From assembly GCA_021613535.1 (NCBI GenBank), contig CP075495.1, forward strand, positions 4,960,001-5,024,000: DNA of 64,000 nucleotides, written 5' to 3'. Each line of letters starts with the position of its first letter. Within the stretch, counting starts at the first letter, position 1. The position numbers and the translations under genes are program-made. The notes below the pieces were generated by a model. That model ran no database searches and was not told the origin of the DNA. It saw only the letters and a list, made by a program, of their open reading frames with translations. Shown piece after piece: positions 1-64,000 of the stretch. Source of the stretch: Adineta vaga (lineage: Eukaryota > Animalia > Rotifera).

Positions 1-720
1 CCAAGACGCATTTTAAATTGTGCTCGTTGATATTGCGCATTATCTTGACTAACTTTTGTTTTGGATAATTCAATTAACATATCACTTATAGCTGGTGGAC
101 AATATTTCGCTGCTGTTTCATGTGCATGGCCACGACTAATAGCAAGAATAAATTGTCGTGTTGGAATTGAAAATGATAAATTATCGATATCAACATGAAT
201 CAATTGTTCAGATGGTATACTTTTTAAAAATATTAATCGACTACGACCACTAATATCAAGAATAACACTACTAGGTACGATATGTGAAATAGTTTTATTC
301 TGTCCATTTGACATTTGTTCAATTGATTCGGAAAGAATACCAATTGTTTGTTTATTCATTAGAGCAACAAGTAAAACAAGTTGAGCTCGAACACTTGTTG
401 GTTTATAAGTATTACTAAGAGCAAGAATATCTGGTAAACGTTGCCGTACAACAGTCCATTTAGATAGAATAGGTTCTTGTTCATCGGTTTCATTATTGTC
501 ATAGAAAGAAAGTGCTGCTTGAGCACGACGACGACGTAATTTTACTGTATATTTCCGTTCACTAACCATTGAAACATAATCAATTAATGGCTAAATAATT
601 TCAAATAATCATTTCAAATAGTAACAAATCTTACTATGGCTTACTTACTTGAGAACATGAAGTGGTATGTTGACGTCTATGTTGTTCACGATAAGACTGT
701 CTGGAAGTATTCGGATACAT
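1..720 (-). CDS. Hypothetical protein, 5' part (runs off window); exons 649-720 and <1-590
   Basis: ATG at 720 (MYPNTSRQSY...), GTAAGT donor, 58-nt intron 591-648, then a stop-free frame of about 196 codons (PLIDYVSMVSERKYTVKLRRRRAQAALSFYD...RAQFKMRL) with the same codon usage as the other genes. Confidence 0.8.
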
Positions 721-1534
721 GTTATTCAGAATGTCAATGAGAAGTAAAAGATTCAATAACGATGTTAGTATTGCTACTACTATATAATGATATATATAAC
801 CTTTTTTTTTATATGAGCGTAGGTGGTGTATCATTGATGTTCTCTTTTTTTTATATAATGTTTGCAGTTGTCCATGGCCAAGTGACTTTTGTTTGTCAGC
901 AACATTGTCGAGAGAAAATACCTTCATATAAGAAAGAGATCATAATGACATATTTATAGATAAGAGAAGATTTTAATGAAATTCATTTTCTGTCAAACAA
1001 TACTTATGATATGTATAGACATTAATCAATATTGCATAAATGAAATATAATTCTCATTATTTTTGAGTATATTTATATGAAAAAAGGAAGAGAAGAGATT
1101 GATTTCATTTACTTTTAATCTATAAAAAATCTATTGTTAGATATTCATACGATGTTTATTCCATTATTTAGTCACATGACGTCATTTATGACGATATTTA
1201 GGTATAACAGTGCAGTTCACAGGTCGTAAATATTTTGTTGTCAGGAAAATGTTATTAACTTTTCTCGTCATTAGAAATACATCTTGTTATTTTAATTAAG
1301 TGAAAGAATGATTCATATCGTAATAAACATAACATTGCATTTGTCATGAAAACGAAAGTCTTTTTTTCGAAAGTACGTACGATGAAGTAAAATGTACACA
1401 TTTGATTTGGTTATTGACTGTCACGGAACTTGATAAACTTTTATAGATATGTTGTTGTTGTACCTACTGTCTGTGGATTATTTTTAATTTAATCTGTTTT
1501 TTTTGAGTCAATTATAAGATGATAATAAACTTAG

Positions 1535-1735
1535 TTATGTTTTTGATGGTGCTATAATTTCATATGCATGAGAATGACTTTGTAATAGACGTTGAAAACT
1601 ACCAGTCTATTTAAATGATCGAAGAGTTCTTTTTACGACATATTGATTATGTCACTGGTTTAAATAAATCTTTTATTATGAATAATCTCCTGTCAGAAAA
1701 TTTATTTCAAATAAATACCATTTTATCAATGCTTT
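1535..1735 (-). pseudogene. Possible decayed terminal exon of unknown gene
   Basis: AG acceptor then 67 codons KALIKWYLFEINFLTGDYS**KIYLNQ*HNQYVVKRTLRSFK*TGSFQRLLQSHSHAYEIIAPSKT*; protein-like composition but 4 internal stops. Confidence 0.25.
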
Positions 1736-3623
1736 CTATTCAAAAACAAAAAGTCTTCTATTACATATGTGTTTTGTTCGATCTTTTTGTAAAAAAATAT
1801 TCTTTTGTTTTGTACAGATCAAATATCAAACATACCTTTAATTTGTTAGAATCAGCTTTCTAATTACTATTTTTATCGACTTACTAATAGAAAATCATGT
1901 TTTCATTTAAGACACAAAAGTGCATACACTTATTTTGTACTTACTAAAATAGATATTAACATTATGTCACCTCCGACGCAAGGTTATGTTCATACGATAT
2001 GTATGTGCCCTGAAGATATATACTTTAGCATAGAATTTACTATTATCTGAAACCTGGGTTGAATAAGTAAACATAGAGAAAAGTACGAAGTCTATATATG
2101 AATATATCTGATACAGATATGAACTTAAATTTTAAAAATAAAAATATCAAGGCCATTTTATTTCACATGATTTTTATTAATAAAATATTATATCAACAAT
2201 ACAGAAAGACATCTGTTGTTGACAGGTAAACAAAGAATGTCTTAGTAAGGTATATTGAATTAAATAAGTATTTAACTGAAACAAACTTGAAAAATCAATT
2301 CCTTTGAGATTTTTTGATTAATCGAGAAGCAAAGTCGATAAATATTTTTAAGTCATATTTCGTGTATCATTAGCAAATAAAAACTATATTACGTGCTTCA
2401 GAAAAGAATAGTATGCTCTTGAAAATCATAGCTGCATCTATTCAATATATATTGATCTTTTTTTTTCCTTTTTAACCTTTGACATAAGTTTAGACATTTT
2501 CTATATCTTAATTCTCAAAAGCTAATTTCGCAGACATGTTTCACAAGTACTTCTCATTCAGTCCATCGAGATTTGACAATTCCGCTATGATTCTAAATTA
2601 CATTTACATGTATATAATCTTCTCTTCATTCATATCCATTCCCATGTAACAAACAGGTCAATATAGATTGATTGATTGATTATACCACCTCTCCAAAACT
2701 GTGCTACTTTTAATTGACTAATACATCTGTTCTATCATTTATATTAGAAAATTATTCAATCATTCTTTCATATTCGACTTTCCTCAATCGAGGTTCTTTT
2801 CTTCGATATAGATTTGCTAATTACTTTTCAACCAACGATCAAGAGAGATGAAATATTGCATCGAACCGAAAATGAAACAATGACACAAGAGAGAAAACCT
2901 TTTTCTTCGTCACAAAAGACCGTAATTTCTTCGACAAAGATTGAAAAGAAATTGATTTGAAATAAAAATCTTTTACCATTATTTATTGATCGCACTCCGT
3001 ATGCAGTTTTATCTATCACGTCTTGTAATCAGTCAAAAGGCACGTTCTTTCAAGGCATATATAAAACAAAAAAGAAAATCTGTCTATGTACCTTTACAAA
3101 AGAATTTTCTCTCTTACATATATATATATATAGAAAGATGATTGATAGTTGGAATACAAAAAAGTTATTTATAATATATTCTTAGTTTGGAATTTATAAC
3201 AAGTATGTTTCTTCGATTCAATATCGTCTTATGTTTCTTTCCTTTTTTTTTGCTTGCAAATAAAAACTATGATGTTATTTTCCATACATAACTGTCGCTT
3301 GAAAGTGCGATGTACACGCGAGTAAAACAGAACAAAGATTGATGGTAAAGAAGAAGCAGGAAATTCAAAAATTAAACACGAGATTCTCTCAAGAAAAAGA
3401 AAAACAAACTGAATGAAGTGATTCTATACAATGAACAAAAAGATCGACTGTTCTTTATATGCTTAGACATGATGGCACGGGGTTGTTTACCAATTATCAT
3501 TACGCAAATGAATAGTCATTCTGACGAAATAGAGACATAAAACCGACCAGCGGTTTTTTGTTGATAATTTTAATTTGAAGAATTACGTCCGTTCAGATCT
3601 ATCATCATCTTCATCATCTGAAT

Positions 3624-4370
3624 TCATGTCTTTGATGCATGAGCTGTTCGTTTTTTCTTCTTTTTCTTCAATCGAGAATTATTGTCTTTTTTCGATGATG
3701 AAGGCGATGCGGTTACTGATCCGTTTCCATTTTGATTCGATGAATTCGTATTTGAATTTTGTGATGGTAATGGATCAGATAAATCATTTGGTAATGAACT
3801 TAGTGTGCCACCTCCGTTATTATCGCATTCGCGTAATTGTTCGAGAGTTATTATATTATAATGTGAATCGAAAACGGCTGGTGTAAGATCATTCGAAGCA
3901 CGAACAATACGTATAGCATGAACTTTATCACGTAAAGAATTTGATGATAAATCATTCGAATTACGTGTACGACAGCCAAAACAACTGGTTAATGTTAACC
4001 AAAGATTGGATGTATGATTTGAATGTATTTTCGAGCGTGTCATATTGTCAGTATTATTCAATAGATGACTACTATGACTAATTAATTGTGGAGACGTCAA
4101 TGTACTAGTAGGATGTGAATATGTCTGATCAAGACGATTATGGTTCGTCGAATGATTTATGGTACCACCACCACTACTGCCATGATGATGATGAGAAGAA
4201 CCACCAGCAGTCGGAACTTCTGATATAGGAAATTCATATTCCATTTTTGATGAAGTTTCACTGCGTATTAACCGTGCAACATTCGGTGATTGTTGATGAA
4301 ATGCTGATTGATTTGTAAGTCCGGCAATAACACCCAATTCGGACGATTGAGACGATTCTGCAGTGCCCAT
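3624..4370 (-). CDS. Disordered Ser/His/Asn-rich protein with N-myristoylation-like start (MGTAES) and polybasic C-terminus
   Basis: 248-codon ORF after acceptor TTTTCCAG (exon starts 4379); G2/S6 myristoylation pattern; ends RLKKKKKKRTAHASKT. Confidence 0.7.
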   Translation of the reverse strand: MGTAESSQSSELGVIAGLTNQSAFHQQSPNVARLIRSETSSKMEYEFPISEVPTAGGSSHHHHGSSGGGTINHSTNHNRLDQTYSHPTSTLTSPQLISHSSHLLNNTDNMTRSKIHSNHTSNLWLTLTSCFGCRTRNSNDLSSNSLRDKVHAIRIVRASNDLTPAVFDSHYNIITLEQLRECDNNGGGTLSSLPNDLSDPLPSQNSNTNSSNQNGNGSVTASPSSSKKDNNSRLKKKKKKRTAHASKT

Positions 4371-5731
4371 TTTGACATCCTGGAAAAAGAAAACAACCAT
4401 ACAATGTTTGAATTAGAAATAAATAACTGAAAATACAAGAAGAAGAAGAAGAAGAAGAAGAAGCAATAGGAGAATGTCATTTGCAGAGATAGGAATAACA
4501 GTCGCTTGATTGCTTTAACAAATGAAAAGCAAAATTATTTTTTTTATCTACGTGCTCTTTTCTTTCTCTCATCATCAAATCTAGATTATAGATTATCATC
4601 GATCGTTTTTTTTCTACGATAGATTAACGAAAAAATCAATAAAAGTAACAACTCTTCTGTTTTTCTATTTTTAGAAACTGCAGACGACTGTAAGTTCATA
4701 TTATTCAACTTTTATATCTGCTCAGCAATAAAATAAATTTAAAACAAACTTGACTCAATATTTTAACGATTTATCAAATCAATTACAATCTAGAGATTTG
4801 ACTTACATGACGGTTGTACACCGTTTAGCATTACGATTAGATATAAAGGTAACTGAATCTCTATCATGACAACATGACGACAGTATGTCGATAAAGAAAA
4901 AGAAGAAGAAGAAGAAGAAAAAAGATCTTTTTTTGCTCATTCATTCACTTATTTTCTTTTATTTCTTGTTCTCTAGTTCTCTCTTTCGCTGGAGCAGATT
5001 CTCGTCGGATAGAATTCTACAACTTAGCTGTCTGGATTCTTCATCGTCATCAGCAGCAGCATTTTTCTTCATTCTTCTTTACCTATTCTACAATTCGAAC
5101 AAGCCGTATTGTGCACGGAAACACCTCACAGCAGAGAGTTATGCTGGTAGAAAAGCAGACACTGAAGGAAAAAAAAAGAAAAATAGAAGCAAGAGAGTGA
5201 ACATCCGGAACAGCATGCAAGAAAAATGTTGTTCAACATAACATTAATGGGAAAAGAGAACTAGAAGGAAGCCTTAGAACGTCCGGCCTTTTTTGTCTCT
5301 CTCTCCCTCCCTCCCTCTCTCTCTCTCTCTCTCTTCATGTATACAGAACTCTTTCTTTTCTACAATATGTTTGTCTGTTAGATTTTTATCAACAGAATAA
5401 ATAGTACATCTCTATTTCGTGATCTATACTAACTATTTTCAACAGAAATCAATACAAGACAAAAACTCACCATTGTTTTCTTTTCTCATATAGAATGAGA
5501 ACTTTCTTTGCCTATCTGAATTTCTTGAGATACTTTCAAAGAAACGAATGGGTACAGAAAGATGTTCTAATGTGCATCGTATTGATAAAAAACGATGGTT
5601 CTATGATTTCTCTGTTTGATACATTTTCTGGAAGACACAAACGGAAGAGAAAAAAAGTCCATCAATGATTAATCGGTGCTATTACTACTACTGCTTCTTC
5701 TTCTCCTTCGTCTTCTTTTTCTTCTTCTCTT

Positions 5732-5735
<4 letters not shown>

Positions 5736-5764
<29 letters not shown>

Positions 5765-5788
5765 TTCATTTTCATTATTATTATTATT
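5736..5788. repeat. (TTA)n microsatellite, interrupted
   Basis: Direct reading; explains the spurious poly-Leu ORF 5676-5858. Confidence 0.9.
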
Positions 5789-8700
5789 TCGGTTCTTAGC
5801 ACCCGTTGGCGTGCAACCATCGTTTGCTCGGATCTGTTTGCCGATCGAACACCGCTAATTGGAACGTGTAATAGTTCAACATATTTATCAACTCATAGCA
5901 ATAAAAGAAAAAAGCAAATTAGATTCGCCTATTAATAAAGATAACAGACTTAGAATTGTAAATCATGCAAGAAAAAGACAAGAAAAAAAGAATATCGAAC
6001 TCGACAGAATCCTTGAAACAAAACAACAATAAGAAGAGAAAAACGAAAAGTTTATTGGGCTTTCCGAAAACAAAAACATATTATGTTCGAGATCGTGTGT
6101 CAGAATCGACATCTTTGTCATCAGTTTTTTGTCAATGTTGACAGAGGAGGAGATCAACAAGAACATCGACAGACACATATATAGATTATATCACTAAAGA
6201 TTGTATCCTCACAAGATTATGGCACATCTGTTTAATAATTTGCCTCAATCACACACACGCACAGAGATATTCATCAAATTTTTGTTTGCCTTGCTCGATA
6301 GAGAACTATTATTTATTGATTAACAAACTACTATCATTCTTATGAACATATCATGTTTACTAGTAATATTTCTTTTCCATTTAATGTAATTAAAATATCG
6401 AAATAGATACTAATGAATCTATATGGAATAGGAGAAAATGTTGTAAATGAATAATAATAGGACATATTTATACTAAATTATTTCAAAAAATATCTGAGTT
6501 ACCTTACCGAATCATTTGAAAACTAAAGTATTCCATATTTCTATGTTTTCTTGCGGATAGAAGAAGTCTATTTATATAGGCTGACTAAATATTGTCGATT
6601 TAATATGCATGCAAGAAAAATGTCATCTTACTTTAGCTAAAGGACAAATAAATGGGTAAAAATAGTTTTTGTCTAATAATTCTTCTTTCTAATCAAGCGA
6701 TTTCGAACGCATGACGTAATGTCTAACTAATCGTGCGAATAAATCACAAAATAATATTAATATCGAAGATATAGAATGGGTTAAACAAGAAGAAAAAACA
6801 AATCTTTTGTTTCCTTGATGACATTTATTGGATTGCTTTTGTCATAGTTTCTTTATGAATGATCTATAAACGTTATTGTATATGAATAAATAGTAAAAGT
6901 AGCAAGTTTTTCCTTCTCTCTCTCTCTCTCTCTCTTTCTGTCTATTCTAATAGTATAGCATCTACTCATCAATTCACTTTCACGACAACGGCAATGAACG
7001 AGTAGGTCGTCCGACGAGAACTTGCGTTATTCGTGTTTATATGTGCAGACATGTTCTTTTTCTCGGTTGCTCGGCTTTCAAAACAAAATAAAGGAAAAAA
7101 ATGACACTACATTTTTCTTTTTCCTTTCATTACTAACAACGATGTACTAAAACTAATTGAGCTACTGTTGTTGTTATGTTTCATCATAGTAAAGTTAATA
7201 TTGATGATCGTACTATTTAGATACGTCTCTAATGACATACCAAAATTCATTTTTGGATATATTGATTAATTATTTTGAATATTAGTATTGCGTAGTTCGA
7301 AAAAATGAATACATAAACAAATGATCCAACAGACAAGGTCATCCAGATAAAGAAAAACAAATATATATATATATATATTACTCACGGGATATAAACAAAT
7401 GTTTCAATAGAAGAATCAATTCTTTTTTAGAAATAATACTAGATGAAATATGAGTGAATATAATTCAATTGATAAGTTTTAATCCTTTAGAAAAGAAAGT
7501 ATCTGTTAGATATATTAAGATTTATTCTCAAATTCTTCATTTTTAATTCATCAGAATTCTAAATGAATATCAAAGGATACTAACGATTCATATGTCTTAT
7601 AAATAGACGAACATTAGAAAACATAATCTCCAATTATATTTATTTTATTTTATTCTTTTAACTTACATTGAACAGAGAGAACGGAAAGTACAAGAAATGA
7701 ATGACACTATATATATATATATATATATTCATAATTATTGATGAAAACAGTACATTAATGTGACATGTCATATTTTCTTTTCCTAGTGAAAATCGACAGT
7801 TGCGTTTTACAGAGTCAGATTGACGCACTTCATTTCTATCATATGGTTCATTAAGAAAATGATTGCGTGAGTTAAAAAATCCTTTGTTAAAGATATACAT
7901 AGCAAACAAAAATCTATGAAACTTGTATATTATTCGCAAATGTTACTAATTCATTGCTTCTAATAGATTATCAGGTAAATGAATTAAATCAAATCATTTT
8001 CTATTCAATAGTTTTTCTTGAATTCTTTTTATTTATGATTAAACGAATCGAACCATGAAAGAAATATATGATTATATTATCAAAAGATTCTACTAGTTTA
8101 GTTTTCTCTTCTATACATGTATAGATCTTAATTACTAATAGAATATGGCGTTGTAAGATGAAGAAAAAATAAATAGTAGTGACATTTCAACGAAAAGGCG
8201 ACAAAAGAAAAACAAGAATTCTTAACAACAACGTAACTAACATAATAATCGTAAAAGAAAAATATAGAATCTATCTATTCGTTTCTTATTTTACGAAGAG
8301 AAAAGAAACGATTTTAACTTGATAATAACTTACTTGATCACTGTCATGGTCGTTCATATTACCGAAAGAATGTTAGGAAGAAAATGAAACAAATGATTTA
8401 AAACTCAATCGACATTCAATAAGATTTTCGTCGACATTGTTTAGCATGATTTGCTGATTTATATTTGTGATTGTCGAAACCGATTGAGATAGGTTTAGTT
8501 GATGGGAATAAGCAACATATGAGAAAGAAAGAAAGTGAAAAAAATATGAATGGAATAAGAATGATAGAGAAGGACAAAATGAGTATACTTATATAAATGA
8601 AGAAGAAAGTAAAAGGATGGATGAATTCAATGACCATATGTTTGTGTATCTTTCTTCTAGTAGACTAAAGATATAGTAGAGAGGGAGGGAGGGAGGGAGG

Positions 8701-10826
8701 GAGAGAGAGAGGAAATCTTCTTCTTTAACAAAAGACTAAGATCGTGTTCAATAATAACGATGATGCGAGAAGAAAAAGATTGTGCTTTCAAGTTCATCAA
8801 CGACTATTACTTGCAGATATATTTCTAAGTAAAAAGCTTTACAATTTTCTTCTTTTTCTTCTTCTTCTCCTTCTTTTCTTTCTTTTTTATTCGCTAGAAT
8901 AGTTACCGCTAACACAATTTTTTTGAGTGCTACATAAGTATAGAAAATAGATCGATAGTGAATGTCTCGCTTGTGAACTAAAACGACTCACAAAGAACTT
9001 GTCTATTGATAGCACATAGAAAATAGCAAAAAGCATGTCTACGACGAAGAAGAGAATGTTGCTTAGCCGGAAGCAATCTATTCTGCTTACCAATACTAAT
9101 CATATCTATGGGGAGTCGATAGTCCATTCAAAACAATTAACGTGATGCATCAAAGACACGTAAACAAAACTTTCTCGTCTAACTAATGACGTACTTAAAA
9201 TGAAACATGTGCAATAATCACTCGTCGATATTTATAAACTATTATTTTCATATTAAAATAGAATTTCAAGTTAATTTTACTGATTTATATGAGAGGAAAA
9301 AAGGGAAATGAGTTTCTTTTGAGAATCATTATGATATACTTACAAACTTGTACATTTTTGACGAATATTCTCTATAATACAAATCTAATAGAATTGTTTC
9401 AATGAGATTTGATCTTGCTTTCTTTCGAAGAATAACATGATATTTCTTTTGGAGTTGTCCAGATAGAATTTTTCTTAGAAAAAAAAACAATCTCAACAGA
9501 AAAAAAAGGTCATTGAATTTATAAACAAAATAATAAGTATACAAAGGTATTATTGATGCAGAATAATTACATTCGACATATACAAAGAAAACGTTGTCGT
9601 TGAAATTTCCTTCTTTTTATCATTATCATTATGATTTACATTCACTCATTTATCAAAAAATTATTAAAGCTAGACATGCAATAGAATACTTAGTCTTCTT
9701 CTTCTTCTTTCTATGCAACATATGATGATTGAAAGAGACAAACTATTCAATAGACCCGTTCGTGACTAGTTTCATAGGGGATTAAGAGAATTGATATAGT
9801 GAAGTGCAATGATTTCATTCGATAGAAATCAAATTGATTTAATAATATAATATATAAGGCTAACAATTAAATCAAAAATATTTTCTTTTCGTAATTATTC
9901 CAGTCGAATGAGTTCTTTGACTATTTGAGAAACTAAACAAAAGCTAACGATACTGAATTTGACATATTTTAAAAAGAAGAAAATAGACCGGAGATGGGCG
10001 GATGATCAGACGTAAGAAAGTCATTGTTGAAGACTTGTTGTTTTTTTACAATAGAAAGAAAGAGAGAGGGAGAGCAAGAGAATGTGTGACAGCAACGACG
10101 TCATTCTTCCTATCAACATCCATCATTGTTAAATAGACGATATGAAAAAAATTTGATACTTAGAAGATAAGAGACGAATGATGTATTATTAAATTTCTGG
10201 AAGTTTCGACCTTCATAAGGAAAAAATCAATAGTATTGTTTGATCAATCAAAGTTTTTAATTTAAAATTATAAAGATCTGAATCGATACATTTTGATTAT
10301 GTAAATTATACAAGACCGATGATTTGTTAAAACAACTACTAACAATATTGTCTTTTTTCGTATACTTTCAATGATTATTTGCCAATCAACATTTTTCGCA
10401 AAAAAAACTTCCAAATCAGGAAGTTGTTTCCTTTAATTTCCTCGTTTCCTTATTGATGTCTCCTATTGCATTTATTCTTATCAGAACTAAATGTCATTCT
10501 AGTTTTCCAAAAGACAAAAGAGAAAAAAATCTATCAGAAAGAAATAACCAACATGTCTTGCTTGATAAAATAGATAGATAAAAGTTCGTTATTAGTAACG
10601 TATATGCAAAGAAAACAACAGTATCATCGATTGAATAGTAATTATAGTAGATACATTACGATTATAGTACAAGAATTATCGTTATTTACTATGATTAATG
10701 ACATTTGATTGACAGTGATTAGATAAGGATACCAGAAAAAAATGTCGACAAGCTGAAAATCTATATGTACTTCCGAGACAAGAACGATTAGTATTCATTA
10801 GAGTTTTCTGTTATCTCCGTGATACA

Positions 10827-11423
10827 ATGTTTAAAAGTGAATTCTATCTCGTTATTGTCTGTTTTTTCATTGGAAAAATCTTTTCGGAAGAACATGAATT
10901 GATCTACAATGAAGATTTTGTTTATTATGATGAATGTCGTGTGACCGTTTCACCAAGAAATTATCTTCAACCTGTACGTGCTTATACTCAAGTACAAAAA
11001 CCATGTAATGGAACATTACTTTGGACATATCCAAATTTAAATCTAACATTAACTATTGTCAATCTCGAAAATGATTCATTTACAATATGTTTTGAAAAGA
11101 AATCGATCGAAGAAAAATTAGTTCGTTCTATAAAAAGTTTTTATTCAAAGACAAATCAAACAAATCCTATGCATGAAGTACACGGAAGTTCAGGCACATT
11201 ATTATGTTCGACAAGTCAGGGGAATCGCATTTCAGTAATCATAGAAGCACTGCCATTGTATGCCGGAATACATTTACGTTATGCGATGTTTAATGAACGT
11301 CATCCATGGACAGCAGGTCCATATCCTGGCTGGGAACGATCAGAAAAATATTTATTTGGACCACCGGAACATATTCCAATGAAACAAAAGAAAGTACGAC
11401 GTAATCGAAAGAAACTTCATTGA
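10827..11423 (+). CDS. Secreted meteorin/METRNL-like CUB-domain protein (single exon, no NTR domain)
   Basis: Signal peptide; D-x-C ... CNGTLLWTYP ... FTICF ... LLC ... SVIIEA ... LRY aligns by eye with the METRNL N-terminal domain (C-xx-GAVEWMYP, LTVCI, QC, LFVEA, FQY); AATAAA at about 11541. Confidence 0.65.
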   Translation: MFKSEFYLVIVCFFIGKIFSEEHELIYNEDFVYYDECRVTVSPRNYLQPVRAYTQVQKPCNGTLLWTYPNLNLTLTIVNLENDSFTICFEKKSIEEKLVRSIKSFYSKTNQTNPMHEVHGSSGTLLCSTSQGNRISVIIEALPLYAGIHLRYAMFNERHPWTAGPYPGWERSEKYLFGPPEHIPMKQKKVRRNRKKLH

Positions 11424-12085
11424 TTTAAACAAATGAATACATTCAGAAACAATGACTTTTTTCTTCTAAATTGCTTGAAATCGATCATCCTTGCATTACC
11501 CTCGTCATTATTTTCTCGTAGCTTCGAATTTTTTAAACTGAATAAATTTTGAGAGCTTTTTATGTTCTTATAAAGCTCAATAAGTCTGAACTTTCATTAT
11601 ACTTTTGAGTTTATGTAAAACTAGATCTCTTAGTTTTCTTGTCTACTACCGCCATCATACATTAGATTTATTATTTGTCGAGTATGTGTCATACGATACA
11701 ACATATGTTTTAAAAAGAAAAAAATTATATCATCGTACTCATCACATCACATGATTGTTTTAATATATTTCTAAATAGAACAAAATGGATATTTTGAACT
11801 AGATAAACGATAAAGTTTAAGTTTATATCTTCAAACATCTGAAGATAATATTTTACTTTAATCAGGTGAGATAAATTGACGAAATTTTATTCCATACATT
11901 TATGTGATACGATTCAGAATTCTATCTCGACTATTCTGTACTCGCTGATTATTACTTTTGCAACGTTTTAGATACATAAAAGAAACTCTGATAAATGAAA
12001 TGACGGAGCAAGTTGTTTTTTTCTATTCGTTAAATAAAATTAGATAACAAAAGAAAAGAAAAACGAAGACACTTTTATTTTACTT

Positions 12086-13710
12086 ATGGCCTCTTCACGA
12101 TGTATTTCATGTATTGCAATCTGTACACTGATTGTTTCATTTATTCTTGTTGTTATTGGTATTATTGGAATTGTTCTCGGTCCGCATATACTTCAAACTC
12201 AAATTAATAAACAATTACCATTATCACCCGATTCCGATCAACTTGATTCATGGTCAACACCACCAGTTCCAATCTATTTACAATTCTGGTTATGGGAATG
12301 TGTCAATGTTGCTGAAGTTCTTCGAGGTGCAAAACCATTTGTTGTTCAGCGTGGTCCATTTACTTATTTAGAACATCGAACAAAAACTGGTGTATATTTC
12401 AATGAAAATAGTACGGTAACATATCGTCAACCCATTTCGTATACATTTATATCTGAGAAATCAGTTGCTAATGAATCATTACGAATAACAATGGTTAACA
12501 CTCCAATCGTAACGATTGTATCTTTAATTCGTAATGAAACAAAGAAAATACAAGCACTCTTTAATGTTATAAAAGATCTTTTTAATGAAACATTGTTTAT
12601 TGAACGTACTGCAGGTGAATGGATTTGGGGTTATGAAGATCCATTATTGAAAGCAGCAAAATCCATACCAATTATTAAAGATTTTGTACCTGATGATCAT
12701 TTTGGCTATTTTTATGGATCAAATGCAACAGATGATGGATTATATACAGTTTTTACCGGTAGGATTTACTAATTCAAAATTGAAATAAGATCACCTATAT
12801 TATTTATTGTTCTATTAGGTAAAAACAATATCGATGTATTAAATAATATTAATAAATGGAATGGTAAGTCTCAGGAAATGTTGAAAATGATTTCGAAAAA
12901 ATCCATATTTATTTATTAATCAATTTATATATACGAATCTTTCTAGGTGTTTCATCATTACCCTATTGGAAAACATCATGGGGTAATCAAATAAATGGTA
13001 CTGATGGTTCATGGTTTCCTCCATTGATCAATAAAGATCTTCAATCGGAACGTTTATATTTATATTCTACTGATGTTTGTCGCTCACTATATGCAAAATT
13101 CCAACATCATTCATCTGTATTAGACATTCCAACTGAACTTTTTTCTATTCCTGCAGAAGTATTTTTGAATTCAACTCTTAATCCAGATAATATTGCATTT
13201 GGTACTACAGATTCCGGTGTACTTGATGTTAGTGTATGTCGACAAGGTGCACCAATTTATATTTCTTTACCACATCTTTTATATGCTGCTGATCAATATA
13301 AAAATCGTCTTCAAGGTATTGCACCCGATGCATCCATACATCAAACATTTTTTGAAGTCGAACCACATACTGGTCTTGTTTTAAGTGCACAAAAACGACT
13401 TCAAATTAATGTTTTCCTTCAACCTGAACAATTCGTTGATGACTTTAAAAATATAAGTGAAGTTGTTTTACCAGTTGTATGGATTAATGAATCGACAATA
13501 ATCGATCAAAAATCAGCTGATGATTTAAATAATCAAGTTTTACGATATTTTACTATTGTTCGTTCAGTTTCAATCGTATTCATTCCAGTTGGTATCGTAC
13601 TATTTATTGGAACGATAGTTTTCTTTAAAAAACGACGAACAACAGACGAAACGACTCCATTACTTTATGCTGGATCGAATAATACCATCGCATCCGATCA
13701 TGACAACTAG
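12086..13710 (+). CDS. SCARB2: CD36/scavenger receptor class B, LIMP-2-like; exons 12086-12758, 12819-12863, 12947-13710
   Basis: N- and C-terminal TM helices, GPFTYLE, WGYEDP, INGTDGS, SLPHLL, VEPHTG motifs; C-tail acidic dileucine DETTPLL; splices cleanly in frame. Confidence 0.92.
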
Positions 13711-13993
13711 AGATTAGTTCCTTTTTTTATTTTGATATTTTCGTTTTTTTGAATAAAATAAAAGTGAAAAATGAAACGAATTGTTATTACAATAAGAAGA
13801 TGGATGAATTGGAAGCGATGCTATTCACTGAATAACATTCTATGATAAGGATTTCTGAAGATTGTAAAGTGACGTATAGAAACATTGTATTTATTTACAA
13901 ACAACGAACTGAGCAGAAAGAGTATAGTACAGACACAAAAACAACATAGTTACAGTTGAAGATTACATGTAGATATTTGCAAGTAACAGAATC

Positions 13994-16900
13994 TCATTTG
14001 TCAAGGTACATGAAACGAATTGCTAGACTTGTTTTTTGTAATTTTACTACTTTTCGTCTCCTCAACGCATTTCTTGATTGTATATATGCACGTTCCGACG
14101 AGTAATATCAATATGAAAAAGAAATCTCATAATGTCAAGTGCAACGATGAAAATAATTCCACTACTAATAACAGTGATAGCAACAGAAGCAAATGATTTT
14201 GCTACATATTGTTTGATTTGAAGAGATATAACAGTATATTCACAATGTAATCCAGAATGACTCTCAGAGAAACAGATACATTTATAATTAAAATATAAGG
14301 ATTGACAAATGCCTCGATTTGAACAAGTGATATTTTGACAATTGTTAACTCTTCGTTCACAATGATCACCTTCCCATCCATTGATACATGAACAGAAAAA
14401 TCTATTTTCTGATAATGTAGAACAACTACCTAGAAAACAAATGCGATTAAAACGATATCTAGGTAATAGAAAATAAATACAAAACCATGATTCCAACAAG
14501 TTGTCATTTGACATAGTCCAATATTAAGTTCACAATTGGTACCATTAAAGCCTGATTGACACGCACAAATATAACCGTGAGAAATACTTAAATTATTAGT
14601 ACAAATGCCTTGATTTTGGCATGGTTTAGCTAAATCACATGGTACAGATGAAATATTACAAAATGAACCAATTTGATTTGCTTCTGTGCAATTTCTTGGT
14701 ACAAAATTGTGTGGAGGAACTAAAAACCAAAGGAATATATTTGATCAGTAGGAGATCATCAAACTTTTGACGACGATGAATATTTAATAAGACATTCTTA
14801 TTATAGACGTAGATAAAATTGTGTTGTTTTATTTACCTGGTTTCATCGATGTAATAGTATTCAGATTTGAAACTATTCGATTATTTGTTGTTGTTGTATG
14901 ATCTAAATTGTTAATGGACATTCTCGTTGAATCCATAGAACCTAAAAGATGAAGTTTTAAACATTATCGGAATAAAAAGCTTCTTCTTCTTCTTCTTCTT
15001 TCATAAAGTATAATCAGAAAAGACATTTACTATTAAATCGTTTTAGGGTAAAGATCATATTTATTACTTTTAGCTGTTGACGTTGATGCAATACTCGTTA
15101 TCGCTGTTTCTCTCTTGAAAATTGTGGAAAGCTTGTTTGGTTTACTCGTAAATTCTAAGAAATAAAAATTCAATCGTTTCACGGTTTATTACTGAACTTT
15201 TGTTTGATGTTGTATCTACTTTACCGGTAGTTATAGTTCTTGCTGTTATTTTCATAGTTGTAAAAACTGTAGTTGTTTGTGTTGACTGACTGAATGCTAC
15301 AAGAAAGGTCATTGAAATTATTGATTTTTTCAAATAGTTTATAAGAATATGTTAATTAATTTTATGCGAGTAGAATGTTACCGTTTTTTGTTGATAATGT
15401 TGTAGTACTTTGACTTGATATTATGTTCCGAAGAGAAGCTGCAATATAATAAATGATAAAATACCTATTTGATCAAAAGTGAGAAATGAACTTACTGTCG
15501 AATTTAGAAGTTCCCGTTATGGTATCTATTGTAGTTTTCGCAAAAGCTGATGTATGATCTTCTTTTGTAGCTGGTTGCATTGAAGATTGAGAAGAAGAAA
15601 CTAGAAGCAAAGTTTGTTGAAATAAAACAGTTTTTATCAGTAACATGTTGAAACATTTATATCTTACCGGTCTCAATTGTTTCTCTTGCATTCGTTTCCA
15701 TCGTTGAAACAGTACTAGCAATGGTTACGTCATCAACATCTTCCATAGATATGCTTGATGAATAATCAGAATCTAATGAAAGTACATTCACAAATCGATA
15801 ATATTATCGCCAATAAAATATAACTTACTGCATAAATTCGTTGTTAGAACAAATTTCTTTAAACTGTTACTGCCTAGCTCATTTACAAAAATGTTTCCAT
15901 AATTATCAAAACGCATAAATACCGGACTTGACAATACATTAGACGTTACATACAGTAAGCATCCAATCACACATCTAACACCATTAGAACCTGCTACTTG
16001 GATACGATTATTGCCACTATCAACAATAAAGAGATACCCATTACCATCAATGGTTATACCTGTTGGCTTATTGAGTGTACTAGTGGGTATAATTCCAGCA
16101 GGGCCCACTATGGTCGTTCCTAAAGTTTGTCCTAGATGAAAAAGTTGTATTCTATTGTTTCCACTGTCTGTTATGTATAAAGTAAAATTGATATCAACGA
16201 ATATTCCACATGGATTGCTTAGCATAGCGGCAGAAGTTCCAGCAAATTCATTACCAACAACACTGGTGACATTATAAGATTGATTGTTCAATGAATATTT
16301 GAAAACTTGATGAGTTGTTAAACTTGTACAGTACAAATTATATTCGATATCAATGAATAATGATTTACATGTGTTCAATGGATTTATTTCAGTTTTATTA
16401 ATTTGATTCTCAGATATCCATTGATAAACATATTTCGAATATGTATCATATGTTACGTATATATGATTATTAGACATAACAAATAAAGATCGAGGTTGTA
16501 TTAAATTGGTAATTCTTATTCTTATAGGTATATCACTTCCCTCATGAAGTATGAAAACTCTACTGGTGTTCAATACTGCTGTATAGATCGTATTATTTCT
16601 ATCAATGAAAAAATCATAAATAATATCTTGAGGTTCGCCACTAATGGTAATTAGCTCTCCATTTGAATTCCATGTTGAATCAAAACAGAATTTCGGTTGA
16701 TTGTAAGAAACTACTATAGACAAAAACAAAGAACTTGTTAAATCAACTTGACATACATGATATTAGACAAATCAAGAAAGAAAATCATTTTTACCAGGCA
16801 ATTGAGATGATATTGTATTTGCTATTAAGTCATCTGAAAGAAATCATTTACATGTGATCAACTAATTTCGCTATTCATAGAAGTCTTGCTTTGTCTTTGA

Positions 16901-17044
16901 GTAGTAATTGCCATCAATGTAGAAAAACTAATTGTAGGTACAAAAGCTACAGTGAAAAAAGAATTGATAAAATGGTAATAACGATACAAATATAGACGAA
17001 CTCACTGGACTGTTTTTTTGTCGATGAAAATGTAGACGATTCAT
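13994..17044 (-). CDS. NHL-repeat beta-propeller + Ser/Thr-rich stalk + EGF repeats + C-terminal TM protein (multi-exon; start uncertain; probable frameshift near 14095)
   Basis: NHL motifs (LYITDSGNNRIQ, LFIVDSGNNRIQ) 15828-16713; several short S/T-rich exons 14838-15775; EGF repeats 14240-14720; TM FASVAITVISSGIIFIVALD. Confidence 0.85.
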
Positions 17045-18309
17045 CTATACAAAATAGAATTCTATTTACGTCTTTAGTACAATTCATATTTTGAGTTCTC
17101 GAATGTGAAAAAAGCGTATTATACGAACATCAGAACAAAAACCTGTTCACTCACGTGATTGATTGACTACAGAAATAACAACAGGTGGCGTCTGTTCACT
17201 CGTTTCATCAAACAAATGAGTATCACTGCCTTCAACTTTGTTAATTAAACAAACAAAAAATAGAATGAATAACTTTCGAATGACGAATTTTAATCGTTAC
17301 CTAAAACGAATGCGATCAATATAATGATAGTGAACAATAACATTCGTTGATTTCTTATCAAATGTAATAGGTAGAAAAAGAAATGTAAAATTGAAATCAT
17401 AATTATACTTATATCAACAGGAAATAGTTTTTGCGAAGAAAAACCCTATTTATTTGAGATATTTTTATACTATTTCCTATATTATCCTCGATATCTTCAA
17501 TATTCAACGATGCAAATATAAAACATAAGTATAGTATTATATAGTTCAAACATTAGTGCACTTTTTTCAATGAAATATTTTTGTTTAGTCATTAAACATA
17601 AATCATTATTCTTTAATATTAAGATTATTTTCGTGAAACAAAACAAAACAATGACAACAACATTCTTATGTTCGAACACTGTATTTCATTTTGTACACAA
17701 GAAATATAAAGAAGAAGAAGAAGAAGAAGAAATAAGTAAAACCAAGAAATTTGTTTGTTCACAAAACTTTTTCGCTATTTCATGGATTTCTTTTTTGTTG
17801 TCAATATGTTCTTGTTTAAAGCTCAAAGGAATTCATGCCGCTGATGTCTGCTCAGAGAGTTGTAAACAAATATTTGACTAGATGCGCAAAAAGACAAGAG
17901 GAAGAAAAAGAATGAATGAAGAAAACGAAATTTCGAACAAGAAGCAAGAAAAAAAAGTTGGATATTCAAATGAACGAACAACAAACAAAAATAGAGCACC
18001 AACATCATACAAACACACACGCTTACATACACACACACAGAGAAATATATCCTGATTATAGTATTTTATATACAAAATGATCTATATTATGAACATTCTC
18101 TCGAAAGTTTTTCAGAAACAAAAAAAAAAGTTGAGATTCGTCGATGATCGAAGAATATTCACCTAGACATCATCGCCATGCTAAAAATAGAAATAAGAAA
18201 ATGAACATATATATATATATCTAGACATGGTGGAAGAAAAAAGATCAAGCATTAATAATCAAAAGCATTAGAATAAATCACACGTACATGAATCTAAATG
18301 TGTGATACC

Positions 18310-21300
18310 TCAAACATCGGTAGCATTTTTCTTCTTTTTGGACTAAATGAAATCCTCTCATTATTAACTAGAAGAAGTTATTCAAATATTTTACCTTCTT
18401 TGAAGAATGACCATTTTTATAGCCATGTTCTTCAGTATTATTTTCTCCATTATTTGCATTCATCATTGGTGTTGTTTGATGATCTCTGAATTAAGAAAAA
18501 ACCGTCATTAGTCAAGATTAATTGCGATGATAAACAAAATCAAAGGGAAAATATGTCCATACAATACAATCAAAATGTTCACCGACATGATTATATTCAA
18601 GAATTCGAGAGAGAGAGAAAATTCAAGATGATTTTTTTAAAATCGAACTTTGACTTCGATCATCAACAAATATATAAACATATCATGCAACCATAAAACA
18701 TCACATATAACATGAGTCATAGTTCAAAAGAATGAATGAGAAAAGAACCTACTTTCGGATGTTTTTGGTGATACTATAAAAAGGGTTTGGTTTACTTTTA
18801 GTTAGAAAAGATAGGATGAGACAAAAAGTTTCCTAGTACTTACGAATCAGTTGTTTTACTCTTTCCACCAAGTCGATAGACACGTAATATAACACAGATG
18901 GCAACAAAGGCCACAGCAAATAAGATAATACCTAAGATGATACCAATAATAACCCATTTACTTGGTTGATTTCTTCGATAATTTTTTATTAAAGGACTTG
19001 GTGTTGCTGTGATACTACCTATAAAAACAAACTATTAATAGAACTGTTTTTCGACATCACTATATTTATACCACTTTTAGCTTTCAATGTTGTAATACGA
19101 AGTTTTTGTTCGGCTGCACCAGCTTCATTAAATAATTTTACTAGAACTATATAACTTGATGCTGGTTTTAAATCATGTATTTCATATTCGGAAACAGATG
19201 CATCAATTGGTACTGGTGTACTAAATGGTCCATCAGGTTCAAAACTATTTTCATTTTTAGCCTAAGGAAAAAAGGAAACTCAATTAAAATATTTCATAGT
19301 TTGAAAATTGAATATTTACTTTAGCGTATAACACTTCAGCACGAATAATTGGTGCACCTCCATCAGATTCAATGTTCCATTTAATTAAACAACTACGATC
19401 ATTCAAACATGTATCATTTTTATTTTCATCGGTTTTTGTGATTTTAAAATCTGGAATTTGTCTATCTAATGTTCGAAAAGTAGTAGGACTACTTTGTTGA
19501 CCAGTACCAGCACGAGATTTAGCATAGATTGTAAAACGATAAGTAGTACTTGGTTTAATCTTTTCGATTTTTAATACTTGAGATGCTTGTCGAGGATCAT
19601 CAGAATTTGGTTGTGCTAAATGATACACAAATATATAAACATTTTTCGCTCCTTTCAATGAAAATGTCAAGATTTTGAACATGCTTTACCTGGAAAAGTT
19701 AATGTTTGTGCTTGATCATCTGATTTATCAGCTATGCACTATATTTGACAACATATTCCATCAGTGGTAGACCACCAGCTTCTGGTGTTTGAAGAACAAT
19801 ATCGACGCCATTTGTCAATGGTTTTACTTCAGAGACGCGAACCTTTTTCGGTGGTTCAGCACGTTGAAGTGTAAATGAATGTCGTCCAACACGTGGATTC
19901 AGTGCTCGACATTCGAAACTAATTCCAAAATCACGTTCATTAGGTGTATACTAAACAAAAAATTTCAAAGATTTTCAACTCAAATTTTAAAAAAGAAAGG
20001 AAGAATCTACCGAAAGAACACTTTCAAATAGTGCTGATCCAAGTTGTTTGGTGGTTATATCATTCACACCATTATCTACATCGACAGCTAGTATTCGTCC
20101 TTCAGGATCTTGAACAGTTCGTACCATTTTAATCCATTGTATATGTGGTGGTGGATAGGATTCGAATTGACAACGCATAACAACTCGATAATTGGGAATT
20201 GTTGAAACAACTTGAATATTTGGTCCAACAAAAACCGGTTGAACTAAAATCGAATCGAATGATAATTAATAAATAAAATTCTAGATTAACTTACATTGAA
20301 TATGAAAACTAGCAATTGAATAAGAAGTATCAGCAAGATTCTTTGCAACACATGTATAATTTCCAAAATGTTCACGACGAACAGGTTCAAAACGTAATTC
20401 AATTAATTTGTTTGATTCTAATCGTGTTTTCTCAATATAAATTCCATTTGTTGATTGTATCGGTGTATTATTTAGATATTGCCATTCTAATGAAAGACTT
20501 TCTGATGAACCACGTTCAACACGACATTCAAATGAAACACGTTGAGGATGTTGTTCATCAAGATTGATTTCAATAGGAGCCATCGGTGATAAACGTGGTG
20601 GAACTAAACAGGCATATACCAAATTTTACAATTGTAAAGATTCGATCACTAAATGATCGGACTGTTCGTACTTACCAATAACATTTAAATTATATTCAGC
20701 TCGAAGACCCCTATTATCATATTCGTTATAAGCATGACATGAATATTTTCCATTATCGGTTTCATCAACATAATTAATCGTTAATTGATTACCTCGTACA
20801 ACAAATTTTGCTACTTCACTTGCACCGACAGGTGAATCCTAAATTTAAATAAATATGTATGTTTATTTCTTTTTCCTTGTGGAAAAAAACATCAAACAAA
20901 AGAAACTGTCTAGTCACACATCGGGGGGCGGTACAATGGCACACATATATATACACACACACACACACACGTGCATTGAGTCAGTCAGAGTACACACAAA
21001 ATATCTACTATGAGCATCATGCTGATAGGATAACCTTTTGTTTTGGTTGATTGATTTATGTCCGCCCCCTTTGCTGTTTTTTCTTTCACTCACACGCTGT
21101 TTTCCGTCTGTTGTAAAAATATTCGATACGAAATTATACAATGCCATAGTTAGATTTACTGGAATCAGTTCTATGTCGTGTCTCTGAATGTAGAGGTGAG
21201 AGATAGAGAGAGAAAGTCAATGACTTGAAAATAATATGATTAGTTGAAAAAATAATCAGAAACTGATACTGATTTCTACAGATTAAATCAAACAAAAAGA

Positions 21301-23388
21301 AAACGTCTCTTTGAATGTTACCGAATTTGCTAAAACATTGATCTGAATGGAAAAAAATAATAAAAGGGAAGACGGTTATAAAAACAAAATAATAATAAAA
21401 GTATAATAACTTTTAAATTCACTACAAAAATAAAATAAAATAATAGTAAATAAAGAAACAGACATGCATACATCACGATCACTCAAATAAAGAACTATCA
21501 TGCTGATAGATAGATAGATAGATAGATAATGTATCTCTTTAAATTTTTTTTTCTAGAAAATCTTACTTTGACAGGTCTCAATTCATCTGCCTATAGATCA
21601 AGGATGAGATTATGTTTTAGTTGTATTGATAGTTGAGAAGAAGAATATTTTTAATGAAAATAAACCTACCGATCCATAATACCATGCAAATTTTGGTGGT
21701 GGTAAACCAGTTGCATCACAAACTAATGTTGCTGTCTTTTTTTCAATAGCACATGGTGTAGCACAAGTAATACGAGGTTGAGTGACAGATTCTAAGCAAT
21801 TGAAATTAAAATGTAAATAAAATTTATCAAAATTTTAATGCTATTCTTTTACTTGAAATCACAACAGTTATTGGAAAATCTCTTGATTCGCCTGTTTCAA
21901 GTACATCAGCACGACACCAGAATGTTTCATTATCAGACATTTCTACTCGATTAATTTTTAGGCCATCATGAACACGTGTATAGTATGGTCCATCTAAAAT
22001 ACAGCAATAGAGGGGAAAAAAAGAGATTTTACACAATTATAATCCAATAGTTTCTTTTTTCAAACACTATACCAATTCGAGTTTTATCTTGTCCTTTAAA
22101 CCAAGACACTTCGGCTGCTGGACTTGCTTGTACATGGCATTTAATCGTAACTGCTTCTCCAAGAGCTGCATATTGTATAGAATCACCATGAAATGTAATT
22201 GGAACTGAAAGCAAAGAAAAAAAAAGAAGATGAATGATCTCAATAATTTTTTTGTCATATTCAATCAACCTTTAATTGTCAGTTGGAAAGATTTTCGACT
22301 TTGTCGACCACTACTATCCGTACCCAAACATTCCCATGTACCTATTCAAAATAAAGATGAAGACATTGATGTTATCAAGAATGAAGATAGAAGTCTTTGA
22401 TGCAGACGATTGCCGGAACGATTTATGTTGCAACTTCCGGTCTTTGAACTATTGACAATGTCCGAATGAAATTGAAGTGACGGTCAAACAAATCGTATGA
22501 GCAGAGTAATTTTCTAAGATTCTTTGCAATTTAAAGAGAAAAGATCGGAACGTGATGATTTCATTCATTTAATCATAAAAAGTGCGGAAATAGCTTAGAT
22601 GAATTGTATCCTATATGATCTCCTTATCGTCGCGACCAATGTCTTTATAATAGTTCATTCTTATAATTACTACAATTAAAGTCGAATGCAATATATACCT
22701 TGATCATCTGTTGTTAAATTACGAATACGTAATCGAATTTCATTTGTTTGTCTTTCAATAGTTACACTAAAACGAGAAAGAAAATGTTTTTTCTTGGGTA
22801 AATAATCTTCTCCTTCTTCTAAAAACATTGCTCATCTTTTATTACCGATCATGTTCATTTTCAGGTACATCTCCATGTTGTGGTGATCTCCATCCAATCA
22901 CACGACTACTGGATTGTCCAGTACATGAAGCAACAAATGATCGATATTGATCTCTTGTCAATGATGTTTCAGCTGGTTTAATAATCAATTCACTTTGAAT
23001 TTGTGCTAGAACTATTGAAATAAAAATAATAAAATAGAAGTCTTCAATTGTTCATTATCGATCCTTTTCTTCTCTATTGTTCGTTTAATCAATGGTCAGA
23101 TACCAAAATGAAAAACGAGACCAATCATATGGATGAAAGGTCAAAGAAGAAAAAAAACAGGTCTATAAAGATATATCCTAATGACAAAATGATCGAACTG
23201 CCATCAGGTGTCGTCGTATTTCAAGAGAATAATGAGGATTCATCAATCTGACTATTATTATTTCAACTGTGCCCATATGTCCATAAGTCAACATTAAAGA
23301 GTTTGTCTATGATTTATGAGTGAATATAGAAAGCACGTCTAAACTTACATAGCGTTGTTACTGCGAACACCAACAATATGGAAAACAT
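18310..23388 (-). CDS. Fas2: Fasciclin-2/NCAM-like cell adhesion molecule (signal peptide, 5 Ig, 2 FN3, TM, cytoplasmic tail ending TDV); carries a 1-nt deficit near 19735
   Basis: ATG 23388 MFSILLVFAVTTL; Ig C/W motifs (DDQGTWEC, DNGKYSC, HFGNYTC); FN3 motifs (IKPSTTYRFTI, LKPASSYIV); TM WVIIGIILGIILFAVAFVAICVIL; exons spliced by hand. Confidence 0.88.
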
Positions 23389-26300
23389 CGTTTCTAATGA
23401 TTGTCTATATTAGTCCGTCAGTTGTGAAATCAATGAATGACGTATTAAAAACAGAAAAAGAAAGAGAAGCACAAAAAAAGAATATCTGAAATAAGACAAA
23501 GAACAAATATATATATATAGACTGATTAAAAAAAGAAAGTCACAAAATGTTATATAATACATTCAGTGAAAAAATCACATATTCCTGTTGCATGCATCGT
23601 TGCATGTAAATTATCTTACCGTCTATGATCGGCATTGTAATCTTTTTATTTAGTATATGATTTGTATGCCTGGTTGCGTGAGTCGAAGTTATATTATTAT
23701 CAAGAGGCTTCGATTTTTGTATTTAAACTTTACTATTAACTACACAAGATCTTTATCCAATCTGTATGTATATACACGCGTGCTCATGTCTATGTGGTAT
23801 AGAAGAAGAAAAGAAGAAAAAAAAACTCGAGAAAGAAAATGACAACCTTTTCGTCTTCACACGCCGTGCGAACACAGCGCAGCGCGCTCGATAAGTGAGT
23901 ATCTATGAGTAATTGTGGTTGAAAAGAAAGAAAGAAAGAAAAAATACGAGAAGCAAAGAACGACAAACTCGAATGCCCGGGTAGTTTTTTTTATAGATAT
24001 ATTTTCTCTTTTTCTGTTGTTATTCCTTTCCATCGCACTCTTATGCCAATAGAACACAACTCCATCTTCTTTTTGTATTCCGATATGTTGCGTAAACTAT
24101 GTATGCATTGCGTATAATGTAACAATGTCGAACAGACAAAAAAATACATGTAGAAAGAAAAAGAAATTAAGAATCGATAAACACTGTCATTGCTATTAAA
24201 AAAACTAAATCTCATTTTATTTCTCATTACAGCTTCTATTCTCATAATCATAATAAAAACGAAATTATCACTAATTTAGAAGCAATTTTTTTTTTGCTTG
24301 ATTGTATATATGTATATATATCTAATGATGTATATTATGAAAAGTTATATTAACAAAAAAAAAAAGAAGAGAAAATTTGATCTACGAGATAATCATGTAA
24401 ACGATGATGAGTTGTGTAAGTCTAATAGAATTTAGAAATAAACATTGGCAGTTGTTGATGACTGATCGACAGGAACATGCATACATAGCGCATTTTTTTA
24501 CTACACAGCACGGATTAGGTCAGTCACACATGTACTTACTATCCTATGTTCATTAACTTTCAGTCGTACTGTGCATAATTAAAGGGAATGTGAGAATAAG
24601 AAAAGGAAAAAATGTGACGGTGGACAACAAAAACATTAACGACCGGAAATGCGTCGATGATCTTCTACCTATAGAGTTAGACTAGCGCGACATATGTCCA
24701 GTACTGAATAGATTGAACAATGGTCGGATCGCGTGTATGCATGTGTGCACTCCGAACATGTGTGCAATGGAGATCATCGAAGCAATGAAGAAAGAAAGTC
24801 TTCTTTTCTTTCAATGTGTACTTTAGTATACGAATGTGGACGAATAATGAATTATTGATCAAATCATACGATGGACGAAACAAACGGACTCTATATGTAT
24901 GTCCACATCATCTTCATCAGAGAGATTAGCGTTTGTGTGTGTGTATGTATATATATGTACAAAAAAAATCGAAAGAGAGTCCTCTTCGTCGTATAGTATT
25001 TGCTCACGCAGAGGAGAATCGGCATGCTCTTGTGTATGAATATGTGTATACTCTATTCTTCATCACCATCATGCTAATCGCAGTAGGTGTACAACAGAAA
25101 AAAACGAGAGAAAAGAGGAAAAAAAATAAAACCCAGAGTGAATTCACCTTGACAATAGGTGAATAAATGAGTGGTCCCTCCTTCTCTCTGTTGTTTCAAT
25201 TGACTGGACGTGAATATATTGATGTATAAAAAACGAAAGCTTTTTATATATTTTCTCTTTTCTTCTATTCTTACCGACGTAGGAGAAAAGAATTAATAGG
25301 AAAAGATTATCGGACAGGTGTACATCAAGTTTACTAATGAGATGATGTAAGCATAGTTTCTTTCCGTCACTTATCAGAGTATATATACGAGAATGCTATT
25401 TGACTGTCTGTCCAAAAAGAAAAACTCGACATAGAATAAATTATTAAGATTTTTCTTGTCTCTATCTTTCTCTTTTTCTTTCCTTTTTTTTTATTCGCCA
25501 CACACGCTTTGGCCAGCCAACAGCTACAATTAGCTATCTTTACTAACGTTTGATCCTAGCTTGAAGGCAAATGGTAGTGGTGATCTCTACTCATATCGAC
25601 TCCGTCGAGTGGTTAAACCACTTGAAGACGGAAGTTGTTCGCTCGAGCTCGTTATCATAAATGCAAAATCATTATCGACATCATTGTCGTTCCTTTACAT
25701 CAATCAAATGTAACATGTGTACTACTCGGATATGCAAAAATGTCTGATTTTTATATCTATGCCAGAATGTTTAATCATCAATACAGTAGGATATAGACAT
25801 TGTCCATTAACTGTGAACACATTAACCTATGTGAAATCTCATCGAATATGAGAGATCTTAGGTGTATGTGTACGTTGCTATATGATCTCTCAAGAGAATG
25901 ATTGTCAAAATGGACAGAGAAGGAGAGAGAGAGTGCGAGAGAAAAAAAACCTGGCATAAGTTGTTAGACAGATAGATGAACGAAAGGTGAAATAGCTAAA
26001 GGTGTATAAATGTACATGAACAATTGATACGTACATCGGAGGAATAATGATGACTGACTCTAAGCCTCATTTTGTACTGCGGCAAAAAAGGGATTATAGT
26101 TCGAAAGCGGACACATTTCTTCTCTTTCTATCCATTAATTAGAGATGATGAGATATGTTCGATTACATAATATAGACATCTAACTATAAGCATCTGACTG
26201 GAAATATGATCAAACATATTTTCGTTGGAAATATGTTCGATATTTCGAGTTGAAATTGTACATACGTACATGATTAACTTTTTAATTTGACACGCGACAT

Positions 26301-28233
26301 GCCGCCAAACGTAAATTAACCTTCTACTCAGTATATCCGCTTACTACTTACCTGCATTCTTTAACTGTCGGCCATAACAAGAAAGACTAATCGTTGTCGT
26401 CGTCTTCTCATTGTGAACGCTAGTTGTATGTTATTTTAATATATTACTCACCCGCCTCAATCTCGGTTACAGAAAAAAAGGACTATCATGATTGACAATT
26501 TTAACGAGAAAAAGGTCAAATTGCACGCCTATATATATATATATATCATTCAAATAAATACATGCGAGACAAAATCATTAATCACTAGACAGACTGACGA
26601 GTTGAAGACCGGAAATTCGTGTAACGACATTCGCTTGAATTCTTCTTCAAAATGGAAAAAAATTGAGTTAGATCAAGAGAACAAATTCTGAAAATGATCT
26701 AACACACACATACTCCAAAAAAGAAACTTGATTGATGTCCATTCATATGACTATCTCTTAAATACATACTCATGTCTTATTTTCTTTTGATAAGTGAAGA
26801 ATGGCAATTATATGATGGTGTAAATCTCTGAAGACGCTATCTTCAATTGTACACTGTGCTAATCCAATGACCGATCATAGCATGAACCCCCCAATGATTA
26901 GTAAGGGCAGTGGAATCGAAATAATATTTGCATAACGTGATCGACTTGTCGTCTGGTGCCACTCATTGAAATTCTCATGTCATTTTTTTCTTCTCTTTTT
27001 TCTTGCTTACACACACACACACACACGCTCTCTCTCTCACTCGTTCTAATTCAATACAGTTTATGTTTGTCTAGTTCAAATATTTCTTTTGCTTTCTTTA
27101 CACACCTTTTGTCTTCATCTCAAATAGACAGACATAATCAAGATTCGATGCGATAAAATGAAGTGTACCAAGAGACTAGGATGATTTCAATAATGATGAT
27201 ATGATGAACTTCTGACTCATTGGATGAGACAGAGAGAGAGAGAGAGAGTGAGAAAAAAAGAAACAGAAGAGATGTGATTGATGACAAAGCAAGATGGCTA
27301 ACATCAAAACAATGAATGAATGAATGAACAAACGAATGAATACATACAGAGTACAACAAGAAATACGAGGACATTCTGTTTATTCATCTAAACAATATGT
27401 ACATCGATTATAGCAATGACTAACCAGAAGGATGTTTCATTTAGAATATATTGTTATTATTTCCCGGAGACATTTTGTTTTCTTCATTTCGTCTAATCCA
27501 TTAAAAAGAGAAAGAATACATCCGTATTCTGTTTTTGATATTGGATATGCTATATCTATATGTACACGGAAACAAGAGTCGAAACATGTGCAAAGTGTTG
27601 AATGTTCAATCAAGCAGTAATAGTAGGAACGTTCGTTCGCTTACTCGCTCACAAGTATGAACTGATCGAAATTAATCTGGCAGTTACTCTCATCGTGATC
27701 ATGATCATGATCATCATCAACACGAGTTGGGCCGTCACGAACAAACTCATTGCCGCAGGTGTTAAAATAAGGATATAATGAAAAGAAGAGGGAGGAGGGC
27801 GTCATCATCAGTTGATCAATGCATATATACATACTTGAGTTTGAACAACTGACCGGTGGTCACTATTCTCAAATCACATACATTAAATTATCTTCAGGCA
27901 AGAAGACAGAGAATGAGGAAAAGAAAGAATATTCATTAAAATCTAAGTGAGAAAAATGGATACTTCTTTCTTTCCTTTATAATTTAATCAACTATAAAAT
28001 AGCTTTTACTATCTTCATAATGATCTTTACAGATTTAATTTCAAGAAAAACATTAGATTGATACATCTATTATATAGAGACTGAAGAAGAGACGTATTCA
28101 TCTCTTTGTACAAATAGAAATCCTATGATCGATGCTATCGTCTTTATCTATTTGTCAACATGTATCGATGTCTTGTGCTTCGATTACTCATAGAAAGGTC
28201 AAAAATCGATGTTCATCAGTGGTAATGACTGAC

Positions 28234-28257
<24 letters not shown>
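28234..28257. repeat. (TA)n microsatellite
   Basis: Direct reading. Confidence 0.9.
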
Positions 28258-28265
<8 letters not shown>

Positions 28266-29328
28266 GAGTGAAGAGTATTTGCTCAGAGAAGAAAGAAGAA
28301 GAAAAAAATACATATTGATCAATAAAATCGATTGATTAGATTCTTATGTAATAGAAAATGTGTTCGACGATTGGATGAATTCGTCTTTAGTAAACTAATG
28401 AGTTAATACGAAAAGAAACACCAAAGGTGATGATTTTACATTTTAATCTGGTTGGATCGAAATGATCTTATTAAGATATTATACTAAATGTCAAAAGGTG
28501 AAAGATTGAAAATATTAGATTTACTTCACTTCTTTCATTTCATTGAATTTTGAACTAGATTTCAAAACGATTGTTATTCATTTTAAATCAGTAGACCTTA
28601 TACATAGAATGATACATAAATTTATTCTTTGTTATTTACTAATGTTAATTTGAAATAACAAAATTCATTTGTACAACAAATCGTTGAATCTATTTCAATA
28701 TAAAATGCATTGATAATAATTTTGTAGAAAGTAATTCTGAATGAATGTTTATTTGACATTGACGATGATCTCATTACTAAACAATGCAAATTATTACAAA
28801 TATGTCGTTTTGTTTCTAATTAAGATAACATTTTTTTCTCATATATCAAAATCATAACATATCTTTTCTTGCTATTACGTACTCATCTTTTCTTTGATAT
28901 AGATTGATTTGTCAAGAGTTTCTCATCTCTATCATATAGATTATTATATAAGCAAAATATACTTTCAAATAATAATGATTTTCTTTTTCATTTATAAAAC
29001 ACTTTTACCAACGTATGATAATAAACACTAGTTCCGTTTTCTCTAGTGAGGAAAAAGCCAAACACGTGTATGATTTATTATGACAGAATGAAATAAACCT
29101 TCAGTGGGTTTTTTTTCTTTTGTATGTAATGTCATCACATAACGTTATATATCTAGACGTTTCTTTGCCATTGATGAATCAAAGCATCCCTTTTTCGTCT
29201 TGGAAGTAGCCAACCAGTCAATAAACCCATTACTGTGCGACTATTTCTCAACTTGGGAGATTTTACGGAAAGTATATATAATTCTGAAAGTTGCGTTCTA
29301 CGATCATTTCAAATAGAAACTTCTTACA

Positions 29329-30717
29329 ATGACTCTCATAAGCGATGAAACATTAGCTTTTCAACCCATCGATGACGATTCTGTCACTATGCAACCAGAA
29401 TTTAAGAGACAAAATTCACATAAACGTCAAAATTCAGATAACGACAAACAGGTATGTAAGCTTTTTCTTGATTTATACAGTTACTTCATTGCTGTAGTAA
29501 GCATTTAGCAGCGAGAGATGATAGGTAGCTATAAGTTACTAAGCAGAAAGAATCTCACTACGTAAACATTAATACGAATAATCATTATAGTCATCTAGTT
29601 AATTTCATTTTTATTTTAGTTTGTTGTTGATGATATACCATTCAAACGAGTACGTTCTTCGATAAATACAAGCATATTTGTACCATGTCCAATCGCTGAT
29701 TTCGGTTGTTTGCATGAGGTACCATCTAATGAATTAGAAGAACATTATTCAAGTTCCATTCATCAAGAATGTTTAATGAAAACGATCAATTTCTATACAC
29801 AACAATTGCATAAATCTTCTAAAAAAACAGAAGATCAATCGGAATTATCTGAGACTGTCAATGTACTTTCAGAATGTGTTTCATGTATACATGATGATAA
29901 TATCCAAATTCAACATAATGTCACTCAACTCGATAATAATATATGTACACTACAAAACCATGTTCAAACATTGAAAAGTTCAATCGATGAAACAAATCAA
30001 TATATTGAAAGTTCTCAAATGAATCAAAATGTTTTACAAACAGAAATGGAAAGTTTAAAAGAAAAAGTAACAGAACTGACTAGTCAATCATCGAACGATG
30101 GAACTTATATATGGAAAATCACCGATATTGCACAAAAGATTAATGATGCAGTTGCTGATCGTCAAACAAGTATCTATTCTCCTCCATTTTATTCATCACC
30201 CAATGGTTACAAAATGTGTATGAGATTGTATATCAACGGTGATGGTCAAGCACGAAGAACTCATCTTTCATTATTCTTCGTAGTTCTTCGTGGTGATTAT
30301 GATGCTATTTTACAATGGCCATTTTCTTTTAAAATTACCTTTTGTCTCTATGACCAAACAAATAAACAACAACATATTATCGAATCATTTCGACCAGATA
30401 TTAGATCAAACAGTTTTCAACGACCACGATCAAGTATGAATATTGCTTCGGGAGTACCACGATTTTGTCCCCTAACACACATTCAACAAGATAATAATCC
30501 TTATGTACGTGATGATTGTATGTTTATACGATGTATGGTAGAGTTTGCAAACATGCCGAAAACAATAACTCCATACGTTTTTAATCTGAATCCTGGTTTA
30601 CCAAAGAGTGTACAACAAGCAATGTATCAAGCAGAAATTGAACGACAAAAGGTAGAAGTATCCGATCCTTCAAAAAATCCACAGGAATCAACATCGAAAC
30701 TGGATACTATGAAATAA
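29329..30717 (+). CDS. TNF receptor-associated factor (TRAF2/3-like MATH domain), lacking RING; exons 29329-29451, 29620-30717
   Basis: Partial TRAF zinc finger CPIADFGC..H....H, coiled coil, MATH motifs DGTYIWKI, SPPFYSSPNGYKMC, LSLFF, WPF, SFQRP. Confidence 0.92.
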
Positions 30718-31286
30718 TACTAAAGAAAAATCATGATTGAGAAATACAAGATAGTCAGATATAATTATTTTTTCTTATTAAACATATTGCTGTTCATAAA
30801 AACTTTTCCATTAAAATTTTGTTTTTCATTTGATTTACGAGATTTTAATAAAATGCAAAGACTAAGAAAATTGTTCATTTGGAAATAGGAAAAAGATTGA
30901 ATAGATTCACACATGTATTTATGAAAGTCTTGTAGAAATTGCGTCAATTTTGTTATGTGAGTTTTGATCTATATCGAATCTGATACACGTGCGAAAGAAT
31001 GTCGTGTATTTGTTCATCATATGAAAACGTCTTAATTAAATGTGTGTGGTATCTAATTCGATTCTCATTTGATTGTTGTCTTGTTTATCAATCTGAGAGA
31101 TCATACTCATATAGTAGAACTTCAGCAATAAATCATCAGCATGGCAAATTACCAATCTATGTATTCATGATATAAAAGTTATAATTGATATGAAAATTTC
31201 TGTATTTCGTATTATTTGCGTAGATAACGAAATAATCTCAAATACCGTGTTCTATTCATCAATTAACTTTAATAGATAAAAACAAC

Positions 31287-31577
31287 CTTATGTTTATCAA
31301 CGTAGTCATATAAACAAATGTGGATTCTTTCAGAAATTTCCTTTTCTCTCCACTATGCCTGTATTCAATTAATTCTCATTGCATTTATTTCTGTCTTATC
31401 TAGTGTAGAATGCCAATTGTTCTCATTTTAACTATCTTCTCTTGTTTCACAATTACAATACCTTCATATGTTTATAATGTTGTCTCTCGTTTTTTTCTCA
31501 TGACAGATACTTTTATTGTAATAATCACCTTGTAGTTCATCACTTCGACCAATATATTTATCATCATCGTATGACAT
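31287..31577 (-). pseudogene. Possible decayed coding remnant
   Basis: ATG-led frame of about 97 codons (MSYDDDKYIGRSDELQGDYY...WREKEISERIHICLYDYVDKHK) with 4 internal stops and no apparent indels. Confidence 0.2.
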
Positions 31578-32460
31578 TAAAATAATAAAGCACTTTGATA
31601 TTTATGATTAAATCTAAAAAGTCAGCTAAGATTTGTGTTGCTGAATAGAAATATCTTTTACTTTCCTAATATTTTCTTCATGTACTGATTGTTCATGTAA
31701 AACCGATAGATTATTTTCATTTCATTTATAGATCCCACGTGAACATTACATGCGTTATGATCCATCTTAAGTATATATCTGTTGGTAAAATCAATTGTAT
31801 GACGAATTTTAGACCTATAAACTCATTAATTATGCTAGTCAAGATCAATTTATACGCAATAAAACAATCAGTATCGGATATTTTTGGACTCATATACATC
31901 CGTTTAAGAAAATGAAACATGCAGTTCTGCTTTATACTGTTCGACGCTCAGATATTTCAAAGAACACTGTTTATGAGATAACGGTGATTATCATGAAGTA
32001 TAAATCAATTTCTTATGTATAACATTGTAAAAATCTCACATTTTATTATTGTATGTTTAGTTATAACGGCACAGTGAATGACTTAAACTGTCATAGTGTT
32101 ATTGATCCAGCGATTCAAACAACAACTGATCGACCTGCAATGCATACGACATCCAACTATACTAGAGATCTATCAAATAAATAGTAAAAGCAGCCTAAAA
32201 TTACCAACTATGATCCAAATTTTATATGTTGTAACAAATTCATCTACCTTATTAAGATGTTTCCTCCAGCTCAATTATTATATCAAAAATCTAAACACAT
32301 TTTTATTTTCATCACAAATATTTTATTCGATGTATATGAATCCTCTTGTTTTTCGTATTATCTACTTTCACTTGTTCTACTAAAAACTATTACACAACAC
32401 AAATATAAATAGTTTATATATAGATATTAACAAAAAAAAAAGATATCCATCAAAAAGTTC

Positions 32461-33672
32461 TTATGCCAATGAAATACTACTAACATCAACTAAATTTTTC
32501 ATCAAAGGTAAAAATGATGAACATGGTTGATATACTTCTAATACATGTTGTCGACTAATAACTAACCATCGATTATCAGGACTCATGGAAAAAGATCGAA
32601 TAAAATTATCTTGATTATGAAAAAGTCTTAGTCGTGTTACTTGTCCATCCGATGAAATTAAACAATGACCAATATTTACACAAGGAGTACATGTTTTGGC
32701 AAACCATTGTCCATTATTATGTAAATTAACTGGATAGAGAATATTTTCATTTGAATCCATTTGAATTCGATAGAGAAATTGATCAGTATTTAGATTGACT
32801 AAATCGATCATTTGTTTTTTACCAATAGAAATAGCAAGAGCGAGAATTTTGTTTGAATTCAAACGAATTGTTGTTACGGAAAGATCTTCTCCATGGATAT
32901 AACTACGAGATGATTGTACGAGAGATAATTTTGAAAGAGAATAATAACGAAGATCATAACCAAAAGAACGATTTATTATTAGATCATCACCATCGACAGC
33001 CATATATGATTTTCGATGTCCTTCAGTAGTGAACTAAGAAAGAGAGAAAAACAACATTAACTGAAAAGTTATTTTTTCATTCGACTAAGATCTTACTTGA
33101 ATTTGATGAATAGGAATCAGTTGTAATTGTTTCGTACTAGTTTTATATAATTGATCGGTAGTAAGAAGAAGAAAAGCATTTAATTTCGATGACCAAGCAA
33201 TTTCTTGAACATCGGCACAAGTTAATGGTAAAACGCATGTTTCAATATCCATTGTTTCCATATGAATCAATCGAAGTTGTCTACCATCAAGTAAAAGAAT
33301 ATGAGTTCGAGAAACATCAAGTATCAAACAAGGTGTATCTAATTTGAATCGTTTGATTAAATAATGATCATGTTCATCGAGCGTTTTTTCTAGACATAAT
33401 GCAGTGAAAGGTATTGGTAATGAAGATAAGGAAAGACATGTCTAATAAAGGATGAATTTGATGAGATGAAACGAAAAGATTCGTTTACTTACTTTTTTTG
33501 TTGAAATCGATAATCTTGATGATGATAATGATTTATTACCAAGTGGTGATTGTTGATCGAAAATTTGTGCACGATGAATAGATATTTTACTTTTTAATAT
33601 AATTGGACCTCCATTTTCAGTGATTCTTTTCACTGGTGATTCAGGAGGAGATGATGAATGTCTACAACCCAT
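32461..33672 (-). CDS. Hypothetical beta-propeller/WD-like protein with MGC dual-acylation start; exons 33493-33672, 33097-33441, 32461-33033 (about 365 aa)
   Basis: Clean phase-0 splicing; beta-rich repeats (QEIAWSSKLNAFLLL, SFSMSPDNRWLVIS). Confidence 0.8.
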
Positions 33673-34249
33673 TCAATTTTTTCCAATGTACTCGTTGGAA
33701 AAAAAATATATCTGAATCAGTTTTATCGATAGTTTGTAAATATAGAATAAGTAATGAAGAGAATAGCAAAAGGGATTAAAGGGATACATCCATACATTCG
33801 ATTCTATCGATGTCTGAAGTGTAAATATAAACCCTGGAATCACATGTGAATCATATTAAATGATGTCCACGATATTAGTAATAGAATTTCAAATGTAACG
33901 AATCACATGAAATAAAGAAATATCTTATACGATTAAATTAGATTCAAACACATTTATGTTCATGAAGCTTAGCTTTCCTAGAATTCAAATCGAATCCTAC
34001 TAGTTGATTCATAATTTATTTTAATCTAACATTGAAAAAGATTTGTTTTCACAAAGAAAAAAGACAACATCTTAAAATACAATTGAAACTCAATAACAAT
34101 GGTTTACATGTAATATATTCTTTCATAGATGAGAAAAGAGAACAAGACTAACGGTAATATAAAAGATGGAAAAAGTAACCTAAATATATATGACTTAAAA
34201 CTACAAAAGAATATTACATGAAACCGAACATATCATTTTTCTAACTCAT

Positions 34250-37200
34250 CTATTTCTTTCCATCTGCTTCTTTTCGTGCTTGTGCTTTAAGTTCGAGTTC
34301 TTCAAAATCTGATTTTAACCAATCAAGCATATCCGAAAAAACGACAACACCATTGGATGAAGGATCTGATACAGATGGTAATGGTCGTTGACTACTAAGC
34401 ATGTCACCATCATCATCTCCGGGTTTAATATCAATTTCTTCAGGAAACATGTCATCATCATCATCATCATATTCAAGACAATTGGATGCATATTGTTGTT
34501 GATGAATTTTATAATGATTTTTCATTCGATAAGCCGATGGAATATATTGTTTACAAATTGAACAAACACGTCGTTTCAATTCTTTTCGTACACTTGAACA
34601 ACAATAATCAAATGGTATAATATCATTTTGAGTATTTTGCATAACAACACCATGAAATTGAATACGTTGAATTAATGAACCATAGAAAACACCTTTTTGA
34701 TAATCACGATCAGCCATAGCTATACCACGTGGTGTTCGTTCAAATGGAACTGGTGCAGGAAGAAAACGATGAGGAAATACTTGAATATAGTTTGTTCGCC
34801 ATGGACCACAACATGATATGGAATTACAACGAACAATTTGAATTGTATATTGAGTTTGAAGAACATGTGTAGCACACCAATATCTGAAGAAAAGTCAAGT
34901 TTTACTTTTGATTATAACTAATAATCAATGAAATTAATAATCTTACTCATCAATATCATATTTTGGAGTATCTCGTAATAATTCACCATCGGAGTTAATG
35001 CGTGGAGGTCGAACTCTTTCTTGATAATATTCATCACTTTGATGAATACGACGTTCAATGGGTTCTTCGGCTTCTTCTTCATAGCATACACTAAACAGAA
35101 AAAGAATTGACATTTAAATCAAACTGAAAAATTCATATTTCTCTTCAAATTGTACCGATCTAGAATATGATTCATGACTACATTAACATCAACTGATCGT
35201 AATTCATCTTGCGTTGATGCTGGTGGATTAATATATTCAGCAACAACAGGATATTCATCAATAATTGATCCACACCAAACTTCAGCAAGAACTTCTCCAG
35301 CTTTTCTAAAATTTATTCGTTCTAATTCATGATTGACAGTTACACCTGAATCATTTAAATGTGTACCAAAATGATCATGAGGTAGAATAAGACCAGCTAA
35401 ATCATGTGAAAGTGGTGCCATACGTCGTTCAACAACATTATAAGCCGATTGACCTGGTGCATGTGTTAGAACGAATAGAGTATCAAGATTATATTTACGA
35501 AATTTTCGTATAGCAGCAACAAGTGTTTTAGGAAAACGAGGATTTTCATCTGGACCACCGTCAACAGTTATAATAACAATTGGTTTAACTTGACCAGTAT
35601 AATCACGAGCTGTTTTTTCAAATTCTTTTAATCCAACAAGACGATCAAAATCACATGTATGACTATTTGCATCACTACGATCATGTTTTGCTGAACGAAT
35701 TGCAATATACGTTGGACCAGAATAACCTACATCATTGTTTTCAGTCATCATACAACCAGCATAAACACTATAAAGCAAATAAATTATCAATTAAAACTGA
35801 ATCATGGACCTACCTAGGAGTTAATTGATGGCGAGGTGCAACAGTCCAATCATGATCAGGTAAACGAACACGATAATCCAAATGCATTAACATTGGTGCT
35901 TGAATTTTTGCTGCTGGTAAACCAATTGGTACTTTACATTTATCATCTTGTGATAAGAAAAAGACAACATCATTACCAAATATACCAGCTAAATCTTTGA
36001 TATAACGAATAGTTGCCGTAGCAAAATGTCCATCTGAGATTATTAGAAGAGCAGAAAAAGAAAATCATCGATTGATCATTTATGAGTTAATATTCAAACC
36101 TTCATGTTTGCTATGTTCATCATTTTGAGCTTTACGAAGTCGTACAGGAACAGTTCGAACATGTTTTTTACCATCAATAGAATTTGAACGATGTGGTAAT
36201 AATCTTCAAAAAAGAAAATCAATTGTTATTATGTATGTGTCAATATATTTCTTACCGATAATAAAGCGTTGATCGTTTGATATCGTAACCACGTTCTTTG
36301 ATTTTTTCTCGTAGATCATCCAATGTTAAACATGGTCGAATGGTTTGTGAACGTCGATTGTCATCTGCAGCACCACCAACTTTGGCAATTTCTTCAATAA
36401 TTTGTAATAAATCTGGACATTCTTCTTCGATAGGTGGTCGACCTATAATTGGTCGATAGATTTTATTTAATTCAGTTGCAAGTTCAGGATTTTTTTCACA
36501 TAATGCTTCAATTTTACGCTAGAAAGAAAGAAAAAAAACTCTTAATAATGTTTCAAACAAATATTTCTTTTACTTTTTTGATTTCACGAGCTCGTTTTTT
36601 TGCTGTTTGTTCAGCTTTTAATCGTTTTAAATCATTTTTTTTCTTCTTTTGTTCGACTAATAATTTTTTTAATTGTTTCTCTTGTTCTGTTGTAGCCATT
36701 CCCATATTTTTGACTTGAACTAATTGAATAATACGTTCATTGATTTCATGAATTTCTTTTGAAACTTTTTCTTGAGCTGGTGCACGTGTCTTTTTAGCAA
36801 GAATTTCAGCAGCTGTACGAATCTTTTCTGGTTTCTTTTTCGATTCATCTGCACCTTGTTGATCAGTTGAAGTGCCTTCTTCTTCTTCTTCTTCTTCTTC
36901 CTCTGCTTGTTGCTTTTTGTTTCCATTGATTATTTCGTTTTCAATATCGGATGATCGTGTTCGTTTCTTTCGTTTTTTTACTGTACGACCATTACTTTCT
37001 TTTTCACCATTTGTTTCCGTTTTTTTCTTACGTCCACGTTTTTTAGGTGGAGCCGTTTCACAACGATCTAAACCACATGCACTACTAGTATTATATTTTT
37101 CAAGATATTCATCAATTTTTTCTTTAACAAGAGTTTCATTCGTTTTTATTTCATTCCATTCAGTTTGAGCAGCTGTATGAGATAACTAAAGAGAAAATAA

Positions 37201-37324
37201 AAGAACATCAATCTATACATAATGGAATAAAACTTACACATCGTGTCATATCAGGATGTCCTTTCATATAAGCATCAACAAATTGACGATACAAACAGTA
37301 TCGAGGTGTTTTATTAGATGGCAT
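34250..37324 (-). CDS. Zator-superfamily DDE transposase-derived protein, 891 aa, 8 exons (37238-37324, 36574-37185, 36256-36518, 36100-36203, 35814-36033, 35156-35767, 34947-35090, 34250-34883)
   Basis: Motifs SQDDKCKVPIG, RVRLPDHDW, SGPTYIAIRSAKH, VDGGPDENPR, APGQSAYNVVERRMAPLS, C-terminal C2H2-like CSICKQY...H...H; all 7 GT-AG introns keep the frame with no stops. Confidence 0.85.
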
Positions 37325-38367
37325 TTGTAAGAATAGTTATTTATACTAGAGTAGATTTTTGCACGTACGCTTTATGTGTACGGTTGAAACTTAATAAACG
37401 TAAGAGTGAAAGAGAAAATAGATTTGTTCAGTGAAGAAAAGGAAAAAGGACGTCGCAAATCGCTTGTGACCGCTCAATGACCTCCTCCCCTCATGATTTA
37501 ATGCACGTCCTATTGCCGACCGCTATTTTTAACCAACCAGATATTAACGGACAGCATATATGAGACATGCTCTTGTTCTATTTTCTATGTAAGAGTGCAA
37601 AGAAAAAGAAGTAATTATCTATTGACCGACGTCCAGGGCAACTGTATAAAAATTCATTCTCGTTTCATCCATAGCCAATCGTCCTTTATGAATGAAGTGA
37701 TTCAATAAATATCGATTTCAAATTTGTACTACAGTTTATTTCCGCAATGTACAATTCTTCACTCTAAAGTATAATCGATCTTAATAAGACTTTCATTGAA
37801 TTAATATTTGTACGAATATGTTCTCATTGTTCAAAAGTAAAACGAACTAAACAAAGTTGAATGTACCGAAAATGATTTTAAGAGAATTTGATACTTATTT
37901 TCATAGACAATCTTTCCGTGCTAAATATATTTGTACCTTATTAACATCATATCATTTCTTGATGAAAACCTTGATCGATCGGATCACTTTGACATCTCCT
38001 AATTCAGTTATTTGATTTGATTGCATATATATATTTGTGAATACGTTCTACATGATCTATTCGTGGGAAATGATATCATGCGAAAAAAATACGATTGATG
38101 AAAATGTCTGGTTTTTAATACTAATACTATTATTTAAGTAATTGTTTTTCATGATGTTTACAACAGAATTCGATTTCTACAAAATCAATTGATAATATTC
38201 GTAAATTTCAAAATAAAATCTTGTCATTTTCTTTTACACATATGAATTGATACTGTATAGTTAAATATATGATTTGTAGGTTTGTGAAGGTCCTTCAAGT
38301 GTTATAAATATAAAATTGAAGTATAAGATCATTTATCTCTCTTTTCTTTTTTACTTAAGCAAAAGTT

Positions 38368-38952
38368 TCAAGTGTCTTTTTTCAGACATAATTTCTCACA
38401 TTGATCTTGTCTGAAAAATCGATTTGTTGTTCCACCACAACCTGAATAGATGAATGGAATACATTCACGTCGTTTAGAATCAAATGTAAAACGTTCAATC
38501 GATTTTTCACATAGACCTTTGACAGCCATTGGTGTATGACATTCAGATTTCACTATGAAAATAAAATGAAAATAATTTCAAAGATAATACTGCGTTATTT
38601 CGTTTTTCATACAAGCTCTTGTTGGTTTAGGTAAAAGACAAATTTCTTTTGTTGCACATTGAGGAAATAATCGAAATATTTCATTTTTTGTTCGACAAAT
38701 TCGTGTAAAATTCTTTGCCATCATGATTTTGGGTTTACATTGTTCCAAAGAGAATGTATCTTCCAAATGAGCTGGGATACATAAATGCCATGATGCGGCA
38801 ACACCATCGATTGTTTCATATGATTTACAAACGCCTCCAATTAACGGACAACATCCACATGGACCAACAGTATGAGTAGCAGATTTACATTGAGTATTTT
38901 CGATAAATTTTATGGAAAGACAAATACATAGTAGAAAGAATGAAGTTCTCAT
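38368..38952 (-). CDS. Secreted Cys-rich protein with C-terminal Kunitz/BPTI domain; exons 38613-38952, 38368-38552
   Basis: Signal peptide MRTSFFLLCICLS; 60-nt intron; Kunitz pattern C..GLC...RFTFD...CIPFIYSGCGG..NRF...C...C. Confidence 0.88.
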
Positions 38953-39941
38953 GTTTTTGAAAAAAATGTGCATCTATTTCGATCGGTTATAATTTCATCT
39001 TTCGATTTGACATAAAAGATGATAAGATAAAAATAGAATTGATTTCGTTCTAGTTCACTTAAATATCAACTATTGTTATTTCAATTTGAAAGTTTTTGAT
39101 GAAATTCGATCAATATAAAGATTAGATTTTGATTACAAGGAATTTACAGTCCAATCCAAGATCTCCATCTTATCTCATTTGTTAGTTTATATACAGAAAT
39201 AAGTAGGTGTATTTTTTAACTAGAAGACTCATTGATTCTCTCGAGCGACAAACTCTATTATTAATCCTATTCATCATAAGATCTTCAAGCAATCTTTCAA
39301 TATAAATAGTTCGTTTACTTTCTAGGGAAATCATTGAACAAAAAATCATATTCTTTTTTTCGAAATTAATATGTCTATGTGTGTTTTTTGTTTTTCAAAA
39401 TACATCATATTTTTCTTTTTGTTCTTCATCAACATAGAAACAAAAAGTGAAAAATAAAATCAAACACTCACGCATTAAACGCATACAAACAAAAGAAGAA
39501 GAAAAGAGAGAGAAAAAAGCGTATTGACATCATCAGTTTTATGAAATCGAAATAGACAGCAAAAACAAGAGACAGAGAGAGAGAAAGAGAAAAGAAAAGA
39601 GATCAGAAGAGAAAAAAAGAAAACCAAAATTTTCATAGCTAGTACTAAAAGCATCGTTCTATTTGGTTTGCGTATCAATAAACATACGCTCACTGTTATT
39701 ATTATTATTATTATTATTATTTTAATAACTTATAGGACAATTTTGACTAGTTCGTTAATTAAAAACAAACAAATATATCACAGTAGAAAAAAGACACATG
39801 TATATAGAAGTTCTTCTTAAATATATATTTATATATAACACGACTAGAGTCTCTTGCATAGAGAGATGAAATACATTTGTTTTTGTTAAACTAAAGGAAT
39901 AGATGATAGATTTCCTGAGAAGATTCTCTACCTAGTTGATG

Positions 39942-41971
39942 CTACACAAATATTCCACCATCAGTATCTTGTGCGCGTTTAAAAGCATCCCAAAGTGCAA
40001 CCATAATCTCTCCCATAACAACATCATTTGTATTCATTGCAATAAGACGTAAAACAAGTACACCATCATGTCGTAAATATTTGTTTGAAAATGTATTAAA
40101 TAGTTTTCGATCGAATGTTTCACGTGTTATACGATTCATAATTTTCAAATATTTTTTAAGAAAATGTTCACGATTAAACGGTAAGATTTGTTGCCATATA
40201 CAAGTGATGAAACCAATTGAAGATAATATAGAAACAATGACTAGCCAAAACCAAATGAATATGAAGATTTTCTCATTAAATAAATTCACAGGAAGCACGC
40301 ACTAAATTCGAAGAAAACAAATATATAAATGAAAAAGAAACATTCAAATTCAATCATTTACTTGTATCGTATGTTTGTGGAATGATCAGCCATCGTACGA
40401 ATTTCAAAGTCACACATTGTCACGCGAGGAAATCGCGCTGAACGACAACATTCACGACCTGATAATAGATTTCGAAGAACTTCAATACCATAACCATGAT
40501 AATTTGAACCCATAAAGATCTATATGCAAAAAAAAGCAAAGCAAAAAAAAGAGATTTCATTCAAATATATTTCTATCAACTGTTCAAAGAACTTACATTC
40601 AGTAGAAATAATTGTCCAATAACATTTGTTATATATAAAACTTTGACAAATAAATAGACAAACGTTAGGTAATTTCCTTGAGCACGACCGATAATAAAAA
40701 ATGGACAATGACGACGGAAAATACGTTTGAAATGAGAAAAAAATCCTGTTCCCATTTCACGTTGAATTTCTAGAGCACGATCAATATGTTTAGCTATATA
40801 TCTGAGTGTTCGATCTCGAATATCGGGATTTAATTGTTCCATGCTATGCAATGTTTTAACAAGATTAGCTATATCAAAACCTGTCTTTGTGGCAAGTGCA
40901 TGCCATAATACGGAGGGAATGTAGAAGAATACTGACATAAGTAATAGAATAAATGGGATCCATTGATAATAAGCTAGAAGACAAATCATTAATATTCATA
41001 AGAAAATAGATGTTAAAAACACAAAAAAGAAACAAACCAATATGTTTTGGTCGTTCATCATGTCTTGCTGGTAATGTGCTCTCAAAGGGTACATAATATG
41101 TATTAGATATCCAACAGATGTAATTGGCATATTCAACATGAGAACCTAAATACAAATAACATATTTATAGTTGATTATATTGCGATACATCATTTGATCT
41201 GTTTATTCACTTCATTTCTAATTTCGAGAAAGTTTACAACGTCTTTTTCATAAATACTTTGATGAATATTCCAAAACAAGGTCTAATACACCTTTCACAT
41301 TGTCAATTAGTAAAAAAGAGGCATAATTGTTCTTATACAAGATGTTTCCAACCTTTCATCTGATTAAATTTACTTCTATACGTCTATCAACCTCTTTAGT
41401 ATTCTTCAAGTACTTTGAATGTCTCGTCAGACTTGACTAAGATAGAAATGTCACATATTGTTAATTGCAAAAATTATATTCAAATTCTCTCGAAAATCTA
41501 ATCTTTATATGATCTTCTTTATATTAATAGTTGCTTGAATTCACAACCGATCAATTTAATTGAACAGCTTGATTACAAGACACATTCTCGAAGAAAAAAA
41601 GAAAAAACCGCAACTATTCTATTCTATCAATTTTCGAATAGAAAAAGAAAAAAATAGACGAAGAAAAAGAAGAAGCAAATCGACTATTCATTATTTTTGC
41701 ATGACGATTTACGAGCTTGCATTTTTCTTGAAAATTTTACTTCTTTTCTTTCGAAGATAGAAATGAAAAAACCAAAATACATACCGGTAAATTGTGCAGG
41801 AGCAAAACAAGCAATAGGATCACCAACGTATTGTTTCGTAGATACGACAACAGTAAATAACATAAGTAAAACAACGGAAAATCGTCGGGATAGTCGATCG
41901 TATAAGTCATCATCGTTATGAAATTTGAATTGGCGAACTTTAGCGATGGCATCGAGAAAACCCGCTACCAT
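39942..41971 (-). CDS. inx: Innexin (unc-7/unc-9-like); core exons 41785-41972, 41038-41145, 40597-40973, 40362-40519, 39942-40301; 1-nt deficit near 40381
   Basis: DDLYDRLS, QYVGDPIAC, YANYICW, YYQWIPF, FPRVTMCDF, CVLPVNLFNEKIFIFIWFW, YLRHDGVLVLR. Confidence 0.95.
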
Positions 41972-42034
41972 ACTAATAAGAATAATAAACAAAAAAAAAG
42001 AGAATTAGTCATTGTAAGAGAACCTTAAACTCAC

Positions 42035-42090
42035 TGATCCACGTAGTCAGTATATTGATGAACGTGGCCGAAAACCTCAGAAATCATCAT
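42035..42090 (-). CDS. Innexin alternative first coding exon A (MMISEVFGHVHQYTDYVDH)
   Basis: ATG-led, phase-2 GTGAGT donor, 62-nt intron, in frame with innexin acceptor at 41972. Confidence 0.55.
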
Positions 42091-42662
42091 TAGATATAGA
42101 AATATGTCTTCTTCAGTTTTCTTGGCTCAAAATGATGGAGAAAGAGAGAGATAGAGAGAGAGAAAAAAGTCATTTATTAGCATCATTACTGAATAAATGA
42201 TTCAAGAGTAGAATGACGAATTTTTCCCTCTCAAAATACATTTATATAATAGAAAGCGAGATGAAATTCGATAATGATCATTATTCTCATTCGATATGAT
42301 TTGGTTTTATTACATTTTCTTTATGCTTTCTCTCTTTTCTTGTCCTTTTTTTCTCCTCGGTCCTATTCTCAATCTCATGTGACTATCATGGCATCCAAAT
42401 GCTGTTCGTGCTTTTTGCTATAATCAATATGAGGACATACTCTAGGAACTCTATATCAATAACGATATCAGAGGAAAAAAAATACTAAGTGTTTTTCTAA
42501 CATGGTTTCCTCCTGTGATCTGATCATGTATGTATACATTATAAAACTGTTATCTTAGAGAAGATTAAAACCATTAGCAAGTGTGAAGAATCCATTAGTA
42601 GATTTAGTCACAAGTGAACATGAGTTACAAGAATCAAGAAAAACTATGAAGAGAGATTTTAC

Positions 42663-42712
42663 CGTATCTGTTGTCGGTGAGGGTGATGATGATGATGATG
42701 ATCTGTTAGCAT
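42663..42712 (-). CDS. Innexin alternative first coding exon B (MLTDHHHHHHPHRQQIR)
   Basis: ATG-led, phase-2 GTAAAA donor, in frame with innexin acceptor. Confidence 0.4.
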
Positions 42713-44803
42713 TGTGTGTAGGACTTCGAAGTCGATTTCTATTCAACCATATTCTATCTCATAACTCTCATTAGAAATAAGTAAATGTGAGTGCGTGATC
42801 ATTGCGTTTTTCTCTCTCTTTTTTTTCTTCTCCTTAGTTCTCAAATTGGTTAACTTTTTTAGAAATAAATTTATCACGCTTTCTATTCAAACATGCAAAA
42901 AGAAAACTGCCAAATAGAACTGACCATTACTTCGGGTTTTTTTCCTTCTTACTCTTCTAATGATTATAACATATTAGATATGCAAACTTATTTAAAAATT
43001 CAATGAAATTTTGATTTGTTGAGATGATTAAAAGTAAAAGAAAATGCAAACTTTTTTTTCTTAGAAATAAATAAGTTTATATGCACCTGTTATTAGCCAT
43101 TTCTTTCAAACCAAGACAACGAACATTCTGACGACTGACAATCAATTCTCCAGCAGGTATTGTCGTACAAGAAAATAAAAATGTCCTGACGGAAACATCA
43201 ATCGATTTCTTCTTTTCTTTCTTTTTTTGTATTAAAAGAACTAAGTAAGTTAATTTGACAACGTAAAACAAAAAAGAGAACGAGAGCGACTTTCGAGCAT
43301 TCACTTACCTTTATGTCTAACTAAGTGAATAGTTCTATTTACATTCGAAATATGTCCGATTCAATAGACGATCTGCTTACTGTTCTAACCTTGCTTGAAA
43401 ACAAAAAGAACCACTAATTTTTGTTCCGTCTCTTTTCTTCCCCTTTTCACCCGCTTCCAATGTATGTCTCCGCCTTAGTCTCTCGATCAATGATGATTTA
43501 TCTTTTTTCTCTATGCATACGACATATACTGTTGCTCATTTCCTTTTTCGATCAAATCAATAATTTTTTTCATCAATCCATTTGAGGAGATCATTTTCAT
43601 TTCTCTTTTTTTCTATCCTATAGTTAGCTAATTTTTAATTTCACACCTTTCACTTCAGTCTCTTTTTTTTTCTCCGACCTATATAGTATTGATTTTTATC
43701 GATACTAAAGGTAATTATCTTGTTCTTTTTTTCTGTAATAATTCGCATTATTTGTATCAGTAAATACAAATGATCTCTCTTTATATCCCATTGTCCCAGT
43801 GCTATGTTTCGATTTGCTTCTCGACGAAGGACAAAAGAAACATTGAAGTCTGCTGCACTCTTTTCTCTCTCTCTCTCTCTCTCCTTTTTTTTCCTAACAC
43901 TAGGTAACTATACATATATAAAATGGTATCATGGGAAATATTGGACGATTAGTAGCAGTTGGAATCATGCTGTTCGATTAGACTTAACATATGGGTAACA
44001 TTTAGTCAATGGGAAGAAAAAACTCCTGATGTGACTTGAACTTTTAATAGAGAGATCAATAAGTAGAAGTTAATTGGAAAAATAGTACCTGTGAAAACGA
44101 TAAAGCATGATAATATAATATTATTTCTAGAATTAATAGATGATTATCGCTGATAATAAAATTCATATAACTGACATTTTTGAACAAAAGAAGATATATT
44201 TCGGTAGGATAAATGAGATGATGATAATAATAATAATAAAGACAATTGAGTAAAAATCATCATGATGGAAAAAGAAAAGAGCCTCAATCTATTTTATATT
44301 AATACTCTTTTATTCTTCTCTTCTCCTCCTCACTTTCTCTCTCAGTTTTTTTTCATCATCTCTTCTCTTTGTATACTTCTGTCTATTAATTCTCTAGATT
44401 TTGTTATTGATCTGGTAGACATATAACCATGGATGTCCCATCAGTCGCCCACAAATATACAATTCTAATTAAAGACAAAATCGTTCTTGTTAAACTACTT
44501 TAGAAGTCTAGTGTTTGTATCTCTTCTCACATACGTACCATTTATTGACTATCGAAGAGAGAGCGAAGAAGAAGAAGAGAAATCTGAATTGAATAGACGA
44601 GCATTCCAATGCACTTACAAACAATACTCAATATTCTTCGTCAATAGATTCTTATATCAAGAATCATTCATATATTGAATTATTTTCAAGGTGGGCTTTT
44701 TATTAATAAATAAAATCATTTCGTTTTCCTTTCCTTTGTGCAATATTTAAGTATTAAATATTGATCTAATTTCAATAATTAATGGGTAAGCTCGTTCTAT
44801 ATA

Positions 44804-44806
<3 letters not shown>

Positions 44807-44837
<31 letters not shown>
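44807..44837. repeat. (TA)n microsatellite
   Basis: Direct reading. Confidence 0.9.
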
Positions 44838-44840
<3 letters not shown>

Positions 44841-46351
44841 GATCAGAAAGAAATTCATGACAATGAATTTTTATTAGTTGATAAATGAGAACTAGAAGAA
44901 AGAATCGAATCGATCTATGATCATAAATAAATATGTCTTTTACTTAAGTATTTTCTTTAGGTTTCATGATATTTCTCGGTAGTTCGATTCATATTCAAAT
45001 TTGATGTCAATGAATGGAACATCATGTCAATGATGCATAGTTGCATTCTTTTCAGATAATTATATTTTTGAGTTTCTTTAATAAACGAGAGCTTTCAACA
45101 TATTTAAAATCTCTAGAAAGATATGCGCTTTTTCTTCATGTTTGCTGTTTACTTTATTGAAAAAACCTTGAGTTATCAAATAAAGCCTTTAACTACAAAT
45201 AATCCTTAATCTGTGTACATTATTGTTGTTAAGTTGGCCTTACGGAAATACATAAAACTAACAATTTCTCTAGTCTTATATAAAAACTAACGAACATTGA
45301 CAAATGTGTTCATATCAATCAGAAGAACTTCTTTTTTCTAATTATTTCATGTTGTCGAACCTTTGTCAATCAAATCCTATTGAAAGAAGGAGAAGTTATC
45401 GTAATTAACAAAATCAGAACATGAAATATGTATATATGCTATAGATTAAGATATATTTCTTTTCTCAAGTGACCAAGGTTTTTTTTAATGGCTAAAGTAC
45501 ATACTTTCATTATTAATTGTCAAGAGAAATTTAAGTGAAAAATAAATATAAGATGATAAAATTTACACATACAAAAATACAACTTCTACTCACACAGACC
45601 TTCGAGTCGAAAGTGAATGCATCGTCTTGCTATTTAAGTTGATTTGTTTGTATTGTACTTCACTTTTGATTTCATATATTTATGTAGATTGTTAGATTAA
45701 TGTTGGTGTCATTCCAACATCATTCTACCTTTATCTATATGAAGGAAGTTTTCTTTTTTTTTCTTCTCTTCCTTTTCTTAATCTAGCTATCACTAGAAAT
45801 TAACAACGACGATGGCATCGGCTGGTGTTGATGAATAGAATGATGTGACAAAATTCATAGGCAACTCAGCACGTAGTTGTTCAAAACATTTCTTGTTCGT
45901 GTAAGAAATATAAGAAAGGAAGAGTAAATACATAAGCATTGCCATTGCCATCGAACATCTTCTCAATCTCACTAAGAAAACAGTGCCGTGCGAGTTTCTT
46001 TTCCTTCTTTCTTTCTTTCTTCGTTTTTTTTGTTCTTAACGTTATATGTCGTCATTTTTCTATTACTACAACTCCTGTTGTTGTTGTGCGATGTCGAAGA
46101 AAGTAGTAATAGCAGAGACTACTCATTTTCTCCACTCATTTCATTGTGCATTCTTACACTTTTCCCCTTCTTTCCATGCTTATATACACATAGATGCACA
46201 CACAATCGAATATTATAGTTAAACAAAAAAAAAAAAGAAAAGAACTCGAGAAGGAGAAAAAAAAGGAAATGATGATGATGAAGACGGTCGGACATGGTGG
46301 AGAAGTTTTTTTTTGCCGGATCTATGATCAATCTATTTGTATTTAACTTAC

Positions 46352-46635
46352 CTGTCACCTCCGCTAATGAACTCGCCAACCTTAAGATCGTGTAATTTAC
46401 TTGGTCGAAGTTCAAGATCAAAATGTTCAATACGATCAGGTTCTTCGTGGCCTCTTTTACCAACAGAACCACTTAATTGTTTGGTCCGGAGATTGGAGAT
46501 ACTAGTCAAGCTAAAATATTGCCAAAAGGAGAAAAAAACGAGAGATAATTATTATTATTATAAAATTAAGAATTCATTATTTGTTATTTCTTACCGCTGA
46601 ATTTCAGCTCGTTTTTGGCGAGGAGCCTTGTTCAT
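46352..46635 (-). CDS. Innexin alternative 5' coding exons C (46595-46635, 46352-46510), a 67-aa N-terminal extension
   Basis: MNKAPRQKRAEIQR|LTSISNLRTKQ...GEFISGGDS; strong GTAAG/GTAAGT donors, both phase 2, stop-free, in frame with innexin MVAGFL. Confidence 0.7.
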
Positions 46636-47861
46636 GAGCTCTAAACAAACAAAATAGAAGAAAATTGTGATATTCATTAGAGCACGACAAATCCAGGTGA
46701 TCGTCTTAGACTTACATGAATACTATGTGAACATAGAGAAATAGAAAAAGAAGACAAAAGAAACTGTATGATTCTTGCATTCCGCTGGAAAAAACGATAA
46801 TCATATGTTTCTAGACATTAGAAAACAGTATACAGTTGAATGCATTCTGGTCCTTCGAATTAATCTTCAGATACTAAGTAATAATGATAATTTCTGATTT
46901 TTTTTCTTCCACTTCATTGAATTACTTTCAATCATCTTGAAAAAATAATGTTACTCGATGAGAAAGCAAAAAAAGAAAAAGAAAAGAAATTTCAGAGCAA
47001 GAAAACTCTATAGTTTATAGTAATTCAATCTCACCTTAGAAAGAAAAACCAACAAGAAAATTGTTAATCATTTCTACTACTTAATAATCGATATGAAAAT
47101 ATATATCAATTAAATCCTAGATAACTACTGAATATCTGTAGGAAAGATAAAGTCTCAATCTTATCATTCAAGTTCTCTTCTTCATTACTTCTTGATCATT
47201 AAATCTAGACACGAATTTAGACGTGATCGCGCATTTTCTTTCTTTACCTTATAGCAACAGATTGTTATAATGATTGCGTATAGTTTCTCTTTTTTCCTAA
47301 TTCAAATCTCGTATAGATCAATGTTCGTGTGTGTATGTTGCTTTATTAGTTACATTTGATGTTGGCAAAGTGTTCTATCAATCGATTTCAAGTATCATTT
47401 TCTTATTGACGACGATAGATGCCGTTTGAATTAAACTAGAGACCATTGCAATGGAACAAGGATCTCGTTTTACGTCTTCATAGGCCATGAATGACAATTT
47501 GAGTGGGTCGCAAACACTTCGCTTTCCATTTTCACACTCTCAAGGCTTTTTTCATCATCGTCGTCTTTTCTTCATGGTGCTTCATCGTATTTTTTTATTT
47601 TGACCGATTAAGGTAAGTATAAGTAAGGAAAAAACGGGAGAGAAAGGTAGTTTTCAATAGTAAATTTACGAACAATTGTGCAGCTAGAAATAACAATAAC
47701 AATATTTTATACAATATCTTGTTCTTTTTTCTTCTTTATCGTCTTCTGTTCTTCTTCACGATTCAGTTTCTATGTCTAGTGAACGATGTGGTTTTTCTTC
47801 ATTCTTCTCTTTCTTTCTCGTTTTTTTGTAATCTAATCGTTAACTGCTGCTATTGCTGTTC

Positions 47862-47886
47862 CTACTACTACTACTACTACTACTAC
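47862..47886. repeat. (TAC)n microsatellite
   Basis: Direct reading; explains poly-Tyr in spurious ORF 47719-47943. Confidence 0.9.
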
Positions 47887-50800
47887 TTCTTTTTCTATTG
47901 TAGTTTCCTTCTGTTTCTAGCGCCCTTCGTCTTCACGTTATGATTACCGCAGTATACAAATATATATATATATAAATATATTTATATATATATGTGCGTG
48001 TGTGTGCGAGTGTGAGTGCGTAAGCATCGTGTTAGTAGCACACATTGCACAAGAAAGACATAGTCACGGAAAAGAAGAAATGAGAGAAAAGTAGAGAGTT
48101 ACTGGCTTGAATGCGTGTGTACTAGCATGCTTCAAAATTTGAATACGCTTGGCAAAATCTAAAATCTTTTTATATTCTTTGCTTCTTTTTCTTTTAAGTA
48201 TATGTAATGGTGTAATACACGATTATTGATTGTAATACCTCGTTAAAATAATAATTAATCAATCAATTGTACCGAAACTCCAATTGATAAGAAGAAATGA
48301 AAATATGAAAAGAGCGAGAGAAAGAATATATACATACCTTTTGTAATGATTTTTAGACGAAGAAAGAATAACAATTTCATATCGAACTCATGTTCATTTT
48401 CTTTTGTCTGTCAGCAGTCAGTGACGATGACGATCAGGTGGACGCAAATGAATCAAACAACATGTTAATAAACTAGATAAATTTCGTTGATAATGACTTG
48501 ATAATAATAGTGATTGCTCATCCATATGGGGTTGGATTAACAAAATTGTTTATTATTATTATTATTGTTGTTGTTGTTGATGCTGTACGATACTTGTTCG
48601 ATGTGTCGATAATATGTTCGAGAAGAAAGAAAAGAGGAAGAAGAAAAAAGACAAAGAATATTAGGATTGACTATATAATCTACAAGGATCGACCATATCA
48701 TATCAAAGAAGGATAAAACTGAGGCGCATTATGATTATAATTATTATTATTTTTATTATCATCAGCATCATCTTCATACGTTTTGTCGTTCATTATTTCT
48801 ACTTTTTCTCTCCCTCTCATTCCTTTTTTCCTATAACGTTCTCTTGTTGTTAGCATGTATCTGCGTGTGTATACAGAAACATGGGCGCGCTTTTTTCTCG
48901 TCGAGTTCGTCAACGAGCGAACGAACAAACAGCAGATAGATGAAGGAAAAACCCGAGAAAAAAAGAGAAGAAAAAGTGTTGTTTGGATAAAATTCTCAAA
49001 AAAAAGAACGATGACGTCGTTGATGTTGCTAGTTCTTGCACACGCATATATATATATATAAATGAAAACAAGAATAAGTCTCATTTCTTATTATTTTATG
49101 GTTCTCTATTAACCATTCATCATCATCATCTTCTTAAGAAGAACGAGTTCAATCTTTCACATATTGTCACTTCCTTCCGGATTTGATCTAACTAGATCGC
49201 CATTTTTTCTTCAGCATGAGCATTTTTTTTTCTTTCTACAATGTCTTATTAATACAGAACATATTGAATACTTGAGCCGTTTGCTTTCATGGGCAAACAC
49301 GTTTTGATTGTTCATTTGCTATATACGTGTAAAGGAACTAAATGTAATGGAACTTGAAACGTGCAACAAAAGCTCATAGCTTGAAGCCTTATTAAAAGAG
49401 AGATTACTACATCTTCCTAGTGGTATGAAAGACCAATTGTGAATAATATGAACGAGTTTGAATGCAATTGTTAATCCGGATGACGTGCTTACCAATAAAT
49501 AAATAACACAAACATTCAAATGGAAAAAGTTGTTGCTTTTATCAAATAGAAATAATCGAGCAACAAGAAGAAGAAAGTTCAATACTCGATCATTATTCTT
49601 GTTATCGTCTTGATAATTTAGTCAAATTCTATTTGTCTAAAATTTACGATGTTGCTGAATTTATAGCTTTGCCTTCCGAAAGATAGAAGATGACGAAGAA
49701 AAAAAACGGAAATAATGTAACAACTGTAATAGAAAAAGAAAGAGAAAAGTATACGGTTTGAATGTGAACGACCATGCCGGAAACCAAATTATTAAGCTAC
49801 CATCAATAAAAGCTCTTGTAAAGATTACGTGTGAAACATCTCAGTGCATATTCCATCAGAGAGAAGAGAAATGTGAACAAGATCATGCTAAGTATTCAAG
49901 GTTACGAAATGATGACGAAAGGATTATGTGTAATTCTCTTAGGAATACAAAAACAGCTCGCACCATCTGACACATAATATTATGTACTGAACTAAATGAG
50001 AATAGAGGAAGATATTTTTAGTTTTTGACACACTTTCAAGTGTAGCATTGAACAACTGTCGTTTGTCCTTGAATTTCAAGTATTTAACAAAACTTTATTT
50101 GTATAAATATAGATGGAGAAAGATATATTTACTTCTAGTTTATTTCTATTTACAATTGCTGACGAAATATGTATATATCATTGGTAGATCTCATGCGTCA
50201 GAAAATGCTTTCTTGACTATGTCTATTTATTCAAGAGATAGAAGAAAAAAGCAACTATTGATAAATGTCTATTTCCAGACAAATGATTGCATTTTTTATG
50301 TATTTAAATGCTACTTAATCTTTATAACGAATCGAATCAGAAAGGAAAAGTCTTTTTTAATCAGATATATATATATATATATGATGAGCTTAACACAATC
50401 GTATATAAATAACTAGACATGAATGTTACCAGAAATGTTAGTCGATTTTTTTCAATTTTTCATTACGACAAACAAAGCCTTTGGGGAAACATAAAAGTTG
50501 GTAACTAGAAGAAGTTGATTGCCGCATATACACACTCGCAGTCACATATGCACGCCATTTATTGAGTTTTTTTCTTAAGAAGATTTTATTCCTAGAGAAA
50601 AGCTTATGAACGACGACTTGTTAGCTTATTTAATCTCTCAAAGCTACTCTCTATTGACATCACAAGTATATATACATATACATATTTATAATAAATGAGA
50701 GAAAGAAAGAAAGAAAGAAAGTTTCTCGCATGAATATTTGTCAGTGAAGCAAGACATATGACAATCATAGAGGTATTAACTAAATTACTCACATACAAGT

Positions 50801-53800
50801 CGCATCTGACAGAAAAAACTAAGTCGAAAGTTAATTAAGTCCGACATATATCGATATTTCTCTATAATAAAGAGAGACAGAGAGAGAGAAGACGATTTTC
50901 TCTATTATAAGACTTCAAAAAAGAATTTTCAACTAATCTTGAACTGACGATAGAAGAAAAACATATATCATTAACTATTAATAAATCATCGTTAATGTTC
51001 TGAAAAGACATTCTTTTGGTGTCAAGAGCTTGTTATGTTAACAGTTTGTCATTACGACGGAGAACATTACGATGTTCGAACATACTGTCGATTATGTCGA
51101 ATTATACTCAGAAGCTGAAAAAAGAAGAATAGACAACACAAATGAATATACAATGTTGAAGAAATTAGCAGTTAATTGTACCAATAGACAATGACCGGGA
51201 AAAAAAAGCGATATTTCGAATTATATTTTTGTTATAACTGTTTGTGCCCTTTACTTAGATTGGAATGTTTCGATATGACAGTCCGATTTATGTGTACATT
51301 AAGGTTAGAGAAAAAAAGGTCATCGTTGCTTTCTGACAACTTCAATATGGTATCCTATTTATATTGTCAGGTTAAGATGAATACAGGCAACTGGAATACG
51401 TTGTATTATGTTGATTTTCAAAAGAAAATGTTCTCTTTGGGGAAGTCATTGAAACAGTAGAACAAAATATTCATGTCGATGATAAGTAACAAACTGAGAC
51501 AAAAAAAGGACTTATTTTACTGGAAAATTTCATACTATCAGAATGACATATTAAAGGAAATAGAATGTGAAGAAAAAAGTTCATCAATAACTCGAAGCAA
51601 TCACGCGCAAATAAACTCTCAGATAAAAACGTCAGGTTTAGACATATTGTACAGAAGCCGCTAGGCAATTCTATGTATATATACATATTTATTCTGATAA
51701 GAAAAATGTTCTGATTCGATCTGTTTGAAATACAATTAACTAAAGATCTAACCAAGTTCAAATCTAAACAAATTTCTCTGCTATGAAGCCATGTCAGACA
51801 TTAGAGAGCTATTAAAAGGCAAAGACTAATCGAGCGATACGAATGTCGTTTCCTGTTAATGCGTATATAAAAAACAGAAACATGAATGACTGCACACATT
51901 TTTCTCCTTAACTTTCAATCTTTTGGTGTATTCTTTATGTATATCAAGAGCTTTTACCTTATGATGTGTCTCATGTCAACACATAAAAAGGTGTCAAATT
52001 AATAGAAAAAAAAACGGAAGTTTCTCTTGAAAGATTTTTCACATGACTGATTTGGATAGAGTTCTTTTTTTTTCAAGGATAATTTAGATAGAAGTTAATA
52101 AAATATATGTGAAAGATACTTAGTGATAATTAAGAACTTGCCGTGAACAAATCATGAAAAGTCATTTGAATTCAACTTTTGCCTTGAACTATGGAAATAA
52201 TAGAAATAATCTCGAGTGATTTGTTTATAAATTAATGAAAATAAAAGAAAAATTCAAATAATAAAAATCATCATTCGATTTATACCTTAACAATCAGCAT
52301 CATCATTGACAACTTAGACCCCATCATTCTTCGGCTTAATAAAATTATGTTGCCTTTCTTTTTCTCTTTTTCTGTCGAACAACTGATACAGAAATAATTT
52401 GTCTAAAAGAGAAGCTTGACACCTCTAGTTCTGCCTGTATAATCGACCATTATGTGGATTATCTTGTTAACTCCCTCTTTCTATTCTTCGCCCCCCCCCT
52501 CCCCACCCCATCTCTATTTCTTTTTCTTTTTCTCTTCTTCGAACAAAGAATATAGAAGATCTTTTATATAATGTCAATCGAATTTCTAGTTACTTACTGT
52601 TTGTATATAGAACCATTGATGGTAAGAGTGAAACGTTCCAAGATGCATGTCGAAATCGATATGCATCAAGTAAAGAAAGGACTATCGGAAAAATATGATG
52701 ATAATGATAAAAATTGATGACGACAATTGTGTATTTTGTATGTATAAATATAAGATTGTGATGATGATGATAAAATATTAGGAGAAGAAGAAGAAGAAGA
52801 AGAAGGAGGAGATGAAGAAGAAGTGACTATGATAATAGTAGTAGGACTTGTTTGAATTGTTGATTGCTCAATTTCGTATTGGTGCTCGCTTCCCGTTGTT
52901 GAAGTCTCGTTCTCATGTTAGTAGTCGATCGATGTTGATGATGTTGGCGGCATCGGTTTTTCTCATCGTCGTCGCTTGCAATCATCTGTGCAGTCGGTCT
53001 GCGGTTGTTATTATGATTTGTTGTTTGAAAGACAGAGCGAGACAAAGACTCAGGAAAAAAAGAGAAAGAGAAAAAAGGGATTGTTGAAAGAAAGAAAAGA
53101 AAGTGTGTATGGTTATCCCACAAAGAATTGTAGTGAAAGAACGAGCGACAAGATGAGCTTCTTTTCTATCACATACTATAATTCATATACGAAAGCATAG
53201 ACATCTCTTCCGCTCTCTCTCTCTCCTACTTTCTTCTTCCTTTTATACTACCTTAACATAAGAGGAGAAAAAGAAAAAGAATATTATAACAGTGAAGACA
53301 ACACATAGCGTCACTTTTCTTCCTATTAGTTCTAGTCATCATTTTTAATTTCTATGTATCGTTATCAGACACGCAGGAAGAACAAAACGAATTGAATATT
53401 GTTTTCTTTTGTCTTCATTTTGTTATCGTCGCTTTAGTTAATTGTTTACTAAGAATCTTAGCTCTTCTTTCTTTACTTTATGACGAAAAATCTGTTGCTT
53501 GCGTGATGAAATATTTCTTCTCTCTCTCTCTCTCTCCTTCTCCCAACGCAGTATCATGCAATGAAAGTCTTTGTTCTAATGATCGTTCTATCACACACAC
53601 TGTTTCTGTTTTCCTTGGGTTCTTCTTCTCTTTCTCTTATGTACTATCTCACTCGTCATTATTTCTAGCACTCTTATTTTGTCGTCATCAAATTGGCACG
53701 GATGGTGACGACGGAAAACAACAATCACTCATCCAACGCGATCATCCAAACAAGACTCATACATGTACGTTCTCGTTAAGTGAATCCTTTCAACGGCAAT

Positions 53801-53964
53801 AACTACAAAACGATAAAGGAAGAAAGAGAGAAAGAAAATTTACAGTTGCGGATAAGAATAGAATAGGTCAATATCGTCATCAAGGAAAGAAATGATTTTC
53901 CTAGTCATATATTAGTATTAAATCCAATAACATCATTCTTTTGTATTCATTCAGAAAAAAGCAA

Positions 53965-54419
53965 CAACGAAGGTGATGATAATCATAATCTGCAATACAT
54001 TTTTTCTCGATTTTTTGACTAATCGAGCTTATTCAAACGTAACATTATTTTCACGCAATACATCAATTGATTGTCTATAAAGGTTTCTGATCAATGCTGA
54101 TGTGATAATCTAAATCATTTATATATTCAAAACTCAGAAAAAAATCATTAAAACTACCTGAACTTTTTGAAGGGTTTTTTAATTCAACAATTCTTTCTTA
54201 TTTGTACTCTCATGGATTAACGGGTTTTCTTTGTGCTCTCAATTATATTAGGAATAAAATATCATCTCTTTTTTTATTAAACTATACCTCTCATAAAAAC
54301 AAATCGAGTAGTTTTCAATTATTTCTTTCTATTTTTGATATCTGCATTCATCTTTCTTTCCATAACCTTTCTTTATTTCATAATACTGTATTATGTTTAT
54401 TATCATATACATGCATATT
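53965..54419 (-). pseudogene. Decayed CFAP97/KIAA1430-domain-like gene remnant
   Basis: After TACAG acceptor: MHVYDNKHNTVL*NKERLWKER*MQISKIERNN*KLLD; downstream fragments IDVLRENN and EKKCIADYDYH in shifted frames; intron-sized spacers. Confidence 0.4.
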
Positions 54420-54909
54420 CTGTATAAGAATGTTAAAGATCAACCTACCTCCCGGATCATTATGCTCTCTCGAACAAAAGCAATAAGTGAGAGTATTCCT
54501 TATATCAACCATTCATTATATACATATACAGATATGTATGTATATTGGCCTAGATATGCTTGTTCACTAATGTACAATCAACTGAAAATGTCAACAACAA
54601 AATGGTTTCTATTACCACTCTTTCTCTTTACACAAATGCTTATATATATATGTATTCTTTCCTTTTCTTGCCATGCATCCCAACACATAAAGAACATAAG
54701 TTATCAGAATAAGAACGGAAGCCCATCAGGGTGCTAGCTACTAAGGGATAGTACATCAAATGATCATATGCAACATCACACGCATAATTTCTAACGAGAG
54801 TGTATGAATTATTTGCAATGCATCATTATAAGGTTAAAGAAGAGTGTATTTTTAGATATATGCTAGTTTGAATTATGATTACTAAACACCGGTATTTACA
54901 AAAAAAGTA

Positions 54910-56311
54910 TCATGTCGTTGAATTCGAATGCTGTTGTTTTTTGGCTTGTTGACGTTTTTCAAACCATAACATCCCGTCATTATGATCTTCATCTTCATCA
55001 CTTTCTGAATCAGAGGATTGGATTTGGTTTAAAGATGGACTAATTAGATTAGTTGATGGTTGTTCATGTTGAGCTTTTTCTTGTTGAGGAGCATTAGAAT
55101 TACGCAAATCAATGTAAATTGTTTTGCGCTAAAAAGGAAATTAAGATAATCAAATTAGCGATAAAGTTTTATTTACAAGAATTAGAAAATTTATTTGGAG
55201 TTCACTTAAAATGACCTGATTATTCTTGAAGAAGAAAAAGGACCTTCTTATATACTTGTTAGAACTATTAAACATTTGTCATAGTATTGTTATAGTCAAA
55301 CTGCATGTGAAGATGTTAGACATATTCGACTTCATTTCAAAATCTAGTTTCTTCTCAAGTTTTCCCTACGATATTAAACGTTTCTATTCTGAATTGAATG
55401 TAAAATTACGAATAAATAAATCTTCGTTATGAAGAGTTTATTATTTGTCTAAAAGTTTTGACGTTGATGAAAATAATAAAAGAGAAGAAACAGTTATTCT
55501 TTTTTTCGGATATCTTACTTCTGATTGAGGAATTCCTATTCGTTTTCCATGATGATCAAGATTTTCTTGCGATGCTGCATACAAAGCTGATTCGATGTCT
55601 TGAAATGAATCGTGTTCTCGTGTTAAACGAGATTTTGCATTCATATTGAATTTGTTTGCTTGCTGAGCTAGACGTTCAAGAATTTGTCGATCATCGCGAT
55701 TCTTCGTACTTGTTTGTTGTTGAGATGATGATTGATGATAGTTTACTAGATGAAAAAAAAACTAAATTTGAAAATATTTTTATAACGATATATCTTACTT
55801 GGTCGTGGATGATGAAAAGTACGTGTTATTGTTGTATGTTCAGGATTGGTAGTTGAAGATGATAATTTCTCAAAATCAATTGTATTGAAAATATCCATGG
55901 ATAAAAAGGATGGTTTAGGTGGTGAGCCTTGATTTTCAGTTGAATTATCAACAAAACTAGGAGAAAGACGCAGTTGTGATTCAACACTTGGAGGTTGTTG
56001 AGGTGTTTCAATTCTTGGATGGATTGTCAAAAACGAATTGGTTTGACTATTCGATAATGATTCTAGAAGAGCATCCGTATTTTCGAGATGATTCGATTCA
56101 AACATCTATTAATAAAGATACTATGAATTACGAAATAGTTACAAAATAATAACTTTACTTCTTCGTCAACATCATCTGCTGTAGTATCATTATCATCATC
56201 GTCAAAATTCACACTTGGTAGTTGTAATTGAACTTCAGAAAAGATTTGTTGAATCTGTGATGAAGTATTCAATGGACCAGCTGCAGGTTCTTCATCTTTT
56301 ACAGGTGGCAT
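54910..56311 (-). CDS. Hypothetical low-complexity/disordered protein (about 301 aa); exons 56159-56311, 55799-56105, 55519-55745, 54910-55128
   Basis: Exons splice in frame with GTAA donors; Ser/Gln/acidic-rich; the 390-nt third intron may hide further exons. Confidence 0.65.
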
Positions 56312-57277
56312 TTTATCTTCGACGCAATACGTTTGATTCAGCACTGAGATGCACTTTAAATGTAATAAAGTAAAGACTTCATCGATTTTTTTTCGCCATT
56401 CTCGAAGCATAAACTATAGTAGTGACCACAAAACATGAAACAATGTTTCAGTTAAGATTTTGACGTATATAGTTAATTAAATGATTTGAATTTGTGAATT
56501 TTCAAATTAGTTATAAATAAATCTTCACGAGACAACGATAAAATCTTCGTCCATATGAGGTCACTAGTTATCGTAAACGTTACCAATCAAGTTATTTTGA
56601 ACCTTGAGACTAAACTACTAATCATATGGAGATATGTATAGAAGCCATATGTGAAAAGATTTTCATGACATAAGAAGAAATTACAAAAAAATGATTTAGA
56701 AGTGCGAAAATAATCATTTTTTCATTGATGTAATGATATCGTTTACATAACTCTTCTCGATTCGAATGCGCATACAAGTGAAAAGAAAATTAATTCACAG
56801 GAAATCGAATATCTATATATACTTCTGAATTTTCATATACTGTTATAATTATCATTTCTGTGAATTAACTCTATATGCCAGTATATATATATATATAACA
56901 CGATAAACAGATTTGTGATGGTTAGTATACGAGAGTATATTTTATCTTTATTTTATAATGAAAAAAAAATGCCTCACATACTTGTTTTTTTTTCTTCTTT
57001 GTAATGTATTGGATTTGTAGTATGTCTTCACACTATATTGAAGGACATCATATGATTCGTTTATTATATGGATAAGAAATATTTTGTTCTATCAATAGAA
57101 AATTTCTTTGTCATTTAGATGAGAAAAAGCGAAGTATGTTTGAATAGTTTATTTCCCATATCTTCGATGATAAGTAAAACATAGCTATTCCATTTCGGAT
57201 TTTTTTTTTCTTGTCATCATCTATTATCTAAAGAATAGACATAGAAAATGAATCATGATCGATTTTCTTTTTTCTAG

Positions 57278-59878
57278 ATGTATCTCGGATGGATTGATTA
57301 TGGAGTATTGGCATTGCTTTTATGTATGTTATTATCGAGTAAATCTATCTATCTATTTGTTTAATGATGGTTTATACAGGTTTTTCGATGAGTATTGGTA
57401 TTTATCAAGGTTGTTTTCGATCGAAACAATTAACAACAAATGAGTTTCTCATTGCTGATGGAAGTATGAAGGTAAGAAGAAAAGAATTCATTTATAGAAT
57501 ATAATTGTAATCTTCTTTTCTCTATAGATTTTACCGACAGCAATGAGTTTATTAGCAAGTCTGATGTCGGCAGCAACTCTACTAGGAATTCCTTTAGAAA
57601 TTTATTCGTATGGAACGATATATATCTATTGGTGTAAGTTTATCAAAGTTAATGATCAATTTATTTTCACCGATATTTTTGATAGTTTTTGCTTATTTTA
57701 TTGGAACATATTTTACAGCAAAGTTATTTATTCCACTATTTCGTCAAATAGGAAATTTAAGTATCTATGCAGTACGTATGAATATAGATATGTTCATTGT
57801 TTGAAAAACCTTGTCTTACTTTTTACATAGTATCTTGAACAACGATTTTCTCTAACAACTCGTATTGTAATCACACTAACATATATATTCGTAACTGTCA
57901 GTAATAAACTAAAATCTAACGGATAAGTTCAAAATAACATCTTGTTTTAGCTATTTTATATAGCTGTTATCTTGTATGGACCAAGTTTAGCATTGAGTCA
58001 AGTAACTGGTTTACATATTTGGTTAGCAGTAGGTTCATGTGGACTGATTTGTACAATATATACAAGTATTGTAAGTATTATATTATGTTGTTTATTCGAA
58101 TGATCTGATGAATTAATCAATTGAGGGTGGAATGAAAGCAGTAATATGGACCGATGTAATGCAGACGATCATGATGTTTCTTGGTGTTATTCTATCGATA
58201 ATTATTGGTATGACGAATTTCATTGATGTTTCAAATAAATTTCATTGATCAATAGGTTTTCATGATAGTGGAGGAGTTAGAAATGTTTTTAAAACTGCCA
58301 TCAATGGTAATCGAATACAATTATCAACGTTTGTACATAAAGAAATTCTTCATTCAAATTTGCTTCTTTTTGGTTGAATAAATAGAATAACATTTGATCC
58401 ATCGATTCGATATACTATTTGGAGTATTATTATCGGTGGTGGTCTAAATGCAATCGCTGTATATTCATGTTTACAAACACAAGCACAACGTTATCTTTGT
58501 GTAAAAAGTACAAGAGCAGCACAAAAGTAGATCTTATTTAAATTGAAGAAGGATTGATTGTTCTTATCGATATATTTCAGAGTAGCTTGGGTGAATTTTA
58601 TAATGTGTACAATAATGCTGCTCCTTTGTGTATTAGTTGGATTTCTTCTCTATGCAAAATATAGTCAATGTGATCCTCTCCGAGCAAGATTAATTTCTAA
58701 ACCTGATCAAGTAATCAAAATGAAATGTTTCTATCAGATTTTATTGAAAATTTTCTCTTTAGTTATATCCATTATTTGTTATTCAAACATTAGGTCGATT
58801 TCCTGGTCTGACAGGTTTATTTATTGCTTCAGTTTTAAGTGCCTCATTGAGTACGGTATCCAGTGGTGTGAATAGTATTGTTACAGTTTTTCTTGAAGAT
58901 ATTTATAAGAGAATTGTCAAAAAAGATCTTATGTCTGATAAAAAACAAGCGTTAATTTCGAAATTATTATGTAAATATCGTTGGTTTCTATGAAAAATTG
59001 TTCTATTAATAGATGTCTGTTTGTTTTATCTAGCGATTTTTATTGGACTATTCGTAGTTCTTCTAGCATTTGTTGTATCTTATTTAGGTGATAATATTAT
59101 CGTGGTAAGTAGCAAAGGTTTTTCTTCTCTCAATTTTCATTTGATAATTTTTATAGATAGTTTTTCAAATTTCGGGATCCTTTGCAGCACCAATTTTAGG
59201 TGTTTTTCTAGTGGGATTGTTTATACCAAGAGTAAAAAGTCGGGTATAATTAGATTGAAATTCATCTTCATCTGCAAATGTTAATCTACATATTCATATT
59301 TAGAGTGTATTAATTGCTTTTTTCTGTTGTTTAATCTTTCAAACATGGATACTTCTTGGTGCGACGTTAACTGTCAAACCACAAGTAGGAAAAGGTGGAC
59401 GATTGGCAATATCCGTTAATGCTTGTATGTCAACGTTCAATATTAGTCAATCAATTAGAACAAAGCAAAAGTAGTCTACTTCAATTCCTAAGAATAATCA
59501 AATTTGTTTGTTCAATTATGTAGTTCAAATTTTTTCTTACCACTCTATTCAATATCTGTGATGTGGTATTCATTTAATGGTGTAGTCATTGTCGTTATTA
59601 TCAGTTTATTAGGATCGTTTATCTTGGGTAAGATTTTCCGGAGAGATTGTGAGAAAATCATTTTATTTTTGTCTTGTCTAGATAAAAAAGATTCGAAAAC
59701 AATAGATAGATCTTTATTGCGATCATGGAAAGATTTATTTGTCTGTTATTGGAAAGATAAAGTATCTTTTATGATGTGATTATTTATCGAGTATCTATTC
59801 TTGATTATTTAGGACTTGGAAATTCTGGAAGCAAATCAAACTGAAATGCAACCAGTGGAAAAAGAACCAATGCTATAG
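57278..59878 (+). CDS. SLC5 sodium:solute symporter (SMCT/SMVT-like), 17 exons
   Basis: DY..LAL, EFLIADGSM, MSLLASLMSA, YLEQRFS, GGMKAVIWTDV, QRYL, PGLTGLFIASVLSASLSTVSSGVNS; all 16 introns keep the frame; ends EKEPML. Confidence 0.93.
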
Positions 59879-60167
59879 AAAATTTATTTCTATCCGTAAC
59901 TAAAATATGATTTGAATAAAATCATCAAAAACTATTTCGAAAGGTGTCTCTCTCTCCAATTCTTACTCGATGTTTTCTTTCCATAGAAAGCGAACGTACG
60001 AAGATACTATCGAAATTACATAGTATTCACATCGTTCGTTCAGTTTGAATTGATCTTCCTATCTATTAAACATCTGGTAATGTTTAACACAGTAGAGAAG
60101 AATTGTTTTCATCGGAAAAATTAATTTACTAATATATTTCGTGTCAACTCAAAACAAAAACATATAT

Positions 60168-60767
60168 TCATGCATAAATATTTAATAGTTCAAGTCCTTT
60201 CCAACGTTGTAATGTATTGGTTTGTAAAGAATTCATATTATCGGACAAAATCATTGTTGATCCATGATTGATTTGTTTGATTTTCATATGAATATCTATT
60301 GAACTATTGTAATGTTTATTTGTATTCAATGTCGATCTTGATTCCAAATGACAATCATTATCATCATCATCATCATCATCATTTAAATCAAATGAATCAC
60401 AACTAACATTAAATAATGAAAGATTTGATTGAGCTGTTTGCATAAATAATAAACAACCATCTGTATCATAAATTAAATGTTCTTCATTTTGATGAGAAAT
60501 ATTCGTCATCGATGCAAATATTGACAATTGATTATTGAAATTCTATACGAAAGAAAAATTCTGTTAATATTTCGATGAAGGAATGCATTGAAAAATAAAT
60601 ACCTGTGACATTTCATTCTCTTTATGAGATAATTCTAATTAAAGAAACGAAAAAAAGTGATTCATTATATAAACTTTTACTAATTACTCTTACTTTTTTT
60701 TAAAAAGTCTGGTAAATGTTGATAAAACATGTGTATAATTCTTGATGTCTCCATTATCATATGACAT
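60168..60767 (-). CDS. Small hypothetical protein with poly-Asp tract; exons about 60695-60767, 60603-60634, 60168-60543
   Basis: ATG 60767 (MSYDNGDIKNY...), two short GT-AG introns, in frame to ...RWKGLELLNIYA*. Confidence 0.6.
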
Positions 60768-61102
60768 GGAAACACATTTCTATTCTCTCAATCGATCATT
60801 TTCTTTTCTCTTCTCTTTTTTCTAATTTGAATATTCTAGCCAATCAGTAATTGAATGTTGAAATATGATCTGTCTAGATGTGCTGGTCATGGCACATTCA
60901 TTTCGCAGCAGGATAACATCGATCATCAACGTTTGAATTTTCTCATTTCCGCCTTATCAGAATGTCGAGAGAATATGAACGAGCAAAATAAAAGAAAGGT
61001 CATTTATTACATCTGTTCAAAAATTAGATGTGTGAATTAAATCACATATCAAACGTATTCGTTGATACGTGCTGATCAAGTGGCAATAGATAGAAACATT
61101 TC

Positions 61103-62220
61103 TTAGCGATTAATCATTGTCTCTGTATGATCGGTTTCATCAAATTGATCAGCATATGAATGTTTAATGAAACATTCAATGAACCATTGTTTTAACGGAT
61201 TACAAAGAATCAAACAGATAACAAATGGAAGAAAAATGCAACGAAAATTGTAAACGAATAACATTGTTTGAAGATAGTTCACTTGTGTATCCGAATTGTT
61301 ATAATCGATATCATCGACAATAAAATGTAAGAGTAGTAAAACTAATTCAAATAAAATAACACTCGACGCAAGTGAGAAATAAAATTTTGTATTAACACTT
61401 AATGTTACTAACGAACGTTGTTGAAAACAAGGTAAACAACATTGAGATAGGATCATTCCGACTAAAACTAATGCAATTATTCCGAACATAACATATTCAA
61501 ACCAATATTGCATAATATAGAAGGATATAATTTCTCCATAGGTTCCAATATTCATCAAACGATAACAGTATTGAAATGTCAAGATACTCTCCGCTGAATT
61601 GTAATCCGTATCAGGATTATCTTGACGAAATATTGTATTGTTACTTGATGAATTATTCTTGACGAACTTTATCACTTCATATAATCGAATGAAAAGAATT
61701 AAACAAATACCCAAAACTATTGATAAAAGAAAACCTTTTTGAAATAATAATTTATGTTTAGCCGTACGAAATAGAAATTTTCCTAGGAATTTTGTTGAAA
61801 TTCGTTCAAGACTAAACAATAATGTTAAATAAAGTCCAAATGGTTTTGCAAATGTTGAAACATAGACAATAAAACGACATGAATGAATCGATAAATTTGG
61901 TTCACCTGATCCAGCTAACATATATGGATTAATTAAAATAGAACCCATATTTACTAAACAAATCAGAGAAATAATTAGAAAAAATGGTGTACGTTTTGTT
62001 TGTAATGATGCTGGAGCAAATAAATATAATATTGGAAGAATTAAAGAAACGATTATACCAATAGACCAAGTAAAAAAATAATAATAAAAGAAAATGATTG
62101 AATCAAAACGATCGATTGAACTATAACCGATATAATACGATTTCTAGAGAATTTATATAAATGAGAAAGATATGAGAAGACTTTCTTTTCTATTGAACTT
62201 ACTGCTGCAATCCAATTCAT
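61103..62220 (-). CDS. Divergent rhodopsin-like 7TM GPCR; exons 62203-62220, 61103-62143
   Basis: Seven hydrophobic segments; TM3 C-R-F...FSLER (DRY-equivalent); long ECL2 with Cys; TM7 FLPFVI. Confidence 0.75.
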
Positions 62221-62572
62221 GATGATTGATAGAAAGTTATGTTGTGAATAGATAGGTGGTTTCTTTTTTTTAAAGTTGTGTTCGTAAATGAAACAAGAGA
62301 TAAGAACATGATGATTATTTTAATTGAAAAGAAATTTGAGATAGTTATATAAAATGTATGTTCCTATTGATTCATTGTATGTGATTAATAAATATAAGAA
62401 GTACAAAGATCTAAATATGATGGTTTAAATACTTTGCGTACGTTTCTTTTCATGATGCTATGGGAGAAAAAAACCTAATCTTTCAACTAAAACATACATT
62501 TTATTAGAATAGCTATAAAACAATATCTATTGAAACATGAATTCAAACTGAATGAAAACGTTCTTTTTCCTC

Positions 62573-64000
62573 TCAAAATGAGGTAATAATAGTTGATTGT
62601 GTTAAATCAGCAGGCACCGCTGGTTTTTCATCTTGTACTTTTTTCTTCTTTCGTCGCTCCTTAATATCAATAATTGTGTAACATATCATAGATACTGTAA
62701 GTACGCATATTAGAATAGCATGCGCATATTTAATACGTATTCGTGGAGTATAAACATAAGCAATAACATATCCAAGTGATTCCCATAGACGAAAATTCGA
62801 AAATGCTGATTCATGTTCTGTAAATAAAACACCATATGTTGCACTAACTATTTACAATAAAGAGAAGTGTAAAGATTATTTAGTTTTTGAAAAACTTTCT
62901 TTACTTTGTGTTTGCCAACAACCATCTGCTATTCCCCATAAACCAGCGAGAATAAAAAATACCCATAATTGATTTTCTCGTGGCACCCAAAGAAGCATAG
63001 TTATGATTAATGCATAATTAATTATAGCAGCCAAAATAAGACAATATATTCGATCAATATGTTTAGCAATATAACCAAAACTAAAACTACTCAATGCATC
63101 ACATATACCAAAAACGATCATGATTAGACCAACGTATTTAATTCCAACAGCACAGGTTATAAAGCCCTAAAAACGAATCATTTGATTTACATGAAATTAA
63201 ATTTAGAATATTACTTTTGTGAATTGTGCAGCGATATAGGTTTGTTCAAAACCAGACCAAAGAGTAAATGGAATTAATAAAATTTGATTAGGATGTTTCA
63301 AATGTTTAAATGTTGAAGCCAAATGACTCAATGAATTCTTCAACGATCCTTTAATTCCACCTAGATTGTATTCAATTCATACTTTCAAGAATGTTTACTC
63401 AAAATAATCAAACATGTGACACTAACCTTTTGATTTTGTTTTTGTTCGTCTTTGATCAAGTAGAACACCAACTAGAATAATACTTGCTACAGCTAAACCA
63501 ATATAGATATAACATAATGTAAAGACCTTCAATAATAAATAAAATAGATCATTTCATTATTTTTCAAATGTAGATGACTTCATACTAGTTTCCTTGGTAC
63601 AGGATCATTCTCGACACCATGAAATTCTTTTTCTAAGAATTGTGCACCACATTGATATTCATTAACTATTGTACTTGCATTTGTTGAATCATTTGAATAC
63701 GATTTTTGAACAAGACTATCGGTTGATTCTCCATTATCAAGTGTTGGTTTTGGTGTCGGTCGTAAGACTAAATAACTGATCAGATTACCCCATATTTGAC
63801 CTTGTCACAAAACAAATCAAAAACATAAATACATGACTCATTGAATTCAATCAGTTTGTCATACTCGTTTGAAAACAAGCAAAGAATATACCAAAAAATT
63901 GTGTGACACCCGTGGCAGATTGTTTTCCTTTTGACTCGGCATTGAGCATTCCAATTTGTGTTACATACGCACCTTGAGATGTCCATAATGGTGCGCCAGC
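62573..64000 (-). CDS. unc-93: UNC-93-like MFS membrane protein, 3' part (5' end outside window)
   Basis: GAPLWTSQGAY, FFGIFFACFQTSQIWGNLISY, LLIPFTLWSGFEQ, FITCAVG, LWGIADGCWQTQ, AFSNFRLWESLGY. Confidence 0.92.

What the first reader, a model, noticed from the sequence alone, without database searches (positions are those of the whole stretch)
21160..21590. Array of frame-preserving micro-exons inside Ig3 of the Fas2/NCAM-like gene
Seen: the phase-0 intron splitting Ig3 (AWYYGS|DSPVG) is about 830 nt instead of about 60. It contains three AG-exon-GTAA units, all multiples of 3 and stop-free: 21567-21590 (ADELRPVK, 24 nt), 21322-21342 (INVLANS, 21 nt) and 21160-21183 (RHDIELIP, 24 nt). Known: the vertebrate NCAM VASE micro-exon in Ig4 and the LAR-RPTP mini-exons tune binding. 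Inference: a combinatorial or mutually exclusive micro-exon code diversifying one loop of an adhesion molecule.
Basis: partly seen in the sequence, partly recalled or inferred. Interest (0 to 1): 0.75.

Follow-up and report, generated by a model that had tools for sequence, protein, structure and literature searches.

The report
Three-cassette switch in rotifer NCAM Ig3
A bdelloid rotifer's NCAM/Fasciclin-2 adhesion gene carries three conserved in-frame optional exons in one Ig3 loop (24 nt, spliced in RNA; 21 nt, present only in relatives' gene models; and a likely 90-nt exon not yet seen in RNA), which would let cells tune adhesion much as vertebrate PTPRD mini-exons do.

Summary
The gene is the Adineta vaga NCAM/Fas2-like gene I4U23_007340. 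Its 831-nt phase-0 intron holds three units, in the same order in related bdelloid loci from two paralogous lineages.
- A (24 nt) is spliced in or skipped in RNA contigs: included in 2 of 5 informative runs, one study.
- B (21 nt) appears in A. ricciae and R. sordida gene models, alone or with A. I saw no RNA junction.
- C is not a 24-nt micro-exon. Its conserved form is 90 nt (21094-21183), stop-free, with an invariant N-x-T and a GTGAGT donor. No transcript or protein with C was found.
Conserved GCATG (RBFOX-type) motifs follow A and C. AlphaFold places the junction in the Ig3 C-C' turn. The evidence favours independent cassettes over mutual exclusion. It works like PTPRD meA3/meA6 and NCAM VASE, but is a different domain and probably arose independently. 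The effect on binding is untested.

The parts
18310..23388 (-). NCAM/Fas2-like gene (5 Ig, 2 FN3, transmembrane helix, tail); public model I4U23_007340 of Adineta vaga
   Evidence: Ig4 exon 100% identical to P0001; domains; start and stop read from the sequence against P0001
21670..21791 (-). Constitutive exon ending just after the Ig3 C strand; phase-0 donor
   Evidence: RNA joints
21567..21590 (-). Cassette micro-exon A, 24 nt, ADELRPVK
   Evidence: RNA joints in X12 and X14; present in 11 of 11 sequences covering it; 46 A-only protein records plus 1 A+B
21463..21503 (-). Two conserved GCATG motifs (21499-21503; TGCATG 21463-21468) downstream of A, RBFOX-type
   Evidence: two copies between A and B in 11 of 11 sequences
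21322..21342 (-). Cassette micro-exon B, 21 nt, INVLANS
   Evidence: 12 of 12 sequences; in gene models P0037, P0039, P0040 (A. ricciae) and P0085, P0086 (R. sordida paralog); no RNA joint in 8 runs
21239..21244 (-). ACTAAT, a strong branch-point or STAR-type motif upstream of C
   Evidence: 10 of 12 sequences, 34-82 nt before the C acceptor
21094..21183 (-).
   Evidence: 90 nt and GTGAGT donor in 11 of 12, 96 nt in L006; frame 0 stop-free in 11 of 11 while frames 1 and 2 have stops in 11 of 11; no RNA or protein record
20923..21069 (-). Intron after C: G-rich arm 21062-21069 and C-rich arm 20923-20931 predicted to pair, enclosing a GCATG (21018-21022)
   Evidence: arms present in 5 of 5 clade-a sequences and 0 of 5 clade-b sequences tested; duplex -18 to -22 kcal/mol; no real covariation
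20676..20838 (-). Constitutive exon carrying the rest of Ig3 (C' to G strands)

Best explanation
This intron of a bdelloid NCAM/Fas2-like gene holds a conserved set of three phase-0 in-frame optional exons: A (24 nt) is spliced in or skipped in RNA, B (21 nt) is likely used, C (90 nt) is predicted, and they likely insert independently into the C-C' turn of Ig3, where they would alter how the protein binds. Mechanism, step by step. (1) Shown: the default mRNA skips all three, and a minority includes A. (2) Inferred: inclusion is promoted by an RBFOX-type protein binding the conserved GCAUG motifs downstream of A and of C, probably in neurons or muscle. (3) Inferred from one gene model (A+B) and from normal spacer sizes: the cassettes combine freely, giving up to 8 loop variants per gene in each of two paralogs. 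(4) Predicted by AlphaFold: A's RP takes over the short C' strand formed by SP in the skipped form, and the displaced residues plus B loop out. C would add 30 residues with an N-glycan site. (5) Inferred by analogy with NCAM, where Ig3 makes trans contacts: the inserts would change adhesion strength or partner choice.
For: RNA contigs join both borders of A at the predicted AG/GT sites in X12 and X14, with depth 10.7 against 21.3 skipped, and 14.9 against 49.2. Intronless-sized contigs of another bdelloid give both forms: P0054 with A and P0055 without, 830-838 aa on about 3.2-kb contigs. Order, phase and length are kept in 11 other loci while spacer introns vary: A-B 74-224 nt, B-C 61-193 nt. 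Even the deviant L006 keeps multiples of 3 (A 15 nt, C 96 nt). Against the other paralog, exons are 58-71% identical (A, B, C25-90) while the A-B, B-C and C-D spacers are 29-45%. GCATG occurs 2-3 times per full-length intron against 0.1-0.7 expected. The skipped and A+B models differ as described. RBFOX motifs downstream of alternative micro-exons favour inclusion (PMC4317164, passages). Ig3 mediates NCAM trans contacts (PMC2644493 and PMC3160849, passages).
Against: No RNA joint for B or C in 8 runs, of which only 5 bridge the intron; low-depth unspliced contigs cross their borders. A's inclusion comes from one study, with 24-letter sides. C is in 0 of 120 protein records covering the loop, and the C profile search found only an unspliced read-through ORF. 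Coding constraint on C is weak (pN/pS 0.58-0.72 against 0.15-0.21 for the next exon) and noisy for A and B (0.00-1.54). A+B rests on one gene model whose evidence I could not see. No binding or tissue data exist.
Confidence: 0.62

Rival explanations
1. Only A and B are used exons. C is a conserved splicing-regulatory stretch or a decaying exon that is rarely or never included.
For: No RNA joint or protein for C. pN/pS near 0.6-0.7. A 27-nt block across its donor is invariant in clade a, including silent sites, which points to RNA-level constraint.
Against: Exact 90-nt length, an AG acceptor with branch motif, a GTGAGT donor and one open frame in 11 of 11, across two paralogs about 35% apart. 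Invariant N10, T12, M13, F23. The two variants that run X14 shows inside C are silent or V to I, a residue that relatives carry.
Confidence: 0.14
2. The three units are mutually exclusive, Dscam-like, with one chosen through competing RNA pairing.
For: The start of C resembles A in clade a (16 of 24 bases in L001, 14 of 24 in L002 and L008), as duplicated exons would. A conserved G-rich/C-rich stem follows C.
Against: The form with none is the main one. A+B is annotated together (P0039). Spacers of 61-224 nt match or exceed ordinary introns of 45-72 nt, so there is no steric block. Only one arm pair exists, and it is missing in clade b. The A-C likeness is weak in the window (9 of 24) and in clade b (10-13 of 24).
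Confidence: 0.08
3. In A. vaga C is used as the reader's 24-nt micro-exon through a lineage-specific donor at 21159, instead of or beside the 90-nt form.
For: The window has GTAAAT there, and 5 other loci have GTGAAT.
Against: There is no GT in 6 of 12. Bases 25-90 are better conserved than bases 1-24 (74-82% against 58-62% in clade a). The downstream GTGAGT is the better consensus match.
Confidence: 0.08
4. The inserts are tolerated loop extensions with no role in binding. The exons persist for splicing-regulatory reasons.
For: The inserted region is low-confidence in the model (residues 245-257, pLDDT under 50). A varies in clade b (pN/pS 1.5).
Against: A and B peptides are nearly fixed across Adineta, Rotaria and Didymodactylos. 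All inserts keep the frame, so there is no nonsense-decay role.
Confidence: 0.08

Closest known systems
PTPRD (LAR-RPTP) mini-exons meA3 and meA6
   Same: Tandem in-frame micro-exons inserted in any combination into one loop of one Ig domain of a neural adhesion receptor; eight variants together with meB (PMC13080001, passages).
   Different: Different protein family; Ig2 rather than Ig3; 3- and 6-residue inserts against 8, 7 and 30 here. The binding effects are proven for PTPRD and untested here.
Vertebrate NCAM1 VASE exon
   Same: Same protein family; an optional in-frame micro-exon inside an Ig loop, predicted to change the loop structure (PMC2116347, abstract).
   Different: VASE is 30 nt, lies in Ig4 and was the only alternative exon found at that site. 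Here there are three, in Ig3. The two acanthocephalan homologs and the other NCAM/Fas2 records I aligned have the short loop, so an independent origin is likely.
Drosophila Dscam1 mutually exclusive exon arrays
   Same: Splicing-generated variation in Ig domains of an adhesion molecule; a possible exon duplication (A and C).
   Different: Dscam swaps one of many half-domain exons (recalled). Here short inserts are added to an intact domain and the no-insert form is the main one.
RBFOX-regulated and eMIC/SRRM4-regulated neural micro-exons
   Same: Downstream TGCATG/GCATG motifs; CUAAY and a UCUC-rich tract before C (PMC4317164 and PMC8797185, passages).
   Different: UGC next to the acceptor is mostly absent; tissue specificity is unknown.

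Membership tests
NCAM/Fasciclin-2 family | 5 Ig + 2 FN3 domains followed by a transmembrane helix | tested here: met
   Pfam Ig_3 with 5 stretches and fn3 with 2; AlphaFold helix 754-783
NCAM/Fasciclin-2 family | Closest full-length non-rotifer relatives are NCAM or Fas2 | tested here: met
   Of the 8 non-rotifer single-stretch hits looked up, 2 are acanthocephalan hypothetical proteins, 4 are named NCAM-like or fasciclin-2, 2 are unnamed. NCAM Ig1-3 (1qz1) has the highest target-normalised TM-score listed, 0.71, though only rank 39 by E-value.
NCAM/Fasciclin-2 family | Orthology in a tree that includes L1, Dscam and Robo outgroups; GPI-anchored isoform | not tested
   The tree held only bdelloids and two acanthocephalans
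Alternatively spliced micro-exon | Length of at most 27-30 nt (A and B) | tested here: met
   24 and 21 nt
Alternatively spliced micro-exon | Length of at most 27-30 nt (C) | tested here: not met
   90 nt in 11 of 12, 96 nt in 1
Alternatively spliced micro-exon | Both inclusion and skipping seen in RNA (A) | tested here: met
   runs X12 and X14
Alternatively spliced micro-exon | Both inclusion and skipping seen in RNA (B, C) | tested here: inconclusive
   No joints in 8 contig sets, which drop rare forms; B is in gene models only
PTPRD meA-type tandem mini-exon code | Several optional exons entering the same Ig loop | tested here: met
   All share one phase-0 junction in the C-C' turn
PTPRD meA-type tandem mini-exon code | Free combination of the exons | tested here: inconclusive
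   none, A, B and A+B appear in gene models; only none and A appear in RNA
PTPRD meA-type tandem mini-exon code | Inserts change ligand binding | not testable with these tools
   needs binding assays
NCAM VASE | A single 30-nt exon in Ig4 | tested here: not met
   Three exons in Ig3 against PMC2116347 abstract
Dscam-type mutually exclusive array | Exactly one of several homologous exons is always included | tested here: not met
   The skipped form dominates; A+B model exists
eMIC/SRRM4 neural micro-exon programme | UGC close to the 3' splice site | tested here: not met
   Absent from the 22 nt before A, B and C in the window and in most loci
eMIC/SRRM4 neural micro-exon programme | Neuron-specific, eMIC-dependent inclusion | not testable with these tools
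   No tissue-resolved data

The most novel reading that the evidence does not exclude
Bdelloid rotifers independently built a combinatorial adhesion code in NCAM Ig3: three freely combined cassettes give eight loop variants in each of two paralogs and label cell types in a tiny nervous system. The so far unannotated exon C acts as a rare off-switch, placing an N-glycan and a hydrophobic helix on the trans-binding domain, gated by an RBFOX site held inside a conserved RNA stem.
Probability: 0.2. Interest if true: 0.7.

Novelty: new variant of a known kind. Interest (0 to 1): 0.45.

Why it matters
It suggests that the trick vertebrates use in PTPRD and NCAM, tuning an Ig surface with tiny optional exons, arose again in a spiralian lineage, in a different NCAM domain and with three cassettes instead of one. 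It was kept through a gene duplication older than the Adineta-Rotaria split. It corrects annotation: the A. vaga model lacks all three exons, and C is missing from every protein record examined. It also gives a compact, conserved RBFOX-type target for studying regulated splicing in rotifers. The principle is not new, so interest is moderate.

Tried and rejected
- No whole genome was held, so the window's own paralog could not be read as DNA.
- Runs X5, X6 and X9 held only short, near-identical unspliced fragments and say nothing about splicing. Lack of contig cover for B or C is not evidence of absence.
- The C profile search gave 1 hit among 473 candidates, P0276, which reads from intron through C into intron and is not a spliced isoform.
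- Length differences among wasp, amphioxus and chiton isoforms lie outside Ig3.
- An amphipathic helix in C is only weakly supported: shuffle p 0.04-0.38, 2 of 11 at or below 0.05.
- A-C duplication is inconclusive.
- The consensus RNA fold after C has no covariation support: term +1.08, 2 of 39 pairs with double changes.
- Rfam: 4 matches, all far below gathering score. Pfam: nothing for C.
- Dropped loci, from 22 returned: L009 and L011 (identical to L008), L010 (partial copy of L008), L003 (already spliced, skipped form), L016 and L017 (begin inside the downstream exon), L018-L021 (no upstream part), L022 (40% identity).
- The tree is the quick version; the careful search did not finish.
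- Not in print as far as searched: 'bdelloid + microexon' 0 papers; 'rotifer + alternative splicing + fasciclin' 1 unrelated; searches listed nothing on this gene. The library lacks most subscription papers, and I read no supplements.
- Earlier findings of this scan: none.

Full report
The gene. The region lies on the minus strand in an AT-rich animal gene with short introns. The Ig4 exon is 100% identical to Adineta vaga I4U23_007340, and all named hits among the 24 found are bdelloid proteins. The A. ricciae orthologs have five Ig domains, two FN3 domains and a transmembrane helix. The two best single-stretch hits among those looked up outside bdelloids are acanthocephalan proteins, followed by proteins named NCAM-like or fasciclin-2. 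A quick tree splits the bdelloid copies into clade a (this gene), clade b (A. vaga I4U23_025955) and a more distant clade c, each holding Adineta and Rotaria.

The observation. The intron is 831 nt and phase 0, and the three strings are at the stated places. Three YAG-(3n, stop-free)-GTAA units are unusual: 21 of 2000 shuffles reach three.

RNA. Eight runs were laid as contigs. Five bridge the intron in the skipped form (X12, X14, X13, X1, X15). Two of these (X12 and X14, one study) also join both borders of A exactly, at depth 10.7 against 21.3 and 14.9 against 49.2. That suggests a quarter to a third inclusion, but contig depth is a rough measure and the sides are only 24 letters. No run shows a joint for B or C, and low-depth unspliced contigs cross their borders. 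Contigs drop rare forms, so this is not absence. Full-length ORFs of 830-838 aa on 2.5-3.2 kb contigs from another bdelloid, too short to hold introns, come with A (P0006, P0054) and without (P0055).

Protein records. Of 320 proteins held, 120 match the loop pattern: 69 have no insert, 46 have A only, 4 have B only, 1 has A+B and none has C. These records are redundant across strains. A-type peptides occur in Adineta, Rotaria and Didymodactylos and in clades a and b; none occurs in the clade c records seen. B is identical in A. ricciae (P0037, P0040; A+B in P0039, all on a contig of the same length) and is INVLTIA in the R. sordida clade-b copy. I could not see what evidence these gene models rest on.

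Related DNA. A metagenome scan gave 22 loci, 11 of them distinct copies of this intron (dropped rows are listed under Tried and rejected). Best-hit scores and flanking exon sequence place 4 with clade a and 7 with clade b; L013's best hit is ambiguous. With the window that makes 12 sequences. A is present in 11 of 11 that cover it (24 nt; 15 nt in L006) and B in 12 of 12 (21 nt), while the spacers vary two- to threefold. It is 90 nt, ending in GTGAGT, in 11 of 12, and 96 nt in L006. Frame 0 is open in 11 of 11 and the other frames are closed in 11 of 11. N10, T12, M13 and F23 are invariant, giving an N-glycosylation sequon. The GTAA after base 24 is the codon for Val9: it is GTG in five loci, ATG in five and CTA in one. 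Bases 25-90 are better conserved than bases 1-24. Against this reading, pN/pS for C is 0.58-0.72 compared with 0.15-0.21 for the next constitutive exon, and values for A and B are noisy. A profile search for C found only an unspliced read-through ORF.

Regulatory signals. Two GCATG motifs, one a full TGCATG, lie between A and B in 11 of 11 sequences. A third follows C in 10 of 12. Expected counts are 0.1-0.7 per intron. TGCATG is the RBFOX motif, enriched downstream of alternative micro-exons, where binding favours inclusion (PMC4317164, abstract and passages). ACTAAT lies 34-82 nt before C in 10 of 12. CUAAY and UCUC tracts belong to the fly eMIC code, but the UGC next to the acceptor is mostly missing here (PMC8797185, passages). 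Clade a keeps G-rich and C-rich arms that pair in every predicted fold and enclose the third GCATG. Clade b lacks them, and there is no covariation.

Structure. In the AlphaFold model of the skipped A. ricciae form, strand C (240-245) is followed by a three-residue turn and a two-residue C' strand (S249-P250); the splice junction falls in that turn. In the A+B form, A makes a short helical turn and its R240-P241 takes the C' position, while residues 245-257 (B and the displaced residues) fall below pLDDT 50; the rest of the domain is unchanged. The C isoform could not be folded because no natural sequence holds it. Acanthocephalan and other NCAM/Fas2 proteins have the short loop, so the skipped form is likely ancestral. 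Their introns were not seen, so hidden exons there are not excluded.

Mechanism and rivals. Most likely the three exons are independent cassettes under RBFOX-type control that rebuild the C-C' edge of Ig3. In NCAM, Ig3 carries the trans contacts (PMC2644493 and PMC3160849, passages); whether this loop lies in that interface I did not establish. Shown: A is alternative and all three are conserved. Inferred: use of B and C, free combination, RBFOX control and the effect on binding. The rivals are an unused C, mutual exclusion, a 24-nt C and neutral inserts.

Known systems and verdict. It works like PTPRD meA3/meA6, tandem micro-exons in one Ig2 loop (PMC13080001, passages), and like NCAM VASE, a single 30-nt exon in Ig4 (PMC2116347, abstract only). 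It is neither, and it is not a Dscam-type array (Dscam features recalled). Searches found no paper on it. It is a real, apparently undescribed new variant of a known kind; interest 0.45.

Noticed in passing
window 19735 (first FN3 exon): The window has two surplus bases that break the reading frame. The RNA contig of X15 lacks them, so this is probably an assembly slip. The public model P0001 lacks about 14 residues here.
   Followed up: yes
window 18753-18773, minus strand: A further 21-nt phase-2 optional exon in the cytoplasmic tail (about ITKNIRK). Relatives have a matching insert in some records (P0004, P0007) and not in others. Alternative last exons follow.
   Followed up: partly
window 21033-21069, minus strand: A stretch of about 35 nt after the C donor is identical in the window, L001 and L004, differs in L002 only by a G-rich insertion, and is 82% alike in L008. 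It is not an open frame in all copies, and its role is unexplained.
   Followed up: partly
L018-L021, 3 kb upstream of position 3001: A clade-b-like copy whose last 60 intron bases match L006 but whose upstream 3 kb holds no A, B, C or upstream exon: an insertion, a truncation or a misassembly.
   Followed up: partly
window 22342-22698: A second longer intron (357 nt) splitting Ig1; not checked for hidden exons.
   Followed up: no
window 21160-21183: The first 8 codons of C in A. vaga have diverged from relatives (RHDIELIP against xDELxSxP in L001, L002 and L004) while keeping their length.
   Followed up: partly

What the first reader, a model, noticed from the sequence alone, without database searches (positions are those of the whole stretch)
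34250..37324. Intact, intron-rich Zator transposase gene without visible TIRs: candidate domesticated transposase
Seen: 891-aa ORF over 8 exons with 7 host-sized introns (46-66 nt), no stops or frameshifts. The catalytic-type D (QDDK), D (DGGPD) and E (VERR) residues are retained, with a C-terminal C2H2-like finger and an N-terminal basic AT-hook/NLS-like segment (PPKKRGRKK) followed by a poly-Glu tract. It sits tightly between ordinary genes, and I could not find GG...CC inverted termini with a TWA target duplication in 33700-34250 versus 37330-38350. Known: these motifs typify Zator (TP36-related) transposases, whose active elements have short TIRs and 3-bp TSDs. Inference: an immobilised, host-retained, possibly still catalytic recombinase/DNA-binding protein. 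I know of no well-characterised domesticated Zator gene.
Basis: partly seen in the sequence, partly recalled or inferred. Interest (0 to 1): 0.85.

Follow-up and report, generated by a model that had tools for sequence, protein, structure and literature searches.

The report
Domesticated Zator transposase family in rotifers
A jumping-gene enzyme was tamed by the ancestor of bdelloid rotifers and kept ever since as a fixed, strongly conserved host gene family with its DNA-cutting site intact, apparently the first such case from the Zator group of transposons.

Summary
In detail: 891 aa, 8 exons, 7 GT-AG introns, triad D385/D498/E542, no TIR or TSD. The genome is Adineta vaga (protein UJR25996.1). 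Domestication is well supported. The gene has an ohnolog on homoeologous chromosome 5 with all seven introns. Its innexin-Kunitz-gene-WD-like-TRAF order is kept in A. steineri and Rotaria. Core dN/dS is 0.13-0.14 and the upstream block is conserved. It is one of nine diverged, TIR-less, intron-bearing genes in one bdelloid clade that includes Didymodactylos. Two non-bdelloid relatives checked (about 40% identity) are intronless elements with GG-ended 23-24 nt TIRs and 3-bp TSDs; the modelled core matches Mos1/Metnase. The 'AT-hook' and poly-Glu are not conserved. I found no published domesticated Zator. First readers in this scan flagged five look-alike genes in this genome.

The parts
34250..37324 (-). 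Zator-derived gene, 8 exons, 891 aa (A. vaga I4U23_007343, UJR25996.1); subfamily A, ohnolog 1
37078..37306 (-). N-terminal three-helix domain (aa 7-65), inherited from the transposase; weak HMG-box resemblance only
   Evidence: pLDDT 92-97 over most of it; aligned in TE relatives; Atlas HMG hit 0.82, below the lead threshold
37024..37050 (-). Basic patch PPKKRGRKK (aa 75-83), NLS-like, not a canonical AT-hook, poorly conserved
36877..36903 (-). Poly-Glu tract in disordered linker, not conserved in most orthologues
36131..36467 (-). Putative HTH DNA-binding region (aa 251-345), 98% identical among subfamily A proteins
   Evidence: helices in the model; weak ISAzo13 profile hit to this region in paralogue P0169; HTH identity inferred
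35248..36121 (-). RNase H-like DDE catalytic core (aa 349-602)
   Evidence: Z 9.8 to Mos1 (rmsd 3.5 over 174 residues) and Metnase (3.7 over 176); Foldseek top hit Mos1
35945..35947 (-). D385, first catalytic Asp, end of strand 379-385
35560..35562 (-). D498, second catalytic Asp, end of strand 492-498
35428..35430 (-). E542, catalytic Glu, start of helix 542-552 (43 residues between D498 and E542)
34808..34867 (-). H687/C700/C705/C706 cluster, near-invariant in bdelloid and TE proteins; likely a zinc site
   Evidence: zinc binding inferred
34502..34564 (-). C2H2-type finger (C788, C791, H804, H808)
37388..37551 (-). Conserved non-coding upstream block with a CCAAT box; likely host promoter or 5' UTR
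   Evidence: 84% over 167 columns in Rotaria, 82% over 342 in A. steineri; only other genomic match is the ohnolog
32461..33672 (-). Downstream neighbour, WD-like beta-propeller gene (synteny marker)
29710..30717 (+). TRAF/MATH gene, large last exon (synteny marker)
38368..38973 (-). Upstream neighbour, Kunitz-domain gene (synteny marker)
39942..41992 (-). Innexin gene (synteny marker, collinear on C5)

Best explanation
This is a domesticated Zator transposase, immobilised in an early bdelloid ancestor and kept as a host gene. SHOWN: it is fixed, vertically inherited, TIR-less, under strong purifying selection, duplicated with the palaeotetraploidy, and part of a bdelloid-wide family with three subfamilies. 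INFERRED: it is a nuclear, DNA-binding, probably multimeric protein whose RNase H active site is still used for metal-dependent DNA nicking or end processing in a host process. DNA break handling or repair, as proposed for Metnase/SETMAR, or a rearrangement is most likely. The degenerate subfamily C proteins may act as non-catalytic partners. Domestication about 0.93; catalysis used, given domestication, about 0.6.
For: Ohnolog on C5 is collinear over window 34-62 kb, 81% identical, with 7 of 7 introns at the same position and phase; chromosomes 2 and 5 are homoeologues (PMC8494291). Synteny holds in A. steineri and Rotaria Silwood2. Core dN/dS is 0.125, 0.129, 0.142 and 0.17 against the ohnolog, A. 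steineri, Rotaria and Didymodactylos. Bdelloid proteins form one clade (SH-aLRT 99-100) and ohnolog group 1 follows the species tree. No TIRs at nine loci, while TE relatives have them. No close intronless Zator and no excess of the relatives' TIR motif in the genome. For catalysis: the triad sits on beta1, beta4 and the downstream helix (criterion in PMC5718144), and of 91 core positions conserved in TE proteins A keeps 98%, B 97%, C 68%.
Against: Conserved active-site residues can reflect folding or metal-dependent binding. No TIR-like target array was found in the genome, so no substrate is evident. Three paralogues carry apparent frameshifts in this assembly. The DNA-repair role rests on analogy with Metnase and on bdelloid biology only.
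Confidence: 0.56

Rival explanations
1. Domesticated, but working as a non-catalytic DNA-binding transcription or chromatin factor, or as a protein scaffold, as CENP-B, POGZ and Harbinger-derived ALP1 do (from my own knowledge). The triad persists for structural reasons.
For: The highest conservation is in the putative DNA-binding region and first strand (aa 251-430, 98%). The finger and zinc cluster are near-invariant. Subfamily C survives with a degraded pocket, and single members have D385N. No TIR targets were found.
Against: A and B keep the whole DGGPDENPR loop and the SAxNxVERRMAP motif as in mobile elements, while C shows these can be lost without losing the gene.
Confidence: 0.3
2. 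Domesticated as a defence: a TIR-binding repressor that blocks incoming Zator elements.
For: A. vaga lacks close mobile Zator copies, while relatives are widespread and patchy in other animals.
Against: Nine diverged genes kept since before the Adineta-Rotaria split and 98% conservation fit poorly with an arms race. Didymodactylos has both family members and a TE-like Zator (P0244).
Confidence: 0.08
3. An intron-containing Zator transposon that is still or recently mobile, or a neutral fossil whose TIRs have decayed.
For: Subfamily B copies are dispersed and not paired on homoeologues. Introns occur in a TE-like relative.
Against: Cross-genus synteny, the retained ohnolog pair, dN/dS near 0.13 at a fixed locus, and no copy above 81% identity. 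Early dispersal of B and C by transposition remains possible but is ancient.
Confidence: 0.03

Closest known systems
Zator superfamily DNA transposons (related to bacterial TP36/ISAzo13)
   Same: About 40% identity over 560-880 aa to transposase-like proteins of other animals, two of which were shown to lie in TIR elements. Same DDE motifs, N-terminal helical domain, zinc cluster and finger.
   Different: No TIR or TSD, seven conserved introns, fixed syntenic locus, vertical inheritance, strong purifying selection, extra segment near aa 606-680.
SETMAR/Metnase and other domesticated ITm transposases (pogo-derived CENP-B, POGZ, JRK; PMC7386202)
   Same: Same fold class (Z 9.8 to Metnase); immobilised host gene.
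   Different: Zator origin, no fusion to a host domain, full DDE kept, a multigene family, no multicopy TIR targets found.
Paramecium PiggyMac with its inactive PgmL partners (own knowledge)
   Same: A family of domesticated transposases with catalytically complete and degenerate members.
   Different: piggyBac origin. I know of no programmed DNA elimination in bdelloids, and no interaction between subfamilies was tested.
RAG1, THAP9, PGBD5 (domesticated, catalytically competent; THAP9 in PMC8230255, others own knowledge)
   Same: Catalytic triad retained in a host gene.
   Different: Different superfamilies; their activity is shown by experiment, here it is not.

Membership tests
Zator transposase (protein lineage) | RNase H-like fold with D, D on beta1 and beta4 and E on the downstream helix | tested here: met
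   criterion from PMC5718144
Zator transposase (protein lineage) | Affinity to ISAzo13/TP36 transposases | tested here: inconclusive
   P0162 itself has no hit. Relatives hit NF033519 at E 2.5e-4 to 9e-3, far below the cut-off. Top Atlas cluster (0.93) carries PF07592 in 12% of members; a few TE relatives carry PF07592.
Zator transposase (protein lineage) | Homology to elements with short GG-ended TIRs and 3-bp TSDs | tested here: met
   L034: 23-nt TIR, TSD ATA. L035: 24-nt TIR, TSD AGT. 39-40% identity, E below 1e-135. 3-bp TSD typifies Zator (PMC10045372).
Zator transposase (protein lineage) | Placement in a tree with named Repbase Zator elements | not testable with these tools
   No Repbase access; the founding paper (Bao 2009, PMC2727372) is not held
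Zator transposon (mobile element) | TIRs and 3-bp TSD around the gene | tested here: not met
Zator transposon (mobile element) | Dispersed near-identical copies | tested here: not met
   Nine genes at 67-81% pairwise nucleotide identity
Domesticated transposase | Orthologous position in distant species | tested here: met
Domesticated transposase | Purifying selection on an intact frame | tested here: met
   dN/dS 0.125-0.17
Domesticated transposase | Expression as spliced mRNA | tested here: inconclusive
Indirect only: an intron-free contig from run SRR22100213 encodes a full subfamily C member, and the upstream block is conserved.
Domesticated transposase | Demonstrated host function | not testable with these tools
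   Needs knockout and biochemistry
AT-hook | Conserved R-G-R-P core | tested here: not met
   The patch reads RGRK and occurs in 2 of 10 subfamily A proteins
HMG box (N-terminal domain) | Profile or fold match to HMG box | tested here: inconclusive
   No Pfam hit; Atlas 0.82 with 118 of 256 shared features

The most novel reading that the evidence does not exclude
The nine genes encode a bdelloid-specific nuclease or recombinase complex, with active A and B subunits and inactive C subunits like PiggyMac and PgmL. It would make or process DNA breaks in a host programme such as repair after desiccation, the modified germ-line meiosis, an undiscovered programmed rearrangement, or uptake of foreign DNA.
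Probability: 0.15. Interest if true: 0.92.

Novelty: new variant of a known kind. Interest (0 to 1): 0.72.

Why it matters
Zator is a little-studied transposon superfamily, and my literature searches found no domesticated member (subscription journals are mostly not covered). A family fixed before the deepest sampled bdelloid split, with a preserved active site in two subfamilies and a degraded one in a third, is a concrete candidate for lineage-specific DNA-handling machinery. Bdelloids are known for repair of shattered chromosomes, asexuality and heavy horizontal gene transfer, and the gene can be tested by knockout. The genes are annotated only as hypothetical or C2H2 proteins.

Tried and rejected
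Active or recent TE: rejected on TIR tests, copy divergence and synteny. AT-hook and poly-Glu as functional features: not conserved. Introns as proof of domestication: not sufficient, since TE-like P0244 has six and shares the one at codon 320. Pfam, NCBIfam and PDB sequence searches gave no significant hit for the window protein. A single-sequence fold of the core failed (pLDDT 36) and was not used. A genome-wide search for the relatives' TIR motif gave 4 hits against 10 for the control. Both trees are quick IQ-TREE runs with SH-aLRT support only.

Full report
OBSERVATION. The gene model is as described. On the minus strand, eight exons between 37324 and 34250 are separated by seven GT-AG introns of 52, 55, 52, 66, 46, 65 and 63 nt. 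They give 891 codons and one terminal stop. The exons were joined only inside one script to count length and stops, and that sequence was neither printed nor saved. A later search returned the database's own record of the protein (P0162), identical to every exon, and I used that id from then on. It is Adineta vaga I4U23_007343 / UJR25996.1 on a 16.27-Mb contig, the length of C2. The genome is 100.8 Mb in six contigs, so I take it to be the chromosome-level A. vaga assembly of PMC8494291.

NO TRANSPOSON ENDS. The best inverted repeat between the two flanks is at chance level: score 13, shuffle mean 11.2, reached by 13 of 100 shuffles. No GG..CC pair has a matching 3-bp duplication. None of the eight paralogues shows a TIR within 2.5 kb. 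As a positive control I read two non-bdelloid relatives. L034 (P0269) and L035 (P0260) are single-ORF elements with 23- and 24-nt TIRs that begin GGGGCC, flanked by 3-bp duplications ATA and AGT. Their TIR motif is absent from the flanks of the bdelloid loci scanned, with only 5-mismatch chance hits in three of them, and is not enriched in the genome, 4 hits against 10 for the control.

IT IS ZATOR-DERIVED. The window protein is 39-40% identical over 560-650 aa to those two transposases. Their wider kin occur patchily in Culex, Hydra, molluscs, beetles, moths and hagfish, and a few carry PF07592. Zator is described as ISAzo13-related with 3-bp TSDs (PMC10045372). Relatives hit the ISAzo13 model only weakly and the window protein not at all; Zator cores are reported to lack a Pfam match (PMC5751038). 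The AlphaFold model (mean pLDDT 74) puts D385 and D498 at strand ends and E542 at the start of the next helix, the stated criterion for a DDE core (PMC5718144). Residues 349-602 match Mos1 and Metnase at Z 9.8 with rmsd 3.5-3.7 over about 175 residues, and Foldseek ranks Mos1 first. A tree with named Repbase elements could not be built, so the family label rests on these features.

IT IS A HOST GENE. (a) Ohnolog. A copy at C5:12485.8-12488.9 kb is 81% identical and collinear with the window from 34 to 62 kb, and has all seven introns at the same codon and phase. Chromosomes 2 and 5 are homoeologues of the palaeotetraploidy. The window's left flank maps 40-55 kb further along C5 in the opposite orientation, so a local inversion breaks just 3' of the gene. 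A. steineri's second ohnolog has the C5-type neighbours, so the inversion is old. (b) Orthologues. The order innexin, Kunitz, proteasome AAA ATPase, this gene, an unlabelled gene matching the WD-like neighbour, TRAF is found in A. steineri and Rotaria sp. Silwood2 (WD-like match shown for A. steineri). The ATPase is lost from the C2 copy and kept on C5. Rotaria shares all seven introns. (c) Selection. Exon-by-exon Nei-Gojobori estimates over about 600 core codons give dN/dS of 0.125 (ohnolog), 0.129 (A. steineri), 0.142 (Rotaria) and 0.17 (a Didymodactylos family member, 544 codons). Third positions are only 10.5% G+C, so dS is probably underestimated and these ratios are likely too high. (d) A non-coding block at 37388-37551, with a CCAAT box, is 84% identical in Rotaria, above the roughly 71% at synonymous sites, and occurs elsewhere in the genome only at the ohnolog.

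A FAMILY, NOT A SINGLE GENE. A. vaga has nine full-length members at 67-81% nucleotide identity. Searches with two TE-type proteins found no intronless close copy. All bdelloid members except one TE-like Didymodactylos protein form one clade on a long stem (SH-aLRT 99-100, quick trees). Subfamily A holds this ohnolog pair, and ohnolog 1 groups by species tree (96). B holds four A. vaga genes and C three, most of them with orthologues in other species. Flanks of one C gene are syntenic in R. magnacalcarata, while flank support for a B gene is slight. Didymodactylos, sister to the other sampled bdelloids (PMC7943196), has several members, one grouping with C (98), so diversification began before that split. 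Introns at codons 29, 320 and 632 are shared across subfamilies. The TE-like P0244 shares the one at 320, so the founding element may already have had introns.

MECHANISM. Shown: fixed, conserved, TIR-less, with the full transposase architecture (three-helix N-terminal domain, disordered linker, long helical stalk, putative HTH region, DDE core, H/C/C/C cluster, C2H2 finger). Inferred: nuclear DNA binding and use of the active site. The main argument is internal. Of 91 core positions conserved in non-bdelloid proteins, A keeps 98% and B 97%, while C keeps 68%; C retains D, D and E but has lost the GGPDENP loop and other pocket residues. The pocket can therefore decay without loss of the gene, yet it has not in A and B. 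I put catalysis at about 0.6 given domestication. Since no TIR-like target array exists in the genome, structure-directed processing of DNA ends, as proposed for Metnase, seems likelier than RAG-like cutting at signals. That step is analogy only. A non-catalytic DNA-binding role is the main rival.

LIMITS. An intron-free full-length contig of a C member from SRR22100213 suggests the family is transcribed and spliced, though I did not confirm the library type. Three paralogues show frameshifts in this assembly. Monogononts and acanthocephalans did not appear among named hits, but the lists were capped.

NOVELTY. Domesticated transposases are a known kind. I found no report of one from Zator and no mention of Zator in the main text of the bdelloid TE survey, within a library that lacks most subscription papers. 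First readers of this scan flagged five look-alike genes in this genome in the same terms; those notes are unchecked and were not used as evidence. Verdict: new variant of a known kind, interest 0.72.

Noticed in passing
window 33672-34250; G000:C5 about 12485.8 kb and 12529 kb: An old inversion between homoeologues C2 and C5 breaks immediately 3' of this gene; A. steineri's second ohnolog has the C5-type neighbours.
   Followed up: partly
window 37800-38368: A 26S proteasome AAA ATPase gene lies between Kunitz and this gene in A. steineri, Rotaria and (next to the ohnolog) on C5, but is lost from C2.
   Followed up: yes
L023 near 4974, L024 near 4655, L021 near 5940: Apparent frameshifts in three paralogues; two fall at nearly the same codon (about 337-339), one -1 and one +1. 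Assembly error or recent decay; A. ricciae orthologues are annotated full length.
   Followed up: partly
L029 and L038, 10001-12960: Both A. steineri ohnologs lack the introns at codons 320 and 680 that A. vaga and Rotaria keep, which suggests parallel loss or exchange between homoeologues.
   Followed up: partly
P0034, P0271, P0088: Hagfish Zator-like proteins are 92.5% identical between Eptatretus and Myxine over 710 aa, with an altered active-site loop. Possibly an independent domestication; hagfish also have TE-type copies (P0308).
   Followed up: no
G000:C1:17822002-17823373: Distant Zator-like match (32% to P0244), outside the nine-gene family; could not be fetched.
   Followed up: no
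L019 and L016 (C5, 100 kb apart): A subfamily C gene lies near ohnolog 2.
   Followed up: no
L036 1281-5625: Didymodactylos P0244 is a TE-like Zator with six introns, cut at the contig end, weakly placed as sister to the domesticated clade.
   Followed up: partly
window 29710-30717: The TRAF/MATH exon belongs to a large dispersed gene family in this genome (many matches at about 70%).
   Followed up: no
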